Assembly: GCA_964583615.1 (NCBI GenBank) | Contig: CAZOWM010000002.1 | Coordinates: forward strand, 8,050 to 72,049 | Direction: 5' to 3' | Source of the DNA: an uncultured Spirochaetota bacterium | Lineage (GTDB): Bacteria; Spirochaetota; B62-G9; DRHN01 | DNA length: 64,000 nt | Part shown: positions 1 to 64,000 of the stretch, one piece after another | Numbering within the stretch: the stretch's first letter is position 1 | How the letters are laid out: the number at the start of each line of letters is the position of its first letter | Program-made: the position numbers and the translations under genes | The notes under the pieces: model-generated | What the model was told of the DNA's origin: nothing | Databases searched by the model: none | What the model saw: only the letters and a program-made list of their open reading frames with translations

Positions 1-141
1 CATCTCTGTAAAGGTCAGGCCTGCTCCGAATCTGCGGCCGAGAATACGATAGGTTGTGTCGCCGATTCCTGCGAGGGGGGCGAGAAAAACGTTGTTCTCA
101 GTGGAGAAGTTTCCGATGCGAACGCGCTTTAAAAGGGACAT
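1..141 (-). CDS. tRNA-dihydrouridine synthase, N-terminal part (gene continues beyond window start)
   Basis: Reverse-complement translation from ATG at 141 gives MSLLKRVRIGNFSTENNVFLAPLAGIGDTTYRILGRRFGAGLTFTEM. This matches the conserved Dus N-terminus (LAPMAG.TD..FR.LC...GAGL..TEM). It lies 12 nt downstream of the ispF stop on the same strand. Confidence 0.6.
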   Translation of the reverse strand, partial: MSLLKRVRIGNFSTENNVFLAPLAGIGDTTYRILGRRFGAGLTFTEM

Positions 142-152
142 TTCATGTCCTG

Positions 153-635
153 CTATTCAGGCACGAGGCTTACAACGGCCTGAACCAGTATTCCTTCTCC
201 CCGCCCGAATGCAGTGAGCCCCTCCCCCGATGTGTAGGTGATCCCGATATTTTTTTCATCGAGAAAGGTGAGCGTTGCGATCGATCGTTTGATTTTTTTG
301 TTGATTTCCGGGGGAATGAAAGGCCTTTTTGCCTCGATCATTATACCGATGTTGCTGACGCGATACCCTAAAGCTTTCACCATATCGAGGGCGATGGGAA
401 GATATTTTCTGCTATCCCTTATCCCCTTGGCAAACAGTGGATCCACATAATATCCGATGGATTCTCCCCCGCATGCCTGGCTGAGGGCATTGAACAGCGC
501 ATGGAGGATTACATCTCCGTCGGAGTTCGCCTCGAGACCTCCCTCGCTGCTCAGCTGAACTCCTCCGAGCACGAGTGGTTTGGCGCCGCTCTCATCGAAT
601 CGATGGCTGTCGCTCCCGAATCCTACTCGTACCAA
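153..635 (-). CDS. ispF: 2-C-methyl-D-erythritol 2,4-cyclodiphosphate synthase
   Basis: 160 aa. N-terminal VRVGFGSDSHRF motif and overall IspF-like sequence (ILHALFNAL..., trimer-forming core). Confidence 0.9.
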   Translation of the reverse strand: MVRVGFGSDSHRFDESGAKPLVLGGVQLSSEGGLEANSDGDVILHALFNALSQACGGESIGYYVDPLFAKGIRDSRKYLPIALDMVKALGYRVSNIGIMIEAKRPFIPPEINKKIKRSIATLTFLDEKNIGITYTSGEGLTAFGRGEGILVQAVVSLVPE

Positions 636-1342
636 AAATTTTTCTCCCTCATTCTCCTCGTGTAGATTTGGCGAGCAAGCTCGAGGTCATGCGGGTAGGT
701 AATTTTGAAATTTTCTCTTGAACACTCTATGCACTGAACTTTCCCCTGTACGCTCTCCACCAGGGTCGAGTCGTCGGTCGCGAAGAATCCCGTGCTCTGG
801 GCGTGCTCAAACGCGTCCAGCGCAAGATCGAAGCGGATAACCTGCGGGGTCTGTGCGATCCAAACCGATTCCCGCATGGGGGTACAGTCGATAAGGTTGT
901 CGCTGTTGACGATCTTCACCGTATCGGATGCGGGAAATGCGAGGAGGCTCGCTCCGAACTCATGGGCCCCCTGGAGACACCTGTCCAGCTCGGCGTGCGT
1001 CACAAAGGGATTCACTGCATTGTGTATCATGAGGTATGAGTCGCGCGGGATATTGAGCGCTTTCAGCTTTTCTATGATGTGATATGTTGATTCCTGGCGG
1101 GTTTCAAAGGAATATTCGATGGAGACGACTTTTTCGATGTCGCTTTGTGCGATCAGCTCACGAAGCCGGTCGATGTTCTCTTCTCCCGTGGTTACGATGA
1201 TCGAGTCGATTTCCCTGTAATCGGCAAACGTCCTGAGGGTGTAGTATATGATCGGCCGCCCGTTCAGCCTCAGAAAAATCTTGTTCTCTTTGGTTTTCAT
1301 CCGTTCACCGTTTCCGCCGGCACAAATTATTGCTATATTCAT
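623..1342 (-). CDS. ispD: 2-C-methyl-D-erythritol 4-phosphate cytidylyltransferase
   Basis: 239 aa. N-terminal IAIICAGGNGERM nucleotide-binding motif typical of IspD. Overlaps ispF start by 13 nt, so the two are separate genes and not an IspDF fusion. Confidence 0.9.
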   Translation of the reverse strand: MNIAIICAGGNGERMKTKENKIFLRLNGRPIIYYTLRTFADYREIDSIIVTTGEENIDRLRELIAQSDIEKVVSIEYSFETRQESTYHIIEKLKALNIPRDSYLMIHNAVNPFVTHAELDRCLQGAHEFGASLLAFPASDTVKIVNSDNLIDCTPMRESVWIAQTPQVIRFDLALDAFEHAQSTGFFATDDSTLVESVQGKVQCIECSRENFKITYPHDLELARQIYTRRMREKNFWYE

Positions 1343-1432
1343 GAAGAAATCCTTTTAATGCTTTCTGCTCTTCATAATATACTATGAAAGCCCTGTGAAT
1401 CAATAAATAATGACAAATAAAAGACAAAAATT

Positions 1433-2317
1433 ATGCCAAAGCACGCTGAACGGATCGAGTGCGCCGCACACGCGAAGTTAAACCTGGCACTCAACATCAT
1501 CCCTGAAAGAAGTGATCGAGGCTACTTCAAGGTGGATTTTCTCAACATATCGATCTCGCTGCACGATACCGTGCACATCACCCGGCTCAAGGATCACACA
1601 GTCCTTGTAAACGAGCCGGTAGTGGACGGAGGAGAAAATATCGCCTTCGAGGCTGCCCGCCTCATGTTTCGGCGGTTCGGGCTCCCCGGTGGTGTCTCGA
1701 TCGAAATCACGAAACGCATTCCCCCGCGGGCCGGGCTCGGCGGGGGCTCTTCGGATGCGGCGGCAGTGATGAGGGGTATCATGAAACTCCACGGCATCCG
1801 CACCTCCCACAGAGAACGCATGGAACTTGCCGAAGCCATAGGAATGGACGTCTGCTACTGCATCACCGGCGGGCTGTGCAGGATTGGAGGGATAGGAAAC
1901 GTGGTCGAGAGGATTGACGCGCCCTTTTTCCCAGTTCATCTCCTTGTTGCTGTTCCCGCTCAGAAGAAACCCTCCACGGGCTGGGCGTACTCACTCCTCC
2001 GCACAGATGAAATGGGAAAAAACCGCGCATCAACCGGTGAATTGATCCGGGAAATGCGATCCACGGACAAAAAAAACATCGCCCGTTTCCTGCACAATGA
2101 CTTTGAGAGGCCCATTGCGAGCGCCTTTCCGGTTGTCGGCGAGATGAAGAACCTCATGAAAAAACACGGAGCGCTGAACACACTGCTTGCAGGCTCCGGG
2201 CTCTCCGTGTTCGGGGTATTCGATGACGAAGAAACCTGCCGGAGTGCTCAAAAGAACATCAGTGCTTTCGATGTCCTCTGTTTTGCTGCGCATACTGTTG
2301 ACAACAGCGACTCATGA
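1433..2317 (+). CDS. ispE: 4-diphosphocytidyl-2-C-methyl-D-erythritol kinase (GHMP kinase)
   Basis: 294 aa. AKLNLAL...PPRAGLGGGSSDAAAV GHMP-kinase ATP-binding motif. Divergent from ispDF. Confidence 0.85.
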   Translation: MPKHAERIECAAHAKLNLALNIIPERSDRGYFKVDFLNISISLHDTVHITRLKDHTVLVNEPVVDGGENIAFEAARLMFRRFGLPGGVSIEITKRIPPRAGLGGGSSDAAAVMRGIMKLHGIRTSHRERMELAEAIGMDVCYCITGGLCRIGGIGNVVERIDAPFFPVHLLVAVPAQKKPSTGWAYSLLRTDEMGKNRASTGELIREMRSTDKKNIARFLHNDFERPIASAFPVVGEMKNLMKKHGALNTLLAGSGLSVFGVFDDEETCRSAQKNISAFDVLCFAAHTVDNSDS

Positions 2318-2325
2318 GCTTTCAA

Positions 2326-3387
2326 TCAAATAAAGATTTTCGTGACGTCATCGATTCCTGTGGGACGGGCAGCTGTTTTTTTCCCGTCTTCGATGAGCCA
2401 GAACCGGTCTCCGCGCGCGGTAAATTCTCCGATGCGGCTGATCGGGGGAACACTTTCATGCAGCCTTCCAAACGCCCGCTCCAGTCGGGTCGCCTCCTCC
2501 CGCGGCACAGATATGAGAAGAGCGCCAGAGGCGATCAAGTTGAAAGGCGACAGGTGGAAATGCCTGCAGAGATCAGCGGTCTCGGTATACACGGGAATTC
2601 GATCGAGAGAGATCTCAAGCCCCTTCCCTGATGCACGCGCCATCTCATAGGCGCCGGAAATGACCCCTCCTTCGGTGGGATCGTGCATTCCGGTCACGCG
2701 TGCGGCGTTTCGTGCACGAAAAGCATCCTTGACCACACTGATCCCCGGGACGGAGAGAAACTCGCGGCACCTCACGTAAAAATCCTTCCCGAATGTGTCT
2801 ATCACCTCCTCCTTTTTTTCCCGTGCAATGATGGATGTCGCCTCTATTGCGACCCCTTTTGTTATATACAGAAGATCCCCTTCGCAGATGTTGATATTGC
2901 TGACGAGCTCGCCCTTTGCCGCTTCACCCAGCATCGTTCCGGAGAGTATGGGGCTTCGAAGCCCGTGTGTGACTTCCGTGTGCCCTCCGATCAGCTCGAT
3001 GCCGAGCTCTCTGCACGCCTGCCGCAGATCCTTCATGATGTCTTCGAGCATGCGCACCGTGGCCCTGTGCTCCGGCAGCAGCATGGTAACGAGAAACCAC
3101 CGCGGAGTCCCTCCCATCGCGGCAATGTCGTTTGCATTGATGTTGACCACATACCAGCCGATTCGATCTGAGACGAAGGTGATCGGATCACTCTTCACGA
3201 TGAGATAACTCTCCCCAATATCGATCGCAGCTGCGTCCTCTCCTATCCCCGGTCCCACCACCACCTTTTTGTCCCGTATCTCGATTTTGCCGAGTATCTT
3301 TTCAAGAAACTCGCTTTTCAGCTTGCCGGTCTCGAGTGTGCTCATGTGCATATCCGTGTAAAAATCTGGAATTTCCGCAGCATCCAT
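2326..3387 (-). CDS. AIR synthase-related protein (PurM/ThiL/HypE superfamily)
   Basis: 353 aa. N-terminal GIGEDAAAIDIGESYLIVKSDP resembles the ThiL/HypE/PurM N-domain. Exact family not resolved. Confidence 0.6.
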   Translation of the reverse strand: MDAAEIPDFYTDMHMSTLETGKLKSEFLEKILGKIEIRDKKVVVGPGIGEDAAAIDIGESYLIVKSDPITFVSDRIGWYVVNINANDIAAMGGTPRWFLVTMLLPEHRATVRMLEDIMKDLRQACRELGIELIGGHTEVTHGLRSPILSGTMLGEAAKGELVSNINICEGDLLYITKGVAIEATSIIAREKKEEVIDTFGKDFYVRCREFLSVPGISVVKDAFRARNAARVTGMHDPTEGGVISGAYEMARASGKGLEISLDRIPVYTETADLCRHFHLSPFNLIASGALLISVPREEATRLERAFGRLHESVPPISRIGEFTARGDRFWLIEDGKKTAARPTGIDDVTKIFI

Positions 3388-3411
3388 AGTAATGTATTAT
3401 TCCATGTGACA

Positions 3412-3948
3412 ATGTACAAGAATTTTGGAGGATCCGTGAAGCCGATCATCTTCTGCGGATATCACAATACGGGAAAAACAACGTTGATGGCAAAGGCGGT
3501 CGCCGGCCTGCGCGGCCACGGGTGGGAGGTGAGCGCGGTAAAGCACATGGGTTTGGACAAGTACGTACTCGACGAAACCCATGACACAGGAATCCTTCTT
3601 CAGTCGGGCTGCAGTGAGGTCAGGGCGCTCACGGAATCCTTTACCGTGCATTACCGGCGCGAGCGGGAATTCGGGGCTGCTGAGAGGCTCCACGCGCTTC
3701 TCCGGTTGTTCGAAGCTGATTACGTGCTCATCGAGGGATTCAAATCCTATGTGGGAGTGATTCCAAAGATCGTGTTCGGGCGGACAAAAGAACAGATCGG
3801 TTCCCTCATCGACGCCGGCACGGTCGCCTACTCAGGGATCGGGATCGAAGATTTCGGGTTTCCCCGGATGAGGTTCATTTCCCCGGGCGCGGCACCCGAG
3901 ACGGTCGCAGAGTTCATCGAAACGCACACTGACCGGTTTTCTCCGTAA
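3412..3948 (+). CDS. mobB: molybdopterin-guanine dinucleotide biosynthesis adapter protein MobB-like
   Basis: P-loop IIFCGYHNTGKTTL followed by VKHMG..., typical of MobB. Start moved to an internal ATG (a GTG at about 3439 with GGAGGA is also possible) to avoid overlap with the upstream convergent gene. Confidence 0.65.
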   Translation: MYKNFGGSVKPIIFCGYHNTGKTTLMAKAVAGLRGHGWEVSAVKHMGLDKYVLDETHDTGILLQSGCSEVRALTESFTVHYRREREFGAAERLHALLRLFEADYVLIEGFKSYVGVIPKIVFGRTKEQIGSLIDAGTVAYSGIGIEDFGFPRMRFISPGAAPETVAEFIETHTDRFSP

Positions 3949-4052
3949 TCCGCATACTCGTCCGTGAAATTGAACACACCCTCGAAAAAGCTCCTTTCAA
4001 CCCTTATCTGCGCACTGGGGTGAGAATCGGATAGACGCGCATCAGGTTGTTC

Positions 4053-5045
4053 TCACTCCATGAAAAATTCTTTGTAGAGGAGAAAGTTGACAAAGGGGTT
4101 TCGCTGCAGGTTCGAAGAAGGGGTATTGAGGTTCCCGGCATAATCGACGAGGAGCCGGGCGAAGGACTCGCGTTCGGTTTTGAAAAAGTAGAGGGCGAGG
4201 TCCAGAATGGCCTCACTATACAAAGCCCGCTTTTCGGGGGTGAAGTAAAACGTAAATACTTTTTCGATCACGTCATTCACCCGTTCCTGCGGGCTTTTTC
4301 CCTGAAGAATGAGCGTGCTCCTTTTGGCACGTTCGATCTCCTCTTTGAACTCTCTCATGTCCTCCGGGGGAAGGGAAAGTGAGACGATTTCCTTCTGCTG
4401 GAAGAGGGCCTTTTCCTCATCCGGTTTTACGAGCCGTGTAAGCTGTGAAGGAATCAAATCGAGCATAGGATGTCTCGGCGGCTGCGGGTCTTCTTTGCGC
4501 AGGACGTCTGGCAGCGATGAAATTCCCGATAGTTCTTTGCCGTCAGTGTTTTTGAGCGCAGTGTTCAGTTTGTACAGGGCATATGGCTCTGGCGCATGAA
4601 AAAGCCCCGGCGTGTCCTGCGCGATTCTGCTGAACTGTTTCTTCGCGGATTGCTGAAGGGTGTATGCCACGAGACCGCGCACAGGGTTGACCGTAAAACG
4701 GGCTGCCTTCAGGGAAGAGGTCGATGTTTCGAGCAGGGAGAACACCACAAGGCTGTTCCACTGCGAGTCAGGGATCGAAACAACACATTCACCGATTTGA
4801 TACGTTGGTTTCACGGCCGCTGATTTTTCCTGCCTTTCGGGCCGCGCTTCGTCAACGTCTATTCCCCTTGAATGCAGCACGTAGAGAGCCTTTTTCGCTG
4901 CCTTGCGCAAAAGCTTAGGCTGGGAGGAATCGAGCGCACACTTCCAAAGCTGCCCGAGAACCATGCTTAGCTCTCCCCCTTCCGCCGCACTGAAAACAGC
5001 CTTCGGGTCCCGAAGGATGATCTCTTTCAGCTGATCTTCTGTCAT
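4053..5045 (-). CDS. hypothetical protein, no recognisable domain
   Basis: 330-aa ORF with coding-like composition. 24 nt downstream of the GIY-YIG gene on the same strand. Confidence 0.5.
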   Translation of the reverse strand: MTEDQLKEIILRDPKAVFSAAEGGELSMVLGQLWKCALDSSQPKLLRKAAKKALYVLHSRGIDVDEARPERQEKSAAVKPTYQIGECVVSIPDSQWNSLVVFSLLETSTSSLKAARFTVNPVRGLVAYTLQQSAKKQFSRIAQDTPGLFHAPEPYALYKLNTALKNTDGKELSGISSLPDVLRKEDPQPPRHPMLDLIPSQLTRLVKPDEEKALFQQKEIVSLSLPPEDMREFKEEIERAKRSTLILQGKSPQERVNDVIEKVFTFYFTPEKRALYSEAILDLALYFFKTERESFARLLVDYAGNLNTPSSNLQRNPFVNFLLYKEFFME

Positions 5046-5069
5046 GTCCTCCCTCTTTCAGATGCCGCA

Positions 5070-6446
5070 TCACACAACATAACGCCGTTTCTCCTGCATA
5101 AGGCCGGAAAGCTCGGTACAGTGAAGCCGCAACGCAGCAAGCACATCCTGCACGGACCGGTACTGGTCTATCTCCACGATGTTTATTCTCTCCTCATACC
5201 GCTTCATGTACGAAAGCGCGATGACCTGGAGCGGATCAAATCCGCGGTGCGCCCCTCCCCGCATCTCCTTGATGATCTCCACCACCCGCGCTTCATCGGG
5301 TTTCACGCAGTCGAAGTCGTTTTCCATCAGAAAGGAGTTTTCCGAAATAAAGTACAGTTTGAGCGTACTCTGTTCCTTTCCGGGGAGCAGCAGTATCCTG
5401 TCGGAAACCGATATCCTCCTTTCCGGTACTTTTACCCGCTTGTTGTACTGCGGCCTGTGCATCTCGATCAGCCTGAACTCCTCGATTATCGCCTCGAGAT
5501 CGGAGCCGAGCGTGCGGTACTGGATCGTGAAAAGCTCCTCGAGGATTCCTTCGATCTTTTCCACGCTTTCTCCCGTGTTCCAGAAATAGGAGTGAACACG
5601 GATGCGCAGGTTGTTCGTCTTCCCGACATAGATCAGCTCGTTCTTCCGATTGAAAAACTGGTAGACTCCGGGCATTTCCGGGATGTCCCTGAGAAAATCT
5701 CTGTCGAATCCGTAGCGGGAAAAATCGACATCCTTTCTGTTTCCCAGTGAGAACTGAAAAAGCTGCCCATAAGTGAAAATAGCTCTTTCCTTTACCACTT
5801 TCAGAATGTACTCGAGGATATACACGAGCGTCTCTGTTTTCGATGAGGGGCGGTCTGACTGGATGTTTCGAATTCCGAACTGCTCCACAATCTGCTCCCA
5901 TGTTTTCAGCGTTTTGTCAGGAAAAAGAAGGGAGACAAGCGCCCTGACAGAAAGCGTGCGCAGCTCGGGCTGCAGCGGTGAGTGTGACCTGTACACTTTT
6001 TTCAGTATTCCCAGGCTCCTCAAATCGTGGGGAACGAACACACTCCTCCGTACATCCCGGATGACCGTTTTGATATCGAGATTCTTCTCGACGATCCCCC
6101 CTCTGTATCTGACAAACGATGACAGGGGGGCGAGAAAAGAAAAAACGTCTTTGCCGGAAGCCGTAAACCTCTTTGAGGACTTTCTCGGGTCCTCAATGGT
6201 AAAAAGAACAAAGCTGATTTCATGAATCGGAAGGCTTTCGACGGAAACTGTTTTCAATGCCTTCCATGAGCGGTCCTCTGACTGTGAAAAACGCGCGTCT
6301 GTACCGAGGATAGGCTCCACGATCTTTTGGGCAATCTCATCATCCGGAGAATCGATCTTGAAGAACTCCTTCAGGATCTGTGCATTGGAGAGGCTCTTTT
6401 TTTCCTCACGCATTGCCGAGTAGATCCTGTCAGTAATGCTTTCCAT
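5070..6446 (-). CDS. GIY-YIG (UvrC/Cho-type) nuclease domain protein with ~250-aa N-terminal domain of unknown function
   Basis: 458 aa. Residues ~259-340 carry GVYQFFNRKNELIYVGKTNNLRIRVHSYF ... EEFRLIEMHRPQYNKRV, the classic GIY-YIG motifs (GxY, YxGK, R, E, N). These fall at about nt 5426-5672. Confidence 0.65.
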   Translation of the reverse strand: MESITDRIYSAMREEKKSLSNAQILKEFFKIDSPDDEIAQKIVEPILGTDARFSQSEDRSWKALKTVSVESLPIHEISFVLFTIEDPRKSSKRFTASGKDVFSFLAPLSSFVRYRGGIVEKNLDIKTVIRDVRRSVFVPHDLRSLGILKKVYRSHSPLQPELRTLSVRALVSLLFPDKTLKTWEQIVEQFGIRNIQSDRPSSKTETLVYILEYILKVVKERAIFTYGQLFQFSLGNRKDVDFSRYGFDRDFLRDIPEMPGVYQFFNRKNELIYVGKTNNLRIRVHSYFWNTGESVEKIEGILEELFTIQYRTLGSDLEAIIEEFRLIEMHRPQYNKRVKVPERRISVSDRILLLPGKEQSTLKLYFISENSFLMENDFDCVKPDEARVVEIIKEMRGGAHRGFDPLQVIALSYMKRYEERINIVEIDQYRSVQDVLAALRLHCTELSGLMQEKRRYVV

Positions 6447-6549
6447 GCACTTCTCTCAGAAAAATGTGAAATTCTTATGCAGCACTCCAACTAATATAAT
6501 ATAATATGAAAAGGGAGCAAAAAAGGAAAGCCAAGAGGGAAAACGGGGA

Positions 6550-7167
6550 ATGGAAAAGGGAACGGAACAGGAAAAAAAGCATTACAAGTACAGTTTCTTC
6601 AAGGCGGGAACGAAAATATTCAACCAGGGCGACAGGGGAACGGACATCTACATCCTGAAAAAAGGAGCGGTGACCGTAATTGTCGACGACCAGATCGTGG
6701 GGCTGATAAATACGCCGGAAACGATCATCGGAGAAATGGCCTACTTTCTTAATTTGAACAGAACCGCGTCCGTGGAGGCGGTGGAGGATTCCGAATTCAT
6801 CATCATATCCGGTGAATACCTCTATGAAACGGTGATGAAAAAACCGAAAATCGGAATCGACCTCATTAAGATACTCAGCGCGCGGCTCGCGAAAACCACA
6901 AAACACGTGACGCACCTCGAGCATGAAATCATCGACTACCGCAACGAGCTGAGGAATCTCAAGGGGATTGCAGAAGAGATGAAGCCGAGCGCTCTCGAAA
7001 AACTCGTTTCCTACGGATTCCTCTCCCATGAGCAGATGGAGGAGTGCACAAAAACACTGGAAAATGCAAAGGATGAAAAAAAGAGTGTCTCTCTATCAAA
7101 GATCCTCGTGGAAAAAAATTACCTCTCACCGGAACAGCTCGTCCAGTTTCTCGAAATCCGACAGTAA
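6550..7167 (+). CDS. cyclic nucleotide-binding domain protein with C-terminal coiled-coil tail
   Basis: 205 aa. FKAGTKIFNQGDRGTDIYILKKGAVTV ... IGEMAYF...RTASVEAVEDSEF is a Crp-type cNMP-binding beta-barrel. The tail KILVEKNYLSPEQLVQFLE resembles a single MshEN/T2SSE_N-like motif. Confidence 0.7.
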   Translation: MEKGTEQEKKHYKYSFFKAGTKIFNQGDRGTDIYILKKGAVTVIVDDQIVGLINTPETIIGEMAYFLNLNRTASVEAVEDSEFIIISGEYLYETVMKKPKIGIDLIKILSARLAKTTKHVTHLEHEIIDYRNELRNLKGIAEEMKPSALEKLVSYGFLSHEQMEECTKTLENAKDEKKSVSLSKILVEKNYLSPEQLVQFLEIRQ

Positions 7168-7408
7168 GCGTAATTCAGCAGAATAGATCCGTCTTTCCGC
7201 TCGGAGAAAAGCTTTTTCAAAACAGAAATCGCTCGCACCCGGGAGATTATTTCAGAGCCAGATCTGATGGGAATTCAGCATTTCTATTCCAAGACTGGGG
7301 CTTCTCCTGTTTCATTCTCCTCACCTTGACTGTCGGGCAGATGAGATGTATAGTGTATGAATCACTGATGTGCACCTGAGGCTGAAAAACGGTCCGGGGA
7401 GGGGCGCC

Positions 7409-8842
7409 ATGCACTTTCACTGGTCGATTTTTATCGACCTCGGTATCATCTCAGTTGCTCTCATGACCGCGACTGCGCTCAGGAAGCGCGTGCACTTCTT
7501 CCAAAAATACCTCATTCCCAATGCGCTGGCTGCGGGTTTTTTGCTTCTGCCCTTTTACAGCTACGCCGGGCCTTTCATCGGTCTTGACAGCGAGGGTCTG
7601 GGAAACCTCGTGTTCCATCTTCTCAATATCTCGTTCATCGCCATGACCCTCAGGACACGGCGGTACAAAGCCTCCGGAAAAAATATCTTTTCAATGGTGA
7701 TCACCGTGCTTTCACAGTACTCTCTGCAGAGCATGGTGGGGCTCGGCATTACCTTTCTGTTCATTGCAACAGTCATACCGAACCTCTTCCCCAGCTTCGG
7801 GCTTCTTATCACCCTGGGGTTCGCGCTCGGCCCAGGCCAGGCGTTCGCAATCGGTAGTGGGTGGGAGAGCCGCGGCTTCTTCGGCGGAGGGAGCGTGGGG
7901 CTCACGTTTGCGGCCATCGGGTTTATCTGGGCCTGTTTCGTAGGAATGTTTCTGATCAACAATGCGATAAAACGAGGCTGGATCGAGAAAAAAGAGGTTT
8001 CTGAGAATCCCGTATCGGTACGCGGCGGTGAAAAAACCGCCTCATCAATCGAGCCCGGATCCGGGTATGCGCCGAACACCGGCGCGATCGACCAGATGAC
8101 ATACAATTTCGCCATCGTGTGTGCGGTCTACCTTCTCACATACCTTCTTCTCAGGGGAATCACCGCTGCACTCTCATACACCGGCACCATCGGTATAGAC
8201 CTCGCGGAGCATCTCTGGGGAATCGCCTTTATATTCGCCTCGCTCGTGGCTGGGGTGGTGAAAAAGCTCTTTTTTGTGTTTGGTATCGAAGGGAGCATCT
8301 CCAACGAACGGCTGACGCGCATCGCGGGAACGTCAGTCGACTTCATGGTCGCTGCCTCGATCGCTGCGATCTCACTCGTTGTCGTCCGGCACTACTGGCT
8401 TCCCATCTCGGTGATGGCGCTTCTGGGCGGCATATGCACGGTGCTTTCACTGCTCTGGCTTTCGTCCCGCCTGTTCACGGACTATGTGTTTCAGCGCACC
8501 ATTCTGATCTTCGGGGCCATGACCGGCACGCTTCCCACAGGTCTCGCGCTTTTGCGCGTGATCGATCCCGAGTTCGAGACACCCGCTTCATCAGACTACA
8601 TGTATGCGGTGGGGATAATTTTCTTTTTCGCGATCCCCTTCATCTTTTCCATGAACTTTCCAGTCTACGGATACACCACCGGCAGGACCATATACTACTG
8701 GATGACTTTTTTCATCTACGCAGCGTACCTGATATTCGTTCTCGCTTCGTTCAGGGTCATGAAGGGAAGGGGCGCGTTCAAGGGTGCGGGAAAACTCTGG
8801 AAACCCGACGTGAAGCACGAATGTATGTCATTCAAGGAATAA
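7409..8842 (+). CDS. gltS: sodium/glutamate symporter GltS-like membrane protein
   Basis: Polytopic membrane protein. N-terminus ALRKRVHFFQKYLIPNALAAGFLLLPF resembles the E. coli GltS N-terminus (LGRKLVH..FLKKYTIPEPVAGGLL). The GGGAGGGG RBS sits before ATG 7409. Confidence 0.65.
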   Translation: MHFHWSIFIDLGIISVALMTATALRKRVHFFQKYLIPNALAAGFLLLPFYSYAGPFIGLDSEGLGNLVFHLLNISFIAMTLRTRRYKASGKNIFSMVITVLSQYSLQSMVGLGITFLFIATVIPNLFPSFGLLITLGFALGPGQAFAIGSGWESRGFFGGGSVGLTFAAIGFIWACFVGMFLINNAIKRGWIEKKEVSENPVSVRGGEKTASSIEPGSGYAPNTGAIDQMTYNFAIVCAVYLLTYLLLRGITAALSYTGTIGIDLAEHLWGIAFIFASLVAGVVKKLFFVFGIEGSISNERLTRIAGTSVDFMVAASIAAISLVVVRHYWLPISVMALLGGICTVLSLLWLSSRLFTDYVFQRTILIFGAMTGTLPTGLALLRVIDPEFETPASSDYMYAVGIIFFFAIPFIFSMNFPVYGYTTGRTIYYWMTFFIYAAYLIFVLASFRVMKGRGAFKGAGKLWKPDVKHECMSFKE

Positions 8843-9062
8843 TAGGGTGAATGTCGAATTTCATACATCGGTCTAAAAATGTGACATTCATGCATACATC
8901 GCACGGTAATTTTGAGAACTTCGGATAAGAGATGTCGATATATTCAGTGTTTTTCACTAAAATATATATTTAAAAACTCGAAGTTCGACTTAATAATTGC
9001 TTTTTCCCATGCCGGGTTTTAAATTCTAAAATCCTTCGTACAGGCTTTCGGGGACATGCAAA

Positions 9063-10838
9063 ATGCACGAAAAAGAGATAAAAAATACACCACCCGGAAT
9101 CTCGCGTGAAAACAGGGACGAATTCAAGGGACAAAAAACCGCCGCTGCTTCGAAAGACTTCATCCGGAGCATCATCGACGAGGACATGAAAACCGGCAAG
9201 TACAGCGGGAGGGTGATGACCCGGTTTCCTCCTGAACCCAACGGATACCTCCACATAGGGCACGCAAAATCGATCTGCCTCAACTTCGGGATCGCCCGGG
9301 ATTACGACGGCGGTCTGTGCAACCTCCGATTCGACGATACGAATCCGACCAAAGAGGAGGAGGTGTACGTAGAATCCATAAAGCGTGACGTGCACTGGCT
9401 CGGTTTCGACTGGGACGGCAGAGAGTACTACGCATCCGACTACTTCGACCGGCTCTACGAGTACGCCGTTCAGCTCATCAAAGAGGGGAAGGCGTATGTG
9501 GACAGCCTCTCAGCTGATGAGATACGGGAGTTTCGCGGCACCCTGACCAAACCGGGAAAGGAGAGCCCTTTTCGCACCCGCAGTGCGGAGGAAAACCTCA
9601 GCCTCTTCGAGCGAATGCGCGCTGGAGAGTTTGCAGACGGCTCTCATGTGCTCCGTGCAAAGATCGACATGGCTTCTTCGAACATCAACATGCGCGACCA
9701 GACGATCTACCGGATCAGGAAAGTTGCCCATCAGAGAACGGGAAACAAATGGTGCATCTACCCGCTGTACGACTTCGCCCACTGCCTTTCCGACTCCGTC
9801 GAGGGCATAACCCACTCTATCTGCACGCTCGAGTTTGAGAACAACCGCCCCCTCTACGACTGGTTTCTCGACGAGCTTCGGGTGAAAAATCACCCGCAGC
9901 AGATCGAGTTTGCACGTCTCAACATCTCCTATACGGTCATGAGCAAGCGAAAGCTCCTCACGCTCGTCGAAAAGGGAGCTGTCAGCGGGTGGGACGACCC
10001 GAGGATGCCCACGCTTTCGGGGCTCAGGCGGCGCGGCTACACACCTGAGGCAATCCGCACATTCTGTGACCGTATCGGCGTTGCAAAAACAAACAGCGTT
10101 GTTGACATCGCGCTGCTCGAGCACTTCCTGCGCGAAGACCTCAACAAACGGGTTCCCCGCCGCATGGCGGTGCTCAGGCCGCTCCGGATCGTGATCGACA
10201 ACTACCCCGAGAAAAAAGTCGAATGGCTCGACGGGGTCAATAATCCGGAAGACGAAAGTATGGGCACGCGAAAGCTCCCATTTTCCCGTGTTCTCTACAT
10301 CGAGCGGGAGGATTTTCGTGAAGATCCCCCGAAGAAGTACTTTCGTCTCGCTCCGGGCCGCGAGGTCAGACTCAAGCATGCCTATTACATAAAATGCGTG
10401 GAAGTGAAAAGAGACAATGCCACCGGAGAAATCGCCGAGCTTCACTGCACATACGATCCCGAAACCCGCGGAGGGTGGTCAAAGGACGGGCGGAAGGTGA
10501 AGGGGACTCTGCACTGGGTGTCCGCCGCGCACGGCACACATGCAGAGGTTCGGCTCTACGATCATCTCTTCACAAAAGAGAATCCCGATGAGGGTGCGGG
10601 CGGAGACTTCATGCAAAACCTCAATCAGAAATCGCTCGAAGTGCTTGCCTCCTGCATCGTTGAGCGGGACCTTGCAGAAGCGAGACCGGGAAATCGGTAT
10701 CAGTTTTTACGGCACGGCTATTTCTGTGCTGATCCCGACAAAACTGTGGACGGAGGACCGGTTTTCAATCTCACGGTGTCCCTGCGCGACACATGGGCAA
10801 AGATCGAAAAATCGCAGGCGAAAGCAGGTCAGAGTTGA
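9063..10838 (+). CDS. glnS: glutaminyl-tRNA synthetase
   Basis: 591 aa. [18 protein letters not shown] (HIGH) and VMSKR (KMSKS) motifs, and a GlnRS-type anticodon-binding C-terminus. Confidence 0.9.
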
Positions 10839-10890
10839 TTCTCCAGCGGCGTGCCGTATATACTTGTGAGAGTTTCATGGAGGGGTACAG

Positions 10891-11310
10891 ATGGCAGTTG
10901 AGACCTATTCTTTTCAGAAAAACACAGAGGGAGAAACAGACATCATCGACATCACCGGTGAGATTGAAAATATCATTGCCAAAAGTAGCCTGCATGCAGG
11001 TGTCGCAAACGTCTTTGTATCCGGTTCGACCGCTGGAATCACGACGGTGGAATACGAACCGGGGCTCGTAAAAGACCTCAAACAGGCATACGAGCACATT
11101 GCGCCCAGAAACGGAAACTACGCTCACAATCTCCGCTGGGGCGACGGGAACGGATACGCCCATGTGCGTGCCTCAATGACCGGCCAGGACATGAATGTTC
11201 CCTTCTCCCAGGGAAAACTCATGCTCGGCACATGGCAGCAAATCATTCTCGTCGACTTCGACAACAGGAAGAGAAAAAGGGAGATCAGCGTTCAACTTAT
11301 CGGAGAGTGA
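10891..11310 (+). CDS. YjbQ/UPF0047 family protein (secondary thiamine-phosphate synthase-like)
   Basis: 139 aa. Length and sequence fit the YjbQ family (DITGEI..., HNLRWGDGNGYAH...). Confidence 0.75.
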   Translation: MAVETYSFQKNTEGETDIIDITGEIENIIAKSSLHAGVANVFVSGSTAGITTVEYEPGLVKDLKQAYEHIAPRNGNYAHNLRWGDGNGYAHVRASMTGQDMNVPFSQGKLMLGTWQQIILVDFDNRKRKREISVQLIGE

Positions 11311-11374
11311 AACGGAAAACAACCACACGAACATACCGCACCGCGCCGCTACCATCATCGCGCTGAGCGTCATC

Positions 11375-12001
11375 ATGTTCCTCACGCTCGTTTTGCTGTC
11401 CTCCGCCTTCGGTGCGGAGCGCGCGGTGAGCGCCGCGCATACCCTCGAAGAGAGAGGGGTCTCGCCTCTGCTCATATCCGGCCTCATTTCAACGGTCCCA
11501 ATCTTCGAGCTCCGGGGCGGCATTCCTGTGGGGATTGCGCTCCTCAAACTCAATCCTCTCCTCGTCTACCCTGTGGCCGTGTGCTTCAATCTCATTCCCG
11601 TGTTTCCCGTGCTCCTTTTGCTCAATCCGATTCGCCGTCTCCTCGAGAACCGGCCGGTTTTTCGGGGCTTTTTCAGGGCGCTCGACAGAAGGGCGGGAAA
11701 AAACAGAAATCTGGTACAAAAGTACCAGGAAGTGGGGCTCATGCTTTTTGTTGCGCTCCCCCTCCCTGTGACCGGCGCATGGACTGGGTCGTTGCTCTCG
11801 ACTGCGATGGGGTTTCGTCCTGTAAAATCTTTTTTCTTCATTGCATGCGGTGTGGGGATCGCAGGCGTGATCGTCACGCTTCTCACCATGCTGAAGAAAA
11901 CAGGAGTCCTCATCGCCGTACTGTTCTTCGCCTTGTTCTGCGCGGTATACATCATGAAGTATCTCAGAGACAGAAAACGGCTCGGCAAAATGAATTCTTG
12001 A
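11375..12001 (+). CDS. small multidrug-export-like membrane protein (COG2426-like)
   Basis: Hydrophobic, 4-5 TM segments. Start set to the first ATG after the YjbQ stop. Family assignment is tentative. Confidence 0.45.
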   Translation: MFLTLVLLSSAFGAERAVSAAHTLEERGVSPLLISGLISTVPIFELRGGIPVGIALLKLNPLLVYPVAVCFNLIPVFPVLLLLNPIRRLLENRPVFRGFFRALDRRAGKNRNLVQKYQEVGLMLFVALPLPVTGAWTGSLLSTAMGFRPVKSFFFIACGVGIAGVIVTLLTMLKKTGVLIAVLFFALFCAVYIMKYLRDRKRLGKMNS

Positions 12002-12032
12002 GGACACCGGCTCCTCCGGTTATTATTTTCTT

Positions 12033-12923
12033 GTGATGAAAATAACAGCGCACACAAAACTGACTGGCCTGCTCGGCCATCCCGCTGGACACTCCCTCTC
12101 TCCGGTGTTCATGAATTTTCTCTTTGAGCATGCCGGGATCGACGCACGGTATTTTGCGTTTGACGTCCATCCCGCGCATATCTGGGAGGCGGTGAACAGC
12201 CTGAAGGTGCTCGGATTCGCCGGAGCAAATGTGACGATCCCTCACAAACGCGCCGTTTTCGAAACGGTTGACCGGGTATCCGAAGACGCAGCCGCAATCG
12301 GGGCGGTAAATTGCATCGTGCACACGGAGGGGATGCTCGAAGGGCACAACACGGACCACCTCGGGTTCATGTGGCCACTCAGGGAAGCGGGGCTTCTGCG
12401 AAAAAACGACCCTGCGCTCATCATCGGAAGCGGCGGCGCAGCGCGTGCTGTGCTGTATGCGCTCGTTCGAAGCGGCGTGGGAGATGTGCGCGTTGCGAAC
12501 AGAACCGCTTCGCACGCACACACGCTCATCGAATGGGCCGAAAAAACACTGAGAATTCACACGATCCGCTTTATAGGTGATCCGGCCTCCCTTGATGAAA
12601 CTCTACTCCGCGAATCACGCCTCGTGGTCAATACTACACCCGTGGGAATGTTCCCGGATATTGGCGCGTGCCCGCTTTCAGAAGGCGCCCGGCTCAGAGA
12701 ATACCAGACCGTATACGACCTCATCTACACTCCTGAACAAACCCGGCTTCTCCGAATGGCCCACGAAGCAGGCGCACATGCGATCAATGGTCTCGAGATG
12801 CTCGTCGTGCAGGGCCTGTTTTCCGCCGCCCTGTGGTTCCCGCAGAGCAGGGAAAAAATCATGACGCAGCGAATCCTTCTGCTCCATCACCTCAGGGAGT
12901 ACACCCATGCGCGAAACCTTTGA
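12033..12923 (+). CDS. aroE: shikimate dehydrogenase
   Basis: LLGHPAGHSLSP substrate motif and a Rossmann GSGGAARAV motif. Confidence 0.85.
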   Translation: MMKITAHTKLTGLLGHPAGHSLSPVFMNFLFEHAGIDARYFAFDVHPAHIWEAVNSLKVLGFAGANVTIPHKRAVFETVDRVSEDAAAIGAVNCIVHTEGMLEGHNTDHLGFMWPLREAGLLRKNDPALIIGSGGAARAVLYALVRSGVGDVRVANRTASHAHTLIEWAEKTLRIHTIRFIGDPASLDETLLRESRLVVNTTPVGMFPDIGACPLSEGARLREYQTVYDLIYTPEQTRLLRMAHEAGAHAINGLEMLVVQGLFSAALWFPQSREKIMTQRILLLHHLREYTHARNL

Positions 12924-13494
12924 ACCGAAGAAGCCGAAAAAACAGACGACGATCTATCTCATCGGATTCATGGCCTCGGGAAAGAGCACGATCGGAAGGC
13001 TTCTCGCCCGGCGTCTCGAGGTCCCGTGGATTGACCTCGACAGCATGATCGCGAAACGAGAGGGTGCGACGATATCGGAGATTTTTTCTGAAAGAGGTGA
13101 ACAGTACTTCAGAAAAGCGGAGGCCGCGGAGCTTCAAAACATTCAGGCTGCAGCTGTACACAGAGGCGCCGTAGTGTCCACAGGGGGAGGCGCTCCCTGC
13201 TCTACGGAAAACCTCTCGCTCATGAAGCAAACCGGCATTGTGATATACCTCAAAGTCCGTGCCCGTGAACTTCTGCGAAGAATCGGGGAAGGGTCCTCGA
13301 GGCCCGTGTTTATGAAAATGAAACAGCACGGAAACAAGCAGGCGCGGGCAAAAAAACTGTTAAAAAGCCGTGAACCGTTCTATAATCAGGCGCATATCAC
13401 CCTCCGGAACAGCAGAAACAGGGATCCCGAAGAGGTCGTGGAATATATCGCACAAAAGGTCGCCGCAGGATGGACACAACCGCCATACCCGTAA
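12907..13494 (+). CDS. aroK: shikimate kinase
   Basis: P-loop IYLIGFMASGKSTIGR and a shikimate kinase lid region. Overlaps aroE by 17 nt. Confidence 0.85.
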   Translation: MRETFEPKKPKKQTTIYLIGFMASGKSTIGRLLARRLEVPWIDLDSMIAKREGATISEIFSERGEQYFRKAEAAELQNIQAAAVHRGAVVSTGGGAPCSTENLSLMKQTGIVIYLKVRARELLRRIGEGSSRPVFMKMKQHGNKQARAKKLLKSREPFYNQAHITLRNSRNRDPEEVVEYIAQKVAAGWTQPPYP

Positions 13495-14681
13495 AAAAAC
13501 GCTACACCGTGCATATCGGAAACCAGGTCCTCCAGTCGCTTCCAAGCCTCGTCAAGGGCGCGCTCGGCGACACCTACTTTTCAGGCATGCGCGTGATGAT
13601 CGTGTCCGACAGGAAGGTAGCGGACCATTATCTGCGGAAAGTGTCCAAAGCTCTCAGAAAAGAAGGGTTCAAGGTCCACGATGACGTGTTCAGGGCAGGA
13701 GAGCGGCTGAAGAGCCACCGGAACCTTCAGAAGCTTCTGCAGGCGATGGTGAAAAAAGGGCTCACTCGGGATTCCGTGGTCATCGGCCTCGGCGGAGGCG
13801 TCATCGGTGATTTTGCGGGATTCGCGGCATCGATCTACATGCGGGGGTGCCGTCTCGTTCATGTCCCAACGTCCCTTCTTGCACAGGTCGATTCCTCGGT
13901 AGGCGGAAAAGTCGGGATCAATCTTTCGGAGGGGAAAAACCTCATCGGCAGCTTCCACCACCCCGTTCTCGTGCTTACGGACATTTCCGTGCTCTACACC
14001 CTTCCCCCCAGGGAATTTCTGTGCGGCCTTGCAGAAATCATGAAGTACGGCCTCATCTTCAACAGGAAACTCTTCGAGCACATCGATGCGTTCTTCTACC
14101 GCTACAGCATCGACGACGGGCGCTTCCCCAATGAGATCCTAAAGCGGGTCCTTCTCAACGATCCCATATTCCTGGAAAACATCATCACAAAATCGGTAAA
14201 GATCAAAGCGGACATCGTGGCTCAGGATGAACAGGAAAGTGATCTCCGGATGATACTGAATTTCGGGCACACCTTCGGCCATGCGATCGAGCAGAGCACC
14301 CGCTACCGGCGTTTTCTGCATGGTGAGGCTGTGCTTCTCGGCATGAAGATCGCATCTACGCTCTCCGAGGCCTGCCGTATGATCAGCGCTCAGGAGCTCT
14401 TTTCCATCAGGCGGCTTCTGGACAGATTTGATGTCCCCTCCGTAAAACGGCTCTCCTCAAGACAGATCATGGCGCAGATGGAGAGAGACAAAAAAAAGAG
14501 AGGGGGGAAGGTTCACTACATTCTCCTTAAGGAGATCGGATACGCAGTCTGGGAAACCGACGTTTCCCAAAGCCTCGTCAAGGAGAGCATCGAAAAAGTC
14601 CTCGAATATCACAGAAAGAAGAAGAGCACCTCTTCCCGCTCATCTCATTCAGAGAGCAGAAGATCGAGCGCGCGCACATAG
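13470..14681 (+). CDS. aroB: 3-dehydroquinate synthase
   Basis: 403 aa. GGGVIGDFAGFAA and VPTSLLAQVDSSVGGK motifs of AroB. Overlaps aroK by 25 nt. Confidence 0.9.
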   Translation: MDTTAIPVKKRYTVHIGNQVLQSLPSLVKGALGDTYFSGMRVMIVSDRKVADHYLRKVSKALRKEGFKVHDDVFRAGERLKSHRNLQKLLQAMVKKGLTRDSVVIGLGGGVIGDFAGFAASIYMRGCRLVHVPTSLLAQVDSSVGGKVGINLSEGKNLIGSFHHPVLVLTDISVLYTLPPREFLCGLAEIMKYGLIFNRKLFEHIDAFFYRYSIDDGRFPNEILKRVLLNDPIFLENIITKSVKIKADIVAQDEQESDLRMILNFGHTFGHAIEQSTRYRRFLHGEAVLLGMKIASTLSEACRMISAQELFSIRRLLDRFDVPSVKRLSSRQIMAQMERDKKKRGGKVHYILLKEIGYAVWETDVSQSLVKESIEKVLEYHRKKKSTSSRSSHSESRRSSART

Positions 14682-15076
14682 CCTTCAGGCCCGAGCCCCT
14701 TTATCTGGCCTATGCACACGTCCCTGATGACTGAAACGGCTCGAAACTCCTCACGGGCCTCTATGTCCGTGATGTGAACTTCCACGGCTTTCACCCCGGT
14801 TGCGGAGATCGCATCCCTCAGCGCATAGCTGTAGTGCGTGTATGCACCGGGATTGAGAATAAGGCCCTCGTACCCCCGCGCCGCGAGCGAATGGATCTTA
14901 TCGATGAGTTTTCCCTCCGAGTTCGACTGAAAGCTTCGTACACGCACCCCCTTTTTGGCAGCATGCCGCCTGACCATCCTGACGATCTGCTTGATGGTGG
15001 TGGTGCCGTAGATTTCGCGCTCCCGTGTTCCGAGAAGGTTGAGGTTGGGGCCGTTGATGATGCACACCTTTTTCAC
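14645..15076 (-). CDS. aroQ: 3-dehydroquinate dehydratase, type II
   Basis: KKVCIINGPNLNLLGTREREIYG is the type II DHQase N-terminus. Start placed at GTG 15076, with GAGGAGG 5 nt upstream. The longer ORF upstream looks non-coding and would overlap the malic enzyme gene. Confidence 0.8.
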   Translation of the reverse strand: MKKVCIINGPNLNLLGTREREIYGTTTIKQIVRMVRRHAAKKGVRVRSFQSNSEGKLIDKIHSLAARGYEGLILNPGAYTHYSYALRDAISATGVKAVEVHITDIEAREEFRAVSVIRDVCIGQIKGLGPEGYVRALDLLLSE

Positions 15077-15087
15077 CGGGCGCCTCC

Positions 15088-16449
15088 TCAGAACTCCTTT
15101 TCTATGCCCTTTATCACACCCTCGCGCATGAGGATCTTTACCTCCTCCCGTGCTTCCCTGATGATCTGCTCGGAGATCGAGTAGAGCTCGTCGCGCGTCA
15201 TGGTCTCCGCAGCTATTCCCTGCTCTATTGCCTTCATCCCCACTGCAGCAGCCTCTCTGGGAAACACCTCCCATTCATCCATTGTGGGAATGATGTAGTC
15301 GTCGTGGAGTCCGTTGTCCTCTGCTGTTTTTGCGAGCTCTACTGCGGCTGCGATGCACATCTCGTCCGTTATGGCGTGGGCCTTGACATCAAGGGTTCCG
15401 CGGAATATTCCGGGAAAACCGAGCGAGTTGTTCACCTGGTTGGGAAAGTCGCTTCTCCCGGTGGCCACGATGCGCGCTCCCGCCTTTTTTGCCTCCCACG
15501 GCCAGATCTCCGGAACAGGGTTCGCGCAGACAAACACCACGGAGTCTTTGGCCATCTTCGAAATCCATTCCCCGTGCACGGTTCCCGGCCCTGGTTTTGA
15601 GAGAGCGATCAGCACATCCGCGCCCTCGAGCGCCTCCCATATGGGCCCGCCGAAGCAATTTTCATTCGTGCGCTCGCACATGTTCCACTTTTCCCTGAAG
15701 GCGCTGTTTTCGGCAAGGTCTTTCCTTTCGGCAGAAAGCGCTCCCTTGCTGTCGTACATGACGCACTTCTTCGGGTCCGCTCCCGACTGAAAAATCACGT
15801 CCGCGATCCGTATATTCGCCGCGCCGGACCCCATGAATACGATCTTCACCCCGTCAAGCGGCTTTTTCACCACCTTCAGGGCGTTGACGAGACCCGCGAG
15901 TGTGACCGCAGCGGTTCCCTGCTGGTCATCGTGCCACACAGGAATGGGGCACTCCTTTCTGAGCCTATCAAGAATGTAGAAGCATTTGGGCTGTGCGATG
16001 TCCTCGAGATTCACTCCTCCGAGGGTCGCGTGCAGCAGCTTCACCGTTTCGATGAATAGTTCCGGATCCTTTGTGCCGAGACAGAGGGGAAACGCGTCTA
16101 CTCCTCCGAGATACTTGTATATGAGCGACTTCCCCTCCATTACCGGAATCGCCGCGTGGGGCCCGATGTCGCCGAGCCCGAGAACACGGGTTCCATCGGA
16201 TATCACCGCAACGGTATTCCACTTGCTCGTCAGCTCGTAGGCGAGCCCTGGTTCTTTTTCGATGTCCCTGCACACTGCTGCGACTCCGGGCGTGTACCAC
16301 ACATCAAAATCGTGCAGGTCCTTTATCCTGCAGCGTGGAGCCATGGATATCTTTCCCCTGTAATGCCTGTGCAGCGCAGATGCGACCTCCAGCGGTTTAT
16401 TCGCCTTTTCAAGAAGTTTTTTTTCATCGTACTCCATCTTCAGCTCCAA
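15088..16449 (-). CDS. NAD(P)-dependent malic enzyme (malate dehydrogenase, oxaloacetate-decarboxylating)
   Basis: 453 aa. VWYTPGVA, GLGDIG and VFMGSGAANI motifs of short-form malic enzymes. Confidence 0.85.
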   Translation of the reverse strand: MELKMEYDEKKLLEKANKPLEVASALHRHYRGKISMAPRCRIKDLHDFDVWYTPGVAAVCRDIEKEPGLAYELTSKWNTVAVISDGTRVLGLGDIGPHAAIPVMEGKSLIYKYLGGVDAFPLCLGTKDPELFIETVKLLHATLGGVNLEDIAQPKCFYILDRLRKECPIPVWHDDQQGTAAVTLAGLVNALKVVKKPLDGVKIVFMGSGAANIRIADVIFQSGADPKKCVMYDSKGALSAERKDLAENSAFREKWNMCERTNENCFGGPIWEALEGADVLIALSKPGPGTVHGEWISKMAKDSVVFVCANPVPEIWPWEAKKAGARIVATGRSDFPNQVNNSLGFPGIFRGTLDVKAHAITDEMCIAAAVELAKTAEDNGLHDDYIIPTMDEWEVFPREAAAVGMKAIEQGIAAETMTRDELYSISEQIIREAREEVKILMREGVIKGIEKEF

Positions 16450-16479
16450 TGTACATGAGATCGTGCGGTTCAGGCTCCT

Positions 16480-17499
16480 CTAAGCAAGAAGCGCGTGCGC
16501 CTCCTTGAGCATGTCGATAATCGGAAGCTCATAGGGGCATTCCGAAAGACAATTCCCGCACTCCGTGCAGTCTGCTGCGGTTTTTTTCATCCCTCCGTAC
16601 CACCTGTGGGCAAGCTCGAGGTTTTCAGGATACCGTGCCTTCCCGTAAAACTCAAGAATAACTCCGATTCGAATGTTCTCGGGACAGGCGGGATGGCAGT
16701 AGTAGCAGCGTCTGCAAAAATCTTTGTCGAGCTCGGAGGTGATCCGCTCGAGCTCCCGTGTTTCTTCATCCGAGAGCGAAAGATCCCCTCCGGAAATCCG
16801 GATATTCTCGCGTACCTGCTCCACTGTCACCATTCCCGGAATCACTATGGACACGGGGTACTGGAGGATCCACTTGAGTGCCGTGGGGGCACATGTGAGT
16901 GCCCCGCCAGCGAGCGGTTTCTGGTCGATGAACCCGACGTCGTGGTCTCTGCAGTAGTCGATGAGGCCGAAGATACCCGGCCCCTTTTCTATGTAGCTGA
17001 ATGCCGCCTGCACAGTGTCGAACTCCCCGGTTTTGGCTGCCTCGAGCATTACCGGTACGTTGTGTCCCGAGATGCCGATAAACCGGATGATTCCCCGGCT
17101 GCGGAGCTTTTTGAACACATCAAGCGGCCCTCCCTTTTGGAGCACCATGTTCAGCTCGTCGATACTGTTCACATAGTGAATCTGATAGAGATCGATCGAG
17201 TCTGTGCGGAGATTGTTCAGGCTCATGTCCAGCTCTTCCATGATCGACTCTTCACTCCTCGCCCGTGTTTTGGTTGCAAGACAGTACTCTTCACGCCTGT
17301 TCGAAACTGCTGCTCCGATGAGGGCCTCGCTTTCTCTGTATCCCCTCGCAGTGTCGATAAAATCGACACCCAGGTCGAGCGACTCATTCAGCACGGCAGA
17401 CGCCTCCCGCTCATTAAGCCCGGTGAGCGGCAGGCATCCGATCCCCACGCAGCTCACTTCAAGGCCCGTTCGGCCGAGCCTCCTCTTCTGTATCTGCAT
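16480..17499 (-). CDS. aldo/keto reductase fused to C-terminal 4Fe-4S ferredoxin-like domain
   Basis: N-terminal AKR (GLEVSCVGIG..., IDTARGY). C-terminal CRRCYYCHPACP ... CTECGNCLSECP gives two Cys clusters. Confidence 0.75.
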   Translation of the reverse strand: MQIQKRRLGRTGLEVSCVGIGCLPLTGLNEREASAVLNESLDLGVDFIDTARGYRESEALIGAAVSNRREEYCLATKTRARSEESIMEELDMSLNNLRTDSIDLYQIHYVNSIDELNMVLQKGGPLDVFKKLRSRGIIRFIGISGHNVPVMLEAAKTGEFDTVQAAFSYIEKGPGIFGLIDYCRDHDVGFIDQKPLAGGALTCAPTALKWILQYPVSIVIPGMVTVEQVRENIRISGGDLSLSDEETRELERITSELDKDFCRRCYYCHPACPENIRIGVILEFYGKARYPENLELAHRWYGGMKKTAADCTECGNCLSECPYELPIIDMLKEAHALLA

Positions 17500-17638
17500 G
17501 CAATCCTCCTCGTGATTTCCGCGGCATTTGCCGGTACCTCACCGGCTGATGTCCGCATACCTGTTCGTCCGTGTGCGGACCAATTTTCTTTCTCAACAAT
17601 ATACTCACCAGTACAGACCGCGGCCACACTTTCAGTTT

Positions 17639-18592
17639 CTAAAACATCAGAGGAAGACCCAGGAAATATGCCGCTGTGAGAAACCCGATGAGGGTTGTGA
17701 AAACAACCCTCCAGTAGAAAAAAAGCGCCTTCAGTATGAGCGCTGGTGCCTCACGCATGTTTTCCTCGAGCCTGTCAATTCCGATCCGCGGTTTTTTCTT
17801 CAGCACGCCCCCGTAAGTGGAGGGCCCGCCCAGTGCGATCCCGAGCATACCAGAAAACCCCGCCTCTGCAAGCCCGCTGTTCGGACTCGGGTTTTTTTGC
17901 CCGTCCTTCCGCATGCATCGGAACACCTCCTTCCTGAACCCAGACGCGCAGTACAGAAAGACCGCGTTGATCCGCGCAGGAACGAAGTTGAGGATGTCGT
18001 CGAGCCGCGCGCCTGCCTTGCCGAATTTTTCGTACCGTTCGTTTCTGTACCCGAAACGAGAGTCGATCGTGTTGAGCGTTTTGTAGGCGTATGCCGCGGG
18101 CAATCCTCCGAGCATGAAATAGAAGAGGGGCGCGGTAAACCCGTCAACCACGTTCTCCGCCACACTCTCGACAGTCGCCCTGATCACGCCCCCGGTGTCC
18201 AGTGCCGCGGTGTCTCGCCCGACGATTCTCGACACCGCCTCCCGCGCGCCCTCAAGGTCTCCCGCGCTGAGACGCTCGTACACCGATTTCGCTTCCTTTG
18301 CCATGTCCCTGTTGCAGAAAAGAAAAAAGAGGAGCAAAACAGAGACGATGTTTATGGAAAATGGCAAATAAGCCCATTTCTTTGCGTAGTTCAGCCCAAG
18401 CATGACGGAAAATACCGCGGCGAGCGCGAATGCCACAAGAAGCGCTCCGCCGAGGACCTTGTGTTTCATCCTGTAGAACAGCTTCTCGTACTCCGTAAGC
18501 ATTGAGCCGATGAGCCTGACGGGATGCAGGGAAAAGACCGGATCCCCGATCAGCATATCCAGAAAAAATGCAATGAGAACGTTGATCACCAT
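17639..18592 (-). CDS. cbiB: adenosylcobinamide-phosphate synthase CbiB/CobD
   Basis: Membrane protein with a CobD/CbiB-like sequence (LLDMLIGDP...HP). Start set to the internal Met MVINVLIAFF. Confidence 0.75.
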   Translation of the reverse strand: MVINVLIAFFLDMLIGDPVFSLHPVRLIGSMLTEYEKLFYRMKHKVLGGALLVAFALAAVFSVMLGLNYAKKWAYLPFSINIVSVLLLFFLFCNRDMAKEAKSVYERLSAGDLEGAREAVSRIVGRDTAALDTGGVIRATVESVAENVVDGFTAPLFYFMLGGLPAAYAYKTLNTIDSRFGYRNERYEKFGKAGARLDDILNFVPARINAVFLYCASGFRKEVFRCMRKDGQKNPSPNSGLAEAGFSGMLGIALGGPSTYGGVLKKKPRIGIDRLEENMREAPALILKALFFYWRVVFTTLIGFLTAAYFLGLPLMF

Positions 18593-18647
18593 CCGTGCCT
18601 TCTTTCTCTCCGGCGGCCTGGGTACTTTTTCCGCTGCGCGTTTTCGT

Positions 18648-19421
18648 TCATTGAAACAGGGCACGCATCAGGATCATGCAGCACACCTCTGTGAGCTCGA
18701 TTCCCGCGCCGATCGTGTCACCGCTCATTCCGCCGATCTTTTTTTTGGAAACGAGCCCCCATGCAGCCCAAAGCCCCGCGCTGCAGACCGAAAGTAGCGC
18801 ACCGTAGAGCGGCGGACGGGTGAGCGCGCAGGCAATGGCTGTCATAAGCGCAAACGACCCGGCCGCGTGACCGGGACCGATCGACTTCACAAACGCCTGC
18901 CCAAGCCCCTCTTTTGTCCCTGCTGGAGGAAATAAGGCCCCCGCAACCGCTACGCCTCCCCTGCTCAGCGCAGGGGCTGCTACGAGGAAGCAGGGAAACG
19001 ATCCTGCGGCGTTTCGCAGGATTTCATAAAAAAACGCGATCTTCACCAGATAGAGGCAGAGAGAGAAAACATATCCCATGGCGCCGAGCCGTGAGTCCTT
19101 CATCACCTCCAGTACCTGATCCGGCCTGTTTGCCCTGGAGAAAAACCCGTCGAATGTATCTACGAGACCGTCCGCGTGGAGCGCGCGCGTGAATATCAGC
19201 ACGAACACGCACATCAGCACCGAAATTGCGAACGGCGAAAGCGCGCGAAGCTGTGCGAGTGGGTAGAAAAATGCACCGATTGTCACTCCGACGAGCGGAT
19301 AGAAAAGCGTGGACCCTCCTGTCTCTTCAGGAAGAATGCGCACCCTTCCCAAACCCGGTAAGGCGGTTAAAAAGCCGTAGGCAAAAATAAGCTGGCGCAC
19401 TCGTTTTTTCATTGTGTTCAT
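18648..19421 (-). CDS. cobS: adenosylcobinamide-GDP ribazoletransferase (cobalamin synthase)
   Basis: 257-aa polytopic membrane protein with CobS-like motifs (FLTALPG, DGLVDTFDG). Confidence 0.8.
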   Translation of the reverse strand: MNTMKKRVRQLIFAYGFLTALPGLGRVRILPEETGGSTLFYPLVGVTIGAFFYPLAQLRALSPFAISVLMCVFVLIFTRALHADGLVDTFDGFFSRANRPDQVLEVMKDSRLGAMGYVFSLCLYLVKIAFFYEILRNAAGSFPCFLVAAPALSRGGVAVAGALFPPAGTKEGLGQAFVKSIGPGHAAGSFALMTAIACALTRPPLYGALLSVCSAGLWAAWGLVSKKKIGGMSGDTIGAGIELTEVCCMILMRALFQ

Positions 19422-19436
19422 GGCGCAAAACCTTTT

Positions 19437-20492
19437 CTATGCATCGGGGGCTTTCTTGCCCTCCACTCCTGCCTGTTCGAACGTGGCCATCTCGTAGTAG
19501 AGGCGCACTGCCGCTTCTATCAAGCTGATGGCGAGCGCTGCGCCCGTGCCCTCGCCGAGCCGCATGCCGAGATCGAGAATCGGTTTTTTCCCCATGTATT
19601 CGGTGAATATGCCGTGTCCTTTTTCAGCGGAAAGGTGGGAAATGACGAAGTAGTCAGCGAGCCCGGGGTGTAGTTTCTGCGCGATAAGCGCCCCTGCAGT
19701 GGATATGAACCCGTCGACCACTGCAAGGCGCCTTTTCAGGGCAGCGCCGATGATGAGCCCTGCGATTCCTCCGATCTCGAATCCACCGACCTTTGCGAGC
19801 ACGTCGATCGGGTCGTCGGGATCGGGCCTGTTCAACTCTATTCCCGTGCGAATCGCGTCCATCTTTACGCTCAGCCCGTGATCGTCGATTCCGGTTCCCC
19901 TCCCGGTCAGTTCGTACACCTCCCGTCCGGTGATCACGCACGCAATCGCCGATGAGGGCGTGGTGTTTCCGATCCCCATCTCACCGGTACCGAGAATGTC
20001 GAAATCGGTTTCGAGCGCGAGCTCGATCCCGGTGACGATCGAGCGCACTGCCTGCTCCCTCGTCATTGCCGGTCCTTTTGTAAAGTTTTGCGTCCCGTAC
20101 CCGATCTTGCGGCTCACGCAGCCCTCAAGGCCGATCTCCCCCGCGACCCCCATGTCGACCACGATCACGTCGCATCCGGTGTGCCGCGCAAGAACATTGA
20201 CGCCCGCTCCGCCGCCGAGGAAATTCGCTACCATCTGCGCGGTTACGCTCTGCGGGTACGCGGAGACGCCCTCGTTCACCACGCCGTGGTCCGCGGCGAG
20301 CGTGAATATGACCTTTTTCCTGCAGGAAGGATCTTCAGTTCCCTGAACCGCGGCGCACTGCAGAATCAAAGACTCGAGCCTCCCGAGGCTTCCCACAGGC
20401 TTTGTCTGGGAGTCGAGCCGTTTCTGCACCTTTTCTGTGATCCCCTGGTCAGCGGGTTTTATCATTTTCAAGTACTGTTCGAGGTCTTTCAC
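19437..20492 (-). CDS. cobT: nicotinate-nucleotide--dimethylbenzimidazole phosphoribosyltransferase
   Basis: 351 aa. KPVGSLGRLE, GIGNTT and GGAG.N motifs of CobT. Confidence 0.85.
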   Translation of the reverse strand: MKDLEQYLKMIKPADQGITEKVQKRLDSQTKPVGSLGRLESLILQCAAVQGTEDPSCRKKVIFTLAADHGVVNEGVSAYPQSVTAQMVANFLGGGAGVNVLARHTGCDVIVVDMGVAGEIGLEGCVSRKIGYGTQNFTKGPAMTREQAVRSIVTGIELALETDFDILGTGEMGIGNTTPSSAIACVITGREVYELTGRGTGIDDHGLSVKMDAIRTGIELNRPDPDDPIDVLAKVGGFEIGGIAGLIIGAALKRRLAVVDGFISTAGALIAQKLHPGLADYFVISHLSAEKGHGIFTEYMGKKPILDLGMRLGEGTGAALAISLIEAAVRLYYEMATFEQAGVEGKKAPDA

Positions 20493-20538
20493 GCGCGAAA
20501 CCTCCAGACTTTTTGGGTGACAATGCGGGTGCGGTGCT

Positions 20539-21639
20539 TCATGAATACGATCTGTTCAGCCTCTTTTCCCGCTCCGCACGCTGCAGGGCGAGAGTGATGA
20601 GTCGGTCGATGAGCTCAGTCTGGGATACACCGCTTGCGGCCCAGAGTTTGGGGTACATGCTGATCGCGGTAAATCCGGGAAGGGTGTTGATTTCATTTAC
20701 GAGAACCTCGCTCTCCCTTCGGATGAAAAAATCCACCCGCGCGAGCCCCTCGCAGCAGAGGGCCCTAAATGTTTGAACGGCAAGCTCCCTGACCCTCTCG
20801 ATCACGTTGTGCGGCAAAGCTGCGGGGATTATGAGCTCTGCGCCCTCACTGTCGACATACTTCGCATCGTATGAGTAGAACTCGTGGCGCGGCTTCACTT
20901 CTCCTGGAAGAGACGCCTCCGGCAGTTCGTTCCCCAGCACAGAGCACTCGATTTCCCTTCCCTCGATAGCCTCCTCGATGATGATCTTCGTGTCGTACGC
21001 GAAAGCCTGTGCACAGGCCTCCGCAAAGTCTTTCTGTTCCCCGACCTTGGTTATGCCCACGGACGAGCCCAGGTTGGCGGGTTTCACGAAAAGGGGAATA
21101 CCCAAGGCGGTTCTCACCGTATCGAAATCGATCGAATCCTTCCTGTTCCAGGTGTAGACAAGGAACCCGGGGATGGGGATTCCCGCGTCTCTGAGCACGC
21201 GTTTCATGACATCCTTGTCCATGCCCACGGCTGTTCCGAGCACGTCCGCTCCCACAAACGGAATTCCGGAAAGTTTCAAAAGGCCCTGAATCGTTCCGTC
21301 CTCCCCGAACGTGCCATGAAGCACCGGAAACATCACGTCCACCGGTGCGACGGGTTTTCCGCCGCTGGTGTACAAAAACTTGTCCTTTTGAGCGCAGGGG
21401 GACACGAGCAGGGAGTCTGAAAAATCCGGGAGAGAACCGGCCTCGTCGGTTACAAAGGTCTGAAGGAAATTTTCGTCCCTTATGTGGTTCCAGCGGCCCG
21501 CCTTGTCGATCCCGATGAGCACGGGCTCGTATTTTTTTCTGTCGACCGCAGCCACGATATTTTTCGCGGACCGAAGCGAGACTTCATGCTCCGCTGAACG
21601 ACCCCCAAAGAGGATTCCCACCCTCGTTTTTTTCCTCAT
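20539..21639 (-). CDS. ddl: D-alanine--D-alanine ligase
   Basis: 366 aa. VGILFGGRSAEHEVSL N-terminus and ATP-grasp motifs (FVKPANLGSS). Confidence 0.9.
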   Translation of the reverse strand: MRKKTRVGILFGGRSAEHEVSLRSAKNIVAAVDRKKYEPVLIGIDKAGRWNHIRDENFLQTFVTDEAGSLPDFSDSLLVSPCAQKDKFLYTSGGKPVAPVDVMFPVLHGTFGEDGTIQGLLKLSGIPFVGADVLGTAVGMDKDVMKRVLRDAGIPIPGFLVYTWNRKDSIDFDTVRTALGIPLFVKPANLGSSVGITKVGEQKDFAEACAQAFAYDTKIIIEEAIEGREIECSVLGNELPEASLPGEVKPRHEFYSYDAKYVDSEGAELIIPAALPHNVIERVRELAVQTFRALCCEGLARVDFFIRRESEVLVNEINTLPGFTAISMYPKLWAASGVSQTELIDRLITLALQRAEREKRLNRSYS

Positions 21640-22886
21640 CGGCGCTCCGCCTCCGATGATTCGAAGATATCGTCAAGGGTCTCCCGCCGTCTGACGCAGC
21701 GCGCATTTCCATCCTTCACGATGACCTCTGCGGGCCTGGGGCGCGAGTTGTACTGCGACGCCATCGAGTACCCGTATGCGCCGGCGTTGCAGATGCACAC
21801 GATGTCTCCCTCTTCTAACACCGGGAGCTCTCTGTCCACGATCCCGTTTTCATCCCTGGTAAAGGTATCACCGGATTCGCAGAGGTACCCCGCGATGACC
21901 TGGGGAACCTGCGCGCCGCTGTTTTTTCCGCCGTGAAGAATATGGTGATAGCTTCCGTACATCGCGGGCCTGAGGAGGTGGTTGAACCCCGTGTTCACAC
22001 CGACGAATCTGTGTTTTTCACCGTCTTTCACTGCAGTGACGCTCGCGAGCAGGTATCCGCTTTCCGCAACGATGTACCGGCCGGGTTCGATAAGCAGCGT
22101 GAGTTTTTTCCCATAGGAATCACAGAATGCGGAAAACTCCTCTGCGATCAGCGTACCAAGCTTTACGATGTCGATCCGCTTTTCCTGTTCCCTGTAGGGA
22201 ACACCGATTCCTCCGCCGAAATCAACGAATGAAAGGTCCTGAAACCCGGATGCGATGTCCACCAGCACCTTCACAGCCTTTATAAACGTGTCGGCGGAGA
22301 GAATGCCCGACCCGATGTGCTGGTGGATTCCCCTGATTCTGAGCCCCCTCTCCCGGGCTGTGTCCATTATCTCGTCGACCCGAGAGTGGGGAATTCCGAA
22401 CTTGCTCTCCGGCCCTCCCGTGATCACGTGGTTGTGGTGCCCAGCTCCGACGCTGGGGTTTATCCGAACACACACCTCCCCCTTGGGGTGAGCATCGCTG
22501 AACCGTCTCAGATAGGAGAGGGAATCGATATTCACCATTACCCCCCGTTCCACCGCATACTCGATCTCTTCCCACGGGACGTTGTTTGCGGTGAAGAGGA
22601 TGCGCGAAGGGTCGAATCCCGCATTGAGCGCGGCCCGTATTTCTCCCGGTGAAACCGCGTCGATACCCGCACCCTCTTTGCACAGAATACGCATGATCTC
22701 TACGTTGGTATTTGCCTTGCAGGCGTATTTTATCTCTTTTGGGCGGTAGGTGATTGCCCGCTCCAGCTCGCGCACCCGCTCCCTGATGGTGTCCTCTTCA
22801 TATACATACAGAGGGCTTCCGAACTCCTCAACGAGCGCGTGAACCCCAACCCCGCCGATGAACAGCCTTTCATCCTGATAATTCAT
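21636..22886 (-). CDS. lysA: diaminopimelate decarboxylase
   Basis: Fold-III PLP decarboxylase. YACKAN (PLP lysine), GGGIGV and EPGR motifs. Start set at internal MNYQDERLF. Overlaps ddl by 4 nt. Confidence 0.85.
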   Translation of the reverse strand: MNYQDERLFIGGVGVHALVEEFGSPLYVYEEDTIRERVRELERAITYRPKEIKYACKANTNVEIMRILCKEGAGIDAVSPGEIRAALNAGFDPSRILFTANNVPWEEIEYAVERGVMVNIDSLSYLRRFSDAHPKGEVCVRINPSVGAGHHNHVITGGPESKFGIPHSRVDEIMDTARERGLRIRGIHQHIGSGILSADTFIKAVKVLVDIASGFQDLSFVDFGGGIGVPYREQEKRIDIVKLGTLIAEEFSAFCDSYGKKLTLLIEPGRYIVAESGYLLASVTAVKDGEKHRFVGVNTGFNHLLRPAMYGSYHHILHGGKNSGAQVPQVIAGYLCESGDTFTRDENGIVDRELPVLEEGDIVCICNAGAYGYSMASQYNSRPRPAEVIVKDGNARCVRRRETLDDIFESSEAERR

Positions 22887-23048
22887 CACTCCGTCCCGTT
22901 TTTCGTGATAGACCATAATGTAAAAAATAATCATACATCGGTCCATTAAAAACAGCATCCGTTTTCTCTTGCTTTCACGGAGTCATGGGGGTAAGCTTGA
23001 AATCTGTGCGTTTTTTCTGTGCCCGGCCATAGATAAGGGGACGGTTCA

Positions 23049-23477
23049 GTGGGTAAAAGACGATTTCCGAAACAGCCTGTTCTCGGTGTGGGGGCAGTGG
23101 TGTTCAAAGACGACTCCGTGCTCCTTGTAAAGCGGGGAAACCAGCCTCTTGCAGGCACCTGGTCACTTCCGGGAGGGGCCGTGCATCGGTCCGAAACGCT
23201 TGTGGATGCCGTTGTGCGTGAGGTGAAGGAGGAGTGCGGGATTGATATCGATGTCATCGATCTCATCAGGGAGTTCGAGTACATCGAACCAGCGATAAAC
23301 GGAAAAGTGAAGTATCACTACCTCGTTTTCGACTTCAAGGCGGTGTACAGGAGCGGCGAGCTTTGCTCATCCTCGGATGCAATAGACGCCCGGTGGATCC
23401 GTATCGGAGAGCTTTCTCTTTACGAGCTCACAGACTCGGTAACCGCAATAATCGGAGAGGCGGCAAAAAAAAGCTAG
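23049..23477 (+). CDS. NUDIX hydrolase
   Basis: Nudix box GGAVHRSETLVDAVVREVKEECG (GX5EX7REUXEEXGU). GTG start. Confidence 0.75.
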   Translation: MGKRRFPKQPVLGVGAVVFKDDSVLLVKRGNQPLAGTWSLPGGAVHRSETLVDAVVREVKEECGIDIDVIDLIREFEYIEPAINGKVKYHYLVFDFKAVYRSGELCSSSDAIDARWIRIGELSLYELTDSVTAIIGEAAKKS

Positions 23478-23559
23478 ACTCAATATTTTTCGTGATGCTC
23501 CTAAGAAGGAGCCTTTCGTGCGGGCCGGGTGATAAACCAATCAATAAGAGGGAAGCAAG

Positions 23560-24822
23560 ATGAACAAAAACCTCGTCATCAGGCACGCAGCGCAGGTGGT
23601 GACCTGCAGCGGCACACAGGCGAAGCGCGGAAAAGAGATGGCCATGCTCTCCCCCATTGAAGACGGGTGCGTGGTCATTGAGGGGGGGGGAATTACCGCA
23701 GTGGGCCGCACCGGAGAAATCGAAAAACAGCTGTGCGGGTTTACTGGAGAGGTTATCGACGCTGATGGAAAAGCGGTTTTGCCCGGATTCGTCGACTCCC
23801 ACACGCACACGATCTTCAGCGGTGACAGGGTGGAGGAATTTTCCTGGAGGCTTGTGGGAAAGAGTTTTTTGGAAATCCTCGAGCGCGGCGGGGGAATCAT
23901 CAGCACGGTCCGCGCCACTCGTGCAGCGCCCGCGGAAGCCCTCTATGAGGAGGCGTTTCTGCGGCTCGATTCAATGCTCGCGCATGGGGTCACAACAGTT
24001 GAGATAAAGAGCGGGTACGGGCTCGATTTGGACACCGAAATAAAACAGCTCGAGGTTGCGCGAAGACTTGACGCGACACATCCGGTTGACGTGGTTCCCA
24101 CCTTTCTCGGCGCCCACGCAACCCCGCCTGAGTATGCGGGAAACCAGGATGGATATGTCGATTTCATCGAGGACATTGTACTCCCCGCTGTGTGTGAAAA
24201 GGAGCTTGCCGAGTTCTGCGACGTGTTCTGCGATACCGGAGTGTTTTCTGTGGAGCAGGCGAGAAAACTCCTCCAGAGGGCAAAAGAGCTCGGCCTGAAG
24301 CTGAAGCTCCACGCCGATGAGATTGCCTGCCTCGGCGGAGCTGAGCTTTCCGCAGAGCTCGGCGCTGTGTCGGCTGACCATCTCCTGCACGCCTCGGACA
24401 GGGGGATCAACGCCATGGCTGAGGCGGGAGTGATTGCGGGGCTTTTACCGGGGACTGCGTTCTGCCTCGGAGAGCGGTTTGCGCGTGCACGGCACATGAT
24501 CGAATCGGGGCTTGCGGTGGCTCTCGCCACTGACCTCAACCCCGGCACCTTTTACAGCGAGTCGATCCCGTTCGTGTTCGCGCTCGCGGTGTTCGGCATG
24601 CACATGAGCGTTGAGGAAACCGTCACCGCTCTCACGATCAACGCCGCTGCAGCCCTCGGTCGCGCCGACAGAATCGGAAGCATCGATCCGGGGAAAAAGG
24701 CCGACCTCATCATCCTCACCCTTCCCTCCTATGTGCACATCCCCTACCGCACAGGAGTGAACATCGTGGACACGGTGGTGAAAAACGGCTCCGTGGTGTG
24801 GGACCGGAGCCGTGAGCGCTGA
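23560..24822 (+). CDS. hutI: imidazolonepropionase-family amidohydrolase
   Basis: 420 aa. PGFVDSHTHTIFSGDRVEEF is a metal-binding HxH and a HutI-like N-terminus. No other hut genes are adjacent. Confidence 0.75.
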   Translation: MNKNLVIRHAAQVVTCSGTQAKRGKEMAMLSPIEDGCVVIEGGGITAVGRTGEIEKQLCGFTGEVIDADGKAVLPGFVDSHTHTIFSGDRVEEFSWRLVGKSFLEILERGGGIISTVRATRAAPAEALYEEAFLRLDSMLAHGVTTVEIKSGYGLDLDTEIKQLEVARRLDATHPVDVVPTFLGAHATPPEYAGNQDGYVDFIEDIVLPAVCEKELAEFCDVFCDTGVFSVEQARKLLQRAKELGLKLKLHADEIACLGGAELSAELGAVSADHLLHASDRGINAMAEAGVIAGLLPGTAFCLGERFARARHMIESGLAVALATDLNPGTFYSESIPFVFALAVFGMHMSVEETVTALTINAAAALGRADRIGSIDPGKKADLIILTLPSYVHIPYRTGVNIVDTVVKNGSVVWDRSRER

Positions 24823-24860
24823 AGGCGAACGTCTGCTCAGTGAAGGCCCGCACCTGTCCT

Positions 24861-25514
24861 CTACCTGCTCCGAAACACGCCGACGCGGTCACAGTACGGA
24901 AACAGCCTGCACCGGGAGCAGAACGGAGAAACCGGAACGCAGAGGTTCTGCCCGTAGGTAACGAGCAGGTCGTTGTACTCGATCCAGTACTGCACCGGGA
25001 GTTTTTTTCGCAGCGCACACTCCGTCTCATCCGGATTTTTTGTGCTTACGTACCCGAGCCTGTTGGAAATTCTGTGCACATGTGTGTCCACACAGATGCC
25101 GGGCTTGCCGTATCCGAGAGTTACCACGAGGTTTGCGGTCTTCCTTCCCACGCCGGGGAATGCGAGAAGCTCATCGATCTCATCGGGGACCCTTCCTCCG
25201 TGCCTGGAGAGAATGATCGAGCATGTGTCGAGTATGTTTTTCGCCTTTGTGCGGTAGAACCCGGCCGGATAAATTGCTTCTTCGATTTCAGACCTGCTCA
25301 GCATGATCATCTCCTCAGGTGTGCCGGCCCGATCGAACAGTCGCCCTGCGGCCCTGCGTGTGACGTCGTCTTTTGTGCGGAGAGAGATCATCGTTCCCAC
25401 GAGGACACGGAATGGATCATGTGTTCTGGAAACCTCCGTGACGATGGGTACCTGCCACCTGTCACACTCCTCCCTGAGGATACGAATGACGTCGTGGATA
25501 TCGCGTGTATTCAT
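24861..25514 (-). CDS. nth: endonuclease III
   Basis: 217 aa. HhH-GPD (LAFPGVGRKTANLV) and C-terminal 4Fe-4S cluster CxxxxxxCxxCxxxxxC (CVPVSPFCSRCRLFPYC). Confidence 0.9.
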   Translation of the reverse strand: MNTRDIHDVIRILREECDRWQVPIVTEVSRTHDPFRVLVGTMISLRTKDDVTRRAAGRLFDRAGTPEEMIMLSRSEIEEAIYPAGFYRTKAKNILDTCSIILSRHGGRVPDEIDELLAFPGVGRKTANLVVTLGYGKPGICVDTHVHRISNRLGYVSTKNPDETECALRKKLPVQYWIEYNDLLVTYGQNLCVPVSPFCSRCRLFPYCDRVGVFRSR

Positions 25515-25613
25515 TCAGAGCACCCTCACAATATTCTCTTTGAAAAAACAATCCAATTATAGTACTATAGGAGAGCAGCCCGATTTCTGCAACCTCACAA
25601 TCGAAAAAAGACG

Positions 25614-26957
25614 ATGCCGGACACAGAAGTAATCAAAGAGCTCATCAATCAAAAGAAGTTCTATGATCTCAAGGTCATGTTCTCGGCGTTTCTTGCCCAG
25701 GACATCCCGGACATTATCGAACATCTCGAAATCGATGAAAAGATCATCGTGTTCAGGCTCCTGAAAAAGGAGACTGCCGCGGATGTGTTCTCCTATCTCG
25801 AGTACGAGGACCAGGAAGAGCTGCTCTCTCACTTCGGAATGGACAAGATCAAGGAAATCGTCGAGGAAATGGATCCGGACGACAGGGCGGAGCTTTTCGA
25901 GGAGCTGCCGGAAAAGATGGTGAAGCGGCTCACGCAGCTGCTTTCGCCTTCCGAGAGGGGAGCCGTCAACAGGCTTCTCGGGTATCCTGAGGATTCCGCA
26001 GGCAGGCTCATGACACCTGAGTTCATCCAGCTGGAAAAAAACAGCAGTGCCGACGATGCGATTCAAAAGATCCGGAAGATCGGCCTCAACAAGGAAACGG
26101 TCTACTATTCATATGTGATCGACGAAAACGGATTTCTCATCGGAATTGTAAGCCTGAAAGACCTCTTGCTCGCAGAACCGGAAACGAAGATCCCTGAGAT
26201 CATGACAACCAACATCGTGTACGTCAACACAACAGACGATCAGGAAGAAGTTGCAAAGGTGCTCTCACATTACGACCTCTCCGCGCTCCCTGTGGTCGAC
26301 AATGACAAAAAACTCGTGGGAATCGTGACCGTTGACGACGTCATGGACGTCATCCGGGAAGAGGCGGAAGAGGATTTCCACAAGATGGTGGGAATCGAAG
26401 CCCCTGAATACCCCTACTTCAACACGAAGTTCTTCGTGCTGGGAAGAAAACGCGCTCTCTGGCTGGTCGTGCTTTTAGTGATGTCCTATCTCTCATCGGT
26501 CGTGCTCAAGCACTACTCAGGTGTTCTGGAAATCCTCATTTCCCTCGCCTTCTTTATTCCCATGCTCACTGGCACATGTGGAAACACAGGTATGCAGTCC
26601 GCAACCCTCATCATCCGCGGCCTTGCCACAGGAGAGATCGAGCTCAATGACTTTTTCCGCGTGTTCTTCAGGGAAATCTTCATGGGTGCGTTTCTCGGGA
26701 TCATCCTGGGGTTGTTTTCGTTTGTCAGAGCCCGGTTCGTTGACGTCAACCCCTTTATCGGATTAGCAGTCGGGATCGCTGTGTTCATAAGCGTGATCGC
26801 CGCAAACATTATCGGAAGCGTTCTTCCTCTCTTCCTCAAAAAGCTCAAAATCGATCCTGCCATATCCGCAGGTCCTTTTATCACAACGATCATTGACGTC
26901 ACCTCGCTCATTCTCTATTTTGAGATCGCGCAGACCATCTTTGACCTCCGTTTCTGA
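25614..26957 (+). CDS. mgtE: magnesium transporter MgtE
   Basis: 447 aa. N-domain, tandem CBS and C-terminal 5-TM MgtE domain (GTCGNTGMQSAT motif). Confidence 0.9.
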   Translation: MPDTEVIKELINQKKFYDLKVMFSAFLAQDIPDIIEHLEIDEKIIVFRLLKKETAADVFSYLEYEDQEELLSHFGMDKIKEIVEEMDPDDRAELFEELPEKMVKRLTQLLSPSERGAVNRLLGYPEDSAGRLMTPEFIQLEKNSSADDAIQKIRKIGLNKETVYYSYVIDENGFLIGIVSLKDLLLAEPETKIPEIMTTNIVYVNTTDDQEEVAKVLSHYDLSALPVVDNDKKLVGIVTVDDVMDVIREEAEEDFHKMVGIEAPEYPYFNTKFFVLGRKRALWLVVLLVMSYLSSVVLKHYSGVLEILISLAFFIPMLTGTCGNTGMQSATLIIRGLATGEIELNDFFRVFFREIFMGAFLGIILGLFSFVRARFVDVNPFIGLAVGIAVFISVIAANIIGSVLPLFLKKLKIDPAISAGPFITTIIDVTSLILYFEIAQTIFDLRF

Positions 26958-26981
26958 ACTCAGCTGTAACGGTTTTTTTTT
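26948..26981 (+). terminator. possible weak intrinsic terminator after mgtE
   Basis: Short stem ccgtt/aacgg with a 15-nt loop, followed by a T9 run immediately after the mgtE stop codon. Confidence 0.3.
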
Positions 26982-27029
26982 ATTGAGACGAAAATAATAC
27001 TAGTGAGGTACACGCGGGGAAGGGGCGGA

Positions 27030-27947
27030 ATGGAGCAAAAACAGTCATTCATAGAGCGGCTGCACACCGGAGTTCCGCTGTCAGAGCACACGACATTCAG
27101 GATCGGTGGGCCCGCGCAGTACTACTTCGAACCGCGCACTCGCAGTGAGTTCAGCACGGCCGTTTCATGGGCCCTTTCGGAAAAAATTCGCCTTTTCATT
27201 CTCGGAGGGGGCTCGAACGTGCTCTTTCAAGACCGGGGCTTTCCGGGAATGGTGATCAACACGAAGCGACTCACAAAGATCGAAACAGAGGGCAGGTTCG
27301 TGAACGCCCAGTGCGGGGTCCGTATCGACGATCTTGTCGACCTGTGCCGCGATCACGCGTTTTCCGGACTGGAATTTGCGGCCGGGCTTCCCGGGACCGT
27401 GGGCGGTGCGCTTTTCATGAACGCGCGTGCGTACGGAAGCGAAATGGCGGACATCGTGGAAAACGTGTCTGCAATCAAAGTACGCGAGGGGACCGCATCA
27501 GACGTTGACATACCGGGAAATGCGCTCTCATTCTCCTACAAGTCGTCGATATTCCAAAAATGCCCCGTCTACGTGTTTTCCGTCCGCTTCGGGCTCACCT
27601 TCGGTGATCCCCGGGAAATCGGATCGAAGATCGAGCAGGTACGGGCCAAGCGGAAACAAATGGGCCAGAACAGCTTTCCCAACGCTGGGTGCATCTTTAA
27701 AAATGACTACATAGTGGGCGTGCCGAGCGGACAACTGATCGACGAGTGCGGCCTGAAGGGAAGGCGGGTGGGAGACGCAGAGGTGTACGAACGGCATGCA
27801 AATTTCATCATCAACAGGGGAAACGCAAAGGCCTCGGATGTCTACGAGCTCATAAAGATCGTGGAAAAAGAAGTGCTGAAAAAGAAAGGAGTGGCACTGG
27901 AGAGGGAAATCAAACTGGTCGGAGAATGGGACGACCTCGGGGAATAA
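27030..27947 (+). CDS. murB: UDP-N-acetylenolpyruvoylglucosamine reductase
   Basis: FAD-binding N-domain HTTFRIGGPA...ILGGGSNVL and a MurB C-domain. ATG at 27003 is an alternative start. Confidence 0.8.
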   Translation: MEQKQSFIERLHTGVPLSEHTTFRIGGPAQYYFEPRTRSEFSTAVSWALSEKIRLFILGGGSNVLFQDRGFPGMVINTKRLTKIETEGRFVNAQCGVRIDDLVDLCRDHAFSGLEFAAGLPGTVGGALFMNARAYGSEMADIVENVSAIKVREGTASDVDIPGNALSFSYKSSIFQKCPVYVFSVRFGLTFGDPREIGSKIEQVRAKRKQMGQNSFPNAGCIFKNDYIVGVPSGQLIDECGLKGRRVGDAEVYERHANFIINRGNAKASDVYELIKIVEKEVLKKKGVALEREIKLVGEWDDLGE

Positions 27948-28034
27948 AGGCTTCGGCAGGGTTTCGAAAAAATAACCGGTTTCTTTCTCTCATAAAGACT
28001 TAGAAATCGTATGAGGATGTGATATATTGATATT

Positions 28035-29789
28035 ATGATGAAAAGGATTCTTTTTTTACTCTGTATAGTGCTACTTCTGTTTCTGTATGTGTGCGCGTAC
28101 GCGCAGCTCGAAACAGGCGGAGTTGACAATATATTCTCCTACGGGGCCGGTCTCCGTGCGCTCGGCATGGGAGGCGCATTTGTTGCGATGAAAAACGACC
28201 CCACGCTCGCCTACTGGAACCCCGGAGCCATGTCCTTCAACCAGCACAAGGAGATCTCCTTCTTCGGAACCCGCACCATCGCCTCCTCCTATTACTTTTC
28301 AGGCTTCTACACGAACCCCACGGTGAGCTTCGGAACGCTGAGCATCGGAGCGCTCGGCCTGTACACCAATGGAATTCAGTCGTATGATGAAAGCGCCTCA
28401 CCGATCACCGGCGCTCGTACCGACTACCTCCACTATCAGATCCTGATCTCATACGGGTACAATTTTAAGTGGGGGTTCGGAGTCGGAGCGTCAGCCAAGG
28501 TCGAGCAGATGAGAATTACGGAATACAAGGGAACGGGTGCGAGCTTCGATGTGGGTGTATACTACAATCCAGAAAAAATCCCCTGGCTGTCTGTGGGAGC
28601 GGTTGTACAGGACGTGTACAGCACCGGAATCAAGCTGGTAGACGAATTCGAGCAGAGCACACGCGTGTACAAGGCGGGGCTTGCAACGAATTTTTATTCC
28701 GGAGAACAAAAAAACACCCGCCTCTCATTCGCCCTCGACGGGCGTTTTTACAACGACAACTACAACTCGGGGCAGAAGCAGTTCCTCTACGATCTCAGCT
28801 TCGGAACGGAAGTCTCCTTTGTGGAGAGTCTCTCTTTCAGGGCCGGCTATCACAACTTCACGCTCGACAGCCTCGGGAAGGGTCTCCCGCAGGGCCTCTC
28901 TCTGGGTATCGGAATCCGGCGTTGGGGATTTGGAATCGATTATGCGGTGAACTTTGAAGACACAGACTGGCAGGGGCCGCTCGACCTTTTGATGCGTCTC
29001 GGAATCAGCTACCGTTTCGGCCTCAGCATGGAGGAGAAAAAAGTGAAAATTGCGGAAGACATCCGCACGCAAATCGACGAAGGCATACGGAAGGTCACCG
29101 AAACATACGAAGATAAGCTCGAGGAGCTCACCGTTGAGTACAACCAGGAAAAGGACAGAATCATCAGGCAGCTCGACGAAAAATACGAAGAAAAGATCGG
29201 CTCACTCGACATAAGCCTCGAGGAGTCCAGACAGGAAATCACTAATCTCACGACCCAGCTCGCAGAGGAAAAGCAGGCACTGATTGAAGATCTGGAACAG
29301 CAGTATGTAACCGATAGGGCCACGCTCGAAAGTCAGTTTGCAAAGGAGCGATCGACGTACGAGGGCCAGATTTCACGGCTGCAGGAACGGTTCGAGGAAG
29401 AGACCTCTCTTAATGAAAGGCTTCTTGCGGACGAGGCATTCAAGTCGCAGAAATACGCACGCGGACTTCAGCTCTACTCAGAGGGAGAGTATGATGAAGC
29501 GCTTACGGAATTCGAAACAGTTGCGCGGTTTGACCCGGACTACCTCAGCGTCCAGGAATACATAAACAGAACAAAAGCCGAGCTCAGAGATGTAAAGACA
29601 TACAGTCCTGAAATTCTTGCGATATACTATAGAGGGATCGACCTCTTCGTGCAAAAAAACTACGAGGAGGCGATCACCGAGTGGGAGAAAATCCTCGAAA
29701 TAGACCCCTACAACAAGCTCGCAAGACGAAACATCAAGGAAGCGCGTGACCGCCTGAGGAAACTGAGAGAGCTCGGTATCAATCAATAA
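28035..29789 (+). CDS. secreted outer-membrane-like protein (FadL/PorV-like N-terminal region) fused to long coiled-coil and C-terminal TPR region
   Basis: Signal peptide MMKRILFLLCIVLLLFLYVCAYA. Beta-strand-rich N-domain with GAGLRALGMGGAFVAMKNDPTLAYWNPGAM. The region from residue ~330 to ~470 is Glu/Lys/Gln-rich coiled coil. The C-terminus has TPR-like repeats (YDEALTEFETVARFDPDY..., YEEAITEWEKILEIDPYN). Confidence 0.6.
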   Translation: MMKRILFLLCIVLLLFLYVCAYAQLETGGVDNIFSYGAGLRALGMGGAFVAMKNDPTLAYWNPGAMSFNQHKEISFFGTRTIASSYYFSGFYTNPTVSFGTLSIGALGLYTNGIQSYDESASPITGARTDYLHYQILISYGYNFKWGFGVGASAKVEQMRITEYKGTGASFDVGVYYNPEKIPWLSVGAVVQDVYSTGIKLVDEFEQSTRVYKAGLATNFYSGEQKNTRLSFALDGRFYNDNYNSGQKQFLYDLSFGTEVSFVESLSFRAGYHNFTLDSLGKGLPQGLSLGIGIRRWGFGIDYAVNFEDTDWQGPLDLLMRLGISYRFGLSMEEKKVKIAEDIRTQIDEGIRKVTETYEDKLEELTVEYNQEKDRIIRQLDEKYEEKIGSLDISLEESRQEITNLTTQLAEEKQALIEDLEQQYVTDRATLESQFAKERSTYEGQISRLQERFEEETSLNERLLADEAFKSQKYARGLQLYSEGEYDEALTEFETVARFDPDYLSVQEYINRTKAELRDVKTYSPEILAIYYRGIDLFVQKNYEEAITEWEKILEIDPYNKLARRNIKEARDRLRKLRELGINQ

Positions 29790-29832
29790 TTCCTGTTCAG
29801 CACTGCTTGCAGAACCCGGGGGAGAGGACTGT

Positions 29833-30714
29833 ATGCGAATTGACGCACACTGCCACACCGATTGCTCTGACGGCAACATCTCCATCGAAGAACGAATCGG
29901 TATCGTCCATAAATGCGGGTATGACGCCGCAACCATCACCGACCACGATTTCATCAACACCGAACAGGTGCTGCGCGCGAAAGCGGCAGCAGGCGAAATG
30001 CCATACATCCCGGGAATCGAGCTCACCCTTTCACACGAGGGCAGAATCGTTCACATCCTCGGCTACTATGTCGACCCCGCCAACCGCCTGCTGCAGCAGC
30101 ATATCACTCGGGTTCAAAACCTCGATCAGGCGTATACGTCGATGCTGATCGAGCTGTTCAGGCCGAAAGGGATCCGTTTCGGTCTGACAGATCTTGTTTC
30201 GCCTTCGATACACACATACTACTCGCTCCGTTTTATAAAACGCATCTCCTTCGAGCTCTACTCCTACAACAGGCGCGCCACGCTCACCGCGTTTCTCGAT
30301 GCGCTCGGGAGAGTCGGGATGCAATATGGGGATTTCTCCCCCTGGCCGGTGCGAGAAGGGATTGAACTCATCCACAATGCAGGAGGGTTTGCAGTCCTTG
30401 CACACCCGGGCGGAAAAAACGACACACAGATGACAGCGCTCGGGTACCTTCTTCACGATGAATCACATATACGGTTATACGCAGACTGGGGGCTTGACGG
30501 CATTGAAGTGTTTTCTCCCATGCACTCTGAAAGCGAAACCGTTTTTTTCGATGCTGCAGCCAGGCGCTTCAACCTGCTCAAAACAGCGGGGAGTGACTGC
30601 CACGGCGATGACGCACTCACAGGACCGATGCGGATGGGCGTATTCACCGACATCCCCAACGATCTCTACGACCGCATGCTGAACTACCACCGGGCCCATA
30701 AGTGCATCGTATAA
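29833..30714 (+). CDS. PHP-domain metal-dependent phosphoesterase
   Basis: MRIDAHCHTDCSDG N-terminal PHP motif. HDF, HPG and DCHGD histidine/aspartate motifs. Confidence 0.75.
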   Translation: MRIDAHCHTDCSDGNISIEERIGIVHKCGYDAATITDHDFINTEQVLRAKAAAGEMPYIPGIELTLSHEGRIVHILGYYVDPANRLLQQHITRVQNLDQAYTSMLIELFRPKGIRFGLTDLVSPSIHTYYSLRFIKRISFELYSYNRRATLTAFLDALGRVGMQYGDFSPWPVREGIELIHNAGGFAVLAHPGGKNDTQMTALGYLLHDESHIRLYADWGLDGIEVFSPMHSESETVFFDAAARRFNLLKTAGSDCHGDDALTGPMRMGVFTDIPNDLYDRMLNYHRAHKCIV

Positions 30715-30879
30715 GCTGCCGCTTATTGCGAAACCATTCTTTAATACTGAAAACCCTGCAACTTCCATGTGAATTTTCTTCATTGAACGAAGATTTTTCG
30801 AAAATTGGGTTATAATAGAGTGTATACATTCATTCAAAAAAGCGGAGTGTACCGAATCGCTGATGTATAGAAGTCTTTT

Positions 30880-32787
30880 ATGAAAAAAAACAGTGCCATT
30901 TCCAGACGAATCATGGGGAGCCTCATCGGAAGCATCCCGCGGGAAAAGGAACACGATTTCGAGCGCTACGGTGAAATGGCCAGACTGAAGTTCATCAACA
31001 TATCCCTTCTCACCGGATTGATCAGCTCCTGTGCGGTCCTCTGCTTCCAGATTCTGCGGCATGCCTTCCCGGGGGTATACTTCTCCGCCGCATCGGCCGT
31101 ACTCTTTTTTGTTTTCATCCTTTTGATGCGCCGCACCAGGAATATCAAACTGGGGAGCGTTTTTTTACTGAGCTTCATCGTTTTGCTGACAGGTGTCGGG
31201 CTCACGTCTTCGGAAATCTTTACTCCCGGGATGCTCTTTCTTTTTGCCTATCCTGTCATCGCGTTTTATCTGCAGGGGGCACGCCGGGGGGTGAGCTGGG
31301 TTGTCGTTTTTACGTGCGCGTATGGTGCAGCGCTCCTTCTCATCATGCTCGGCGCCGTCTCCGGACCCGTGCCGCATCCCATCCCGTTGATCGGGCTGTT
31401 GAATATCGTTCTCATTTCGATTTTTACGTTTCTGTCCGCAGACCGGCACCGCAGGATCGAGGAGCTCATGAGAAAACAGATCTTCTTCGACGCCCTCACC
31501 GGACTTCCGAACAGAAAAAAGCTCATAAAGGACATAGACGATTCCGTGTCTCCCGCGCTTTTCCTGGTCAATGTCGATGATTTCAAGGAGATCAACGCGA
31601 TCTTCGGCTACAGAATCGGCGACTCAGTGCTCATCTTTCTGGGGAAGCTCATCTCACACATCCTTCCGGCCTACGCAAGAGGGGTGTACAGGCTCGCAGG
31701 CGATGAGTTTGCAGTGCTCGTAGACACAGCCGACGAGTTCATTACCAGAGACATGCTGGAGACCACAGCGACTCTCCTGAGCCAGTATGTACAGAGGGAG
31801 AGGTACGGATACGCGAAGTATGAAATCATGCTCAGGGTGACCGCAGGTATTGCGCTTTCCCAAAACGCGGGCAAGCAAAACCTCTTCTCCTGCGCAGACA
31901 TTGCACTGAAAACGGCAAAACAGCTGCGAAAACCGTTTCTCTTCTACAGCGATGCGCAAAAGACTCGAAGCCGGTTCAAGGACAACCTGAAGTGGCTCAA
32001 GATTCTCTCCAATGCGATCGAGGGAGACCGAATCTTTCCCTTCTACCAGCCAATCGTGACCAATGCAACCGGAAAAATCGAGAAGTACGAGTGCCTGGCG
32101 AGGATCGCGGACAGCGAGGGAAAAATCATTCTCCCCAAAAACTTTCTCGAAGTGGCAAAGAAGTCACGGCTGTACCCGAAGATCACGCGCGCGATGCTGA
32201 AGAAGACCTTTGAGACCTTCAGGAATATCGACACGGAGTTCTCCCTGAACCTGTCGATCGAGGATTTCTTCGATCCCTATTTTCTGCAGTACATAAAGAT
32301 CGCGCTCAACGAGGCGCCGTCAATCAGGAAGAAGGTCACTTTTGAAATACTCGAGTCGGAGGGGATAAAAAATTACGGGGAGCTTTCCGCATTCATCGAG
32401 GAAATGAAACAGCTCGGCTGCAAGATTGCGCTCGATGATTTCGGCACGGGATATTCCAACTTCGAATACCTCATCAAGCTCAACCTCGATTACCTGAAGA
32501 TAGACGGGTCGCTTATCAGAAAGCTCGACAGAGACGACGGGACAAGGATCATCGTGGAAAACATCGTCAATTTCTCAAAAAAGCTCGGTATACAGACCGT
32601 TGCCGAGTACGTCCACTCGGACGAGATATTCAGTATCGTGAAGGCAATCGGGATCGACTACTCGCAGGGCGTCCTTCTCGGGGAGCCTCGGCCCGCCATG
32701 CTCGATATCTCAGACATCCCCGCAGGCACCGCACCCTCCTCCAAAAAGACAAAATCCTTTTCATCCTCTTCTACACGAAAAGAATAA
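30880..32787 (+). CDS. membrane-anchored GGDEF/EAL protein (c-di-GMP phosphodiesterase with degenerate cyclase domain)
   Basis: N-terminal ~6 TM segments. GGDEF domain reads RLAGDEFAV, a degenerate (AGDEF) active site. EAL domain has YECLARI, DDFGTGYS and EYVHS motifs. Confidence 0.8.
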   Translation: MKKNSAISRRIMGSLIGSIPREKEHDFERYGEMARLKFINISLLTGLISSCAVLCFQILRHAFPGVYFSAASAVLFFVFILLMRRTRNIKLGSVFLLSFIVLLTGVGLTSSEIFTPGMLFLFAYPVIAFYLQGARRGVSWVVVFTCAYGAALLLIMLGAVSGPVPHPIPLIGLLNIVLISIFTFLSADRHRRIEELMRKQIFFDALTGLPNRKKLIKDIDDSVSPALFLVNVDDFKEINAIFGYRIGDSVLIFLGKLISHILPAYARGVYRLAGDEFAVLVDTADEFITRDMLETTATLLSQYVQRERYGYAKYEIMLRVTAGIALSQNAGKQNLFSCADIALKTAKQLRKPFLFYSDAQKTRSRFKDNLKWLKILSNAIEGDRIFPFYQPIVTNATGKIEKYECLARIADSEGKIILPKNFLEVAKKSRLYPKITRAMLKKTFETFRNIDTEFSLNLSIEDFFDPYFLQYIKIALNEAPSIRKKVTFEILESEGIKNYGELSAFIEEMKQLGCKIALDDFGTGYSNFEYLIKLNLDYLKIDGSLIRKLDRDDGTRIIVENIVNFSKKLGIQTVAEYVHSDEIFSIVKAIGIDYSQGVLLGEPRPAMLDISDIPAGTAPSSKKTKSFSSSSTRKE

Positions 32788-32829
32788 TACCGACACTGTA
32801 AATACAGGACCCCATTCGGATAGGGCGCA

Positions 32830-33831
32830 ATGCAGCCATTACGAAACGCAATTATCGGGCTCGGCAGAATCGGAAGCACCCTCGAAGACGACCGACTGAG
32901 AGAAAAACCGTGTACGCACGCTGGCGCGGTCTCCCTGAGCCCTGACTGCATCCTTGTCGGCGGATGCGACATCGACAAACAAAAGAGAGAACGGTTCAAA
33001 AAGCGGTGGGGGTGCGAATCCGCATACCCCTCCATCGACGAGCTTCTCAAAAAAACCCGCCCCCACATCCTCCACATCGCAACACCGCCGGACACCCACC
33101 TCCACATGGTCGAAAAGGCTTTACAGCACGACGTTTCCGTGTGCATCTGTGAGAAACCGCTTGCAGCAACGCTCGCTGATGCGAAAAGGATCGCGGAAAT
33201 CCACGAGTTCGGAAAAATAAAGGTCCTCACAAACCACGAGCGCAGATACTCCGCAGACTACGTGCGGGCAGAGACTCTTGTCTCAAAAAAAACGCTCGGG
33301 CCGCTTCGCGCGGTCACGGCAAAGATCTCCATGGAGAACGAACAGTGCCTTTCCGCCATGCTGTGGAACGACGGAACACATCTCATCGACATCATCCGGT
33401 ATCTCTGCTGCCCCCGTCTGGAGCCGGAGAAACTGATCGGCACTCTTGAAAGGCAAAACGAAACTGCGTACATCTTCGCCCGCTCGGGAAACGTCCCGGT
33501 GATCATCGAAGCGGGAGGAGGGCGTGACCACTACGTGTTCGAGCTCGACATCGGGCTCGCCTCAGGGAGGATCAGAATCGGAAACGGGCTCTACGAGGAA
33601 TACAGAAGTGAAAAAAGCCTTTTCTACGAGGGGTTCAACTCTTTGAAACAGATGAAAATAAAGTGCAAAGACCCGAAGCAGTGGCCGTGCGGCCCCACAG
33701 GGTTTTTCTCGCTCATGCTCGAGGACGCGGTGTTGTGCGCCAGGCAAAACACCGAGCCTGTATCGAGCGCAAAGGACGGATTTCTGGCTCTCCGGTTTAT
33801 CGACAGAGTTTTTCATCTCCTGAAAAATTGA
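32830..33831 (+). CDS. Gfo/Idh/MocA family oxidoreductase
   Basis: N-terminal Rossmann IIGLGRIGS. Layout is typical of the family, and it has the family's EKP motif (ICEKPLA). Confidence 0.8.
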   Translation: MQPLRNAIIGLGRIGSTLEDDRLREKPCTHAGAVSLSPDCILVGGCDIDKQKRERFKKRWGCESAYPSIDELLKKTRPHILHIATPPDTHLHMVEKALQHDVSVCICEKPLAATLADAKRIAEIHEFGKIKVLTNHERRYSADYVRAETLVSKKTLGPLRAVTAKISMENEQCLSAMLWNDGTHLIDIIRYLCCPRLEPEKLIGTLERQNETAYIFARSGNVPVIIEAGGGRDHYVFELDIGLASGRIRIGNGLYEEYRSEKSLFYEGFNSLKQMKIKCKDPKQWPCGPTGFFSLMLEDAVLCARQNTEPVSSAKDGFLALRFIDRVFHLLKN

Positions 33832-33926
33832 AAAATAAAAAAAATGCGTTAGATTTATCAATTGCCTTTGAAACTTGCGCTCTTCATGTCTTACACTTTA
33901 TGAAGAGAGATAACGGAAGGGGATAT

Positions 33927-36900
33927 ATGCGCACTTTACCTGTAACGGTATTTCTGCTCTTTGGTCTCCTCGTAGGCATCAGCTCCTGCTTCATGGTCCG
34001 GGAAGATCTCTACGACGCACATAACGGCTCAGGCTCACAGGGAACCGGAGTTGACACTCCCGGAATCACTGTTGACATAGGAGACGGGCTCATCACAAAG
34101 GAAGATCTATCCCTTTCCGATACATTTACCGTTGTTCTGGACACCGAGCCCAGCGCAACAGTCACCATCGGCACAATACAGAGCCTTGATCCGGGCGAGG
34201 CGACGGTGTCGCCGTCGAGCCTCACCTTCACCACTGCAGACTGGGATATTCCCAAGGCCGTCACCGTCACTGGTGTGGACGACGCGATCACCGACGGAAT
34301 GCAGACCGCAGTCATAGACCTCGGCATAGCGTCAGGCGGCGACTACGAAGGTTTAGATCCGGGCGACGTGGTGGTGAGCAACCTCGACGACGAGGTTTCA
34401 TCCTCACCGGCAGTGATCGTTCTCACTGGAGACGGCCTTATCACCGCGGAGCACCCGACAGCGCCGCTTTCAGACACCTTTCAGGTCGTGCTGAACTCCC
34501 AGCCAACTGCAGACGTGTCCATCGGGACGATTTCGAGCACTGACATTTCTGAGGTCACCGTGAGCCCAGCGAGCATCACCTTCTCGACCGCAAACTGGGA
34601 CATACCGGTCACGGTCACCGTCACAGGGGTCGACGACCTCGAAAATGACGGGATGAAAACCGTGAACATCAACCTCGGAAGCACCACGAGCGCGGACGCG
34701 AACTGGGACGGTATGGTCCTTGCGCCTGTGTCGGTGCACAACCTTGACAACGACGCGCCCAAGGGAATTTCCGTCATTGCAGGGTCCCAGCTCATAGTGT
34801 CAGAAAGCGGTGCGGAGTGCTGGTTTGAAGTGGTGCTCGATTCAGCGCCTTCGGCGCAGGTGGACATCCCCGTCACCTTACCCGATTCGACGGAGGGAAC
34901 GATCACCTCTCCTGCAGCAGGAATACTGAGCTTCATTGCTGGAAACTGGGACACTGCCCAGACCGTGATCGTCACCGGCGTGGACGACTACGAGGCCGAC
35001 GGAAACACGAGCTTCAGTGTTGTGCTCGGCGCTGCAGTCTCAGCGGACACGGACTACAGCGGCATGGACCCCTCGGACGTGGCGTTTTTGAATATCGACA
35101 ATGAGACGCCCGGGATCACCGTGTACGCAGGCTCGTCAATGCTTGTGTCGGAAAACGGGAGCAGCACGTTTTTCGAGATCGTGCTCAACTCCGAGCCGTC
35201 TTCAACCGTCACGGTCAATGTTTCTTCCACCGACACGGGTGAGGGAACGGTGGCACCGACCGTGCTCAGCTTCATTGCTGGAAACTGGGACACTGCCCAG
35301 ACGCTTTCAGTGAGCGGTGTGGATGACCCCGCAGCGGATTGGAACAAGACATTTTTTATCGACATTACCACTTCCTCGGCGGATTCGGACTACAACGGGC
35401 TCACACAAAGCGTGGAATTCACGTGTGTTGACGACGATTTTCCAGGCATGACGGTGAGCGCGGGAACGAGGATGCTCGTGACGGAAACAGGCGGGGCAAG
35501 CGAGTTCGACGTGGTGCTCAACTCCGAGCCTTCCGATACAGTGACGGTAACCATCTCTTCGTCGAACACTCTTGAAGGAGACGTGACCGCAGGCGCCTCA
35601 CTCACGTTTATCGCAGCAAACTGGAGCGCGCCACAGACCGTCACCGTCACAGGGATCGACGACCACATTGCTGACGGAAACATCAATTTTACTGTCAGCT
35701 GTGTATCCTCTTCGCCTGCCGCTGATTACGACGGCCTGACGAAAAATATCGCTTTCACCAATATAGACGACAACACCCCCGGCGTGACCGTGAACGCAGG
35801 CTCCAGAATGATCGTCACGGAAAGCGGAATTTACTCAGAATTTATGGTAGTGCTCAACTCTGAGCCGCTTGACGATGTTGAGATATGCATTTCGAGCGAT
35901 ACGCCTGCAGAGGGGCTTGTGACCATACCCGCAGGAGGTGTTTTGACCTTTACGAGCACGGACTGGTTCATTGCTCAGTCTGTCACGGTCACCGGACAGG
36001 ACGATGCCGCGGTTGACGGAAACCAGAACTTTAGAATTAATTTCTCTGCAACATCTCTCCTTGATCCTGCATACGACGGGATTGTGATTCCTGACGTGGA
36101 CTTTTTGAACATTGACGACGACTCAACCGTCACAAAGACCATCACCGTTGTGGCAGGCTCCTCGACCCTCGTGTCAGAAAACGGGGGCGAGAGCAGTTTC
36201 CAGATCGTTTTGAGCTCCGCCCCCACAGACGACGTGACGATCCACGTGTCATCAAGCGACACGACAGAGGGGCAGGTCACAGACCCGCCCACAGGCGACG
36301 TGATATTCACTCCCATAGACTGGACGCCGAAGACGGTCACGGTCACAGGACAGGACGACGATCTTTATGATGGAAATGTGACCTTTCAGGTGAATCTCGT
36401 CAACGCCTCTTCACTCGACGGTGACTACAACGGCCTTTCACCGTCGCCGAACATCCTTGATTTCGAGTGCGTGGACGACGAGACGCCGGGCATCACGGTG
36501 AGCGCAGGCTCCTCGCTTCTCGTCTCTGAGAGCGACGCTGTTACAGGAGGTTCCTGCTCTTTCGAGGTGGTGCTGAACTCGGAGCCCACAGACGACGTGA
36601 CCATAAACGTTCACTCTGGCGACACGACCGAGGGCGACATTCTTTCAGGCACTACACTTACGTTTACCGATACAGACTGGAACATGCCCCAGACTGTCAC
36701 CGTGGCGGGCGTCGACGACTTTCTCGTGGACGGAAACCAGGGCTTCAGCATTGTGCTCGACTCTGACATTTTAACCGCTGATCCGTATTACAACGGGCTC
36801 GACCCGGACGACGTGTCATTCACCTGCGTAGACGACGACGCGCCCGGAATCACGGTCGACATCGGAGACGGCCTCTTCACCGCGGAGGACCCGGTGACTC

Positions 36901-38285
36901 CGCTCACAGACACCTTCAAGATAATGCTTAACTCTCAGCCAACTGACTCCGTTGTCATCGACATCACGAGCACGGACACGAACGAGGTCGACGTGAGTCC
37001 GGCGAGCATCACTTTCCTGACCACAAACTGGAGCACATCGCAGACCATCACCGTGACTGGTGTGGATGACTGGCTTGTTGACAGCGTGAACCCAAAAACC
37101 ATCGAGATCAAGCTCGGACCCGCATCGAGCGCGGACACGGATTACGACACTATGCTTATCGACTCCGTGTACGTGCACAACCTCGACGATGAAATACCAC
37201 CCGAAGTGCTCATACTCGGCCCGTCAAACGAATTCATCACCACAGATCTCGTGACCACGGAAAACGGCGGCACTTCGGAGTTCAAAGTGATTTTGAACTC
37301 CGCACCCACAGCTGACGTTGACATCACCATTTCGAGCAGCCTTCCGAGCGAGGGCACGCTCATTCCTGCGGATCCGCTCACCCTCACCTTCACCCCCTCG
37401 GACTGGAACGTGGCGCAGAGAATTACGATCGCAGGTGTGGACGACATGGTGCCGGACACAGAACAGTTTTACACCATCGACCTGGGCAGCACTGCAAGCG
37501 CAGACCCCTTCTGGGACATGATCCCTGCGGGAAGCGTCAGCGTGGTGAACAAGCCTCTTATCACCATGCTCGACTACGGCTGGTCGTCGGCCGTTGCAGC
37601 AGAACCGTTCACCAGCATCGGTCCTTCAGGAACCGGAACAGGCACTCCCCTGAGCTTCGTGGACACCGACCCGCTCGATCTGTACCCGCCCGAGGACGAG
37701 GGCTACCAGTTCGTGGATATCGGGTTTCCATTCTACTACATGGGGATGCGCCACACGCGCGTCGTGGTGTACACAAACGGGTACATGATCTTTTCCCCCT
37801 ACCCCAACACCATAAATGTGTATGTGAACGGTATTCTCTTCGCGGACAAGCTGGACCCGACCGACGGCGAATACGCAATCGGCTTCGAAAACGCGATTGC
37901 GCCCTGGTGGGACGACTTAAACGTAGGAGACGCGGGAAGCGGCGTGTACTTTGAAAGAAGCGGCCTGGTGGGAAACAGGGTGCTCACCATAGAGTGGGAA
38001 AACGCGCGGTATAATACGGGAAACGATATATTCAACTTTCAACTAAAGCTCTACGAGGCAGACTATTCCATAGAGTTCATCTACGGGACATCTGTAAACG
38101 GGTCGGGGAATGCCTCCGCGTGCATGGGAATACGAGACGACGTGGGAGGAGTTGACCGCACCATCGACGCCTTCAACGGCAACAGAACAACAGTGACGAG
38201 CAGCCCGTTCACCTCAGCGGACAGGGGCACGGGCGACTATCCCGTAGCCGACACAATAATACAGTTTCTGCCGATGATCTATTGA
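33927..38285 (+). CDS. giant surface lipoprotein with ~10 tandem Calx-beta-like repeats and C-terminal NIDO-like domain
   Basis: Start is ATG 33927, with GGAAGGGGA 4 nt upstream. Signal peptide with a lipobox-like LVGISSC. About ten 110-115-aa repeats of pattern PGITV.AGS.LVSE.G...F.VVLNSEP.D.V.I.VSS.DT.EG.V....LTFT..NW...QTVTVTG.DD...DGN..F.V.L....SAD.DY.GL. The C-terminal ~250 aa carry YMIFSPYP...IAPWWDDLNVGDAGSGVYFE, reminiscent of the NIDO domain motif (APFWADvD...G.VYY). Confidence 0.7.
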   Translation: MRTLPVTVFLLFGLLVGISSCFMVREDLYDAHNGSGSQGTGVDTPGITVDIGDGLITKEDLSLSDTFTVVLDTEPSATVTIGTIQSLDPGEATVSPSSLTFTTADWDIPKAVTVTGVDDAITDGMQTAVIDLGIASGGDYEGLDPGDVVVSNLDDEVSSSPAVIVLTGDGLITAEHPTAPLSDTFQVVLNSQPTADVSIGTISSTDISEVTVSPASITFSTANWDIPVTVTVTGVDDLENDGMKTVNINLGSTTSADANWDGMVLAPVSVHNLDNDAPKGISVIAGSQLIVSESGAECWFEVVLDSAPSAQVDIPVTLPDSTEGTITSPAAGILSFIAGNWDTAQTVIVTGVDDYEADGNTSFSVVLGAAVSADTDYSGMDPSDVAFLNIDNETPGITVYAGSSMLVSENGSSTFFEIVLNSEPSSTVTVNVSSTDTGEGTVAPTVLSFIAGNWDTAQTLSVSGVDDPAADWNKTFFIDITTSSADSDYNGLTQSVEFTCVDDDFPGMTVSAGTRMLVTETGGASEFDVVLNSEPSDTVTVTISSSNTLEGDVTAGASLTFIAANWSAPQTVTVTGIDDHIADGNINFTVSCVSSSPAADYDGLTKNIAFTNIDDNTPGVTVNAGSRMIVTESGIYSEFMVVLNSEPLDDVEICISSDTPAEGLVTIPAGGVLTFTSTDWFIAQSVTVTGQDDAAVDGNQNFRINFSATSLLDPAYDGIVIPDVDFLNIDDDSTVTKTITVVAGSSTLVSENGGESSFQIVLSSAPTDDVTIHVSSSDTTEGQVTDPPTGDVIFTPIDWTPKTVTVTGQDDDLYDGNVTFQVNLVNASSLDGDYNGLSPSPNILDFECVDDETPGITVSAGSSLLVSESDAVTGGSCSFEVVLNSEPTDDVTINVHSGDTTEGDILSGTTLTFTDTDWNMPQTVTVAGVDDFLVDGNQGFSIVLDSDILTADPYYNGLDPDDVSFTCVDDDAPGITVDIGDGLFTAEDPVTPLTDTFKIMLNSQPTDSVVIDITSTDTNEVDVSPASITFLTTNWSTSQTITVTGVDDWLVDSVNPKTIEIKLGPASSADTDYDTMLIDSVYVHNLDDEIPPEVLILGPSNEFITTDLVTTENGGTSEFKVILNSAPTADVDITISSSLPSEGTLIPADPLTLTFTPSDWNVAQRITIAGVDDMVPDTEQFYTIDLGSTASADPFWDMIPAGSVSVVNKPLITMLDYGWSSAVAAEPFTSIGPSGTGTGTPLSFVDTDPLDLYPPEDEGYQFVDIGFPFYYMGMRHTRVVVYTNGYMIFSPYPNTINVYVNGILFADKLDPTDGEYAIGFENAIAPWWDDLNVGDAGSGVYFERSGLVGNRVLTIEWENARYNTGNDIFNFQLKLYEADYSIEFIYGTSVNGSGNASACMGIRDDVGGVDRTIDAFNGNRTTVTSSPFTSADRGTGDYPVADTIIQFLPMIY
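34060..37500 (+). repeat. intragenic tandem coding repeats (~340 bp unit), some copies near-identical at DNA level
   Basis: An exact 34-nt duplicate gcttcattgctggaaactgggacactgcccagac occurs at 34929-34962 and 35269-35302. Repeat units 1 and 9 and units 2 and 9 are highly similar at the protein level. Confidence 0.7.
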
Positions 38286-38430
38286 TACACAAAAACCGTT
38301 CACGAGCTTCTTATTTTCTCTCTCCCCTTTCCCGGTGTGAAAAAACAACGGGGAAATATCCCTGTTGCATTTAATTCAGAAATATTAAGGAATGATCATT
38401 CCTGACCGCGAAGCAAACTGTACAGCAAAG

Positions 38431-39258
38431 TCATCTCCTTGATACGCTCACCTGCACAAGTTCTCCCCGCGCGAGAAAACCGAGTGCGGTGTACACATGT
38501 ATAGCACGGGTATTTGTTTTTTTCACGAAGAGTACGACCTTTCCGTAGCGATCAAAGAGGCGTGAGAGGTGAGCCGATACGATCGCCTTCCCGTATCCTT
38601 TTCCTCTGTACTCAGGCACGACGTACACAGACCCGATCTGGCATGTGCGCTCGAACCGCACGTTGACGCTTGCAAAGGCGACCGGCTTACGGCCTTCATA
38701 CACGGCAGTGACTTCCCCTCTTTCTATCCGCCGCCTCACAACCGCCGCGGTTTTCTTTTTACTGATCTCTGCGCTCCCCACCCCAAGCTCTTCGATCTCA
38801 TAGCCGATCTGCAGAGACGCAAGCTGATCCGCCTTCTCTACTGTCGGCTCCACTGCTTTTTCACACGGAACCGGAGTGAAACGGTCTTTTCGGACTTCCA
38901 TGAACAAAAAATCGCGCATGCGTTCGAACGACACCCCGGGGACAGCAGAGAGCTTTTCGATACTTGCCCTGTCGCCGAAGAGCACAGATGCGTGCGAAAA
39001 CCTCCTGAAAACGTACCGGCTGATTCGGCTGCACGCGCCTGACGAAAGCCCGTTTCGCAAAAACACATGCACGTACGAGCCGTTTTTCGTGTGAACGATC
39101 CCCACAGTCTCAGAGCCCGCAATCAGCCGCACACTTTCTGAGCGGCTGTTCGGAACAGAAATCCCTTCGAAAAGATAGAGATTACACGAGCCGTGTTTTT
39201 TCATCAGTTCAGTACAGAGTGTCCGGTCTTCAGCGCTCCTCACCCGTACCGCTTTCAT
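38431..39258 (-). CDS. GNAT-family N-acetyltransferase (two-domain)
   Basis: C-terminal acetyl-CoA-binding motif VYVVPEYRGKGYGKAIV. Start set to internal MKAVRV to avoid a divergent overlap with the downstream + strand gene. ATG at 39360 is also possible. Confidence 0.55.
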   Translation of the reverse strand: MKAVRVRSAEDRTLCTELMKKHGSCNLYLFEGISVPNSRSESVRLIAGSETVGIVHTKNGSYVHVFLRNGLSSGACSRISRYVFRRFSHASVLFGDRASIEKLSAVPGVSFERMRDFLFMEVRKDRFTPVPCEKAVEPTVEKADQLASLQIGYEIEELGVGSAEISKKKTAAVVRRRIERGEVTAVYEGRKPVAFASVNVRFERTCQIGSVYVVPEYRGKGYGKAIVSAHLSRLFDRYGKVVLFVKKTNTRAIHVYTALGFLARGELVQVSVSRR

Positions 39259-39319
39259 AGCAATCACCGCGCCGCTCTTTTGTTTACTCTCCGCCGCCAA
39301 AAGTCTATTATCTACGTGT

Positions 39320-39793
39320 ATGAGAAAAATGCCCTCACATCCCCTTTTCCAAGAAGGCATTCAGTTCGAGTGCACACGGTGCGGGAAATGCTGTACCGGG
39401 TATCCGGGATACGTCTACCTATCAGAACCCGACATCCTCGGAATGGCGCACTATCTCGGAATCAGCACGAAAGAATTCGTGAAACGGTACACACGGCTCG
39501 TCTTCATGTTCCACGAACAGAGGCTCTCTCTTGTTGAGAAGAATCAATATGACTGTGTGTTCTGGGACACGCTCTGCACGATCTATCCGGCACGCCCTCA
39601 CCAGTGCAGGACCTACCCCTTCTGGAAACGGCACCTCGTTTCAAAACGGGAGTGGGAGAAAACAGCCGCATTCTGTCCCGGCATCAACAGGGGAAGGGTC
39701 TACTCACAGAAAGAAATCGAGGAATTGATACGCAGTACTCCCAACTACGATATCCGACGTTTTTCCCCGCACCTGAAAAGAGAAATCCTATAA
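39320..39793 (+). CDS. YkgJ/UPF0153 family zinc/iron-chelating Cys-cluster protein
   Basis: FECTRCGKCCTGYPGYVYL plus downstream Cys residues (CVFWDTLCTIYPARPHQCRTYPFW), as in the YkgJ family. Confidence 0.7.
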   Translation: MRKMPSHPLFQEGIQFECTRCGKCCTGYPGYVYLSEPDILGMAHYLGISTKEFVKRYTRLVFMFHEQRLSLVEKNQYDCVFWDTLCTIYPARPHQCRTYPFWKRHLVSKREWEKTAAFCPGINRGRVYSQKEIEELIRSTPNYDIRRFSPHLKREIL

Positions 39794-39823
39794 AGGGGTG
39801 AAGCGCCCTTCAGCGCTTCCCCT

Positions 39824-41005
39824 TCATATGATTTCAAGCTTTTTTCCCACCTCTTTAAACACCTCGAGCGCATAGTCGAGCTGCTCGTCCGTATGGGTAG
39901 CAGTGTAGCTCGTCCGTATGAGCGAGCTTCCCGCAGGAACAGCGGGGGGAATCACAGGGTTTACGAACAGGCCCTTTTCCGTGACTTCACGCCACACCGT
40001 CAGGCACTGATCCATCTCTCCGATGATGAGGGGAATGATCGGTGTCTGTGAAGGTCCCACGTTGTACCCCATCTCTCTGAATGCGGTCCTCATCCGATCT
40101 GCGATCCGCAGGAGACGAGTTCTCCGCTCGGGCTCATTCGTGACGATGTCGATTGCCACGTTCACTGCTCCGAGGACGGCAGGCGGGAGGCTTGCGGTAA
40201 ATATAAGCGCCCGTGAGTGGTGCTTGAGGTAATTGATCACCTGATGGCCGGAAACCGCAAATCCTCCGATTGTTGCGAAGGACTTGCTGAAGGTGGCCAT
40301 CTGAATATCGACTTCGTCCTCGACGCCGAAATGTTCCGCTGCTCCACGTCCGTTTTTGCCGAGCACGCCGATTGCGTGCGCTTCGTCCACCATTACCCGT
40401 GCCCCGTAGCGGCGCGCAAGGTCCACGATCCCGGGCAGGTTTGCGATATCCCCTTCCATGCTGAACACGCCGTCAACAACGATGAGCTTCCCCGCATTCC
40501 GGTCGGACAGTTCCAGCACCCTCTTCAGATCATCCATGTCGTTGTGCTTGAACTTCACCACCTTCCCGAAGGAAAGACGAACTCCGTCGATGATACTCGC
40601 ATGGTCCGCCCTGTCGACGTAGACGATATCTTCTTTCCCGATAATGGTGGACAAAACCCCCTGATTTGTGAGCATACCGGTTGAGAAAAGCAGTGCGCTC
40701 TCCCTGTGCATGAAACGGGCGATCTTTTCCTCGAGCTCCTCGTGGAGATCGAGCGTGCCGTTTAAAAACCGGGAGCCTGCACAGCCGGTTCCATGCCGGT
40801 GCAACTCCTGTATCGCACCTTCGATCATCCGCTGATCGAAGGTGAGTCCCAGATAGGAGTTGGAACCGAGCATGATCATCTTTTTCCCGTCTATGTAGAC
40901 TTCCGTGTCGTTCCCCGTTTCAATGGCTCTGAAGTAGGGGTAAAGTCCTTTGGCTCTGTACTCTTCGACAAGAGAGTAGTTGTACGCTTTTTGAAATATG
41001 TCCAT
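39824..41005 (-). CDS. alpha-oxoamine synthase family PLP enzyme (8-amino-7-oxononanoate synthase / 2-amino-3-ketobutyrate CoA ligase / serine palmitoyltransferase-like)
   Basis: 393 aa. PLP-lysine motif ATFSKSFATIGG and a GSNSYLGL N-terminal motif. No bioA/bioD or tdh nearby. Confidence 0.8.
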   Translation of the reverse strand: MDIFQKAYNYSLVEEYRAKGLYPYFRAIETGNDTEVYIDGKKMIMLGSNSYLGLTFDQRMIEGAIQELHRHGTGCAGSRFLNGTLDLHEELEEKIARFMHRESALLFSTGMLTNQGVLSTIIGKEDIVYVDRADHASIIDGVRLSFGKVVKFKHNDMDDLKRVLELSDRNAGKLIVVDGVFSMEGDIANLPGIVDLARRYGARVMVDEAHAIGVLGKNGRGAAEHFGVEDEVDIQMATFSKSFATIGGFAVSGHQVINYLKHHSRALIFTASLPPAVLGAVNVAIDIVTNEPERRTRLLRIADRMRTAFREMGYNVGPSQTPIIPLIIGEMDQCLTVWREVTEKGLFVNPVIPPAVPAGSSLIRTSYTATHTDEQLDYALEVFKEVGKKLEII

Positions 41006-41161
41006 GAAGTCTCTCCTGAGTGCTTAAATATATCATATATATAAAAAAAGTAAAACTTCAAAGATCCAGTCGACGGAAAAATTTCAGAAAAGGAGATGAA
41101 TTTTGCCGATGATAGTACTATACTAAGAGTAGAAAACCGACACGGATGCGAAGGAGCGTGT

Positions 41162-41647
41162 ATGAAAAGGGTACTGATATTTATCACCGCACTTGTGCTT
41201 GTAATCGTCGCGGGCATCACTTACGGGCAGAGGGTTGTTCGTCTCGGCGACCTCCCCACGAGTGATTCCAGCATCAATATCTATCAGGTTTTTGGGTTTC
41301 AGGAATCCTACGAAGGGTATAAAATCACCTATATCGATAACCAAAATGAACCTCAGTACCTCTTTCTTCCAGCGGAACTCCTCAACAAGGTAAGAATCTA
41401 CACCCCGCAGAACAACACGTACAGCCAGAATTTCCTCATCATCTGGAAAAAGGAAAGCAGCATCACCAAGGTGGAATGGTACAAACCCCATGCGGTCGAC
41501 TACAAACTTCCTTACTATTCCCTCGATCCGTTCCAGGAAAAGGACAAAGAGATCTTTAGAAAGATCGTCTCAAACGGAGAGATCGTGCTCGGTACAGAGC
41601 TCGGAGGAACTGCACCGACCATTCAGGCTCCCGGAGGAGGCCAGTAG
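41162..41647 (+). CDS. secreted hypothetical protein
   Basis: MKRVLIFITALVLVIVAGITYGQ signal peptide, then a Tyr/Asn-rich domain with no match I recognise. Confidence 0.45.
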   Translation: MKRVLIFITALVLVIVAGITYGQRVVRLGDLPTSDSSINIYQVFGFQESYEGYKITYIDNQNEPQYLFLPAELLNKVRIYTPQNNTYSQNFLIIWKKESSITKVEWYKPHAVDYKLPYYSLDPFQEKDKEIFRKIVSNGEIVLGTELGGTAPTIQAPGGGQ

Positions 41648-41706
41648 CGGGAAACCGCACCACATGCACGCCAATCTCACCGAACAGGTGAGATTTTTTT
41701 TCTGTC

Positions 41707-43008
41707 CTACAGGGAACAGTGTTGTTCAAAAACGTCAAAGTAACTGGGATAGGACACGTTCACGCATTCCGCATCCTCTATCTGCGAACGGCCCCTGATG
41801 TTGGCCGCAATGACCGATGCCGCCATCGCGATACGGTGGTCGCAGGAGCACGGGACCCGTGCTGCCGAAAGCTTTTTGCTCCCTGTGATCAGAAAGCCGT
41901 CCTCACGCTCACTGATGTCTCCGCCGAAAGCCCTGACCATATCCACAATGCTCCTGATCCGGTCACTCTCCTTCACACGGAGCTCTGATGCGCCCCTGAC
42001 GACCGTTTCTCCCCTGGCGAAACATGCAGCTGCAGCAATTGTGGGGATTTCGTCGATGATGAGCGGTATCTCGACTCCACCGATTGTGGTTCCCTTCAAT
42101 CGGGAGCTTTTTACGCGCACCGACCCCATGGGCTCGGGCAACTCATCGTCAACCTTGACCTCAATGTTCCCGCCCATTCTCCCGAACACGTCGAGCACGT
42201 GTGCTCTGGTGTGGTTGAGAAGCACCTTTTCCACAACGATCTCCGACCCCGGGAGTGTGAGGGCAAGGGCAATGAAAAACACTGCGGATGATAGATCGCC
42301 CGGTATGGTGATGTCAAGCGGCGTGAGCTCTCTTCTCCCGGACACAATGATCTGCTTTTCGTGCACAAAGCTTCGCTTCTTGAGGTCCCCGTTCATCAGA
42401 ATGAGCATGCGCTCCGTGTGGTCCCGCGTGTCGCTGAACTCGGTGATCACCGAGCGTCCCTGAATAAAAAGTGCTGCAAGTATGAACGCGCTCTTCACCT
42501 GTGCGCTCGCAACCGGCACCTTGTATTCAAAGGGAACGAGTCTGCTTAGCCCGATTTCAACCGGAAGGTGCCCGTTGTCCGCGCTGATCCGTGCACCGAT
42601 CTCCCGAAGGGGGCGCACCACTCTGTCCATCGGACGCCTGCTGAGAGACTGGTCACCGGTCAATCGGGCCGGGACTCCCGCGCCGCTCAGCAGTCCCATG
42701 AGAAGACGGGCAGTGGTTCCCGAGTTGCCGCAGTCGATTCGAAGAGGCGCACTTCGTCTTTGTTTTTCGAAACCGTGTAATCCCCTTCCCTCGATCAGGA
42801 CTTTTCCGTTTTTGTTATATACCGGCACTTCGAGTGTACGGATCGCATCGATGGTGGAGCGAACGTCCTGCGCTTGGGAGAGCCCGGCGAGCGTGCTCGT
42901 TCCGCTTGCTATGCTTGCGAGCATGACCGCTCTGTGGGATATGGACTTGTCACCTGGTACGGTGACGACCCCTGAGATCCGTTTTCTTCCCTCAACATCC
43001 CTTACCAT
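41707..43008 (-). CDS. aroA: 3-phosphoshikimate 1-carboxyvinyltransferase (EPSP synthase)
   Basis: 433 aa. VPGDKSISHRA, GNSGTTARLL and the EPSPS two-domain layout. Confidence 0.9.
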   Translation of the reverse strand: MVRDVEGRKRISGVVTVPGDKSISHRAVMLASIASGTSTLAGLSQAQDVRSTIDAIRTLEVPVYNKNGKVLIEGRGLHGFEKQRRSAPLRIDCGNSGTTARLLMGLLSGAGVPARLTGDQSLSRRPMDRVVRPLREIGARISADNGHLPVEIGLSRLVPFEYKVPVASAQVKSAFILAALFIQGRSVITEFSDTRDHTERMLILMNGDLKKRSFVHEKQIIVSGRRELTPLDITIPGDLSSAVFFIALALTLPGSEIVVEKVLLNHTRAHVLDVFGRMGGNIEVKVDDELPEPMGSVRVKSSRLKGTTIGGVEIPLIIDEIPTIAAAACFARGETVVRGASELRVKESDRIRSIVDMVRAFGGDISEREDGFLITGSKKLSAARVPCSCDHRIAMAASVIAANIRGRSQIEDAECVNVSYPSYFDVFEQHCSL

Positions 43009-43294
43009 TTCCGGTCCGGTTCCCTTTCTCGATATCGTAGGATCCCTGAAAAATTGCCCTGTAGACCTTTCTTATCGCCTCTTTCGTGCGCCCGTCCGTC
43101 CGAAGGGCCTCGATTCGCTCTTCAATACGTTTTTCTCTGCTTCGATCAACAACAGGCAGGTTTTTTTTTCGCTTGAGGGCGCCGATCGCCTCGACCATCC
43201 GGGCCCTCCTCAAAAGAAGGCCGGTGATCTTACGGTCAACAGAATCTATGCGTTTTCTCAGCCCTGCGATATTTTTTCTCGCCATTTTTCCCAA
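42992..43294 (-). CDS. chorismate mutase (AroQ class, small)
   Basis: 100 aa. LRKRIDSVDRKITGLLLRRARMVEAIGALK is the CM type II helix-1 motif (R..ID.ID..LL.LL.ER). Overlaps aroA start by 17 nt. Confidence 0.7.
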   Translation of the reverse strand: MGKMARKNIAGLRKRIDSVDRKITGLLLRRARMVEAIGALKRKKNLPVVDRSREKRIEERIEALRTDGRTKEAIRKVYRAIFQGSYDIEKGNRTGNGKGC

Positions 43295-43407
43295 TAATAA
43301 TACTATTTCACGGATTTGTGGACAACATGAAGTGTCAAAGAATTTTCACCTAAACTTTCCCTCGCCCATTCACTATATTTGAGAAAGCAGAACGCAGGGA
43401 GAAAAAA

Positions 43408-44394
43408 ATGAAAAAGAGAAAGCTTGGAAAAACGGGATTCGAGGTAACAGAAATCTCAATCGGCACCTGGCAGCTCGGCGGCCGCTGGGGCGAACCCTAC
43501 GAGGAAAAAAATGCAATGGACACGCTCAACAGGGCAGCCGACCTGGGAGTGAACTTTTTCGATACAGCCGACGTATACGGCGACAGAAGAAGCGAACACT
43601 CAATCGGGAAGTTTTTGAAAACGAGGAGCGAACGTATCTACGTGGCAACGAAGTGCGGCCGGCGCCTTGACCCCCACGTGCCTGAAGGATACAACGACAA
43701 AAACATCCGTTCTTTCGTTGAACAGAGTCTACAGAACATGGGCCTCGAGGTGCTCGATCTCATACAGCTGCACTGTCCGCCTACCGAGGTGTACTACAGG
43801 CCGGAGGTGTTCGAAACTCTGGACGCGCTGAAACAGGAGGGGAAGATCCTTCACTATGGGGTCAGTGTTGAAAAAGTCGAGGAGGCGCTGAAGGCGATCG
43901 AGTACCCGAACTGCGCAACTGTCCAGATCATCTTCAACATGTTTCGCCAGCGGCCTGCAGAGCTCTTCTTCAAGGAAGCGAAAAAGAAAAACGTGGGCGT
44001 GATCGTGCGTGTCCCTCTTGCAAGCGGGCTCCTTACCGGCAAGTTCGGCAGGGACACGAAGTTCGGGAAGGGAGACCACCGATTCTTCAACAGGGAGGGA
44101 AAGTTCTTCGACAAAGGTGAGACCTTTTCAGGCGTGGATTATGCAACCGGGCTTGCTGCAGTCGAAGAGCTCAGAAAGCTGTTCGGAGACGGAACGCCCC
44201 TCGCACGGACCGCGCTGCGATGGATTCTCATGTTCGACGAGGTGAGCGTCGTCATTCCCGGCGCGAGCACTGTGAGCCAGGTGGAACCGAATGTCCGCGC
44301 TGCGGAACTCGATCCCCTGAGCGATGAGCAGATGCGAAAAGTCGAAGGCATCTACACCCGTTACTTTAAATCCGTCGTGCATCACCTCTGGTAG
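43408..44394 (+). CDS. aldo/keto reductase
   Basis: GKTGFEVTEISIGTW, FFDTADVYG. 328 aa. Confidence 0.8.
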   Translation: MKKRKLGKTGFEVTEISIGTWQLGGRWGEPYEEKNAMDTLNRAADLGVNFFDTADVYGDRRSEHSIGKFLKTRSERIYVATKCGRRLDPHVPEGYNDKNIRSFVEQSLQNMGLEVLDLIQLHCPPTEVYYRPEVFETLDALKQEGKILHYGVSVEKVEEALKAIEYPNCATVQIIFNMFRQRPAELFFKEAKKKNVGVIVRVPLASGLLTGKFGRDTKFGKGDHRFFNREGKFFDKGETFSGVDYATGLAAVEELRKLFGDGTPLARTALRWILMFDEVSVVIPGASTVSQVEPNVRAAELDPLSDEQMRKVEGIYTRYFKSVVHHLW

Positions 44395-44397
44395 AAA

Positions 44398-44622
44398 ATG
44401 AGCGATTTTGAGAGGATTGCCACAGTAGAAAACGATATCGAGGCCGGGCTTGTGGAGGCCGTGCTGAAGGAGCATCGCATTCCCTTTATCCTGCGGTCCC
44501 ACTACGACACTGCCTACGACGGGCTCTACCAGGCACAGAAAGGCTGGGGTGAGCTTCTCGCACCCCCGCGCTTCAGAGAAGCAATACTGCAGATACTCTC
44601 CGATCTGCGAAAAGAACGGTAA
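44398..44622 (+). CDS. small hypothetical protein (DUF2007-like?)
   Basis: 74-aa ORF in a 3-nt gap between the AKR and acpS genes on the same strand. Annotation is tentative. Confidence 0.4.
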   Translation: MSDFERIATVENDIEAGLVEAVLKEHRIPFILRSHYDTAYDGLYQAQKGWGELLAPPRFREAILQILSDLRKER

Positions 44623-44664
44623 TACACACCTGGAACCAAAACCGGGAGAACACGGACAAAAGAG

Positions 44665-45096
44665 ATGATCGTCGGACACGGTGTCGATATCATAAGCATT
44701 TCGCGGATCGAATCGGCGGTTTTGCGTTTCGGGGAAAAATTTCTCAGGCGAATCTACACTGACAATGAAACCACGCTTCTGAACCGGCGCAGGAAGGGCA
44801 CCTCCCAGTACCTTGCAGCGCTCTGGGCTGCAAAGGAAGCAGCCATGAAGGCGCTCGGGACAGGCGCGCGACAGGGAGTTCGCTTCAGAGACATAGAGAT
44901 ACTCCACGAGCCGTCCGGAAAACCGTTCATCCGGCTGTACGGCACTGCTCTGGAAACCGCAAAACGCATCGGTGCAGACCACATGGTCGTGAGTTTGTCG
45001 CATCTTGCGGACAATGCGACTGCATCGGTCATTTTCGAACATATAGGGAACAAAAAATCATCACACAGAGAGACCACTCACAGGGGGAAAACATGA
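44665..45096 (+). CDS. acpS: holo-[acyl-carrier-protein] synthase
   Basis: MIVGHGVDIISISRIE...WAAKEAAMKALGTG, classic AcpS motifs. Confidence 0.8.
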   Translation: MIVGHGVDIISISRIESAVLRFGEKFLRRIYTDNETTLLNRRRKGTSQYLAALWAAKEAAMKALGTGARQGVRFRDIEILHEPSGKPFIRLYGTALETAKRIGADHMVVSLSHLADNATASVIFEHIGNKKSSHRETTHRGKT

Positions 45097-45644
45097 AACG
45101 GGAGGACGCATACAGCCTGCTCACAGAGTACACAAAAAAGGACAACCTCATAAAGCACGCGCTCGCTGTCGAGGCCGCAATGAGGGAGTACGCCAAAAAG
45201 TTCGGCGAAGAAGAAAACATCTGGGGAGCGGTGGGATTGCTCCATGACTTCGACTATGAGAAATACCCTGACGCGGAAAACCACCCCTACAGGGGAGCTG
45301 AAATTCTCCGCGAGCGGGGGATACCGGAGGAGTGGATAACCGCGATTCTGGGGCACGCCGACTACACAGGGGTGAAACGCGAGACTATAATGGCAAAGAC
45401 GCTTTTCGCAGTTGACGAGCTCACGGGGTTCCTCGTTGCGGTTTCGCTCGTGCGGCCGTCAAAAAAGATCGTCGATGTTTCGGTCACGTCAGTGAAAAAA
45501 AAGCTCAAGGACAAAACATTCGCCGCTTCGGTGAGCCGCGAGGACATCAGCCGCGGGGCGGAAGAAATCGGCGTTCCCCTCGAAGAGCATATCGATTTCG
45601 TGCTCGGCGCCATGAAAAAGATCTCAGACCAGCTCGGCCTGTAG
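45093..45644 (+). CDS. HD/HDIG domain phosphohydrolase
   Basis: H...HD motif (KHALAVEAA ... GLLHDFDY). 183 aa. Overlaps acpS by 4 nt. Confidence 0.7.
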   Translation: MKREDAYSLLTEYTKKDNLIKHALAVEAAMREYAKKFGEEENIWGAVGLLHDFDYEKYPDAENHPYRGAEILRERGIPEEWITAILGHADYTGVKRETIMAKTLFAVDELTGFLVAVSLVRPSKKIVDVSVTSVKKKLKDKTFAASVSREDISRGAEEIGVPLEEHIDFVLGAMKKISDQLGL

Positions 45645-45662
45645 GGAAAAAGGAATTCCGCC

Positions 45663-46598
45663 ATGTGGTTTCCGGCTTCGCCCTTTCACATCCACCCCGC
45701 TTATCTCGTGGTTATCGGTTTCTGCGTGGGCACGTTGAGCTCTTTTTTCGGCGTTGGCGGCGGATGGCTCGTCACTCCGATGCTCAACATCCTGGGGCTC
45801 CCCATGCCCTACGCAATCGGCTCGAGCCTCGTGTATATCATCGTCGTTTCTCTGTTCGGAACGCTTCGGCACAGAAAGCTTCAGAACGTGAACTACATCG
45901 TGGGCCTCATCATCGGCACAACCGCCTTTGGAGGAATCCTGCTCGGTAAGAAACTGATCTTCTTTCTCGAAACGCAGGGGAACGTGGACACATGGGTTCG
46001 TGTGCTCTATATGGTGCTGCTCTCTGTGATCGGCGTGTACATGCTTATCGAAAAACGCGGCAAAGAGAGCAAAACATGCACTGGAGAGCGTTTTCCTGTT
46101 CTCAAACCTGTGCTCTTTATACGTTTTGAGGGGGAGACCATTCCCGTGTCGGTTCCGCTTGTCGTCATTGTGGGTATTGCTCTCGGATTTTTAAGCAGCG
46201 CCATGGGAGTCGGCGGTGGGTTTGTTCTGCTCCCCCTTCTCATCTACGCGGTCAAGCTCCCTGTTCACCTCTCCATCGGAACGAGCCTTTTCACCGTGCT
46301 CATTGCTGGAATGCAGGGCTCTGCAGTGTACATACTCGCAGGGCGGGTAGACTGGCGCACAATCGTCTTTTTAATCGTGCCCACGATCATCGGGACATTC
46401 GTGGGAGCAGCCGCGACAAAAAAGGTCGACCCCAGGAGGATCAAGGCGCTCTTTGCAGGAACGGTTCTCCTCGGTGTTGCGGTCATCTTTTTCAGACAGC
46501 TGGACTTCGTCATTTTGAGCACTATCGCGATCATCACCACTGCACTCGGCTCGACCGCAGCGATCATTGTGCATGCGTATATGAAAAAACTTTTTTGA
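45663..46598 (+). CDS. TauE/SafE (DUF81) family membrane exporter
   Basis: Two hydrophobic halves with a GGG.L.P motif each (FFGVGGGWLVTPML ... MGVGGGFVLLPLL). Confidence 0.75.
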   Translation: MWFPASPFHIHPAYLVVIGFCVGTLSSFFGVGGGWLVTPMLNILGLPMPYAIGSSLVYIIVVSLFGTLRHRKLQNVNYIVGLIIGTTAFGGILLGKKLIFFLETQGNVDTWVRVLYMVLLSVIGVYMLIEKRGKESKTCTGERFPVLKPVLFIRFEGETIPVSVPLVVIVGIALGFLSSAMGVGGGFVLLPLLIYAVKLPVHLSIGTSLFTVLIAGMQGSAVYILAGRVDWRTIVFLIVPTIIGTFVGAAATKKVDPRRIKALFAGTVLLGVAVIFFRQLDFVILSTIAIITTALGSTAAIIVHAYMKKLF

Positions 46599-46620
46599 CC
46601 CCTGCAAAAAGAAAGATACG

Positions 46621-47040
46621 ATGAAATACAGATACTTCACGATAAGCTTTTTCGCGCTGCTGCTTTTGCTTGCACCGTTTTGGCAGAGTACTGCAGCACC
46701 AAGGGCGGTGCTCTGGTCGTACTGGAACAGTGGGGATGAAGCCAGCAGTGAAACGGTAGACCATTCCTTCCGGTCTGACTTTCTTGACGCCTACCTCGTG
46801 ACCGGCGAAACTGACGGCGTCAACAGCAGAGAACAGATGGTATACTGGATAAACCTCTACAACGCGCTTACCGTAAAGCTGATTCTCGACCACTTTCCTG
46901 TGGAGAGTATCAGAGATATCGATATATCACCGGGGATTCTCAGCGACGGCCCGTGGTTTCAAGCATCTACGACTGCAACCTCAATGCAAAGTGAAAACAT
47001 TCAGTGTGTTCATCAGAGCGTACCGAACTTGGGTTCGTAA
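46621..47040 (+). CDS. DUF547-domain protein, apparently truncated
   Basis: Signal peptide plus YWINLYNALTVKLILDHFPVESIRDI, the DUF547 signature. At 139 aa it is about half the usual length, and its 3' end overlaps the convergent lipoprotein gene. Confidence 0.45.
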   Translation: MKYRYFTISFFALLLLLAPFWQSTAAPRAVLWSYWNSGDEASSETVDHSFRSDFLDAYLVTGETDGVNSREQMVYWINLYNALTVKLILDHFPVESIRDIDISPGILSDGPWFQASTTATSMQSENIQCVHQSVPNLGS

Positions 47041-47915
47041 CGGGAGCTGACCTGCACGAGCTCTACTTCTCCCTGGGAGAATCCATCTGAGGTGCGGTAA
47101 AGGATCTTTACCACGCGGCCTGGCACTTTTTTTCCGATCCAGTAGTCGATGACGAGATCGTCCTCAGCCAGGACGTCCCGAAGATGCACACAGGAATATG
47201 TTCCTCCCTCGACACTGACCCGTTCTTTTCCGATAATTTCCGGTTTGCGGAAAAGAAAGCTTCGCTCCTGAGTGAAATCCGCTTTCCTGATCTGCTCGAG
47301 GCGCCCGAGAAACTGATCTTCATTCCCCTCTTCCCGTTCAGAAAAAAGCTCCCTGCCGAGATCAAAGATCGCCTCCACGCGTTCATCGGTATCAGGATGC
47401 GTGCTTCGAATTCTCAGCGGCACCCCTTCGCCTGACACGAGGACCTCATACAGCACGGTATGGTGCATGGTTGTCTGATGTACCTGCCACCACATCGAGC
47501 CGTCGGCATTCTTTTTCAGAAGCGCCCTCTCCAGCACGTATTGGATGTCCCCTTCCGCATTTTTCTCCGCAATGATGGTCCCCGTTCCAACGGCGTACCC
47601 GTCAGGCGTTTCGTGAAAGATGGAGTAGAGGGAGAGGGGGAAAGGGGTGCGGTCATTCCAGAAAAACTGCTCGTAAAGGTCCACGTTCATGCGAAATACG
47701 CTCAGCCGTACCACCGGTGTGAGAAGCGAATCGACATCTGTTTCGTCCAACTCGAAAAGCTTCGCGTAGCCGCCCTCTTCTTCTGAAGCAGGCGCGTGCT
47801 CCGCCTTTTCTTTTCCACCCTTCTGCACAAGAGGGCGCGTTCCCGTGCATCCCGCGAATGCGAGCATGCATACAGCAGCGAACACCAATACAGAGATCTT
47901 CCGCCGTGACCACAT
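47013..47915 (-). CDS. lipoprotein, hypothetical
   Basis: Start at MWSRRKISVLVFAAVCMLAFAGCTG (lipobox FAGC). No recognisable domain. Lies immediately downstream of cbiO on the same strand. Confidence 0.5.
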   Translation of the reverse strand: MWSRRKISVLVFAAVCMLAFAGCTGTRPLVQKGGKEKAEHAPASEEEGGYAKLFELDETDVDSLLTPVVRLSVFRMNVDLYEQFFWNDRTPFPLSLYSIFHETPDGYAVGTGTIIAEKNAEGDIQYVLERALLKKNADGSMWWQVHQTTMHHTVLYEVLVSGEGVPLRIRSTHPDTDERVEAIFDLGRELFSEREEGNEDQFLGRLEQIRKADFTQERSFLFRKPEIIGKERVSVEGGTYSCVHLRDVLAEDDLVIDYWIGKKVPGRVVKILYRTSDGFSQGEVELVQVSSRYEPKFGTL

Positions 47916-48021
47916 ATGAAAAGCTCCTGCACACTGTGAAATTGGAATAATCCACCAAAAAACGGGCACCCATGCCCGCCCGGAATAGTTGTGAAAATCA
48001 GACAGAAATATACCGGGAAGC

Positions 48022-48693
48022 TCAGGTTTTGTCAACCGCGCTGAAGACGCGCCCGTTTTCGATTCTGCAGCGCACATCGGTCACCCGTTCGACAAACTCA
48101 CGGTCATGGGAAACTGCGACAAACGTGCGCATTCTTCTCAGGATGTCGATGAACCTCTCCCTGTGCTCCTCATCGAGCCCAAGTACCGGTTCATCAAGCA
48201 GGAGAACCTCCGGTTCCATCGCCAGTACGGTGCCCAGAGCAACAAGCCGCTTTTCTCCGCCGGAGAGCTTGAAGGTCACACGCTGTTCAAATCCCTCGAG
48301 CCCCAGGATGTCGAGTGTCCTGGAAACGATGCCTTGCACCTCTTCCCTGCTCTTTCCGAGATTGAACGGACCGAACGCGATATCCTCTGCAACGGTCGGG
48401 CTGAAGAGCTGGTCGTCGGAATCCTGAAATAACAGACCGATTCGTTTCCTTACCTCATGGAAGTCACTCCCACTTTTTCTCTCATTTCCGAAAATCCGCA
48501 CGATTCCCCTGTCCGGTTTGAGCAGCCCCATGATGATGTGGAAAAGCGTTGATTTCCCGCTCCCGTTTGCACCGAGGAGCGCGACCCGTTCTCCCCTGTA
48601 AAGAGAAAAGTAAAGGCTCCCGAGTACCTGACGGCCCTCAGTATAGGAAAAACCGATGTTCTGAAGATCGATCACAGGAACACCGTCATCCAT
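48022..48693 (-). CDS. cbiO: ECF/cobalt-type ABC transporter ATPase
   Basis: Walker A GANGSGKST, signature LSGGEKRLV, Walker B LLLDEP. Confidence 0.85.
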   Translation of the reverse strand: MDDGVPVIDLQNIGFSYTEGRQVLGSLYFSLYRGERVALLGANGSGKSTLFHIIMGLLKPDRGIVRIFGNERKSGSDFHEVRKRIGLLFQDSDDQLFSPTVAEDIAFGPFNLGKSREEVQGIVSRTLDILGLEGFEQRVTFKLSGGEKRLVALGTVLAMEPEVLLLDEPVLGLDEEHRERFIDILRRMRTFVAVSHDREFVERVTDVRCRIENGRVFSAVDKT

Positions 48694-49433
48694 TCGAATC
48701 CTCCCATTCCAACAAGAACCAGGGACATGATAACGAGAAAAACCACGTCTCTGCAGCGCATCTCAAAATGGTCGAGCAGATAGAACCCGCCATGAAACCC
48801 CCTGCACAACATTGCCTTGTATATACGTTCCGAACGCTCGTAGCTCCGTATGAGCAGCATTCCGATAAGATACCCGAAGCTCTTGTAGGAATGAAAGTTC
48901 GTTTTCGGCCTGAAACCGCGGATCCGCATCGCATTCCGCAGCCGCTGATATTCCGCGTTTATTACATGAATGTAGCGATAGGAGAGAAAAGAGAGATAGA
49001 GAAGCTTTTTTGGTACCCTGAAGTGGCTCATCGCGTGAACGAGGGAAAACACAGATGAAGTGGCAAGAAGCGACACGATGAGCAGCACGATTGCCGTGGC
49101 TTTTAGAGTAATGGACACGGCCCTCTCAACCCCCTCGACGCTTGCCTGAAACGGCCCTACACAGTACGTCGCTTTACCGGGAATCTCAAAAGGAAGAAAT
49201 ATCCAGAGCAGAACAAGGAAGACACACAAAACCCTGAGACTTTTCAGCACATGGCCGGGCTTCAGCCCCGCAGCGGCCACGAGACCGGTCGCAAGGAGCA
49301 GGGCGAATCCTGATACGATGAGCTTGGATGAGAGGGCGATGACAAAGGCGTAGGCAAACGCCATACAGAGCTTTACCCGCGGATCGAGTGTGTGGAGAAA
49401 GCTTTTTCCCTCGGAGAATCGCTCTTCAATCAC
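48672..49433 (-). CDS. cbiQ: ECF transporter transmembrane (T) component CbiQ
   Basis: 253 aa, polytopic. LDPRVKL N-terminus and the conserved C-terminal Arg motif ...AMLCRGF. Overlaps cbiO by 22 nt. Confidence 0.8.
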   Translation of the reverse strand: MIEERFSEGKSFLHTLDPRVKLCMAFAYAFVIALSSKLIVSGFALLLATGLVAAAGLKPGHVLKSLRVLCVFLVLLWIFLPFEIPGKATYCVGPFQASVEGVERAVSITLKATAIVLLIVSLLATSSVFSLVHAMSHFRVPKKLLYLSFLSYRYIHVINAEYQRLRNAMRIRGFRPKTNFHSYKSFGYLIGMLLIRSYERSERIYKAMLCRGFHGGFYLLDHFEMRCRDVVFLVIMSLVLVGMGGFEWMTVFL

Positions 49434-49513
49434 GTGAGTGTTTCGTCCATTCTGCGCATGAAATCCACCGAAAACCTCAGCGCCCGTACTGTGCCCTGAT
49501 GACCGGAGAAGGA

Positions 49514-50209
49514 TCAGGACTTCTTTTTTTTGCTCTGGAAAAACATCACCAGGCCGAAAAGCCCGAATATGTATCCGATACCGGCGAAGATCTCCCGCGT
49601 TGATATGCGTTCACCCTTTTGGAGCTGTGCAACCTGGCGCGTGAGGGGTTTCAGCTGCGAGGAAACCTCTTCCCGGATCACTTCACGGATATCCTCGACA
49701 GATGGATAATGCGCAGCAGCCACGGGAGCTGAACCACCCTCTGTAGAGGCCTCTGAAGGTTCGTGTTTTTGTTCCCCTTCGGATGTGTCATCTCTTCCTG
49801 TTTCGCCTTTCTCTTCTCTGGTCGAGGCAAGCGGGGAGTCCTGTGGCTTTTGCTGAAGTCCGGCCAGGTGGGTAAGTTCTTTCTCGGGAATCTCAAAGGT
49901 CGCCCTGTGACCCATGGATGCCTCGAGCACTATGGTCAGGTCGTCGACCTTCGGGACCCTGAAGCTGTACACCCCTTCATCATCCGTCACACCGCTGTGC
50001 ACGACCTCGCCGTTTGAATCGAGCACCTCGAGCCTTCCCCCGTGCACCGCTGTTCCGTCCTGAAAATAGCACTCTGTGTGGATGATCTCCCCTTCAACCC
50101 ATGCGAACACGTTTACCCTATGGGCAAAGCTTTTAGAATAGGCACAGAGTGTAAACGCGTACACCGAAAAGATAAAAACCTGCAAGCTACGCCTTCTGAG
50201 CAACCGCAT
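49514..50209 (-). CDS. CbiN-position membrane protein with extended periplasmic beta-rich domain (NikL/CbiN-like, atypical)
   Basis: 231 aa. N-terminal TM segment and C-terminal TM segment (IFAGIGYIFGLFGLVMFF) give CbiN-like topology. A ~170-aa insert (HRVNVFAWVEGEIIHTECYFQDGTAVHGGRLEVLDSNGEVV...) looks like a transthyretin/carboxypeptidase-regulatory-like beta domain, followed by an acidic low-complexity linker. Confidence 0.5.
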   Translation of the reverse strand: MRLLRRRSLQVFIFSVYAFTLCAYSKSFAHRVNVFAWVEGEIIHTECYFQDGTAVHGGRLEVLDSNGEVVHSGVTDDEGVYSFRVPKVDDLTIVLEASMGHRATFEIPEKELTHLAGLQQKPQDSPLASTREEKGETGRDDTSEGEQKHEPSEASTEGGSAPVAAAHYPSVEDIREVIREEVSSQLKPLTRQVAQLQKGERISTREIFAGIGYIFGLFGLVMFFQSKKKKS

Positions 50210-50810
50210 AGGGAACCTCCAGGATCTCAGGTTTTACCTTTTTCAGAAGCATGACGATGAACACATTGACCACCGCCTCGACCACCATGACCGGCAGATG
50301 CGCGACGACGATGACCTTCGCGATGGTGACGAACTCCTCTCCGGAAAACACGAGAGAAAACGCGGTGAACAGGGAAGCCAGAAGGAGCGCCATGGCCCCG
50401 GAGAGCCCTGCAGCGACGGCGGAAAGCACTTTCCCCTCTTTTTTCAGAAGCCTGTTGAACAGAAAATACACAATGACTGCGGGAAGCGCCATGTTCACCG
50501 TGTTCACACCGAGTACAGTCAGCCCTCCGAACTGAAAAAGAAGGGCTTGAAGCATCAGACCGATGAGAATTGCGGGAAAGCTCGCCCATCCGAGGACAAG
50601 CCCCATGAGACCGCTCAGCACAAGATGGACGCTCGAGGGACCGATTGGTACATGGACGAGCGAAGCAACGAAAAATGCTGCGGTCATCAGTGCAACCCGC
50701 GGCATCTTGTCCATATCGAGTTTTTTCAGCCCCACCGCTGTTCCGCCCGCAGCGAGCGCTGCGCCGGAAACGAGCACCTCTGCCGAGAGCACCCCTTCTG
50801 AAATATGCAT
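50187..50810 (-). CDS. cbiM: Ni/Co ECF transporter substrate-capture component CbiM/NikM
   Basis: Start at MHISEGVLS, the conserved Met-His N-terminus that binds metal in CbiM/NikM. 208 aa with ~6 TM segments. The long upstream ORF extension is non-coding-like. Confidence 0.8.
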   Translation of the reverse strand: MHISEGVLSAEVLVSGAALAAGGTAVGLKKLDMDKMPRVALMTAAFFVASLVHVPIGPSSVHLVLSGLMGLVLGWASFPAILIGLMLQALLFQFGGLTVLGVNTVNMALPAVIVYFLFNRLLKKEGKVLSAVAAGLSGAMALLLASLFTAFSLVFSGEEFVTIAKVIVVAHLPVMVVEAVVNVFIVMLLKKVKPEILEVPYAVAQKA

Positions 50811-50880
50811 CAGTTTTCCCTCTTCTGTGAGATCTGCTGAATCAGTACACATTATAAAAAATGTGGCATGATCAATTCCT

Positions 50881-51657
50881 TTATCGCTCAGGCATATCGT
50901 GCACCCGTATCCAGAACACCGCACCGATCTCCACCGGGTATTCTTTGCCGTCGCTGTGCATGATCTTTCCCCTGTCCTCACTGAGCGCAGCAAACGCCCA
51001 CCAGCCTTCACGGGGACACGCATACGTGAACACTCCATTGCTGTCGGCCTTGATAACCTGTGTAATAAAAGGGTCCGCCGGAGCATCCATACTGCCGTCC
51101 GCGAAGTATTCAACCTCGATCTCTGCATAGGGAACCGGCTCACCAAAGGCCTTGACGATCCCCTGGAACACGTTTCCCGTCCATATTCCGTAGGGCCTCG
51201 TGAGAGGAACGATCTCCGTTTTCAGGCCGATTTCCTCGTCCCAGCCCTCCTCGAGACCAAGCGCATGCACAACGGTCTTCGTGTAATGAACGATAAAACT
51301 GCTTTCAGCAGGTTCGAAATAGGGAGCGGGCTCCACATAGAACACGTAATCCCCCGGTCTGTTGATCGTGTACTGAGTCTCCCACGCGCTGAGTCCTGTA
51401 ATTTTTTTCATAAAAAGCGTATTGAGGAGGTCGATGTTCCGTCCCCGTGCTTTCACACCGAACTGAACCGGCCTTGCCATTTCCATGTAGTTACCCTCAA
51501 ACGGGTGTCCGAAAATCAGGTCGACATGCAGCTTCCTGCTCTCACTTGACATGACCATGCTGTCGGACGGCACCAAATACTGAAAGTGTGCAAACGCACC
51601 GCACGCAGTGCTCCACACGAGTACTGTGATCACAAGAAAAACCAACACTCTTCTCAT
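50881..51657 (-). CDS. periplasmic DUF4198-family protein (putative Ni/Co-binding accessory component, NikK-like)
   Basis: Signal peptide [21 protein letters not shown], then HFQYLVP..., typical of the DUF4198 family associated with Ni/Co ECF uptake systems. First gene of the minus-strand transporter operon. Confidence 0.6.
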
Positions 51658-51700
51658 CGTACGTCTCCATACAGTCGAAATAGTAACACAATTTTACTAA

Positions 51701-51729
51701 AAAGTAGCACAATATTTTTATCTGTCAAG
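51701..51729 (-). promoter_or_regulatory. putative sigma70-like promoter for the Ni/Co transporter operon
   Basis: On the minus strand: TTGACA, a 16-nt spacer, then TGcTACTTT (extended -10-like). This sits ~65 nt upstream of the DUF4198 ATG, which has a GGAG RBS. Confidence 0.3.
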
Positions 51730-52041
51730 TTTTTTTCCGTCCGGTGGATTCATTCGGAGTTTTCATTCACGAAAAAAAACGCATTTCTCCAAAGGATCAC
51801 ATTGCTTCCCCTCCGTCCAGTCTGTTATTGTCTGTTTGGGAGTGTAAACATGAGAAAAACCGGAAAATATCCTTTCACGCTCGCAGCCGCGGCGGCAGTG
51901 TTGTTGACAGGGGAGTGCTGCTCTTCAAGAAGTACAACGAAACAGTGGAAAACGGCAACACTGCCGGTATCAGGCACGTCTATATGAATGCAGCAGGAGC
52001 CACTTCCGTAAAAGAAGAGATGATAAAAGATAATGGAGAGT

Positions 52042-52569
52042 TTACACAATTTCAGCTGCCAGTTTTTTTCCTGAATCTGTCTTGAAGTTCCTTTCAATAA
52101 ATTTCTCAGACGGCTCCCCGTTCAGCGTGTAGTTTCCCTCCTGGAGATTCACCACCATGTCCGCTTCCCATAATATCCGGAAATCTAGCCCGTCTATGCA
52201 GTCAAAGCTGTGGTGATGGGCGATGATATAGCACACCCTTTCGCGTATGTCCGGTCTGATGCTCATTTCATTGAGAGCTCTACGGGCAGTGATTTCTCCT
52301 TCGTTTTCCTGGTACTGAAACTCGGGCGATCCATACTTCTTTAGGGCAACCGGGATGCCTGTGTCATGAAAAATGCTTCCCAGCGTTATCACATCTTTCA
52401 CAAAGGCCTGATTCACGTTCTCCCGGTCGTAAATCTGTTCGGCATATGAAAGCACCTTCAAAGAATGGTTTATATATCGCTTTTCCTGCCCAAACAGTTT
52501 TTTCATCTTTTCTATTGCGTTTTTCCGATCCACACCCCCCTCCTCATTATCAGTACGAAGTGCATACAT
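52042..52569 (-). CDS. HD-domain phosphohydrolase
   Basis: IFHDTG ... HHHSFD motif pair. 175 aa, and the start could be the internal MKKLFG. Confidence 0.65.
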   Translation of the reverse strand: MYALRTDNEEGGVDRKNAIEKMKKLFGQEKRYINHSLKVLSYAEQIYDRENVNQAFVKDVITLGSIFHDTGIPVALKKYGSPEFQYQENEGEITARRALNEMSIRPDIRERVCYIIAHHHSFDCIDGLDFRILWEADMVVNLQEGNYTLNGEPSEKFIERNFKTDSGKKLAAEIV

Positions 52570-52618
52570 TCTATCTTATTGAATTCTATCAGCATGCAAA
52601 GCATGCCAAAAGCTTCTT

Positions 52619-53911
52619 TCATGCCTGTGCGCACCACCGCGCCGCACACAGCGCAAAGATCCCGGTGAGCGCCAAAACGTCCTCAACCAGCACCCACTCG
52701 TCCGGAGCGTGGAGGTTTCCGCCTCTCGGGCCGAGAATGAGACAGGGCATTCGGCCCTCGTCCCCGTAGAGCGCGAGGTCGCAGGAAAATGGAGCGCCGC
52801 CGACCGTGGGGGGGTTCCCGGTATACTCCAGAAAACAGTCCACAACCTTCACGAGCGCAGGATCTTTCAAGTCGGTTTCCCACGGGCGCACGTAGTGGTA
52901 ATCAGGGCGGATCTCCAGGGCAAAGGGCGAAAGATCTTTGTCATCTTTCGCTTTTTCCTGCCAGAATTTCCGAAACCGTTTGTAAAAATCCTCCTCCGTT
53001 ATTCCCGGATGACACCACACGACCCAGGATATCTCTGTGAGAAGAGGTGTGCCCATCTGTGTGAACTCGCCTGGTTTGGTTGAATCGATTCGCCAGAGTA
53101 GCACGTTGAGCTCCTTTCCTTTCTGTTCGAACAGAGGATGGCTGTTTTGTCCTCTCCACAGATCCTGCCACTCTTGGAAATGCCGGATCGCCGCCGAGGC
53201 TCCGAAGATCGGGTTGGGGATTTCCTCCCCCATGTACGGCATTCCCGCTTTTCCGCTGAGAGTGAAATTCCCGAGAAACGCGCCGAGGCATGCGGGGCAA
53301 ACCTCCATCCGGGTCGGTTCCGTGAGGATCGCACAGTCCGCATTGTGCCCACGGATGCGCGAGGCAAGCGTCCCGTTTCCTCCCGCAAACTCCTCGTCGA
53401 CCACGCTCTCGAAGAGCACGTCCCCTTCAGGCTCAAACCCCATCTCTCTGAGGATCCTCAGCGCCCAGTAGGCAGCCGCGAGGCCTCCCTTTAGGTCCGC
53501 CGAGCCTCTTCCGTAGAGGCGCCCTTCTTTTATCACCGGGACGAAGGGCCTGCACACCTCCCAGCCGTCCGGTTCAAAGGGGGCCACGTCCATGTGCCCG
53601 CTGAAAAGAAGCGAGCGCCCGCCGCCTGCCCCTTTCCACGTTGCGACCACATCCGCCCTGCCTTCGTAGTTCCTGCCGGCGAGCCACGAAGGATGCTCAC
53701 CTATTCCGGGGATCTCGTCCGGCCTGAACACATCTGTTTCCCATCCAAGTTTTCTGCACTCCTCCTCGACAAACGCCTGCGCCTCTTTCTCGTTTCCGTT
53801 GGGCGGCCTGTTTTCTGAGGGAAAGCGCACGAGTTTTTTTGTCCACTCGATGATCTCGGACTTCCGCTTCTCAACCTCTGCCCTGAGCGCTTCTGCGGTT
53901 ATTGCCCTCAT
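52619..53911 (-). CDS. M20-family metallopeptidase (ArgE/DapE/ACY1-like)
   Basis: GHMDVAP and GRGSADLKGG metal-binding motifs, and a DEEFAGGNG acidic motif. Start set to MRAITAEAL so it abuts the upstream gene. Confidence 0.8.
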   Translation of the reverse strand: MRAITAEALRAEVEKRKSEIIEWTKKLVRFPSENRPPNGNEKEAQAFVEEECRKLGWETDVFRPDEIPGIGEHPSWLAGRNYEGRADVVATWKGAGGGRSLLFSGHMDVAPFEPDGWEVCRPFVPVIKEGRLYGRGSADLKGGLAAAYWALRILREMGFEPEGDVLFESVVDEEFAGGNGTLASRIRGHNADCAILTEPTRMEVCPACLGAFLGNFTLSGKAGMPYMGEEIPNPIFGASAAIRHFQEWQDLWRGQNSHPLFEQKGKELNVLLWRIDSTKPGEFTQMGTPLLTEISWVVWCHPGITEEDFYKRFRKFWQEKAKDDKDLSPFALEIRPDYHYVRPWETDLKDPALVKVVDCFLEYTGNPPTVGGAPFSCDLALYGDEGRMPCLILGPRGGNLHAPDEWVLVEDVLALTGIFALCAARWCAQA

Positions 53912-55074
53912 AAAACGATCACCTCTCGCCTGTAGCTCGTGAGCTCTCTTATGCCTCTGTCTGTCACCAGCACCCCGTCCTCGAACCTGAGACCGAGGCT
54001 CCCGTCGGAAAGCCAAATATCGATGTTGAACAGCATGTTCTTCTCTATTACGAAATCGGCCGCTTTTGCGAGCCACAGCCCCTCGACCTCTGAGTGTCCG
54101 GTGCCGTGCGCAGGGCCGTAAAGGGTAAAGTTTTCAAACCCGTAGCGTGCAAGGATCTCGTAGTACCCGTCGAACACTTCGGATGCGCGCACCCCGGGCT
54201 TTATCGCGTTCAGGGCGTAGTGCACCGCCTCGAGTGCAACATCCATGAGCGTGCGCGCATTTTTTGGTATGCCGCCAATGCAGAACGGCCTGCACATATT
54301 CCCGCAGAACCCCATATACTTCGCGCCGAAGGTGAACTGCACGAGCTCGTCTTGGCCGATCGCCCTGTCCGTCGACCTGCAGAGGCTGAGACGCGTGTTC
54401 GGGCCCGAGCACACCCATGCAGGATAGGGCATTCCCTCTGCACCCTGCGCGAGCATTGTCGAACGGGCACCAGCCTCGAGCTCCCACTCTCTCTTACCCG
54501 GTGCAGCCTCTGCAAAGGCAGCCTTCATCGCCTCCTCAGTGATGCGGTAGGCTTCGACGATGTAAGGAACTTCCTCTTCCGACTTTACCGCCTGAGCCCT
54601 CAGCACGATGTCATCAGCCGGAACAAACTCCGCATCCGGCGCGGCTGAGCGGATATCCTCGAAAATCACGTGGGGAAAAATATTCCAGTTCGCTATACCG
54701 ATCCGTTTCGGTACTTTCCCGCACGCCTCCGGCAGTATCTTCTTGAAACTCTCGCCTGTGACCTCCGGAACCCAGTCCGGCGCAGACGTCTCTACAAAAA
54801 GAGGGTTTATCCTGATTTCAGGTACCCGTGAAAACTCATTCGCAAATTCAAAAGACTCCGGCCCACCTGTGACGAGGACCGCCTTTCCTTCTGCAGGAAC
54901 GATCACCCCGGAAAAATCGAAAAAGGGCCAAAAGCCGGTAAAAAAACGGGACGTTGCGGATTCACACTCACTGCTGTACCCGACGAGCACATCGAGCCCC
55001 TCTTTTTTCAACTCCACCTGAAGCTTCTTTACCCTGTCTGTGTACACCGTTTCTGGGAGCGGTTTCAATCTCAT
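53908..55074 (-). CDS. M24-family Xaa-Pro aminopeptidase/creatinase-like peptidase
   Basis: 388 aa. Creatinase-like N-domain and pita-bread C-domain, with a conserved histidine (HGTGHSEVEG). Confidence 0.8.
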   Translation of the reverse strand: MRLKPLPETVYTDRVKKLQVELKKEGLDVLVGYSSECESATSRFFTGFWPFFDFSGVIVPAEGKAVLVTGGPESFEFANEFSRVPEIRINPLFVETSAPDWVPEVTGESFKKILPEACGKVPKRIGIANWNIFPHVIFEDIRSAAPDAEFVPADDIVLRAQAVKSEEEVPYIVEAYRITEEAMKAAFAEAAPGKREWELEAGARSTMLAQGAEGMPYPAWVCSGPNTRLSLCRSTDRAIGQDELVQFTFGAKYMGFCGNMCRPFCIGGIPKNARTLMDVALEAVHYALNAIKPGVRASEVFDGYYEILARYGFENFTLYGPAHGTGHSEVEGLWLAKAADFVIEKNMLFNIDIWLSDGSLGLRFEDGVLVTDRGIRELTSYRREVIVL

Positions 55075-55223
55075 TTGACCTTCCTCCTTGTGTTCCTGTG
55101 TGTTGTCCCATTGTAAAGCCTTTTTTTCTTTCCGTCAACTGAAGGCAGAGCACGAACAAAACGTGGCTTTACAGAAAAAAATTACACGGTATAATACAGC
55201 ATGCACGGATGAGAGGAGCGGTG

Positions 55224-56597
55224 ATGCAGGGTGCGGATCCATTTTCAGACCTCAGATCGATTTTCTACGCAGCGGTGAAAAGCGTCGACCCCTACGAACT
55301 GATGAAAAGGCACCTTTCTGTTGAAAAAAACTCCCTGACCGTGGAAACGGGTGGTGATCGCCTGAAATTCGACCTCGACAAGTACACGCATGTCTTCGTG
55401 ATCGGAGCAGGAAAGGCAACTGCAAAGATGGCGAAAGCGGTTGAGGAAGCGCTCGGGGATAGAATCACCGAAGGAGTCATCTCGGTGAAATACGGGCACA
55501 CTGAACCTCTTAAAAAAATCGTGACGCTCGAAGCAGGGCATCCTGTTCCTGACCAAAACGGTATCAGTGCCGCACAGGAGATAGAGAGAATCGCGCGGCG
55601 TGCGGACGAACACTCCCTGGTCATAAATCTCATCTCAGGAGGAGGGTCAGCCCTTCTCATTTCTCCCCTCCGCTGCGTCATCGAGGATGAAGACTGCACG
55701 CTCGGGCTCGAGGATTTCAGGCGCACTACTCAGGTTCTCCTCGCTTGCGGGGCAACAATAGAGGAAATGAACTGCATCAGGAAGCACATCTCGATGATAA
55801 AGGGAGGAAGGCTTGCGCGGATGATCGAACCTGCGGTAATGCTCAATTTTATTCTCTCAGATGTTGTAGGAGACAGGCTCGATACCATCGCATCCGGGCT
55901 CACGACATTCGACGACACGACATTTTCTGATGCTGTGCGGGTCGTCAGTACATACGGCATCAGGGATGCGCTCCCCGAAAAGGTCCTTCGCGTGCTCGAT
56001 GCGGGGAAAAAGGGCCTCATAGAAGAAACGCCGAAAAAGGGCGATCCCCTGTTCTCATCGGTGAAACACATTCTCATCGGAACAAACCTGACGGCGCTCC
56101 GCGCTGGTGAAAAACACGCGTCCACACGCGGGTACCACACACGGGTGCTCTCCTCGCGGATCACCGGAGAGGCCTCTGAAATTGCTCAGGTCTATCACGG
56201 AATCGCCCGTGACGTTCACCTTCACGACCTCCTGTGTAAAAAACCCGCCTGCATCCTCGGAGGCGGAGAAACGACTGTTACCCTGCACGGAAACGGGAAA
56301 GGAGGAAGAAATCAGGAGTGCGCGCTCTCATTTCTTTCTGCATTGAGCAGGGAAAGAGATCCGGAAGGGATATTCTTTCTCTCTGCAGCGACTGACGGAA
56401 ACGACGGCCCCACAGATGCTGCCGGCGCGTTCGCCTGCGTCGCGGTTCTTAAAAAAAGCGCATCTCTCCACCTGAATATCGGGGAATATCTTCAGAACAA
56501 CGACTCATACACTTTTTACGAAAAAACAGGCGCTCTTCTGAAGACAGGCCCCACGAACACCAATGTGTGCGATATACAGATCGTGCTCGTGGTGTAA
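55224..56597 (+). CDS. glycerate kinase (MOFRL family, glycerate 2-kinase)
   Basis: VFVIGAGKATAKMAKAVEEALGDRITEG and the C-terminal MOFRL domain (GGGETTVTL, GGRNQE). Start is ATG 55224 with AGAGGAG upstream. ATG 55209 is possible. Confidence 0.8.
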   Translation: MQGADPFSDLRSIFYAAVKSVDPYELMKRHLSVEKNSLTVETGGDRLKFDLDKYTHVFVIGAGKATAKMAKAVEEALGDRITEGVISVKYGHTEPLKKIVTLEAGHPVPDQNGISAAQEIERIARRADEHSLVINLISGGGSALLISPLRCVIEDEDCTLGLEDFRRTTQVLLACGATIEEMNCIRKHISMIKGGRLARMIEPAVMLNFILSDVVGDRLDTIASGLTTFDDTTFSDAVRVVSTYGIRDALPEKVLRVLDAGKKGLIEETPKKGDPLFSSVKHILIGTNLTALRAGEKHASTRGYHTRVLSSRITGEASEIAQVYHGIARDVHLHDLLCKKPACILGGGETTVTLHGNGKGGRNQECALSFLSALSRERDPEGIFFLSAATDGNDGPTDAAGAFACVAVLKKSASLHLNIGEYLQNNDSYTFYEKTGALLKTGPTNTNVCDIQIVLVV

Positions 56598-56757
56598 TTA
56601 CTGGAAATATGTCGCCGTCCGGTGGCCTTTGTGCGTGATCCATTCAAAGGCACCTGTTCACCTATACACCTTCTTTCAGCGCTTCGTAATGTTTTCTTGT
56701 TTTTTAATACGCCTTTTTCTGGTTTTCGCTCTGTGACTCTTTGAATACGCCTTTTTT

Positions 56758-56997
56758 TCAGCGTTCCTGTATGAGCTCCTCTTCCTGTCTTTGGACCTTC
56801 TTTTTTTTCTTTCTGTACCCGATGCTTCTCACGACAAATCCCAGACCGATACCTACGACAAACACGATCAGAATCATGACTGCCCTCTGTATGGATACGG
56901 ACCACGCGAGAAAGCTTACTTCAACCACTTCAACGTTTTGCACCATGAACACGATGACGATGATACCGATAATGATCCCGATGATGAATTTTCCCAT
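56758..56997 (-). CDS. small membrane protein, LapA/DUF1049-like
   Basis: 79 aa. Two hydrophobic segments separated by NVEVVEVSFLAW, and a Lys-rich tail. Confidence 0.5.
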   Translation of the reverse strand: MGKFIIGIIIGIIVIVFMVQNVEVVEVSFLAWSVSIQRAVMILIVFVVGIGLGFVVRSIGYRKKKKKVQRQEEELIQER

Positions 56998-57271
56998 GGT
57001 ACCCTCCTTGGATTTTCAAGTTATTGGTATATTGTACCTTATATTCCAGGAATTCAAAAGGGAAAAAGATTTAAAGGCACGTGTGCGCAAGGTTCGAAAA
57101 CCCGCGAACAGGCAACAAAACCGTCTGTTTGTCATTTTTTTTCATCTTCATTTCACTTGATATTTTTTACTTTTTCTGTCATCTTCTCTACAATTCGTTG
57201 ATCCCGAACACGGCACTCTTCGTCATATGAGGAAAAAATGAACAAATGAATTCTCCATCCCAAAGAGCGGT

Positions 57272-58396
57272 ATGGTTTCGATGAATGACATAGAACATAC
57301 TTTTCCCATTCCAGATTCAGAAAACGGTCAGGGCAACACTCTCCTCGACGGGGCGCTTTCCGACACTACAGAGATTCTCACTGACACTGAAAGCCAGAAA
57401 AAAATCGCCGCTTCACCTGAGTATCCTCTCGAAAAGCGTCTGGAGGCCTATGAGGACATATTCGAGTCTCAGGTCGGGGACACCGCGCTGAACAGGGCAC
57501 GCAATATAGAGCGCGAGATCGGCCTCCGTCAGATTTTTTTGAAGTTCGAAGGAGGTAACCCGACCGGAACCCAGAAGGACCGCATTGCATTCGCCCAGGC
57601 AATGGACGCGCTCCGGAGGGGATTCGATGCGATTACTGTGGCCACCTGCGGCAATTACGGCGTTGCGGTGGCACTCGCAGCATATCTTGCGGGCCTGCGC
57701 TGCTTTATATACATTCCCGAAACCTATCATACCAGTCGCGTTTCGGAAATCGAGAAGCTCGGCGCCCGGATCATCCGGGTTTCGGGAGACTACGAGCACG
57801 CAGTAAGCGTATCGCAGCAGACGGCTTCTGAAGAAGAAATCTACGACGCAAATCCCGGGGGAGAAAACACAGCCATTCAGCTCAGTGCCTACGGTGAAAT
57901 CGCATATGAGATATACGATATGCTCCGCGACGCTCCGGCAGCAGTGTCGGTGCCCGTGTCGAACGGCACCACCTGCGCGGGTATACACAGAGGGTTCCTC
58001 AGTCTGTACAGGCGGGGAAAGACATCGCGCATTCCGAAAATCATCGCAGGGTCTGCATTCAGAAAAAATCCCATCGTACAGGCGTATCTGAAAAACCTGC
58101 CTATGTGTGAAGATCTCAGATCAGAGCAAATACAGGAAACGAAGGTTAACGAACCCCTCATTAACTGGCACTCCATTGACGGTGACCACGCACTGGCCGC
58201 GATCCGCTCCTCAGACGGATTTGCGGCGTACGTTTCGGACAGGAACATGACGTACTATGCGCGAATCATCAGAGGGCAGGAGGGGATGAACGTGCTTCCT
58301 GCGTCCACCGCAGGACTCATCGCGCTCGTGAGCGCACACAAAGCAACCCCCCTTTCAAACGACCGGTATGTCGCGATCATCACTGGGAGAAAATAA
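57272..58396 (+). CDS. fold-type II PLP-dependent enzyme, threonine synthase-like
   Basis: LKFEGGNPTGTQKDR is the PLP-lysine motif of the ThrC/CysK family, closest to ThrC-type NPTGSFKDR. Gly-rich loop GNYGVAVALAA. Has a ~70-aa N-terminal extension. Its stop overlaps the next start (TAATG). Confidence 0.75.
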   Translation: MVSMNDIEHTFPIPDSENGQGNTLLDGALSDTTEILTDTESQKKIAASPEYPLEKRLEAYEDIFESQVGDTALNRARNIEREIGLRQIFLKFEGGNPTGTQKDRIAFAQAMDALRRGFDAITVATCGNYGVAVALAAYLAGLRCFIYIPETYHTSRVSEIEKLGARIIRVSGDYEHAVSVSQQTASEEEIYDANPGGENTAIQLSAYGEIAYEIYDMLRDAPAAVSVPVSNGTTCAGIHRGFLSLYRRGKTSRIPKIIAGSAFRKNPIVQAYLKNLPMCEDLRSEQIQETKVNEPLINWHSIDGDHALAAIRSSDGFAAYVSDRNMTYYARIIRGQEGMNVLPASTAGLIALVSAHKATPLSNDRYVAIITGRK

Positions 58397-60975
58397 TGAC
58401 TGAGTTTCCCGAGGGGAACGCCGTCGTGTACTGTGAGGGGGCGTTTCACACCACCAACGGAAAGACCGCGCACGGGCTCGTCCGAAGAACCAGGCGCTAC
58501 AGGGTGCTCTCGGTCATCGACTCACGGCAAAGCGGGAAGGACGCGGGAGCTGTGCTCGACGGGAAAAGAGCAGGGATTCCGATCTACCGCGGTGTAGAAG
58601 AAGCCGTGCGGAAGGCGCACGACGCAGGAACCGATGCCACTCATTTTGTCGTTGGGCTCGCTCCTGACGGTGGGCGGCTGAGCGCACGGGGACGTGATGA
58701 TGTGAAAAAGGCAATACGACTCGGCCTCAATGTGGACTGCGGGCTTCACGACATCCTCTCTGACGACAAAGAGATCGCTGACCTCGCACAAGAGCACGGG
58801 GTGAAAATTCGCGACGTGAGAAAACCTCCGCCCAGAGGTGAGCTTCACTTTTTTTGCGGAAAAATCGAGGAAGTGGATTCTCTGAAAATCGCAGTGCTCG
58901 GCACTGACTCTGCAATCGGAAAGCGGACAACAGCATGGATGCTTGCGGATGCGTTTGAAACTGCAGGGCTTGCCGTAGAGGTTGTGGGCACGGGCCAGAC
59001 CGCGTGGATGCAGGGAGTACGCTACGGTTTGATCCTCGATTCGTTGGTTTCAGACTTCGTCACGGGCGAGATTGAGCATGCGGTGTGGCTGGCGTGGAAG
59101 GAAAAAAAGCCCGATGTCATCATCATCGAAGGGCAGGGCAGCCTGCTCAACCCGGCCTACCCGGGCGGGCTCGAAATCCTCTCCGCCGGCCGCCCGGATG
59201 CAGTCGTGCTCCAGCATGCGCCCGCAAGAAAAATATACGACGGCTTTCCAGGCTATGCGCTTCACCCACTCCGCACGCAGATACGGGCAATCGAATCAGT
59301 TTCGGAAATTCGAATTGCCGCAATCACCGTGAACCACGAAGGGCTCGACAAAGCATCGATTCTCGACGCGAGCCGCCTGATTTCAATGGAGACAGGGCTT
59401 CCCGCGGTCGACGTGCTCGTGCACGGTGCAGCGGGGCTCCTTTCCCACCTCACACGGTTTCGCAACCGTGTGCATAGAAAGTATCTCGGCGCTCTCCAAC
59501 AAAGATTTACCGAGCCGAACAACACACTCGAACACCTCGTCGCGTTCGACACTCTTGAAATTGGACCGGTCCGGATATACAACGACCGTTTCAAAGCTCC
59601 TTACTCGGTGGTAAAAAACGGGACGGTCGACACCTTTGAGCTCATCTACCGCTTCGAGGAACACGTGTTTGATCCCGACGACGATGGGTCGAAAAATCTC
59701 GCGCACATGATTGCCGCTCAGGCCGCGATGAACTATGCGCTGTTCTGCAATGAAATCGTGTTCCGCGGCCCCTACGACGAGCATGACAAGCGATTCCTCC
59801 GGGAAATGGCGGAAAACACTGCCCGCGAAATCTACGTGAAAAAGCTGCTTGAACCGAACCCCTTTGTTGTCAAAGGGTTTCCGCAGACACCTGTGATCAA
59901 GAAACAGTGGTATGCAGCGGCGGAGCTCGTGTTTCCCGACCAAAAGGCAAGCGCGCACACCGCGCAGTGGCGAACCCGCAAAAACCGCTACGGAGTCCTC
60001 CTCAGCGGCGGCAAGGAAAGCCTCCTCAGCTTCGGAATTTTGAATGAGATCGGGAATGAGACACATCCCCTGTTTGTCAACGAATCGGGCAGACACTGGT
60101 ACACCGCACTGAACAGCTACCGCTTTTTCAGAGACCACGTTCCCCGCACGGCACGCGTATGGACGAACTCCGACCGTCTGTTCACGTGGATGCTCGGGCA
60201 TCTACCCTTCGTGCGCCACGATTTCTTCACCCTGAGGGCAGATGACTACCCGATCCGTCTGTGGACAGTCGCGGTGTTTTTGTTCGGCGTGCTCCCTCTG
60301 CTGAAAAAACGCGGCATCTGCGCCGTCGTCATCGGAGACGAGTACGATACCACAATAACGGCTGATTTTCAAGGTATTCCAAACTACGACGGGCTTTTCG
60401 ATCAGAGCATCTTTTTCGACCGCGCGCTCACGGACTATTTTCAAAAGAAGGGGTGGAATCTGGTCCTTTTCTCTATTGTACGCTCACTCTCCGAGTTCCT
60501 CGTTCTCAGGATGCTTGCCCAACGCTACCCGCATCTTCAAAAAAACCAGCTCTCCTGCCACATGACACACATCGAAAAGGGGCGCGCAGTTCCATGCGGA
60601 AAGTGTGAAAAGTGTCACAGAATCGTTTCAATGCTCATCGCGCTCGGTGACGACCCCACACAATTCGGTTACACAGAAAAGCAGGTTAGAAACTGCCTCC
60701 AAGGCCTTGCACACACGCATCTCCACCAGGAATCTGCAGTAAGCGAACACACGCGGTACCTACTCTCGGAGATGAACCGGATCGAGGCGCAGGAAACCTT
60801 GAGCCCCCATCCTGAAATCGAGCATCTCCGTTTCGACAGCGAAAACTCACCTATAAACGCGGTTCCAAAAGAGATCAGAGAAAAAGTCATTGAGCTGCAG
60901 ATGAAACACGCATCAGGGGCATTGAAAAAAAAAGGCGGTTCGTGGGTCTCATTTGACCCGATTTCAGATACATGA
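58396..60975 (+). CDS. fusion protein: N-terminal DUF1611 domain + C-terminal PP-loop ATP pyrophosphatase-like domain with Cys cluster
   Basis: 859 aa. Residues ~1-350: DUF1611-like with a P-loop-like IAVLGTDSAIGKRTTA. Residues ~530-860: LLSGGKES PP-loop (SGGxDS variant) at nt 60004-60021, and a C-terminal SCHMTH...VPCGKCEKCHR Cys cluster reminiscent of the QueC/ExsB zinc site. Confidence 0.7.
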   Translation: MTEFPEGNAVVYCEGAFHTTNGKTAHGLVRRTRRYRVLSVIDSRQSGKDAGAVLDGKRAGIPIYRGVEEAVRKAHDAGTDATHFVVGLAPDGGRLSARGRDDVKKAIRLGLNVDCGLHDILSDDKEIADLAQEHGVKIRDVRKPPPRGELHFFCGKIEEVDSLKIAVLGTDSAIGKRTTAWMLADAFETAGLAVEVVGTGQTAWMQGVRYGLILDSLVSDFVTGEIEHAVWLAWKEKKPDVIIIEGQGSLLNPAYPGGLEILSAGRPDAVVLQHAPARKIYDGFPGYALHPLRTQIRAIESVSEIRIAAITVNHEGLDKASILDASRLISMETGLPAVDVLVHGAAGLLSHLTRFRNRVHRKYLGALQQRFTEPNNTLEHLVAFDTLEIGPVRIYNDRFKAPYSVVKNGTVDTFELIYRFEEHVFDPDDDGSKNLAHMIAAQAAMNYALFCNEIVFRGPYDEHDKRFLREMAENTAREIYVKKLLEPNPFVVKGFPQTPVIKKQWYAAAELVFPDQKASAHTAQWRTRKNRYGVLLSGGKESLLSFGILNEIGNETHPLFVNESGRHWYTALNSYRFFRDHVPRTARVWTNSDRLFTWMLGHLPFVRHDFFTLRADDYPIRLWTVAVFLFGVLPLLKKRGICAVVIGDEYDTTITADFQGIPNYDGLFDQSIFFDRALTDYFQKKGWNLVLFSIVRSLSEFLVLRMLAQRYPHLQKNQLSCHMTHIEKGRAVPCGKCEKCHRIVSMLIALGDDPTQFGYTEKQVRNCLQGLAHTHLHQESAVSEHTRYLLSEMNRIEAQETLSPHPEIEHLRFDSENSPINAVPKEIREKVIELQMKHASGALKKKGGSWVSFDPISDT

Positions 60976-60987
60976 GGAGGAGCTTGA

Positions 60988-61788
60988 ATGACCGAACACG
61001 TTCGAAAAAAGCAGCATATCCTCGGAGAGCTCACATGGCCTGAGGCAAAAAAACATTTTAAACAGATCGATCTCGCGCTCCTTCCCGTGGGCTCCACGGA
61101 GCAGCACGGCCCGCACCTGCCGCTCGACACAGACGCATTCGACGCGGATTACCTCGCGCGCTCTGTTGCCTCCTCTTTTTCAGATCCCAAGCCGGTCGTT
61201 CTGCCGTTGATTCCCTACGGCGTCTCGTACCACCACATGGATTTCAGCGGAACCCTCAGTATCACGAACGAAACCCTCACCCGGCTCGTCTATGAGGTGG
61301 GGATGAGCGCTGCACAGCACGGAATAAAAAAACTCATCATCATCAACGGCCACGGCGGAAACACACCTTCTCTGAAAAACGCAGCGCAGATGATCAACAG
61401 AGACGCCCGCATTTTCACCTGCGTCGATACCGGAGAAACGAGCGATATCGACATCAGCAGAATAATCGAAACGCGGAACGACGCACATGCAGGTGAAATC
61501 GAAACGAGCACCGCGCTTGCAACACGCCCTCATCTCGTGGACGTGGAAAAGGCAAAAAAGTTTGTTCCGAATTTTTCCAGCAGATACCTAGATTTCAGCT
61601 CGAGCAGGAGTGTGGAGTGGTTCACACGGACGGAACTGATTTCCACCAGCGGCGTGCTGGGTGACCCGACAAAAGCGAGCAGGGAAAAAGGAGAGCGGAT
61701 CTGGCAGATCATGACCGAGCAACTGGTTCGTTTCGTTGCAGAGCTCATGAACATGACACTCGACGAGATCTACGAAAAACGGTACTGA
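60988..61788 (+). CDS. creatininase-family amidohydrolase
   Basis: LPVGSTEQHGPHLPLDTD and INGHGGN motifs of the creatinine amidohydrolase/ArfB/MftE family. GGAGGAG RBS. Confidence 0.8.
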   Translation: MTEHVRKKQHILGELTWPEAKKHFKQIDLALLPVGSTEQHGPHLPLDTDAFDADYLARSVASSFSDPKPVVLPLIPYGVSYHHMDFSGTLSITNETLTRLVYEVGMSAAQHGIKKLIIINGHGGNTPSLKNAAQMINRDARIFTCVDTGETSDIDISRIIETRNDAHAGEIETSTALATRPHLVDVEKAKKFVPNFSSRYLDFSSSRSVEWFTRTELISTSGVLGDPTKASREKGERIWQIMTEQLVRFVAELMNMTLDEIYEKRY

Positions 61789-61790
61789 CC

Positions 61791-62852
61791 ATGAAGATCA
61801 CTGCTATCGATACATGGGCAGAGCATATGGCACTCGAGGAGCCCTACCAGATCGCCTACGAGCGTGTGGAATCCGCAACAAACGTGTTCATGCGCATGGA
61901 GACGAACGCAGGCATTACTGGCTGCGGGTGCGCGGCACCTGACCGGCATGTCACCAAAGAGAGCGCTGATTCCGTTTTATCCGTAGTACAAAACATCGCG
62001 GCACCATATTTGAAAGGAAAAGACCCTCTTCGCTACTCCCTTCACCTCGAACGGCTGAAGCGATTTCTGAAAGGCCATCCTTCAGCGCTCGCGTGCATCG
62101 ACATGGCGCTTTACGACATCCTGGGAAAGGTCTGCGGGATGCCGCTGTGGAAGCTTCTCGGCGGATTTCGCACCCGCATCAAAACGAGCATCACCATCGG
62201 CATCATCCCTGTCACTGATACTGTAGCACGGGCAAAGGAGTACGTCTCTCAGGGGTTTTCCGCCATCAAGCTCAAGGGAGGGCTCAATCTTGATGAGGAC
62301 GTCCAAAAGGTGGCCGGTGTGAGAGAGGCGGTGGGGGGGAAAATCGAACTCAGGTTCGATGCAAATCAGGGCTACACGGTTGATGAAGCGGTGCGGTTTG
62401 TGAAAAAGACCGCCCCATTTCGCATTGAGCTCATCGAGCAGCCGACGCCTGCCGGTAACGCGCACCTGCTTGGAAAAATCTCCCGAAGCGTTCCCATCCC
62501 TGTGATGGCGGACGAAAGCGTTCACAGTTTACGGGATGCGTTCCGCCTCGCGCGCGGCGATCTCATCGACATGGTAAACATCAAGCTGATGAAGGTGGGC
62601 GGCATACACGAGGCGCTGATGATCAATGCAGTCTCACGCTCTGCCGGGCTCGAGGTAATGGTCGGGTGCATGGACGAGGCTGCGCTCGGTATCGCAGCAG
62701 GGCTTCATTTTGCCCTCGCACGCCCGAATGTGCTCTACGCGGATCTCGACGGGTTTCTCGGCCTGAAAAACGATTCCACAAGAAATGCAGTGATCCTCAA
62801 GAAAGGGACGCTCTATGCATCAAACGCGCCCGGCCTCGGTTTCGAGCTGTGA
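61791..62852 (+). CDS. enolase-superfamily dipeptide epimerase (L-Ala-D/L-Glu epimerase-like, MLE subgroup)
   Basis: KxK motif (SAIKLKGG), metal ligands in RFDANQGY and IEQP, and the second catalytic Lys region VNIKLMKVGG. 353 aa. Confidence 0.8.
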   Translation: MKITAIDTWAEHMALEEPYQIAYERVESATNVFMRMETNAGITGCGCAAPDRHVTKESADSVLSVVQNIAAPYLKGKDPLRYSLHLERLKRFLKGHPSALACIDMALYDILGKVCGMPLWKLLGGFRTRIKTSITIGIIPVTDTVARAKEYVSQGFSAIKLKGGLNLDEDVQKVAGVREAVGGKIELRFDANQGYTVDEAVRFVKKTAPFRIELIEQPTPAGNAHLLGKISRSVPIPVMADESVHSLRDAFRLARGDLIDMVNIKLMKVGGIHEALMINAVSRSAGLEVMVGCMDEAALGIAAGLHFALARPNVLYADLDGFLGLKNDSTRNAVILKKGTLYASNAPGLGFEL

Positions 62853-62881
62853 GCATTTTTTCCCGAATACACGAGCTCGCA

Positions 62882-63760
62882 CTACACTTCCACACCGAGG
62901 AACAGGCGTATCAGAAAGCCGATGAAGAAACTGATAACCGCCACACCCAGACTGAGAGACGCCATCTCAACGAATCTCTTTTTGAATGAGTAGTCCTTTG
63001 CCACTGATATGTAGTAGTTGAAAAAGAATATGATACACACCGCGATGCAGAGGGTCACGCCCAGGCTCACCATGTACCTGCTGAAAAAGAGATAGGGAAG
63101 AATGAGCAGCATAACGGTCACGATATAGGCGATGCCGGTGTAAAAGGACGACTTTAGCGCCAGATCTGCTTTTCCCTCGGACTTTGTGGAGAGGTACTCC
63201 GAAGTGGCCATGGAAAGGGAAGCGGCGATTCCGGTGATGAGCCCTGCGAGTGCGATAAGCCTGGTGTCCCTGAGCGCGAGGGAGAGTCCTGCAAGAGCAC
63301 CGGTCAGCTCCACCAGCGCATCGTTGAGGCCCAGCACGATTGAGCCGACGTAGTTCAAACGCTCCTCATCGATGAGACTGATCAGCTCCTTTTCGTGGTT
63401 GTTTTCGTCATCCACGATCTTCTGCGCCTCGGGTATAGAGGCGGTGATTTCCGCATAGTTTATCTGTGCCTGCTCTTCTCCCCGCTCCATGAGCTTGATC
63501 CCGAAGGTGAGGCCGAAGATCCTTGCCACCCAGAAAAAAAAGAATATCTTCCAGCGGTTCGGTTTCACCTCTTTTCCCGTGTGCGTGCGCCAGAATTCAT
63601 AGTGCCGGTGTTCGTCTTCTGCGATACGGCGGAGTACTTCGCTGTTTTTTTTCTTTTTGATGGATTCTGAAAGTCTCGAGTAGATGTGGTACTCCGTAAT
63701 TTCGCTTTTCTGCGAACGGAGAATATGTGCGCGGATCTGTTCCGAAAGTTGAGCATGCAT
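62882..63760 (-). CDS. VIT1/CCC1-family iron/manganese transporter with N-terminal ferritin-like region
   Basis: ExxH-type N-terminal region (EDEHRHYEFW), then a VIT membrane domain (SIVLGLNDALVELTGALAG). Start set to internal MHAQLSE. Confidence 0.7.
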   Translation of the reverse strand: MHAQLSEQIRAHILRSQKSEITEYHIYSRLSESIKKKKNSEVLRRIAEDEHRHYEFWRTHTGKEVKPNRWKIFFFFWVARIFGLTFGIKLMERGEEQAQINYAEITASIPEAQKIVDDENNHEKELISLIDEERLNYVGSIVLGLNDALVELTGALAGLSLALRDTRLIALAGLITGIAASLSMATSEYLSTKSEGKADLALKSSFYTGIAYIVTVMLLILPYLFFSRYMVSLGVTLCIAVCIIFFFNYYISVAKDYSFKKRFVEMASLSLGVAVISFFIGFLIRLFLGVEV

Positions 63761-63840
63761 TGTGATTCTCCTTTTCCCCATCTCAAATTGAAATAATAGT
63801 GCACTCCCTGATCGATGTTCGTCGCGCAGCGGACACGCGG

Positions 63841-64000
63841 CTACAACCACCGCCTTTTTTTAAAAATGATCAACATTGCCACGCCTATACACCCCATCAC
63901 GATGAGCACGGTGAAATACCCCCAGCGCCACCCGAGCTCAGGCATGCGCTGAAAATTCATCCCGTAGATGCCTGCGATAAAGGTGAGCGGGATAAAGATA
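63841..64000 (-). CDS. corA: magnesium/cobalt transporter CorA, C-terminal part (gene continues beyond window end)
   Basis: Reverse-complement translation: ...IFIPLTFIAGIYGMNFQRMPELGWRWGYFTVLIVMGCIGVAMLIIFKKRRWL*. It contains the GMN motif and the characteristic CorA C-terminus. Confidence 0.7.
   Translation of the reverse strand, partial: IFIPLTFIAGIYGMNFQRMPELGWRWGYFTVLIVMGCIGVAMLIIFKKRRWL

Follow-up and report, generated by a model that had tools for sequence, protein, structure and literature searches.

We describe a pair of adjacent genes encoding a GIY-YIG nuclease of 458 amino acids and a partner protein of 330 amino acids. The genes lie within a 64-kb stretch of DNA from an uncultured spirochaete, hereafter the window. 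On balance, we favour the view that the 458-aa protein descends, with divergence, from repair nucleases in which a DnaQ-type exonuclease is joined to a Cho-like GIY-YIG domain. It would act in DNA repair or maintenance as a UvrB-independent nickase, with the partner as an accessory subunit. The pair most likely represents an inherited DNA-repair variant rather than an anti-phage defence system.

A conserved two-gene locus

Both open reading frames, taken from a six-frame list, begin with ATG and lie on the reverse strand. The nuclease gene occupies positions 5070–6446 and its four-domain layout was delineated using a 29-sequence family alignment and an AF2 model. The partner gene occupies positions 4053–5045. 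Both are real, conserved genes, with approximately 38 full-length relatives of the nuclease, and 11 close and many distant relatives of the partner. Inspection of the 24 nt spacer (positions 5046–5069, reverse strand) identified a purine-rich ribosome-binding stretch at positions 5047–5058, with the Shine-Dalgarno sequence AAAGAGGGAGGA directly ahead of the partner ATG. At orthologous loci the two genes are on the same strand and separated by 8–48 nt.

A previous reading of the sequence alone (the sequence-only reading) had placed the partner 24 nt downstream, and the pair between housekeeping genes and beside a gene for a cNMP-binding protein. This arrangement is correct. One flank contains ispF, ispD, ispE, an AIRS-like gene and a MobB-like gene. 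The other contains the divergent cNMP-binding gene (positions 6550–7167, forward strand), identified with Pfam and NCBIfam, followed by GlnRS/GluRS. The cNMP-binding gene is often, though not always, found here: most orthologous loci have it, and it is missing from L077 and L015. GC content varies little over the region (0.47–0.56).

A candidate promoter or operator element, ATTATATTATA, is located at positions 6495–6505 of the reverse strand, some 50–60 nt 5' of the nuclease start codon. Motif counting found this single match in the 64-kb window. The element occurs within 200 nt upstream at 9 of 17 orthologous loci, mostly between -47 and -62, compared with 9 matches in ~242 kb elsewhere. Inspection by eye upstream of the nuclease gene recognised no LexA/SOS box; the clade-conserved element was seen instead. 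Promoter and terminator scans returned nothing exceeding shuffle expectation. Rfam and tRNA scans of the 64-kb window were empty.

A repair-type GIY-YIG domain

The 458-aa protein consists of four domains: a winged helix, a DnaQ-like fold, a GIY-YIG domain and a C-terminal alpha/beta domain. The AF2 model has a pLDDT of 84.5 and a pTM of 0.76. The GIY-YIG domain spans amino acids ~250–340 (positions 5427–5699, reverse strand) and is of the UvrC/Cho type. It scores 27.3 bits against Pfam PF01541, for which the gathering score is 22.6, and the same model matches 29 of 29 family members. The solved N-terminal domain of UvrC, 1yd6, is matched with an E-value of 6e-13 by the single sequence and 5e-23 by the family profile. 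Foldseek comparison with 1yd6 and 1ycz gave E-values of 4.5e-7 to 1e-5, TMt of 0.82–0.86 and an rmsd of ~2 Å. Identity to these UvrC domains is 36–40% over ~88 residues, and both the fold and all of the catalytic residues are alike. In the alignment, Y262, Y273, K276, R283, Y287, E323 and N335 correspond to T. maritima UvrC residues Y19, Y29, K32, R39, Y43, E76 and N88. None of the seven varies across 29 homologues with identity down to 36%. The nuclease keeps a complete UvrC-type active site. The sequence-only reading had listed the full motif set (GVYQF, YVGK, R283, E323 and PQYN) and had noted that the domain is not N-terminal; both observations hold.

A degenerate exonuclease and a winged helix precede the nuclease domain

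The 250 residues ahead of the GIY-YIG domain had been described as one domain of unknown type. They form two domains. The first, a winged helix, covers amino acids 1–65 (positions 6252–6446, reverse strand) and was assigned from Foldseek matches and the family alignment. Its closest apparent resemblance is to HARE-HTH and the N-terminal domain of RNA polymerase delta. Foldseek matches to 8x6g_E, 9a6y_A, 2krc and 2m4k had probabilities of 0.85–0.98 but TMt of 0.44–0.53 and E-values of 0.24–0.67. Pfam, including HARE-HTH PF05066, gave no match to this domain. Its conserved signature in the family alignment is D50-x-R52-F53...W61.

The second domain has a DnaQ-like (DEDDh) exonuclease fold and covers amino acids ~75–240 (positions 5727–6224, reverse strand). 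A degenerate domain of this kind had been suggested previously, and several lines of evidence show that this was correct. Four PRK07883 models, named 'DEDD exonuclease domain-containing protein', are the top matches in NCBIfam. The PRK07883 match spans amino acids 163–339, running from the C-terminal half of the exonuclease into the GIY-YIG domain. Using hhalign, P0047, an active exonuclease plus GIY-YIG protein, was matched with a probability of 97.7 over amino acids 134–337. The P0047 gene adjoins LexA-like and DinB genes. Foldseek retrieved the exonuclease folds of PolC, DinG and DnaQ; the entries matched include 9qrn, 8zef, 8h18, 4fzy and TREX.

The catalytic residues of this fold are replaced. 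Active homologues have DxETTG, HNxxFD and HRAxxD at Exo I, II and III; the corresponding residues here are T-I-E-D-P, P-H-D-L-R-S and D-R-P-S-S-K. No D, E or H column is conserved between amino acids 70 and 240 in the 29-sequence alignment, and PF00929 matches none of the 29 family members. From these replacements, the exonuclease domain is predicted to be catalytically dead. L052, a homologue from Chloroflexota, joins the same N-terminal helix domain to GIY-YIG and to an RNase_T domain that Pfam detects.

The C-terminal alpha/beta domain comprises amino acids ~345–458 (positions 5073–5414, reverse strand), and its FDPLKVIAL-YLKRYEE motif is conserved in the alignment. In the AF2 model, three strands are followed by two helices, a strand and a helix. 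No Pfam match was found for this domain. Iterated profiles made from it alone reach homologues in Planctomycetota, Latescibacterota and Cytophagia, and miss the active exonuclease plus UVR proteins. Hence, the MAFFT alignment of the C-terminus with those proteins is unproven, and homology to the C-terminal domain of PRK07883 is not demonstrable with domain-only profiles.

Relationship to known GIY-YIG repair proteins

Fusions of a DnaQ-type exonuclease to a UvrC/Cho-type GIY-YIG domain, termed 'Cho-like + Exo', have been described in Actinobacteria and other groups (Dunin-Horkawicz et al. 2006, PMC1564403). The 458-aa protein shares their domain order, with the DnaQ fold ahead of GIY-YIG, and its profile alignment with PRK07883 is continuous through the C-terminal half of the exonuclease, the linker and the GIY-YIG domain. 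It differs from PRK07883 in having substitutions at every catalytic residue of Exo I, II and III and an extra N-terminal winged helix. It also lacks a Cys-rich and UVR (UvrB-binding) segment of ~130 residues that alignment and Pfam scans place in L047, L054, L058, L052 and P0047. The score against PRK07883 is 95.1 bits, compared with a family cut-off of 495.

Similarity to UvrC itself is confined to the nuclease domain, which is internal here and N-terminal in UvrC. The 458-aa protein has no UVR, C-terminal RNase H-like endonuclease or (HhH)2 region, and no match to PF02151, PF08459 or PF14520. Against UvrC TIGR00194 it scores 69.3 bits (cut-off 285.45). E. coli Cho is similar in being a single GIY-YIG nuclease without the second endonuclease domain of UvrC; one incision would be expected of either protein. 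However, against the Cho model NF007833 the 458-aa protein scores 43.1 bits (cut-off 367) and aligns only in the GIY-YIG region. Neither the Cys-rich region nor the C-terminal domain of Cho was detected in it, and Cho has no counterpart of its N-terminal domains. The matches of the N-terminal region to known repair proteins bear directly on the sequence-only reading, which had named such matches as evidence against itself. They shift the interpretation towards a repair nuclease that is Cho-like but divergent.

A partner from a broad, uncharacterised family

The partner had been regarded as belonging to no recognisable family. This view is not upheld. Profile searches assign it to a broad uncharacterised family with 565 representatives and neither a Pfam model nor annotation. 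A profile built from distant relatives alone retrieves the partner with an E-value of 5.7e-37. A word-index search with the wide partner alignment returned almost only sequences that were already known.

Three regions can be distinguished. The helical N-terminus (amino acids 1–60; positions 4866–5045, reverse strand) contains, in the alignment, a remnant of a HEAT-like repeat, 'LRKAAKKALYxLxSRG'. The partner encoded in the window has no match to Pfam HEAT_2 or PBS-HEAT, and one repeat-like helix pair remains. Pfam HEAT_2 is found at the N-terminus of the distant relatives P0094, P0101 and P0150, and the family profile matches alphaRep/HEAT chains with an E-value of 8.7e-13. The central region (amino acids ~80–166; positions 4548–4808, reverse strand) is modelled as a four-stranded antiparallel beta-sheet with helices and is weakly WGR-like. 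Foldseek matches to the WGR domains of PARP1/2 were recurrent but non-significant (E-values of 0.1–3, TMt 0.42–0.50). A phage WGR protein in BFVD gave a TMt of 0.50, an rmsd of 3.5 Å over 75 columns and an E-value of 1.1. Pfam WGR PF05406 matched none of 14 partner-family members. We take the resemblance of the modelled beta-domain to WGR as a hint only. The remainder, defined by alignment and model, comprises a conserved linker with LP and HP motifs and a C-terminal helical bundle (amino acids ~190–330; positions 4056–4478, reverse strand). Neither sequence search nor Foldseek gave a significant match of the partner core in the PDB, and Foldseek against BFVD was likewise negative. The partner carries no catalytic signature.

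Linkage of the two genes

Full-length relatives of the nuclease are found in a single clade of Spirochaetota and in Brocadiaceae, KSB1 and Acidobacteriota. Conservation of the two genes as neighbours had been proposed as a check, and they are adjacent throughout the Spirochaetota clade: the partner gene lies directly downstream at 20 of 20 assessable loci (17 plus L075–L077). This adjacency may reflect inherited gene order rather than function because the whole block is syntenic within the clade, the order of AIRS, IspE, IspD and IspF also being conserved. The two genes could then be functionally unrelated neighbours, the nuclease acting alone or with UvrAB and the partner being a housekeeping protein of the same block. 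We consider this unlikely, but it is the rival to be taken most seriously. It is favoured by how the two families are distributed. At the ~25 Planctomycetota nuclease loci no partner-family gene lies within 8 kb and a TPR protein gene is found upstream instead; KSB1 and Acidobacteriota also have no partner-family gene near the nuclease. Conversely, the widespread partner family had a GIY-YIG gene nearby at 0 of 6 distant loci examined, where its neighbours are HisS-like, radical-SAM, ECF-sigma or GltX genes and never a nuclease. Against functional independence, the junction between nuclease and partner is the only one retained at all 20 loci, while the cNMP, MobB, Lactamase_B and IspEDF neighbours have been gained, lost or moved. 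The short same-strand gaps and the ribosome-binding site in the spacer also argue for a functional unit. The 430-aa protein encoded upstream of the Planctomycetota nucleases was considered as a partner homologue and rejected; it is an unrelated TPR protein.

The sequence-only reading had also named defence and toxin modules, besides repair, as common settings for such a pair. A defence or toxin role finds no support. A modification-dependent (type IV) restriction system or other anti-phage module, in which the winged helix reads modified DNA and GIY-YIG cuts it, is very unlikely. It would fit the layout of a nuclease with an unknown partner, common in defence systems, and the adjacent cNMP-binding gene, whose cNMP domain matches Pycsar effector models. 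Furthermore, a role in reading DNA modifications has been suggested for HARE-HTH, and wH-GIY-YIG fusions are 6mA-dependent endonucleases by experiment (PMC11037411). Two such type IV enzymes, Ahi29725I and Apa233I, are short two-domain proteins with a DpnI-like winged helix and are found in variable contexts (PMC11037411). The 458-aa protein shares their winged helix N-terminal to GIY-YIG. However, its GIY-YIG domain belongs to the UvrC/Cho repair class, with its ancestry in a family of exonuclease-fused repair proteins; a pseudo-exonuclease is inserted between the two domains; and DpnI was not among the Foldseek matches of its winged helix. The PADLOC matches of the cNMP protein are confined to its cNMP-binding domain and it has no effector domain. 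For the pair itself, PADLOC-DB 2.0 returned 0 families for either protein at E<=0.1, and 2.9 million viral contigs contained no relatives. The locus belongs to the inherited core genome: its position among housekeeping genes is constant in a clade whose members are as little as ~37% identical, and mobile-element genes are absent. The even GC content of the region likewise speaks against a defence module. Phage or mobile origin was rejected, as two viral-contig scans yielded unrelated GIY-YIG domains only and no relative of the partner. Least probable of all is a toxin-immunity or toxin-antitoxin pair, with the nuclease as toxin and the downstream protein as its inhibitor. A closely spaced two-gene operon in which the nuclease gene leads would suit this arrangement. 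However, the two proteins are sizeable; the locus is present as a single copy, keeps its synteny and is inherited vertically; each family occurs mostly without the other; and Pfam scans found no hallmarks of secretion or polymorphic toxins.

A predicted nickase and its possible accessory subunit

As a repair nuclease, the 458-aa protein would make single-strand incisions in DNA, as do the UvrC N-terminal domain and Cho. UvrB would not be needed to find the substrate: the winged helix and the dead exonuclease domain would serve this purpose by binding DNA, the exonuclease domain contacting 3'-ends or single strands. Independence from UvrB is suggested solely by the missing Cys-rich/UVR segment; E. 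coli Cho has no UVR domain, yet requires UvrB. The partner, with its HEAT-like helix pair, beta-sheet domain and helical bundle, is probably co-transcribed and co-translated with the nuclease. It may bind this enzyme and serve as its scaffold, target it or activate it.

In eukaryotes, the GIY-YIG nuclease Slx1 is activated by a helical scaffold partner, Slx4. The action of the partner could resemble that of Slx4: here too a GIY-YIG nuclease would pair with a non-catalytic, largely helical protein. This is a possible analogy: neither sequence nor structure revealed homology between the partner and Slx4, and Slx1 has a RING/PHD domain rather than exonuclease or winged-helix domains. A more elaborate version, which we regard as improbable, is a previously unrecognised two-component UvrB-independent incision system. 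In it, detection of nicks or lesions would fall to the WGR-like domain and the HEAT/helical scaffold, which would also recruit or activate the Cho-derived nickase, with the dead exonuclease repurposed as a clamp for DNA ends or flaps. Bacteria would then have a counterpart of Slx1-Slx4, or of a nuclease linked to PARP-style sensing of breaks.

If the favoured repair interpretation is correct, a nucleotide-excision-repair nuclease has been rewired, losing its UvrB-docking segment and exonuclease chemistry, gaining a DNA-binding head of its own and, within a single clade, acquiring a dedicated accessory subunit. It would provide a tractable case in which a pseudo-nuclease domain has been put to new use in binding the substrate, and a first functional handle on the partner family. 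The practical impact is modest: all members are from uncultured bacteria and some of the nucleases are already generically annotated; NCBI names these 'nucleotide excision repair endonuclease'.

A same-strand gene pair encodes a GIY-YIG nuclease and its partner

The ORF list places two ORFs on the reverse strand, at 5070-6446 (-), encoding a 458-aa GIY-YIG nuclease, and 4053-5045 (-), encoding a 330-aa partner. These coordinates agree exactly with the sequence-only reading. Directly 5' of the partner ATG, the 24-nt spacer contains a purine-rich ribosome-binding stretch. GC content is even across the region. Both ORFs are genuine genes, with homologues for each: about 38 at full length for the nuclease (446-468 aa, almost all from uncultured Spirochaetota) and 11 close homologues for the partner. 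One flank comprises ispF, ispD, ispE, an AIR-synthase-related gene and a MobB-like gene. The other comprises a divergently transcribed gene for a cNMP-binding protein, and genes for a 490-aa membrane protein and GlnRS/GluRS.

The nuclease is a Cho-like+Exo derivative

The Pfam GIY-YIG match of the nuclease exceeds threshold. Solved UvrC N-terminal domains were matched with E-values of 6e-13 (single sequence) and 5e-23 (family profile). In alignment, nuclease residues Y262, Y273, K276, R283, Y287, E323 and N335 correspond to Y19, Y29, K32, R39, Y43, E76 and N88 of T. maritima UvrC. All seven are invariant across a 29-sequence alignment, with identity down to 36%. Searching an AlphaFold2 model (pLDDT 84.5, pTM 0.76) against the PDB resolved four parts. 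Residues 1-65 form a predicted winged helix, most similar to the HARE-HTH-type N-terminal domain of RNA-polymerase delta (weak E-values at probability 0.85-0.98, no Pfam support). Residues ~75-240 adopt a DnaQ-like exonuclease fold, matching PolC, the S. aureus DinG exonuclease domain, a DnaQ domain, ExoX and TREX. The UvrC GIY-YIG fold spans residues ~250-340 (TMt 0.82-0.86). Residues ~345-458 are modelled as an alpha/beta C-terminal domain with neither a PDB structural match nor a Pfam match.

The best four NCBIfam matches of the nuclease are PRK07883 'DEDD exonuclease domain-containing protein' models (residues 163-339, far below cut-off). Using hhalign, the family profile aligned with P0047, an active RNase_T exonuclease and GIY-YIG protein, with a probability of 97.7 over residues 134-337. 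The exonuclease assignment has sequence evidence independent of the structural model. Alignment with active homologues shows that Exo I DxE, Exo II D and Exo III Hx4D are all replaced. Between residues 70 and 240, the 29-sequence alignment has no conserved acidic or histidine column, and Pfam RNase_T matches 0 of the 29 members. Hence, the earlier guess of a degenerate DnaQ domain was right, and this is, by sequence, a pseudo-exonuclease. In the same alignment, active relatives have a Cys-rich and UVR (UvrB-binding) segment of ~130 residues between GIY-YIG and the C-terminus; it is absent from the window nuclease's family. The order in these relatives agrees with that of the 'Cho-like+Exo' class, where the UvrB-binding domain comes after a Cys-rich region (PMC1564403). 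Compared with that class, the window nuclease has gained a winged helix, lacks the UvrB-binding segment, and its exonuclease domain is a pseudo-exonuclease. We conclude that it is a Cho-like+Exo derivative, a variant of an already known type.

One genome per GTDB species was scanned, followed by profile scoring. Full-length members occur in ~13 Spirochaetota MAGs (37-51% identity), in ~25 Brocadiaceae and other Planctomycetota (25-29%), and in KSB1, Acidobacteriota and Latescibacterota. An RNase_T domain was undetected in every full-length member tested. Remoter matches, from Chloroflexota, Vampirovibrionales and Sphingomonadaceae, belong to the canonical type with an active exonuclease and GIY-YIG (+UVR). 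A Chloroflexota MAG encodes a 756-aa protein (L052, 6843-9110) in which the N-terminal helix domain of the family is joined to a Pfam-detectable RNase_T and GIY-YIG. It is a possible evolutionary intermediate, and its Exo II sequence also seems altered in part (GHGLARGL). The P0047 gene adjoins LexA-like and DinB genes, consistent with the parent family acting in the SOS response or in repair. Some Spirochaetota members are already named 'nucleotide excision repair endonuclease' by NCBI. In Brocadiaceae and related Planctomycetota, a conserved same-strand gene for a ~430-aa TPR-repeat protein, unrelated to the spirochaete partner, precedes the nuclease gene. This holds at L006 108-1379 and at some 17 further Planctomycetota loci such as L032 6422-7741. 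In L006, the nuclease gene is itself followed by an OGG_N (8-oxoguanine glycosylase-like) gene.

The partner belongs to a large unannotated family

The partner has no match in Pfam, NCBIfam, PADLOC or PDB sequences. Its model (pLDDT 85.8, pTM 0.70) has a helical N-terminal portion, a four-stranded antiparallel sheet with helices (residues ~80-166), and a linker followed by a C-terminal helical bundle. Foldseek found nothing significant in PDB or BFVD. Low-significance matches to PARP1/2 WGR domains and a phage WGR protein recurred in both libraries, and this modelled resemblance is only a hint. The sequence-only reading saw no recognisable family here. Exhaustive profile searching overturned this, finding 565 representatives (50% clustering) at E<=1e-3 and 134 at E<=1e-10. 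A profile made solely from distant members recovered the window partner at E 5.7e-37. Most members have 380-595 aa, with a common ~290-residue core behind an N-terminal extension. Several extensions match Pfam HEAT_2, and the family profile matches HEAT-derived alphaRep chains. Every named member, from Thermodesulfobacteriota, Chloroflexota and others, is 'hypothetical', and the alignments conserve no catalytic-looking constellation. HEAT repeats plus the ~290-aa core constitute a candidate new domain family. The wider family (P0094-P0215; loci L069-L074) lacks a Pfam or NCBIfam model. In L069 and L072, a HisS/HisZ-like gene and a radical-SAM gene come next.

The nuclease-partner association is clade-specific

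In all 17 Spirochaetota loci extending far enough, the partner profile matched the very next ORF downstream of the nuclease gene. Three more loci were reached via divergent partner proteins, and the nuclease gene is immediately upstream in each (3/3). Gaps between the called genes are 8, 20, 24, 29, 42 and 48 nt. Surroundings are broadly syntenic and not fixed: MobB occurs in some loci only, L077 and L015 lack the cNMP gene, L077 has an inserted Lactamase_B gene, and L075 is without the IspE/D/F genes and has Dus at a different position. Among compared Spirochaetota loci, the sole junction never changing is that of nuclease and partner. No non-spirochaete nuclease locus has a partner-family gene within 8 kb, and none of six distant partner-family loci has a GIY-YIG gene. 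Hence, the association is clade-specific. This agrees with the partner being a recruited accessory subunit. The same absences, and the TPR protein gene that precedes the Brocadiaceae nuclease gene, count against a functional link; adjacency could then be inherited gene order, the genes being unrelated neighbours. We regard this as the less likely reading; the junction is constant in 17 + 3 Spirochaetota loci despite changing flanks.

The pair had also been read as a possible defence or toxin module. The observation of a nuclease beside an unrecognised partner stands, as does part of its interpretation, the degenerate DnaQ domain; a defence or toxin role finds no support, and we consider the two together improbable. 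PADLOC gave no match to the pair, viral contigs have no relatives, mobile-element genes occur in no examined locus, chromosomal context is constant throughout a deeply diverged clade and composition is flat. Characterised wH-GIY-YIG type IV restriction enzymes (PMC11037411) have in common with the nuclease only the very general layout of winged helix then GIY-YIG.

The single GIY-YIG active site of the nuclease is intact, its exonuclease domain is dead, it lacks a UVR segment, and its gene is in an operon with that of the partner. The enzyme would nick DNA in the manner of Cho and the UvrC N-terminal domain. Targeting may come from its winged helix and pseudo-exonuclease domain rather than from UvrB. 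Slx1-Slx4 is the model for the partner's role; by analogy, the partner could be a scaffold or activator. On balance, we lean towards this overall picture of a UvrB-independent nicking nuclease with a scaffold or activator. One clade has joined a Cho-like+Exo derivative to a member of a large unannotated family.

Neighbouring genes and an upstream element

The AIR-synthase-related protein (2326-3387 (-)) scores under the ThiL, SelD and HypE cut-offs. Beside its gene is that of a MobB-like P-loop protein (3346-3948 (+)), which in L005 and L075 carries a fused FeS domain. These two genes stay adjacent to the nuclease-partner pair even in locally rearranged L075; the first encodes an AIRS-family enzyme with a possible GTPase partner. 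The 490-aa predicted multi-pass membrane protein (7370-8842 (+)) matches nothing in Pfam or NCBIfam; at the equivalent position, L001 has a called 466-aa protein without any Pfam family. The entire window (1-64000) has no tRNA genes or Rfam families above gathering score.

The cNMP-binding protein (6550-7167 (+), 205 aa) has neither a DNA-binding nor an effector domain. At its C-terminus there is a weak match to the MshE-type c-di-GMP-binding motif (NF053729), which at 23 bits is below cut-off. Its PADLOC matches to Pycsar effectors and to the Pycsar cyclase model (PycTIR, TIR effectors, PycC) are confined to the cNMP-binding domain. In most, not all, orthologous loci its gene and the nuclease gene form a divergent pair. 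The divergent intergenic region (6447-6549) contains ATTATATTATA (6495-6505 (-)), a tandem ATTAT/ATATT repeat found once in the 64-kb window. Allowing <=1 mismatch in the same orientation, 9 of 17 orthologous Spirochaetota loci have it in the 200 nt preceding the nuclease gene, mostly at -47 to -62. Elsewhere, about 242 kb of sequence gave 9 matches. A TTTTTCATG(N)AAA-like element often follows, and ATTATATTATA could be an operator or unusual promoter.

Follow-up and report, generated by a model that had tools for sequence, protein, structure and literature searches.

Leptospira LigA and LigB are spirochaete lipoproteins that carry 12-13 tandem Ig-like repeats of the Big_2 family (PF02368), with a C-terminal non-repeat domain in LigB; both act as adhesins on the cell surface, binding host matrix and Ca2+. 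Calx-beta domains (PF03160) occur in many large bacterial surface proteins as well as in CBD1 and CBD2 of the Na+/Ca2+ exchanger NCX1, where the Ca2+ sites are presumably made up of a glutamate on strand A, a DD..E/D loop and a C-terminal DDD. NIDO domains are found in the animal proteins nidogen-1/2, MUC4, SNED1 and alpha-tectorin. For Flavobacterium johnsoniae, PMC10994853 describes a C-terminal T9SS domain by which RemA and its homologue RemZ are both exported and anchored and, together with its ref. 28, ascribes a lectin domain to RemA; only this T9SS domain of RemZ is resolved in 8gl6 chain D (PMC10994853).

The protein described here, encoded by an uncultured Spirochaetota bacterium, joins a lipoprotein signal, ten very acidic Calx-beta-type repeats and a C-terminal domain distantly related to NIDO. 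On balance we believe it to be a lipid-anchored surface adhesin built as a stalk and a head, and most likely an unstudied member of known protein kinds rather than something new.

Gene, lipoprotein signal and repeat array

Positions 33927 to 38285 of the window, by which we mean the whole 64,000-nucleotide stretch of DNA analysed, hold a single intact gene on the forward strand, an uninterrupted ORF whose stop codon ends at 38285 (Table 1). It is the largest ORF of the window and encodes 1452 residues from ATG 33927, as the earlier note had held in calling it the largest gene there, of about 1450 residues. The start of the ortholog P0007, from a related metagenomic genome, is level with ATG 33927; an alternative start at ATG 33900 was rejected, having no ribosome-binding site. 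P0007 is 53% identical and colinear, with all ten repeats paired one to one, and the two genes share a syntenic locus, murB-TPR-PHP-[gene]-GNAT-CxxCxxCC. The gene is real and intact. Its mature product, as computed from the sequence, has a mass of ~150 kDa and contains 11% Asp and only 2% Lys+Arg, giving an extremely acidic pI of 4.05, whereas the pI values of the neighbours are ordinary.

Table 1. Features of the gene and its flanks (window positions; residues numbered from ATG 33927)
Feature	Positions	Strand	Details	Basis
Promoter-like hexamers	33868..33897	+	TTGAAA-18-TACACT, A-rich intergenic region upstream	consensus scan, pattern match only
Ribosome-binding site	33915..33922	+	GGAAGGGG, 4-nt spacer to ATG 33927	sequence reading
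Complete CDS	33927..38285	+	1452 aa + stop	ORF analysis, colinear ortholog P0007
Lipoprotein signal peptide	33927..33989	+	lipobox I-S-S-C, Cys21	PS51257-style rule
Tether	33990..34058	+	aa 22-44, short, Gly/Ser-rich, lipidated Cys to repeat 1	translation, repeat boundaries
Repeat 1	34059..34406	+	aa 45-160, subtype A (GDGLIT...), 38-54% identity to other repeats, no Pfam match alone	
Repeat 2	34407..34760	+	aa 161-278, subtype A	
Repeat 3	34761..35108	+	aa 279-394, Calx-beta E = 4.6e-4	
Repeat 4	35109..35441	+	aa 395-505, Calx-beta E = 5.3e-4	
Repeat 5	35442..35777	+	aa 506-617, Calx-beta E = 6.2e-4	
Repeat 6	35778..36134	+	aa 618-736, Calx-beta E = 0.071	
Repeat 7	36135..36485	+	aa 737-853, Calx-beta E = 3.5e-6, 27.5 bits, only repeat above cut-off alone	
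Repeat 8	36486..36842	+	aa 854-972, Calx-beta E = 7.4e-3	
Repeat 9	36843..37217	+	aa 973-1097, subtype A like repeats 1 and 2	
Repeat 10	37218..37553	+	aa 1098-1209, most divergent, without terminal DDD	
NIDO-like domain	37554..38282	+	aa 1210-1452 (243 aa), predicted all-beta	AF2, family links, hhalign, hmmsearch
Possible terminator	38346..38367	+	9-bp hairpin, 60 nt past stop, weak T tail	pattern match only

The N-terminus of the protein, MRTLPVTVFLLFGLLVGISSC, satisfies the PROSITE PS51257-style lipobox rule, which calls for a positive n-region, a hydrophobic h-region and a lipobox of the form [LIVMFWSTAG]2-[LIVMFYSTAGCQ]-[AGS]-C within the first 35 residues. The canonical signal MRTLPVTVFLLFGLLVGISS is followed directly by C21, and the mean Kyte-Doolittle hydropathy of the h-region is 2.6. 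Cys21 aligns with the cysteine of P0007, and those proteins of the same architecture whose N-terminus is complete also carry a lipobox, the cysteine being present in P0026, P0030, P0035, P0063, P0093 and P0106. The description of the protein as a lipoprotein, put forward in the earlier note, is thus sustained.

An iterated self-search resolves exactly ten tandem repeats between residues 45 and 1209 (104-163 bits each), which are 29-56% identical in pairwise comparison and 111-125 residues long, a length compatible with the Calx-beta β-sandwich of about 100-120 residues. The array carries the core LTFT..NW..PQTVTVTGVDD...DGN..F., much as first read from the sequence, and the initial proposal of some ten Calx-beta-like repeats agrees with the Pfam result for the whole protein, which matches Calx-beta in four stretches with 67.5 bits (E = 1.4e-18) against a cut-off of 27. 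When searched singly, six of the ten repeats (3-8) match Calx-beta over nearly the full model, repeats 3-6 and 8 with 13.6-20.6 bits, which is below this cut-off; repeats 1, 2, 9 and 10, searched in the same way against Pfam, give no Calx-beta match. Neither the whole protein nor any single repeat matches Big, PKD or another competing Pfam family, so that Calx-beta is the only significant one. Judged from these profile comparisons, the ten repeats are Calx-beta homologues. Within them E15, D73, D74 and D78 are invariant in every copy, with D93 and D109 nearly so, and the segment G-x-DD-x-x-x-D-G-N-x-x-F aligns, weakly (E = 0.068), to IIDDDIFEEDKNF and VIDDEEYEKNKTF of NCX1 CBD1 and CBD2. A tandem repeat at the DNA level was looked for in the gene and none was found, implying that the array arose long ago and does not stem from misassembly.

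The C-terminal domain and its bacterial family

What is the domain that follows the repeats? An AF2 model made with the family alignment is confident and all-beta (pLDDT 89.7, pTM 0.90), and the sequence contains the motifs YTNGY, APWWDDL, GVYFE, TIEWENA, FQLKLYE and IEFIYG; the IAPWWDDLN...GSGVYFE and NGYMIFS motifs that had led to its being called NIDO-like do lie within these last 243 residues. Pfam NIDO (PF06119, cut-off 25 bits) gives no match to the whole protein at E ≤ 1, nor to the isolated domain at E ≤ 10. The same domain of the ortholog scores 19.2 bits (E = 0.0013), and PF06119 is matched by 19 of 44 aligned family members at E ≤ 0.01 (best E = 2.8e-10); six of ten scanned members pass the cut-off, with 26.8-40.9 bits, and full-length P0055 reaches 59 bits over profile positions 2-131 of 186. 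Alignment of the bacterial family with nidogens by hhalign has a probability of 73% (E = 3e-5, 84 columns), and a reciprocal hmmsearch with the bacterial profile picks up a fish NIDO protein with 39.4 bits and nidogen-1 with 20 bits. Taken together, the family's Pfam matches, the hhalign result and the reciprocal search imply that the term NIDO-like is correct in the sense of remote homology, and on this profile evidence we conclude that the domain is a distant bacterial relative of animal NIDO. The original assignment thus holds as remote homology and fails as a Pfam NIDO match of the protein itself.

The earlier note also took NIDO to be rare in bacteria, which is wrong: a profile search (E ≤ 1e-3) places 3354 representative clusters, at 50% identity, in the family of this domain. 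Of the 44 aligned members, 25 go unrecognised by Pfam, and NCBIfam has no model for the bacterial module. The proteins that contain it are multi-domain and obviously extracellular, with Por_Secre_tail, TIG, Cadherin, Ig_7 or fn3 domains, tandem arrays of 3-7 module copies per protein occur, and a search with the family profile reveals the module at the N-terminus of RemZ (PDB 8gl6_D, aa 33-207, E = 7e-35). A Foldseek search of the PDB with the domain model returned no significant match (E at least 0.13, probability at most 0.14, TM at most 0.22). This agrees with the resolution of only the T9SS domain in RemZ, which implies that there is no experimental structure of the module. Our literature search found no paper on bacterial NIDO domains and no established NIDO function in any organism; animal NIDO is not known to have an experimental structure either.

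Calx-beta-type repeats are combined with a terminal NIDO-like domain in 19 of the 150 best matches, and the repeat number ranges from 4 to 10 among proteins of this architecture; the relatives are all metagenomic 'hypothetical proteins'. Sequence comparison thus indicates that the domain architecture is conserved, as is the syntenic setting of the gene. Among the signal-bearing proteins in these 150 matches, those with a lipobox have the domain at the C-terminus in 10 cases and at the N-terminus in 1, whereas those whose signal has no lipobox have it at the C-terminus in 4 and at the N-terminus in 58 (Fisher p = 1.7e-8, with 7 of the 10 lipobox cases forming one architecture family and hence not phylogenetically independent). 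The association implies that the NIDO-like domain sits opposite the membrane anchor.

The proposed adhesin and its alternatives

The location of the domain opposite the anchor across the family suggests a lipid-anchored, probably Ca2+-stiffened stalk that presents a head. We infer surface exposure, Ca2+ binding, a rod shape and an adhesive function for the 1452-residue protein. The earlier note's reading of it as a surface adhesin or matrix-binding protein is plausible. Export by Sec would be followed by lipidation at Cys21, which would leave the N-terminus tethered to a membrane, in all likelihood the outer one. The ten Calx-beta-type β-sandwich repeats would form an extended rod, ~40 nm long if each Ig-like domain contributes ~4 nm. 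Acidic residues that appear to occupy the Ca2+-binding positions of NCX1 Calx-beta (the Glu of V-S-E-x-G, the loop G-x-D-D-x-x-x-D and the D-D-D that closes each repeat unit) would probably chelate Ca2+ at the domain junctions, stiffening the rod. The NIDO-like domain would then be a binding head at the membrane-distal tip, its ligand probably a polymer or another component of the cell surface or matrix.

Might the protein instead remain beneath the surface? Many spirochaete lipoproteins are subsurface, and in spirochaetes a lipobox alone is no guide to surface exposure; in two genomes, moreover, its neighbours include murB and further housekeeping genes. The rod could in that case act as a periplasmic spacer or scaffold, from the outer membrane to the peptidoglycan or the periplasmic flagella, with the head binding an envelope component. 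A rod of the length estimated above would, however, exceed the typical periplasmic width, and the neighbouring genes are unrelated in function and differ between the two loci, so that we regard a periplasmic role as improbable. It is also unlikely that the protein is a structural surface coat, in which acidic Ca2+-binding repeats and terminal domain self-associate into an S-layer-like lattice or sheath. Its extreme acidity and repetitiveness do recall the Ca2+-dependent S-layer proteins, which are acidic and repetitive, and the S-layer protein 9fsa_A gives a very weak profile match. At E = 0.5, however, this match is not significant; the variable repeat number is typical of adhesin stalks, and RemZ, which is homologous to the mobile gliding adhesin RemA, has the same head domain.

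The nature of the head itself bears on a further alternative, that the C-terminal domain is an enzyme on a stalk, for example a glycan-degrading one, making the whole protein a tethered hydrolase or lyase. The family does have conserved polar residues (D48, N75, D121, R142, E168 and Y177, with an invariant W119), and GH131, GH36, GH97 and alginate lyase are among the top Foldseek rows. Those rows are noise at the values given above, however, no Pfam or NCBIfam enzyme family is matched, and the multi-copy tandem arrays are typical of binding modules, not of catalytic domains; we think an enzymatic head very unlikely.

Significance and relation to known systems

Taken alone, the adhesin proposed here is one more uncharacterised repeat-rich surface lipoprotein from an uncultured spirochaete. 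It matters more widely as a clean and conserved case of a NIDO-related domain on a stalk tip, with a syntenic ortholog, 19 proteins of the same architecture and a confident domain model. Most of the large bacterial NIDO-like family goes undetected by Pfam and NCBIfam, and with a dedicated profile thousands of proteins would be better annotated. It is possible, if short of probable, that this mostly unannotated bacterial (and phage) branch of NIDO is a universal binding module of membrane-distal tips, irrespective of the type of anchor, a lipid in the spirochaete protein and T9SS in Bacteroidota. Were this true, the bacterial proteins would offer a tractable route to NIDO biochemistry in nidogen, MUC4, SNED1 and alpha-tectorin, and a prokaryotic origin would be indicated for this extracellular-matrix module. 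A binding study of one bacterial head domain could yield the first functional handle on animal NIDO.

With these animal domains the bacterial domain shares its order of motifs, TNG ... AP(F/W)W.D(L/V)D ... G.VYY ... T(I/V)(E)W..V ... FQ..L ... F.Y, and both animal NIDO and the bacterial family members are extracellular. It lacks the ~30-residue nidogen insert between VYYRE and VVTWE, and the subfamily of the 1452-residue protein has extra N- and C-terminal strands, as judged from a query spanning residues 1-243 against a core of about 45-200. The repeats match the Calx-beta profile and conserve an acidic DD...D/E loop and a DDD at their end that may correspond to the NCX1 Ca2+ sites, but they are very divergent, only one of the ten exceeding the cut-off alone, and the array is predicted to be an extracellular lipoprotein stalk, in contrast to the cytosolic regulatory loop of NCX1.

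The resemblance to the Lig proteins is one of analogy only, comprising a spirochaete lipobox, a long array of Ig-like β-sandwiches and a distinct C-terminal domain; no Big family is matched by the whole protein or any repeat, the C-terminal domains are unrelated, and nothing in the data points to a host-associated life of this spirochaete. RemZ is likewise a large surface protein of several domains, with the same NIDO-like module placed opposite its anchor. No Por_Secre_tail or CHU_C-related domain is matched by Pfam anywhere in the 1452 residues, which end in the NIDO-like domain; compared with RemA and RemZ, the spirochaete protein has a lipobox in place of the T9SS domain, and its polarity is reversed.

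Gene, lipid anchor and neighbourhood

The gene that the earlier note had described is a single uninterrupted reading frame, and from the ATG at 33927 it encodes a product of 1452 aa. The longest mechanical frame opens at a GTG (33663) and overlaps the preceding oxidoreductase gene. The ATG at 33927 is preceded, at a spacing of 4 nt, by GGAAGGGG; the ATG at 33900 has no ribosome-binding-type site such as this, and the start of P0007, the ortholog from a related metagenomic genome, is level with 33927 in the alignment. The N-terminus, MRTLPVTVFLLFGLLVGISSC, conforms to the PS51257-style lipobox rule with Cys21, confirming the protein as a predicted lipoprotein. Promoter-like hexamers in the A-rich intergenic region upstream and a 9-bp hairpin after the stop, both by pattern match only, are consistent with a separate transcription unit. 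The whole protein has no match in NCBIfam, and an exact-sequence look-up of its full length returned no record.

P0007, of 1441 aa, aligns colinearly over its whole length at 53% identity; its ten repeats pair one to one with those described here, and the lipobox cysteines align. Its locus, L026, is syntenic (murB-TPR-PHP-[gene]-GNAT-CxxCxxCC-...-aminotransferase). As judged by sequence, the two genes are orthologs under selection. When the C-terminal domain was scanned against the GTDB species genomes, no close relative turned up, nor did tblastn detect the protein at any of 25 loci anchored on aroA in related genomes. The best matches of AroA itself are uncultured Spirochaetota genomes (top five identities 64%, 58%, 57%, 54% and 56%), which marks the source as an uncultured spirochaete. 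The window consists of ordinary chromosomal DNA (50-58% G+C), and neither a tRNA nor an Rfam family was detected in its 64 kb.

Features of the lipoprotein gene and its surroundings, in window order
Feature	Position	Strand	Remark
murB			upstream
TPR protein gene			upstream
PHP-domain protein gene			upstream
GGDEF-EAL protein gene	30880-32787		upstream, between PHP and lipoprotein genes
GFO_IDH_MocA oxidoreductase gene	32830-33831		upstream, between PHP and lipoprotein genes
Lipoprotein gene	33927-38285	+	stop at 38285
C-terminal domain	37554-38282	+	last 243 aa
GNAT acetyltransferase gene			downstream
CxxCxxCC protein gene			downstream
Interval before aminotransferase gene	39793-39824		MFS transporter of L026 absent
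Aminotransferase gene			downstream
183-aa ORF	41096-41647	+	no Pfam family
aroA			downstream

In L026 (6765-8001) the PHP-domain gene is directly followed by the large lipoprotein gene, without the two extra genes of the window. An adhesin controlled by c-di-GMP is unsupported, since the GGDEF-EAL gene, to which it would be functionally tied, is missing from this syntenic locus. L026 also carries an MFS transporter between its CxxCxxCC and aminotransferase genes, and a 161-aa gene, likewise without family, at the spot equivalent to the 183-aa ORF.

The repeat array and its acidity

About ten Calx-beta-like repeats had been proposed, and iterated self-search finds exactly ten tandem copies (aa 45-1209), scoring 104-163 bits each. 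They are 111-125 aa long and share 29-56% pairwise identity; repeats 1, 2 and 9 form one subtype and repeats 3-8 another, with repeat 10 the most divergent. No tandem repeat is found at the DNA level across the gene, and the array is therefore ancient and not an assembly artefact. Calx-beta is the sole significant Pfam family, the whole protein scoring 67.5 bits against a cut-off of 27 (E = 1.4e-18). Scanned singly, repeats 3-8 match over nearly the full model (E 3.5e-6 to 0.07); repeats 1, 2, 9 and 10 give no Pfam match when so scanned, and self-search and pairwise identity identify them as clear homologs of the others. None of the Big, PKD, cadherin or fn3 models competes for the repeats. 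At the level of sequence, their membership of the Calx-beta family is clear.

In an alignment of the ten repeats, E15, F22, L26, P30, V34, E45, F56, W61, G71, D73, D74 and D78 are invariant, and D93 and D109 nearly so. Against PDB sequences the repeat profile finds its best match, a weak one (E = 0.068), in NCX1 CBD12, in an alignment that pairs G-x-DD-x-x-x-D-G-N-x-x-F with IIDDDIFEEDKNF and VIDDEEYEKNKTF. The Ca2+ sites of NCX1 comprise a strand-A Glu, a DD..E loop and a C-terminal DDD, and the conserved acidic positions of the repeats presumably correspond to these ligands. The mature protein (~150 kDa, pI 4.05) contains 162 Asp and only 29 Lys and Arg in all. Proteins of neighbouring genes have ordinary pI, so that the acidity is specific to the lipoprotein and a halophile proteome can be rejected as its source; this acidity is consistent with divalent-cation binding.

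The C-terminal domain and its relatives

The motifs that had suggested a NIDO-like domain, rare in bacteria, are present in the last 243 aa. Here the earlier note stands only in part. A direct Pfam scan finds nothing even at E <= 10, and by the Pfam cut-off the protein itself falls short of NIDO membership, but kinship emerges from profile and transitive evidence. Searched exhaustively with phmmer, a set of 1.84 billion representatives of 50% identity clusters yields 3354 proteins matching the domain at E <= 1e-3, of which 551 reach E <= 1e-10; many bear 2-7 copies. With at least 3354 clusters at E <= 1e-3, the supposed rarity does not hold. Of 44 family members aligned, 19 match Pfam NIDO at E <= 0.01 (best 2.8e-10) and none matches NCBIfam. 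Six of ten members scanned singly exceed the 25-bit gathering score and jointly span NIDO profile positions 1-160 of 186. Full-length P0055, a family protein, scores 59 bits over positions 2-131, and the domain of P0007 19.2 bits (E = 0.0013).

For comparison, nidogens were retrieved with a human nidogen-1 segment; the sequences obtained bear the names nidogen-1 or nidogen-2 and have the PF06119 domain. Alignment of the two families by hhalign (probability 73%, E = 3e-5, 84 columns) takes in TNG, AP.W.DL, G.VYY, T.EW..V and FQ..L, and in the reverse search the bacterial profile scores 39.4 bits with a fish NIDO protein and 20 bits with nidogen-1. The NIDO matches within the family, the hhalign result and the reverse search together support placing the domain in the NIDO superfamily, as a divergent member from bacteria. 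Given the size of the family, the partial reach of Pfam NIDO and the lack of an NCBIfam model, most of it is annotated as hypothetical; literature searches found no relevant paper on bacterial NIDO domains. Among the relatives, P0006, P0008, P0023, P0076 and P0121 are very large surface proteins (1000-3800 aa) with several heads, 4-7 NIDO-like domains in tandem being set among TIG, cadherin, DUF1573 and HYDIN-type Ig domains.

With the family alignment, AF2 gives a confident all-beta model (pLDDT 89.7, pTM 0.90), which supersedes an unusable single-sequence model (pLDDT 31.7). A Foldseek search of this model against the PDB found nothing similar among solved structures (best E = 0.13); the glycosidase, lyase and RyR rows, none below that value, are noise. 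The only PDB sequence match is to 8gl6 chain D (aa 33-207, E = 7e-35), which the PDB sequence file labels "RemA". This chain is RemZ (Fjoh_0803), a RemA homologue; the cryo-EM map resolves its C-terminal T9SS domain only, not the N-terminal NIDO-like domain (PMC10994853). The fold also recurs in the viral model library BFVD (Foldseek, best E = 2.9e-10, TM 0.63), where the proteins that show it are uncharacterised and come from uncultured tailed phages and a Synechococcus phage (A0A6J5P7T5, A0A6J5KVM1, F4YCL1, C7F4D3, A0A879R3E6); on the models, a role in receptor binding or as a tail-fibre module is possible.

Predicted architecture and comparison with known systems

The architecture recurs: 19 of the 150 best representatives, all metagenomic and either unnamed or "hypothetical protein", join 1-10 such repeats to a terminal NIDO-like domain, and those complete at the N-terminus begin with a lipobox. 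Among the signal-bearing proteins of the top 150, the NIDO-like domain is C-terminal in 10 and N-terminal in 1 of those with a lipobox, against 4 and 58 of those without (Fisher p = 1.7e-8, for cases that are not phylogenetically independent). Among the proteins with the NIDO-like domain at the N-terminus, several have a C-terminal T9SS sorting domain or Ig domains of the kind associated with CHU_C. The domain is therefore membrane-distal in both anchoring systems, the place where a binding head would be expected.

What might such a protein do? The reading we consider rather probable is that it is anchored by lipid at its N-terminus, that a short Gly/Ser tether follows, that the ten Calx-beta sandwiches form a rod, probably stiffened by Ca2+, and that the NIDO-like head is a putative ligand-binding part; a protein so built would count, broadly speaking, as an adhesin or matrix-binding protein. 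Rod length and the surface location of relatives both argue against a periplasmic spacer lipoprotein, which we regard as unlikely. A self-assembling surface coat appears equally improbable, given that repeat number differs across the family, and a stalked enzyme, whose head would have to be catalytic, is very improbable when the head domain occurs in tandem multiples.

Of wider interest is the bacterial NIDO-like family, which is large, poorly annotated and without a solved structure. Unlike T9SS cargo, the protein described here has no sorting domain. Among spirochaetes, long lipoprotein adhesins rich in repeats are well known; the Lig proteins of Leptospira are built of Big_2 repeats, which are absent here, and thus offer an analogy only. 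The Calx-beta and NIDO families are both already known, and the spirochaete protein is a so far unannotated member.

Follow-up and report, generated by a model that had tools for sequence, protein, structure and literature searches.

What do four closely packed genes for enzymes of amino-acid and amide chemistry accomplish together? Is their proximity accidental, or do they constitute a pathway? These questions are raised by positions 57272-62852 of the window, by which we mean the whole stretch of 64,000 nucleotides that was analysed. Our answer, which is tentative and held with slightly less than even confidence, is that the four genes form a co-translated unit and encode a pathway of five modules that would make or edit a small amino-acid-derived molecule by way of a dipeptide-like intermediate.

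Four forward-strand open reading frames were confirmed over this interval. Gene A (57272-58396, 374 aa) encodes a ThrC-like PLP enzyme, gene B (58396-60975, 859 aa) a fusion of DUF1611 with a second domain, here called X, gene C (60988-61788, 266 aa) a creatininase-family metal amidohydrolase and gene D (61791-62852, 353 aa) an enolase-superfamily dipeptide epimerase. The Pfam assignments, in gene order, are PALP, DUF1611_N with DUF1611, Creatininase (PF02633) and MR_MLE_N with MR_MLE_C (PF02746 and PF13378). Together with the PP-loop identity of X discussed below, they bear out the enzyme classes given to the four genes in a preliminary description.

The TAA stop codon of gene A (58394-58396) shares one nucleotide with the ATG of gene B (58396-58398) in the sequence TAATG. 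Twelve nucleotides separate B from C and include a Shine-Dalgarno-like GGAGGAG (60976-60982, forward strand, by direct reading of the sequence), and two separate C from D. The preliminary description had the overlap right, but its gaps of 13 and 3 nt were each one nucleotide too long and its upstream intergenic region of 270 bp is a non-coding stretch of 274 nt (56998-57271). Beyond that stretch lies a reverse-strand ORF for a 79-aa membrane protein (56758-56997), which resembles a LapA-domain gene at the equivalent position in related loci. The operon does end opposite a convergent gene as described, a VIT1/rubrerythrin gene whose end at 62882 is 29 nt past the stop codon of D. A sigma-70-like promoter candidate, TTTACT-17-TACAAT (57166-57194, forward strand), matches the consensus at 9/12 positions. 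It is weakly supported, as the scan returned 8 such sites where 4.2 were expected.

At least 562 species genomes contain a relative of X, and the cluster is kept as neighbours in at least ten bacterial phyla. All five modules have identical order and strand in 50 of the 56 species loci with enough flanking sequence, and some adjacency of cluster modules is retained in every one of those 56, across many phyla. The PALP and DUF1611 genes overlap by 4 nt or 1 nt in 45 of 48 loci, and the creatininase and epimerase genes are either no more than 15 nt apart or overlap by 1-4 nt (48 of 60 loci). Such recurrence of order, strand and junctions exceeds chance. Since order and overlaps are conserved and two different gene fusions are found, we regard the modules as functionally linked. 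The neighbourhood survey suggested as a check on co-occurrence across taxa thus favours the tightly coupled single unit that had been proposed.

The fusions require two amendments. X is joined at its C-terminus to the creatininase in 64 of 74 loci, which makes creatininase its usual partner. The DUF1611/PP-loop fusion described earlier is real in this genome but occurs in only 7/74, namely the six Spirochaetota-type loci closest to this window and locus L069; it is limited to Spirochaetota, this window included. DUF1611 is a stand-alone gene in the remaining 67/74. The set had also been counted as four enzymes. The genes are indeed four, but the modules are five (the PLP enzyme A, DUF1611, X, the creatininase C and the epimerase D), the PP-loop domain X being a family of its own.

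The composition of the cluster varies. In none of the 56 bacterial full-flank loci is the epimerase found without DUF1611, and the two are jointly present or jointly absent in 52 of them. Some loci have PALP-X-creatininase without DUF1611 or epimerase, others DUF1611-X-epimerase without creatininase, and one (L045) has X-creatininase with no PALP gene nearby. Two loci with full flanks, L055 and L084, keep X-creatininase and are missing DUF1611 and epimerase; L057 resembles them, with a short upstream flank. An archaeal three-gene core, PALP-DUF1611-X, is present in T. volcanium and on Thermoplasmatales-like contigs, and neither a racemase nor a hydrolase was found at these core loci. The named archaeal sources of X relatives are Thermoplasma, Ferroplasma, Acidiplasma and Cuniculiplasma. 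Most carriers are sediment bacteria and Thermoplasmatales, and cultured carriers include Desulfosarcina widdelii, D. variabilis and Thermoplasma volcanium. PALP and X stay together almost throughout; bacteria have added DUF1611 together with the epimerase, and the creatininase.

How far does the unit extend? Neither the upstream neighbours (M20 deacylase, M24 peptidase and a glycerate-2-kinase-like gene) nor VIT1 downstream could be matched by tblastn in any of 87 loci, and they were excluded as members. No transporter or regulator is linked consistently among the recurrent flank families of related loci. Each recurrent flanking gene is confined to about a tenth of loci or fewer, several of them from related genomes, and for that reason these genes serve as hints only. 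Polyamine genes (arginine decarboxylase, agmatinase-like and deoxyhypusine-synthase-like) are seen in 4-6 loci, and lysine-2,3-aminomutase with ATP-grasp and GNAT-deacetylase genes in 4. Genes of the MscS, CorA, YitT and MFS types also recur. The Desulfosarcina flanks hold saccharopine-dehydrogenase-family and nitrilase-family (CN_hydrolase) genes and an ABC transporter, and in related Spirochaetota only, a GT4 glycosyltransferase gene and a gene of 496-498 aa of unknown function lie 3′ of the cluster; both are absent here. A sigma-54 activator gene is near the cluster in 17-19 loci. Sigma-54 control was rejected: among 71 loci scanned upstream of PALP, only 3 had -24/-12 sites, where about 1.8 would be expected. 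Searches with Rfam identified no riboswitch or leader RNA, either in the window or in six further loci, each from a different phylum. A scan confined to the outer flanks, covering 600 nt beyond each end of the cluster in 80 loci, found no small ORF that is conserved, and a RiPP precursor was rejected on that basis.

The N-terminal half of gene B (residues 1-360, 58396-59475, forward strand; PF17396 and PF07755) consists of a Rossmann-like domain followed by a P-loop domain with the sequence GTDSAIGKRTT. Sequence matches in the PDB are 2g0t from Thermotoga (E=4.5e-40), 2obn and, more weakly than 2g0t, 7xrj, which we take to be the structure of DgcN. DgcN (NCBIfam NF041892) is a DUF1611 N-acetyltransferase that acts in D-glutamate catabolism alongside DgcA, an enolase-superfamily racemase; it reportedly uses acetyl-CoA. 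The domain in gene B scores 147.5 bits against the equivalog cut-off of 480 and is therefore a paralogue, not DgcN itself. The earlier statement that DUF1611 is of unknown function is then out of date for the family, which has a characterised member in DgcN, while the domain here belongs to a non-DgcN branch.

The best PDB matches of gene D, at about 231-233 bits, are three solved dipeptide epimerases: 1jpm, which is YkfB, the L-Ala-D/L-Glu epimerase of B. subtilis (also solved as 1tkk) and the top match with E=3.4e-68, then 3rit and 3jva. Residues K160, K162, D190, E216, D241 and K265 are invariant in 61/61 family members, as is the DxD motif D318-L-D320 (62742-62750, forward strand). They align with K160/K162, K268, D191, E219, D244 and D321/D323 of YkfB. 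The KxK pair, second lysine, three metal ligands and DxD ammonium clamp are thus common to gene D, YkfB and its E. coli counterpart YcjG, 3rit and 3jva, and the catalytic lysines, metal ligands and clamp that mark the dipeptide epimerase subgroup are all found. A GCMDE motif is shared with 3rit, the Methylococcus enzyme, where YkfB has GSMIE. Naming gene D a dipeptide epimerase, as had been done, agrees with these residues. By alignment its catalytic residues are complete for a dipeptide epimerase requiring a free N-terminal amine, and it lacks the glutamate-binding arginine of YkfB. The position of Arg24 is occupied by Glu in 55 of the 61 members, gene D among them, by Gln in five and by Gly in one.

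The neighbourhood of a DUF1611 gene and an enolase-superfamily racemase/epimerase recalls the DgcN-DgcA(-DgcH) sets of marine Proteobacteria and haloarchaea, in which the two genes also adjoin and an amidohydrolase completes the set. Could the cluster then be a similar salvage route for inverting amino acids, from D to L or L to D? DUF1611 would N-acylate a D-amino acid, the enolase-superfamily enzyme racemise it and the creatininase-type hydrolase deacylate the product; X, in the manner of MurL, would add one-way epimerisation driven by ATP, and the PLP enzyme would degrade or convert the freed amino acid. The nearest characterised relatives do work in D/L chemistry (DgcN for DUF1611, DgcA and the L-Ala-D/L-Glu epimerases for D, MurL for X; our tally gives four such modules, while those named are DUF1611, D and X), DUF1611 and the epimerase co-vary, and D-amino acids from necromass may be available to the carriers, mostly sediment bacteria and Thermoplasmatales. 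We nevertheless consider this route unlikely. In 61/61 members D retains the DxD clamp for a free α-ammonium group, which an N-acetyl substrate does not possess, and the protein scores 161.9 bits against the DgcA cut-off of 400 (NF042940), just as DUF1611 falls far short of DgcN. The archaea have DUF1611 and X without a racemase or hydrolase, L055 and L084, and apparently L057, have X-creatininase with neither DUF1611 nor the epimerase, and no uptake system is conserved beside the cluster. The cluster has two further components, PLP enzyme A and the PP-loop ATPase X, which are reportedly not part of the Dgc pathway.

The match to YkfB suggests a different role for gene D, in murein-peptide recycling, which had been offered as an example of what the set might do. 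The epimerase would convert L-Ala-D-Glu from peptidoglycan turnover, with the other enzymes processing the fragments. Both YkfB and YcjG are enzymes of peptidoglycan recycling, and the roles of K162 and K268 in YkfB have been described (PMC5808125). This proposal is highly improbable, and the example is without support. Glu or Gln stands in place of Arg24 in 60/61 members, and both NCBIfam models for L-Ala-D/L-Glu epimerases are missed (NF041118, 228 bits against 500; NF011708, 103 against 343). The genomic partners of gene D, unlike those of YkfB and YcjG, are not murein hydrolases, and the recurrent neighbours of the cluster include neither a murein endopeptidase nor an LD-carboxypeptidase nor a peptide transporter. 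The PALP-DUF1611-X core is found in the wall-less Thermoplasmatales, which are not known to have murein.

By sequence, gene A belongs to the threonine-synthase lineage of fold-type II PLP enzymes (PALP, PF00291, E=2.5e-51). Lys102, in GTQKDR (an xxKDR motif), aligns with the PLP lysine K61 of Thermus thermophilus ThrC and is invariant in 73/73 family members. Is it simply the threonine synthase of the organism, set among unrelated housekeeping genes? NCBIfam PRK06381, 'threonine synthase', is matched at 425 bits (cut-off 266), JGI gives the same name to many homologues and the best-matching proteins of known structure are threonine synthases. On the other side, TIGR00260 (thrC) is missed at 90 bits against 167, and PRK05638, PRK08197, PRK06450 and PRK08329 all score below their cut-offs. 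We take T88, N154, S155, R160 and N188 of the T. thermophilus enzyme to be the residues that hold the phosphate of O-phosphohomoserine. K61, N154 and N188 are retained in gene A, whereas T88 is replaced by Tyr, S155 by Pro and R160 by Gln. Across the family these substitutions are invariant or nearly so: Pro in 73/73 at the second position, Gln in 72 and His in one at the third, and Tyr in 63, Phe in nine and His in one at the first. By this alignment, gene A lacks three of the six ThrC residues taken to contact the substrate phosphate. Adjacency to the other modules in 56/56 full-flank loci, in many phyla and in archaea and with overlapping stop and start codons, also speaks against a chance neighbour, and no hom, thrA or thrB gene lies alongside in the loci inspected. 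An ordinary threonine synthase is therefore a very doubtful explanation, and the 'threonine synthase' label that this ThrC paralogue carries (PRK06381, JGI) in thousands of genomes is probably wrong.

The C-terminal half of gene B, domain X (residues 361-859, 59476-60975, forward strand; 499 aa), has no significant Pfam match; DUF6395 alone is listed, at E=0.0082 and below its cut-off. The predicted structure (pLDDT 90.2) superposes on QueC, and the best structural matches are QueC, Cap9 and QatC, with about 180 of the 499 residues superposed. The model indicates a QueC-fold PP-loop ATP pyrophosphatase that carries two additions, a further domain at the N-terminus and an extension at the C-terminus. 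A pattern search located the PP-loop motif SGGKES (60004-60021, forward strand; residues 177-182 of X, 537-542 of B), the counterpart of the QueC-type SGGxDS; an alignment of 36 homologues shows no variation in its S, G, G, K and final S, and relatives carry SGGKDS. Motif and model together justify the earlier guess that this unannotated half of gene B was a PP-loop protein. A four-cysteine ribbon, CH-x11-C-x2-C-x2-C (60556-60615, forward strand; X residues 361-380), in which C361, H362, C374, C377 and C380 are invariant in the aligned homologues, is probably a zinc site. Its spacing, C-x12-C-x2-C-x2-C, differs from the C-x8-C-x2-C-x2-C zinc motif of QueC, which also has the substrate motifs YxQxHxxE, VPxRN and YPDC (PMC13329287). 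All three substrate motifs are absent from X. Also unmatched, even at E up to 10, is PF06508, the PP-loop family of QueC, Cap9 and QatC, in which 7-carboxy-7-deazaguanine is adenylated and an amide formed.

The sole NCBIfam model matched by X in gene B, and by four of ten divergent X members scanned, is MurL, with E-values from 2.9e-6 to 7e-10 across the family. The likeness is weak, covering some 80 residues around the cysteine ribbon, and in gene B amounts to 26 bits over residues 668-744 against a cut-off of 700 (NF041275). X is further distinguished by its length of about 500 aa with the extra N-terminal domain, and by its fusion to creatininase or DUF1611, and no MurD2 partner or Mur-ligase gene is present beside the cluster in the loci inspected. 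MurL consumes ATP and releases AMP (PMC5808125), and has been proposed to adenylate a C-terminal α-carboxylate (PMC5808125; PMC8788868). Such chemistry is consistent with a PP-loop fold.

Gene C matches PF02633 with E=1.3e-72 and 244.5 bits (gathering threshold 31.3), and contains the motifs EQHG, LDTD, GHGGN and HAGEIE, of which the first, third and fourth presumably hold the metal ligands. MftE, of mycofactocin maturation, and creatinine amidohydrolase belong to the same Pfam family. The best-scoring named model is that of MftE (TIGR03964), at 163.8 bits against a cut-off of 172; the creatininase model (TIGR04448) gives 114.5 against 235. Neither enzyme is fused to a PP-loop ATPase, as the family of gene C mostly is. 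MftE cleaves beside a 3-amino-2-pyrrolidinone and creatininase opens a five-membered ring. A mycofactocin-like RiPP system in which C trims a ribosomal peptide, or a 7-deazaguanine system of the QueC, Cap9 or QatC type in which X attaches a deazapurine, would account for the near miss of the MftE cut-off and for the structural matches of X, but is the least credible of the alternatives given the missing small ORF and QueC substrate motifs, the absence of MftA, MftB, MftC or a precursor ORF at this cluster and of any radical-SAM gene in the gene tables of inspected loci or among recurrent flank families, and the lack of CBASS, Qat or tRNA-guanine transglycosylase genes near the cluster in the loci inspected.

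We now return to the five-module pathway favoured at the outset. Every chemical step is drawn from distant relatives, and DUF1611, X, C and D each score below the curated cut-off of the nearest named family. The best reading of their combined properties is that the target would be a non-acidic amino acid or dipeptide, and that ATP-dependent activation of a carboxylate would be coupled to amide hydrolysis. Gene A may supply a non-standard, probably non-acidic amino acid by PLP-dependent β- or γ-replacement. DUF1611 would then acylate or aminoacylate the α-amine, much as DgcN acetylates D-glutamate; the aminoacyl transfer has no precedent in DUF1611. In the dipeptide so formed, D could set the configuration at Cα of the C-terminal residue. 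X, following the proposal for MurL and the behaviour of QueC-family enzymes, would adenylate a carboxylate (ATP to AMP and PPi) and so drive amide formation or closure of a lactam ring, and C, with MftE as its nearest characterised relative, might cleave an amide in or beside that ring. Such a linear scheme must accommodate the variants without DUF1611 and epimerase, without creatininase or without a nearby PALP gene.

A more specific version can be envisaged, though we think it rather improbable, in which X and the creatininase-type enzyme would be a new pair of ATP-driven lactam synthetase and lactam-recognising peptidase. A basic amino acid made by the PLP enzyme would be capped by DUF1611 with a helper aminoacyl group, the capped dipeptide would be epimerised and then cyclised by X on its own carboxylate, and the MftE-like hydrolase would free an amino-lactam or a related small cyclic metabolite. 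If true, this would be a route independent of ribosome and NRPS, with a removable aminoacyl 'handle', and gene transfer would have spread it among Thermoplasmatales and bacteria of anoxic sediments. The X family and the non-DgcN branch of DUF1611 would thereby gain first functions, and MurL a place in the PP-loop superfamily.

In the full-text literature we found nothing that assigns a function to DUF1611 by name or unites these enzyme families, in keeping with the earlier view that no characterised pathway combines them. The cluster matches no described pathway and is therefore a well-defined target for new amino-acid and dipeptide chemistry, with the natural fusions as a guide to which enzymes to study jointly. 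Should the five-module reading be correct, it would reveal a widespread, undescribed pathway, carried by 562 or more species genomes and present in over ten bacterial phyla as well as in Thermoplasmatales. It would give a first functional context to a PP-loop family of about 500 residues that has no Pfam model, and functions to a large non-DgcN branch of DUF1611 and to a ThrC paralogue now called 'threonine synthase'. It would also suggest a fold and an adenylation mechanism for MurL, an enzyme described by its discoverers as having no known domains.

The five modules encoded by genes A to D form a real and strongly conserved metabolic cluster, apparently uncharacterised, which combines known enzyme superfamilies with one unnamed PP-loop family. 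Gene A lies at 57272-58396, B at 58396-60975, C at 60988-61788 and D at 61791-62852, all on the + strand, coordinates which agree with the preliminary description. The enzyme families named there are also recovered, with Pfam giving PALP for A, DUF1611_N and DUF1611 for B, Creatininase for C and MR_MLE for D. Residues 361-859 of gene B (59476-60975), here called X, gave no significant match in a Pfam search.

The TAATG junction of A and B is a 1-base overlap, as previously described, between the TAA of A and the ATG of B. The two remaining gaps are each one nucleotide shorter than first reported, 12 rather than 13 nt between B and C, where GGAGGAG is located, and 2 rather than 3 nt between C and D. 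Within the 274-nt non-coding stretch 5′ of gene A a single, weak sigma-70-like site was noted at 57166-57194. Behind this stretch, divergent from the operon, is a 79-residue membrane ORF (− strand, 56758-56997) resembling a LapA-domain gene in the equivalent position of related loci. Related Spirochaetota contigs carry a LapA_dom gene followed by OmpA at the same position (e.g. homologous locus L002, 7714-7959), so local synteny reaches slightly past the cluster. Downstream, 29 nt past the stop codon of D, lies the end of a convergent VIT1/rubrerythrin gene. This gene stands in place of a gene pair, missing from the window, that follows the cluster in either orientation in related Spirochaetota and encodes a GT4 glycosyltransferase and a 496-498-residue protein unmatched in Pfam (loci L001, 14631-17346; L002, 14500-17222; L008, L009 and L011-L013).

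When a single genome from each species was searched with the X-domain alignment as query, X relatives proved to be encoded in at least 562 species; 80 loci were kept, among which Spirochaetota relatives are closest to the window, placing it probably in this phylum. Carriers include Desulfobacterales, among them the cultured Desulfosarcina widdelii and D. variabilis, together with Acidobacteriota, Gemmatimonadota, Ignavibacteria, Calditrichota, Zixibacteria, Phycisphaerae, KSB1 and others. The X family is compact, with 590 matches at E values up to 0.001 among 1.84 billion representative proteins, 151 of them at E values up to 1e-30.

The gene modules are linked. Searches with the window proteins (tblastn, identities 50-79%) place PALP, DUF1611, X, creatininase and epimerase in one order and on one strand nearly everywhere, and 50 of the 56 loci with sufficient flank on both sides carry all five modules. 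The variants comprise two loci without DUF1611 and epimerase, two with PALP-DUF1611-X alone, one missing only the epimerase and one missing only the creatininase; the epimerase occurs without DUF1611 in none of the 56. The PALP and DUF1611 genes overlap by 4 nt or 1 nt in 45 of 48 loci, and creatininase and epimerase genes are separated by no more than 15 nt or overlap by 1-4 nt in 48 of 60.

Archaea (Thermoplasma volcanium GSS1, Ferroplasma, Acidiplasma and Cuniculiplasma) account for the divergent branch of the X family, whose members are labelled ‘metal-binding protein’ or ‘hypothetical’. T. volcanium and archaeal metagenome contigs carry a three-gene unit of PALP (approximately 316 residues), DUF1611 and X, which includes neither creatininase nor epimerase, and one further divergent contig has DUF1611-X-epimerase with the creatininase missing. 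From the variant loci and the archaeal units, PALP and X are therefore a near-constant pair; one locus, L045, is X-creatininase with PALP not found upstream. A D-aminoacyl-tRNA deacylase gene (PF04414) occurs within about 2.5 kb of the Thermoplasmatales three-gene core in loci L090 (6945-7700, directly upstream on the same strand) and L093 (13753-14523). Both are from one order and the adjacency may be plain synteny.

Homology searches define X as a family of its own, spanning a stretch of about 480 residues, with three architectures. The commonest is the N-terminal half of ‘creatininase family’ proteins of about 790 residues (an X-creatininase fusion in 64 of 74 loci); a standalone form has about 500 residues, and only a small group that includes the window places X behind DUF1611 (7 of 74). 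The motif SGGK[D/E]S is invariant, which supports the earlier PP-loop assignment in gene B, as are a ribbon, C-H...C-x2-C-x2-C, and further motifs including NESGRHW and ENTAREIY. Motif and modelled fold identify X as a PP-loop ATPase. Superposition on QueC covers only about 180 residues, the cysteine spacing is unlike that of QueC, and none of the substrate motifs that PMC13329287 gives for QueC occurs in X. X thus has the fold of QueC, and presumably its adenylation chemistry, but a different substrate.

The sole named sequence family matched by X members, weakly but recurrently, is MurL. The MurL model matches window X at E=2.9e-6 and four of ten divergent members scanned. In one of these proteins, the divergent 457-residue P0258 from locus L089, model NF041275 is matched over 225 residues (E=7e-10), which suggests that MurL is itself a PP-loop ATPase and kin of X and QueC. 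MurL activity depends on ATP and Mg and yields AMP, the proposed reaction being adenylation of a C-terminal glutamate at its α-carboxylate; its discoverers found no known domain in it (PMC5808125; PMC8788868).

The closest solved structures to gene D are dipeptide epimerases (PDB codes 1jpm, 3rit and 3jva). All 61 members have both catalytic lysines, all three metal ligands and the DxD pair unchanged, which marks D by sequence as a dipeptide-type epimerase. In YkfB, the Bacillus subtilis L-Ala-D/L-Glu epimerase, the DxD aspartates bind the dipeptide α-ammonium and Arg24 the glutamate carboxylate; 60 of the 61 members have Glu or Gln in place of Arg24. Gene D also has a GCMDE motif in common with the Methylococcus enzyme 3rit, an enzyme reported to prefer cationic dipeptides. 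Together these features point to a predicted substrate that would need to be a free-amine dipeptide with a non-acidic C-terminal side chain.

Gene A scores above the cut-off of the NCBIfam ‘threonine synthase’ model PRK06381 (425 against 266 bits) and below that of the thrC equivalog TIGR00260 (90 against 167). PRK06381 (NF004996) has 319 positions, near the size of the archaeal PALP members. Aligned with Thermus thermophilus threonine synthase, gene A retains K61, N154 and N188 but has Tyr or Phe for T88, Pro for S155 and Gln for R160, substitutions that are fixed or almost fixed across 73 family members. As T88, S155 and R160 reportedly hold the substrate phosphate, the name threonine synthase is doubtful. 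Many homologues carry that label at JGI and, given also the association with DUF1611 and X, the family is probably systematically misannotated. The DUF1611 domain best matches Thermotoga 2g0t (E=4.5e-40), with 7xrj weaker. Gene C keeps the creatininase-family motifs EQHG, GHGGN and HAGEIE; it is slightly below the MftE model cut-off (163.8 against 172) and far below that for true creatininase.

How might these enzymes act together? Gene A would supply, or consume, a non-standard amino acid, which DUF1611 may acylate or aminoacylate, and D could then epimerise the dipeptide so formed at its C-terminal residue. X would adenylate a carboxylate for amide or lactam formation, or for a MurL-like inversion, and C may hydrolyse an amide in the product ring or adjoining it. 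Most species carry C and X in a single polypeptide; creatininase hydrolyses such a ring amide in creatinine, and MftE an amide adjoining a pyrrolidinone. Gene order, the two fusions and the dependence of the epimerase on DUF1611 all agree with this scheme.

The strongest rival is a Dgc-like stereo-inversion route. The DUF1611 domain does match the NCBIfam DgcN model, but such scores are below threshold (147 bits, cut-off 480), and the DxD motif of D and the archaeal carriers without a racemase also weaken this route. A RiPP or deazapurine system is a further rival, set against which no precursor ORF was found within 600 nt of the cluster ends in 80 loci, no radical-SAM partner appears in the gene tables of the inspected loci, and X is missing the QueC motifs. 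Murein recycling, given as an example in the preliminary description, is contradicted by the replacement of Arg24, by the Thermoplasmatales carriers and by cluster neighbours among which no murein hydrolase genes were found. The reading of gene A as a plain threonine synthase with unrelated neighbours conflicts with two observations, the conserved overlaps and the loss of R160.

No sigma-54 promoter signal above expectation was detected upstream of the PALP gene (sites in 3 of 71 loci, about 1.8 expected), no Rfam match in the window and six loci, and no transporter or regulator consistently linked to the cluster. In three phyla, polyamine-type genes lie repeatedly at distances of up to 10 kb from the cluster (L005, L019, L024, L061, L075, L011 and L012), among them those for arginine decarboxylase and for agmatinase-like and deoxyhypusine-synthase-like proteins; L005 (13626-22358, Desulfosarcina) adds saccharopine-dehydrogenase-family, nitrilase-family (CN_hydrolase) and ABC transporter genes. 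The independent cases are too few for a link, though they accord with an acidic substrate pocket in the epimerase. Four loci (L032, L044, L068 and L084) have, 3-5 kb from the cluster, a beta-lysine-type module of lysine-2,3-aminomutase-like radical-SAM, ATP-grasp ligase and GNAT-deacetylase fusion. Scattered polyamine, beta-lysine and osmolyte-type neighbours were set aside as clues, being too few to count, and the window M20, M24 and glycerate-kinase genes were rejected as cluster parts, not being conserved with it. The M20 (ArgE/DapE-like) ORF (− strand, 52619-54076) as listed begins at a GTG and shares 169 nt with the 3′ part of the M24 peptidase gene (− strand, 53908-55074). The initial 55 or so residues of the M20 ORF are Arg-rich and matched by no model, and its translation probably begins at a later codon. 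Elsewhere in the window a 1540-residue ORF (+ strand, 33663-38285), with a Calx-beta domain as sole Pfam match, is probably a large surface protein.

On this assessment the cluster is a target for enzyme discovery, of moderate-to-high interest.
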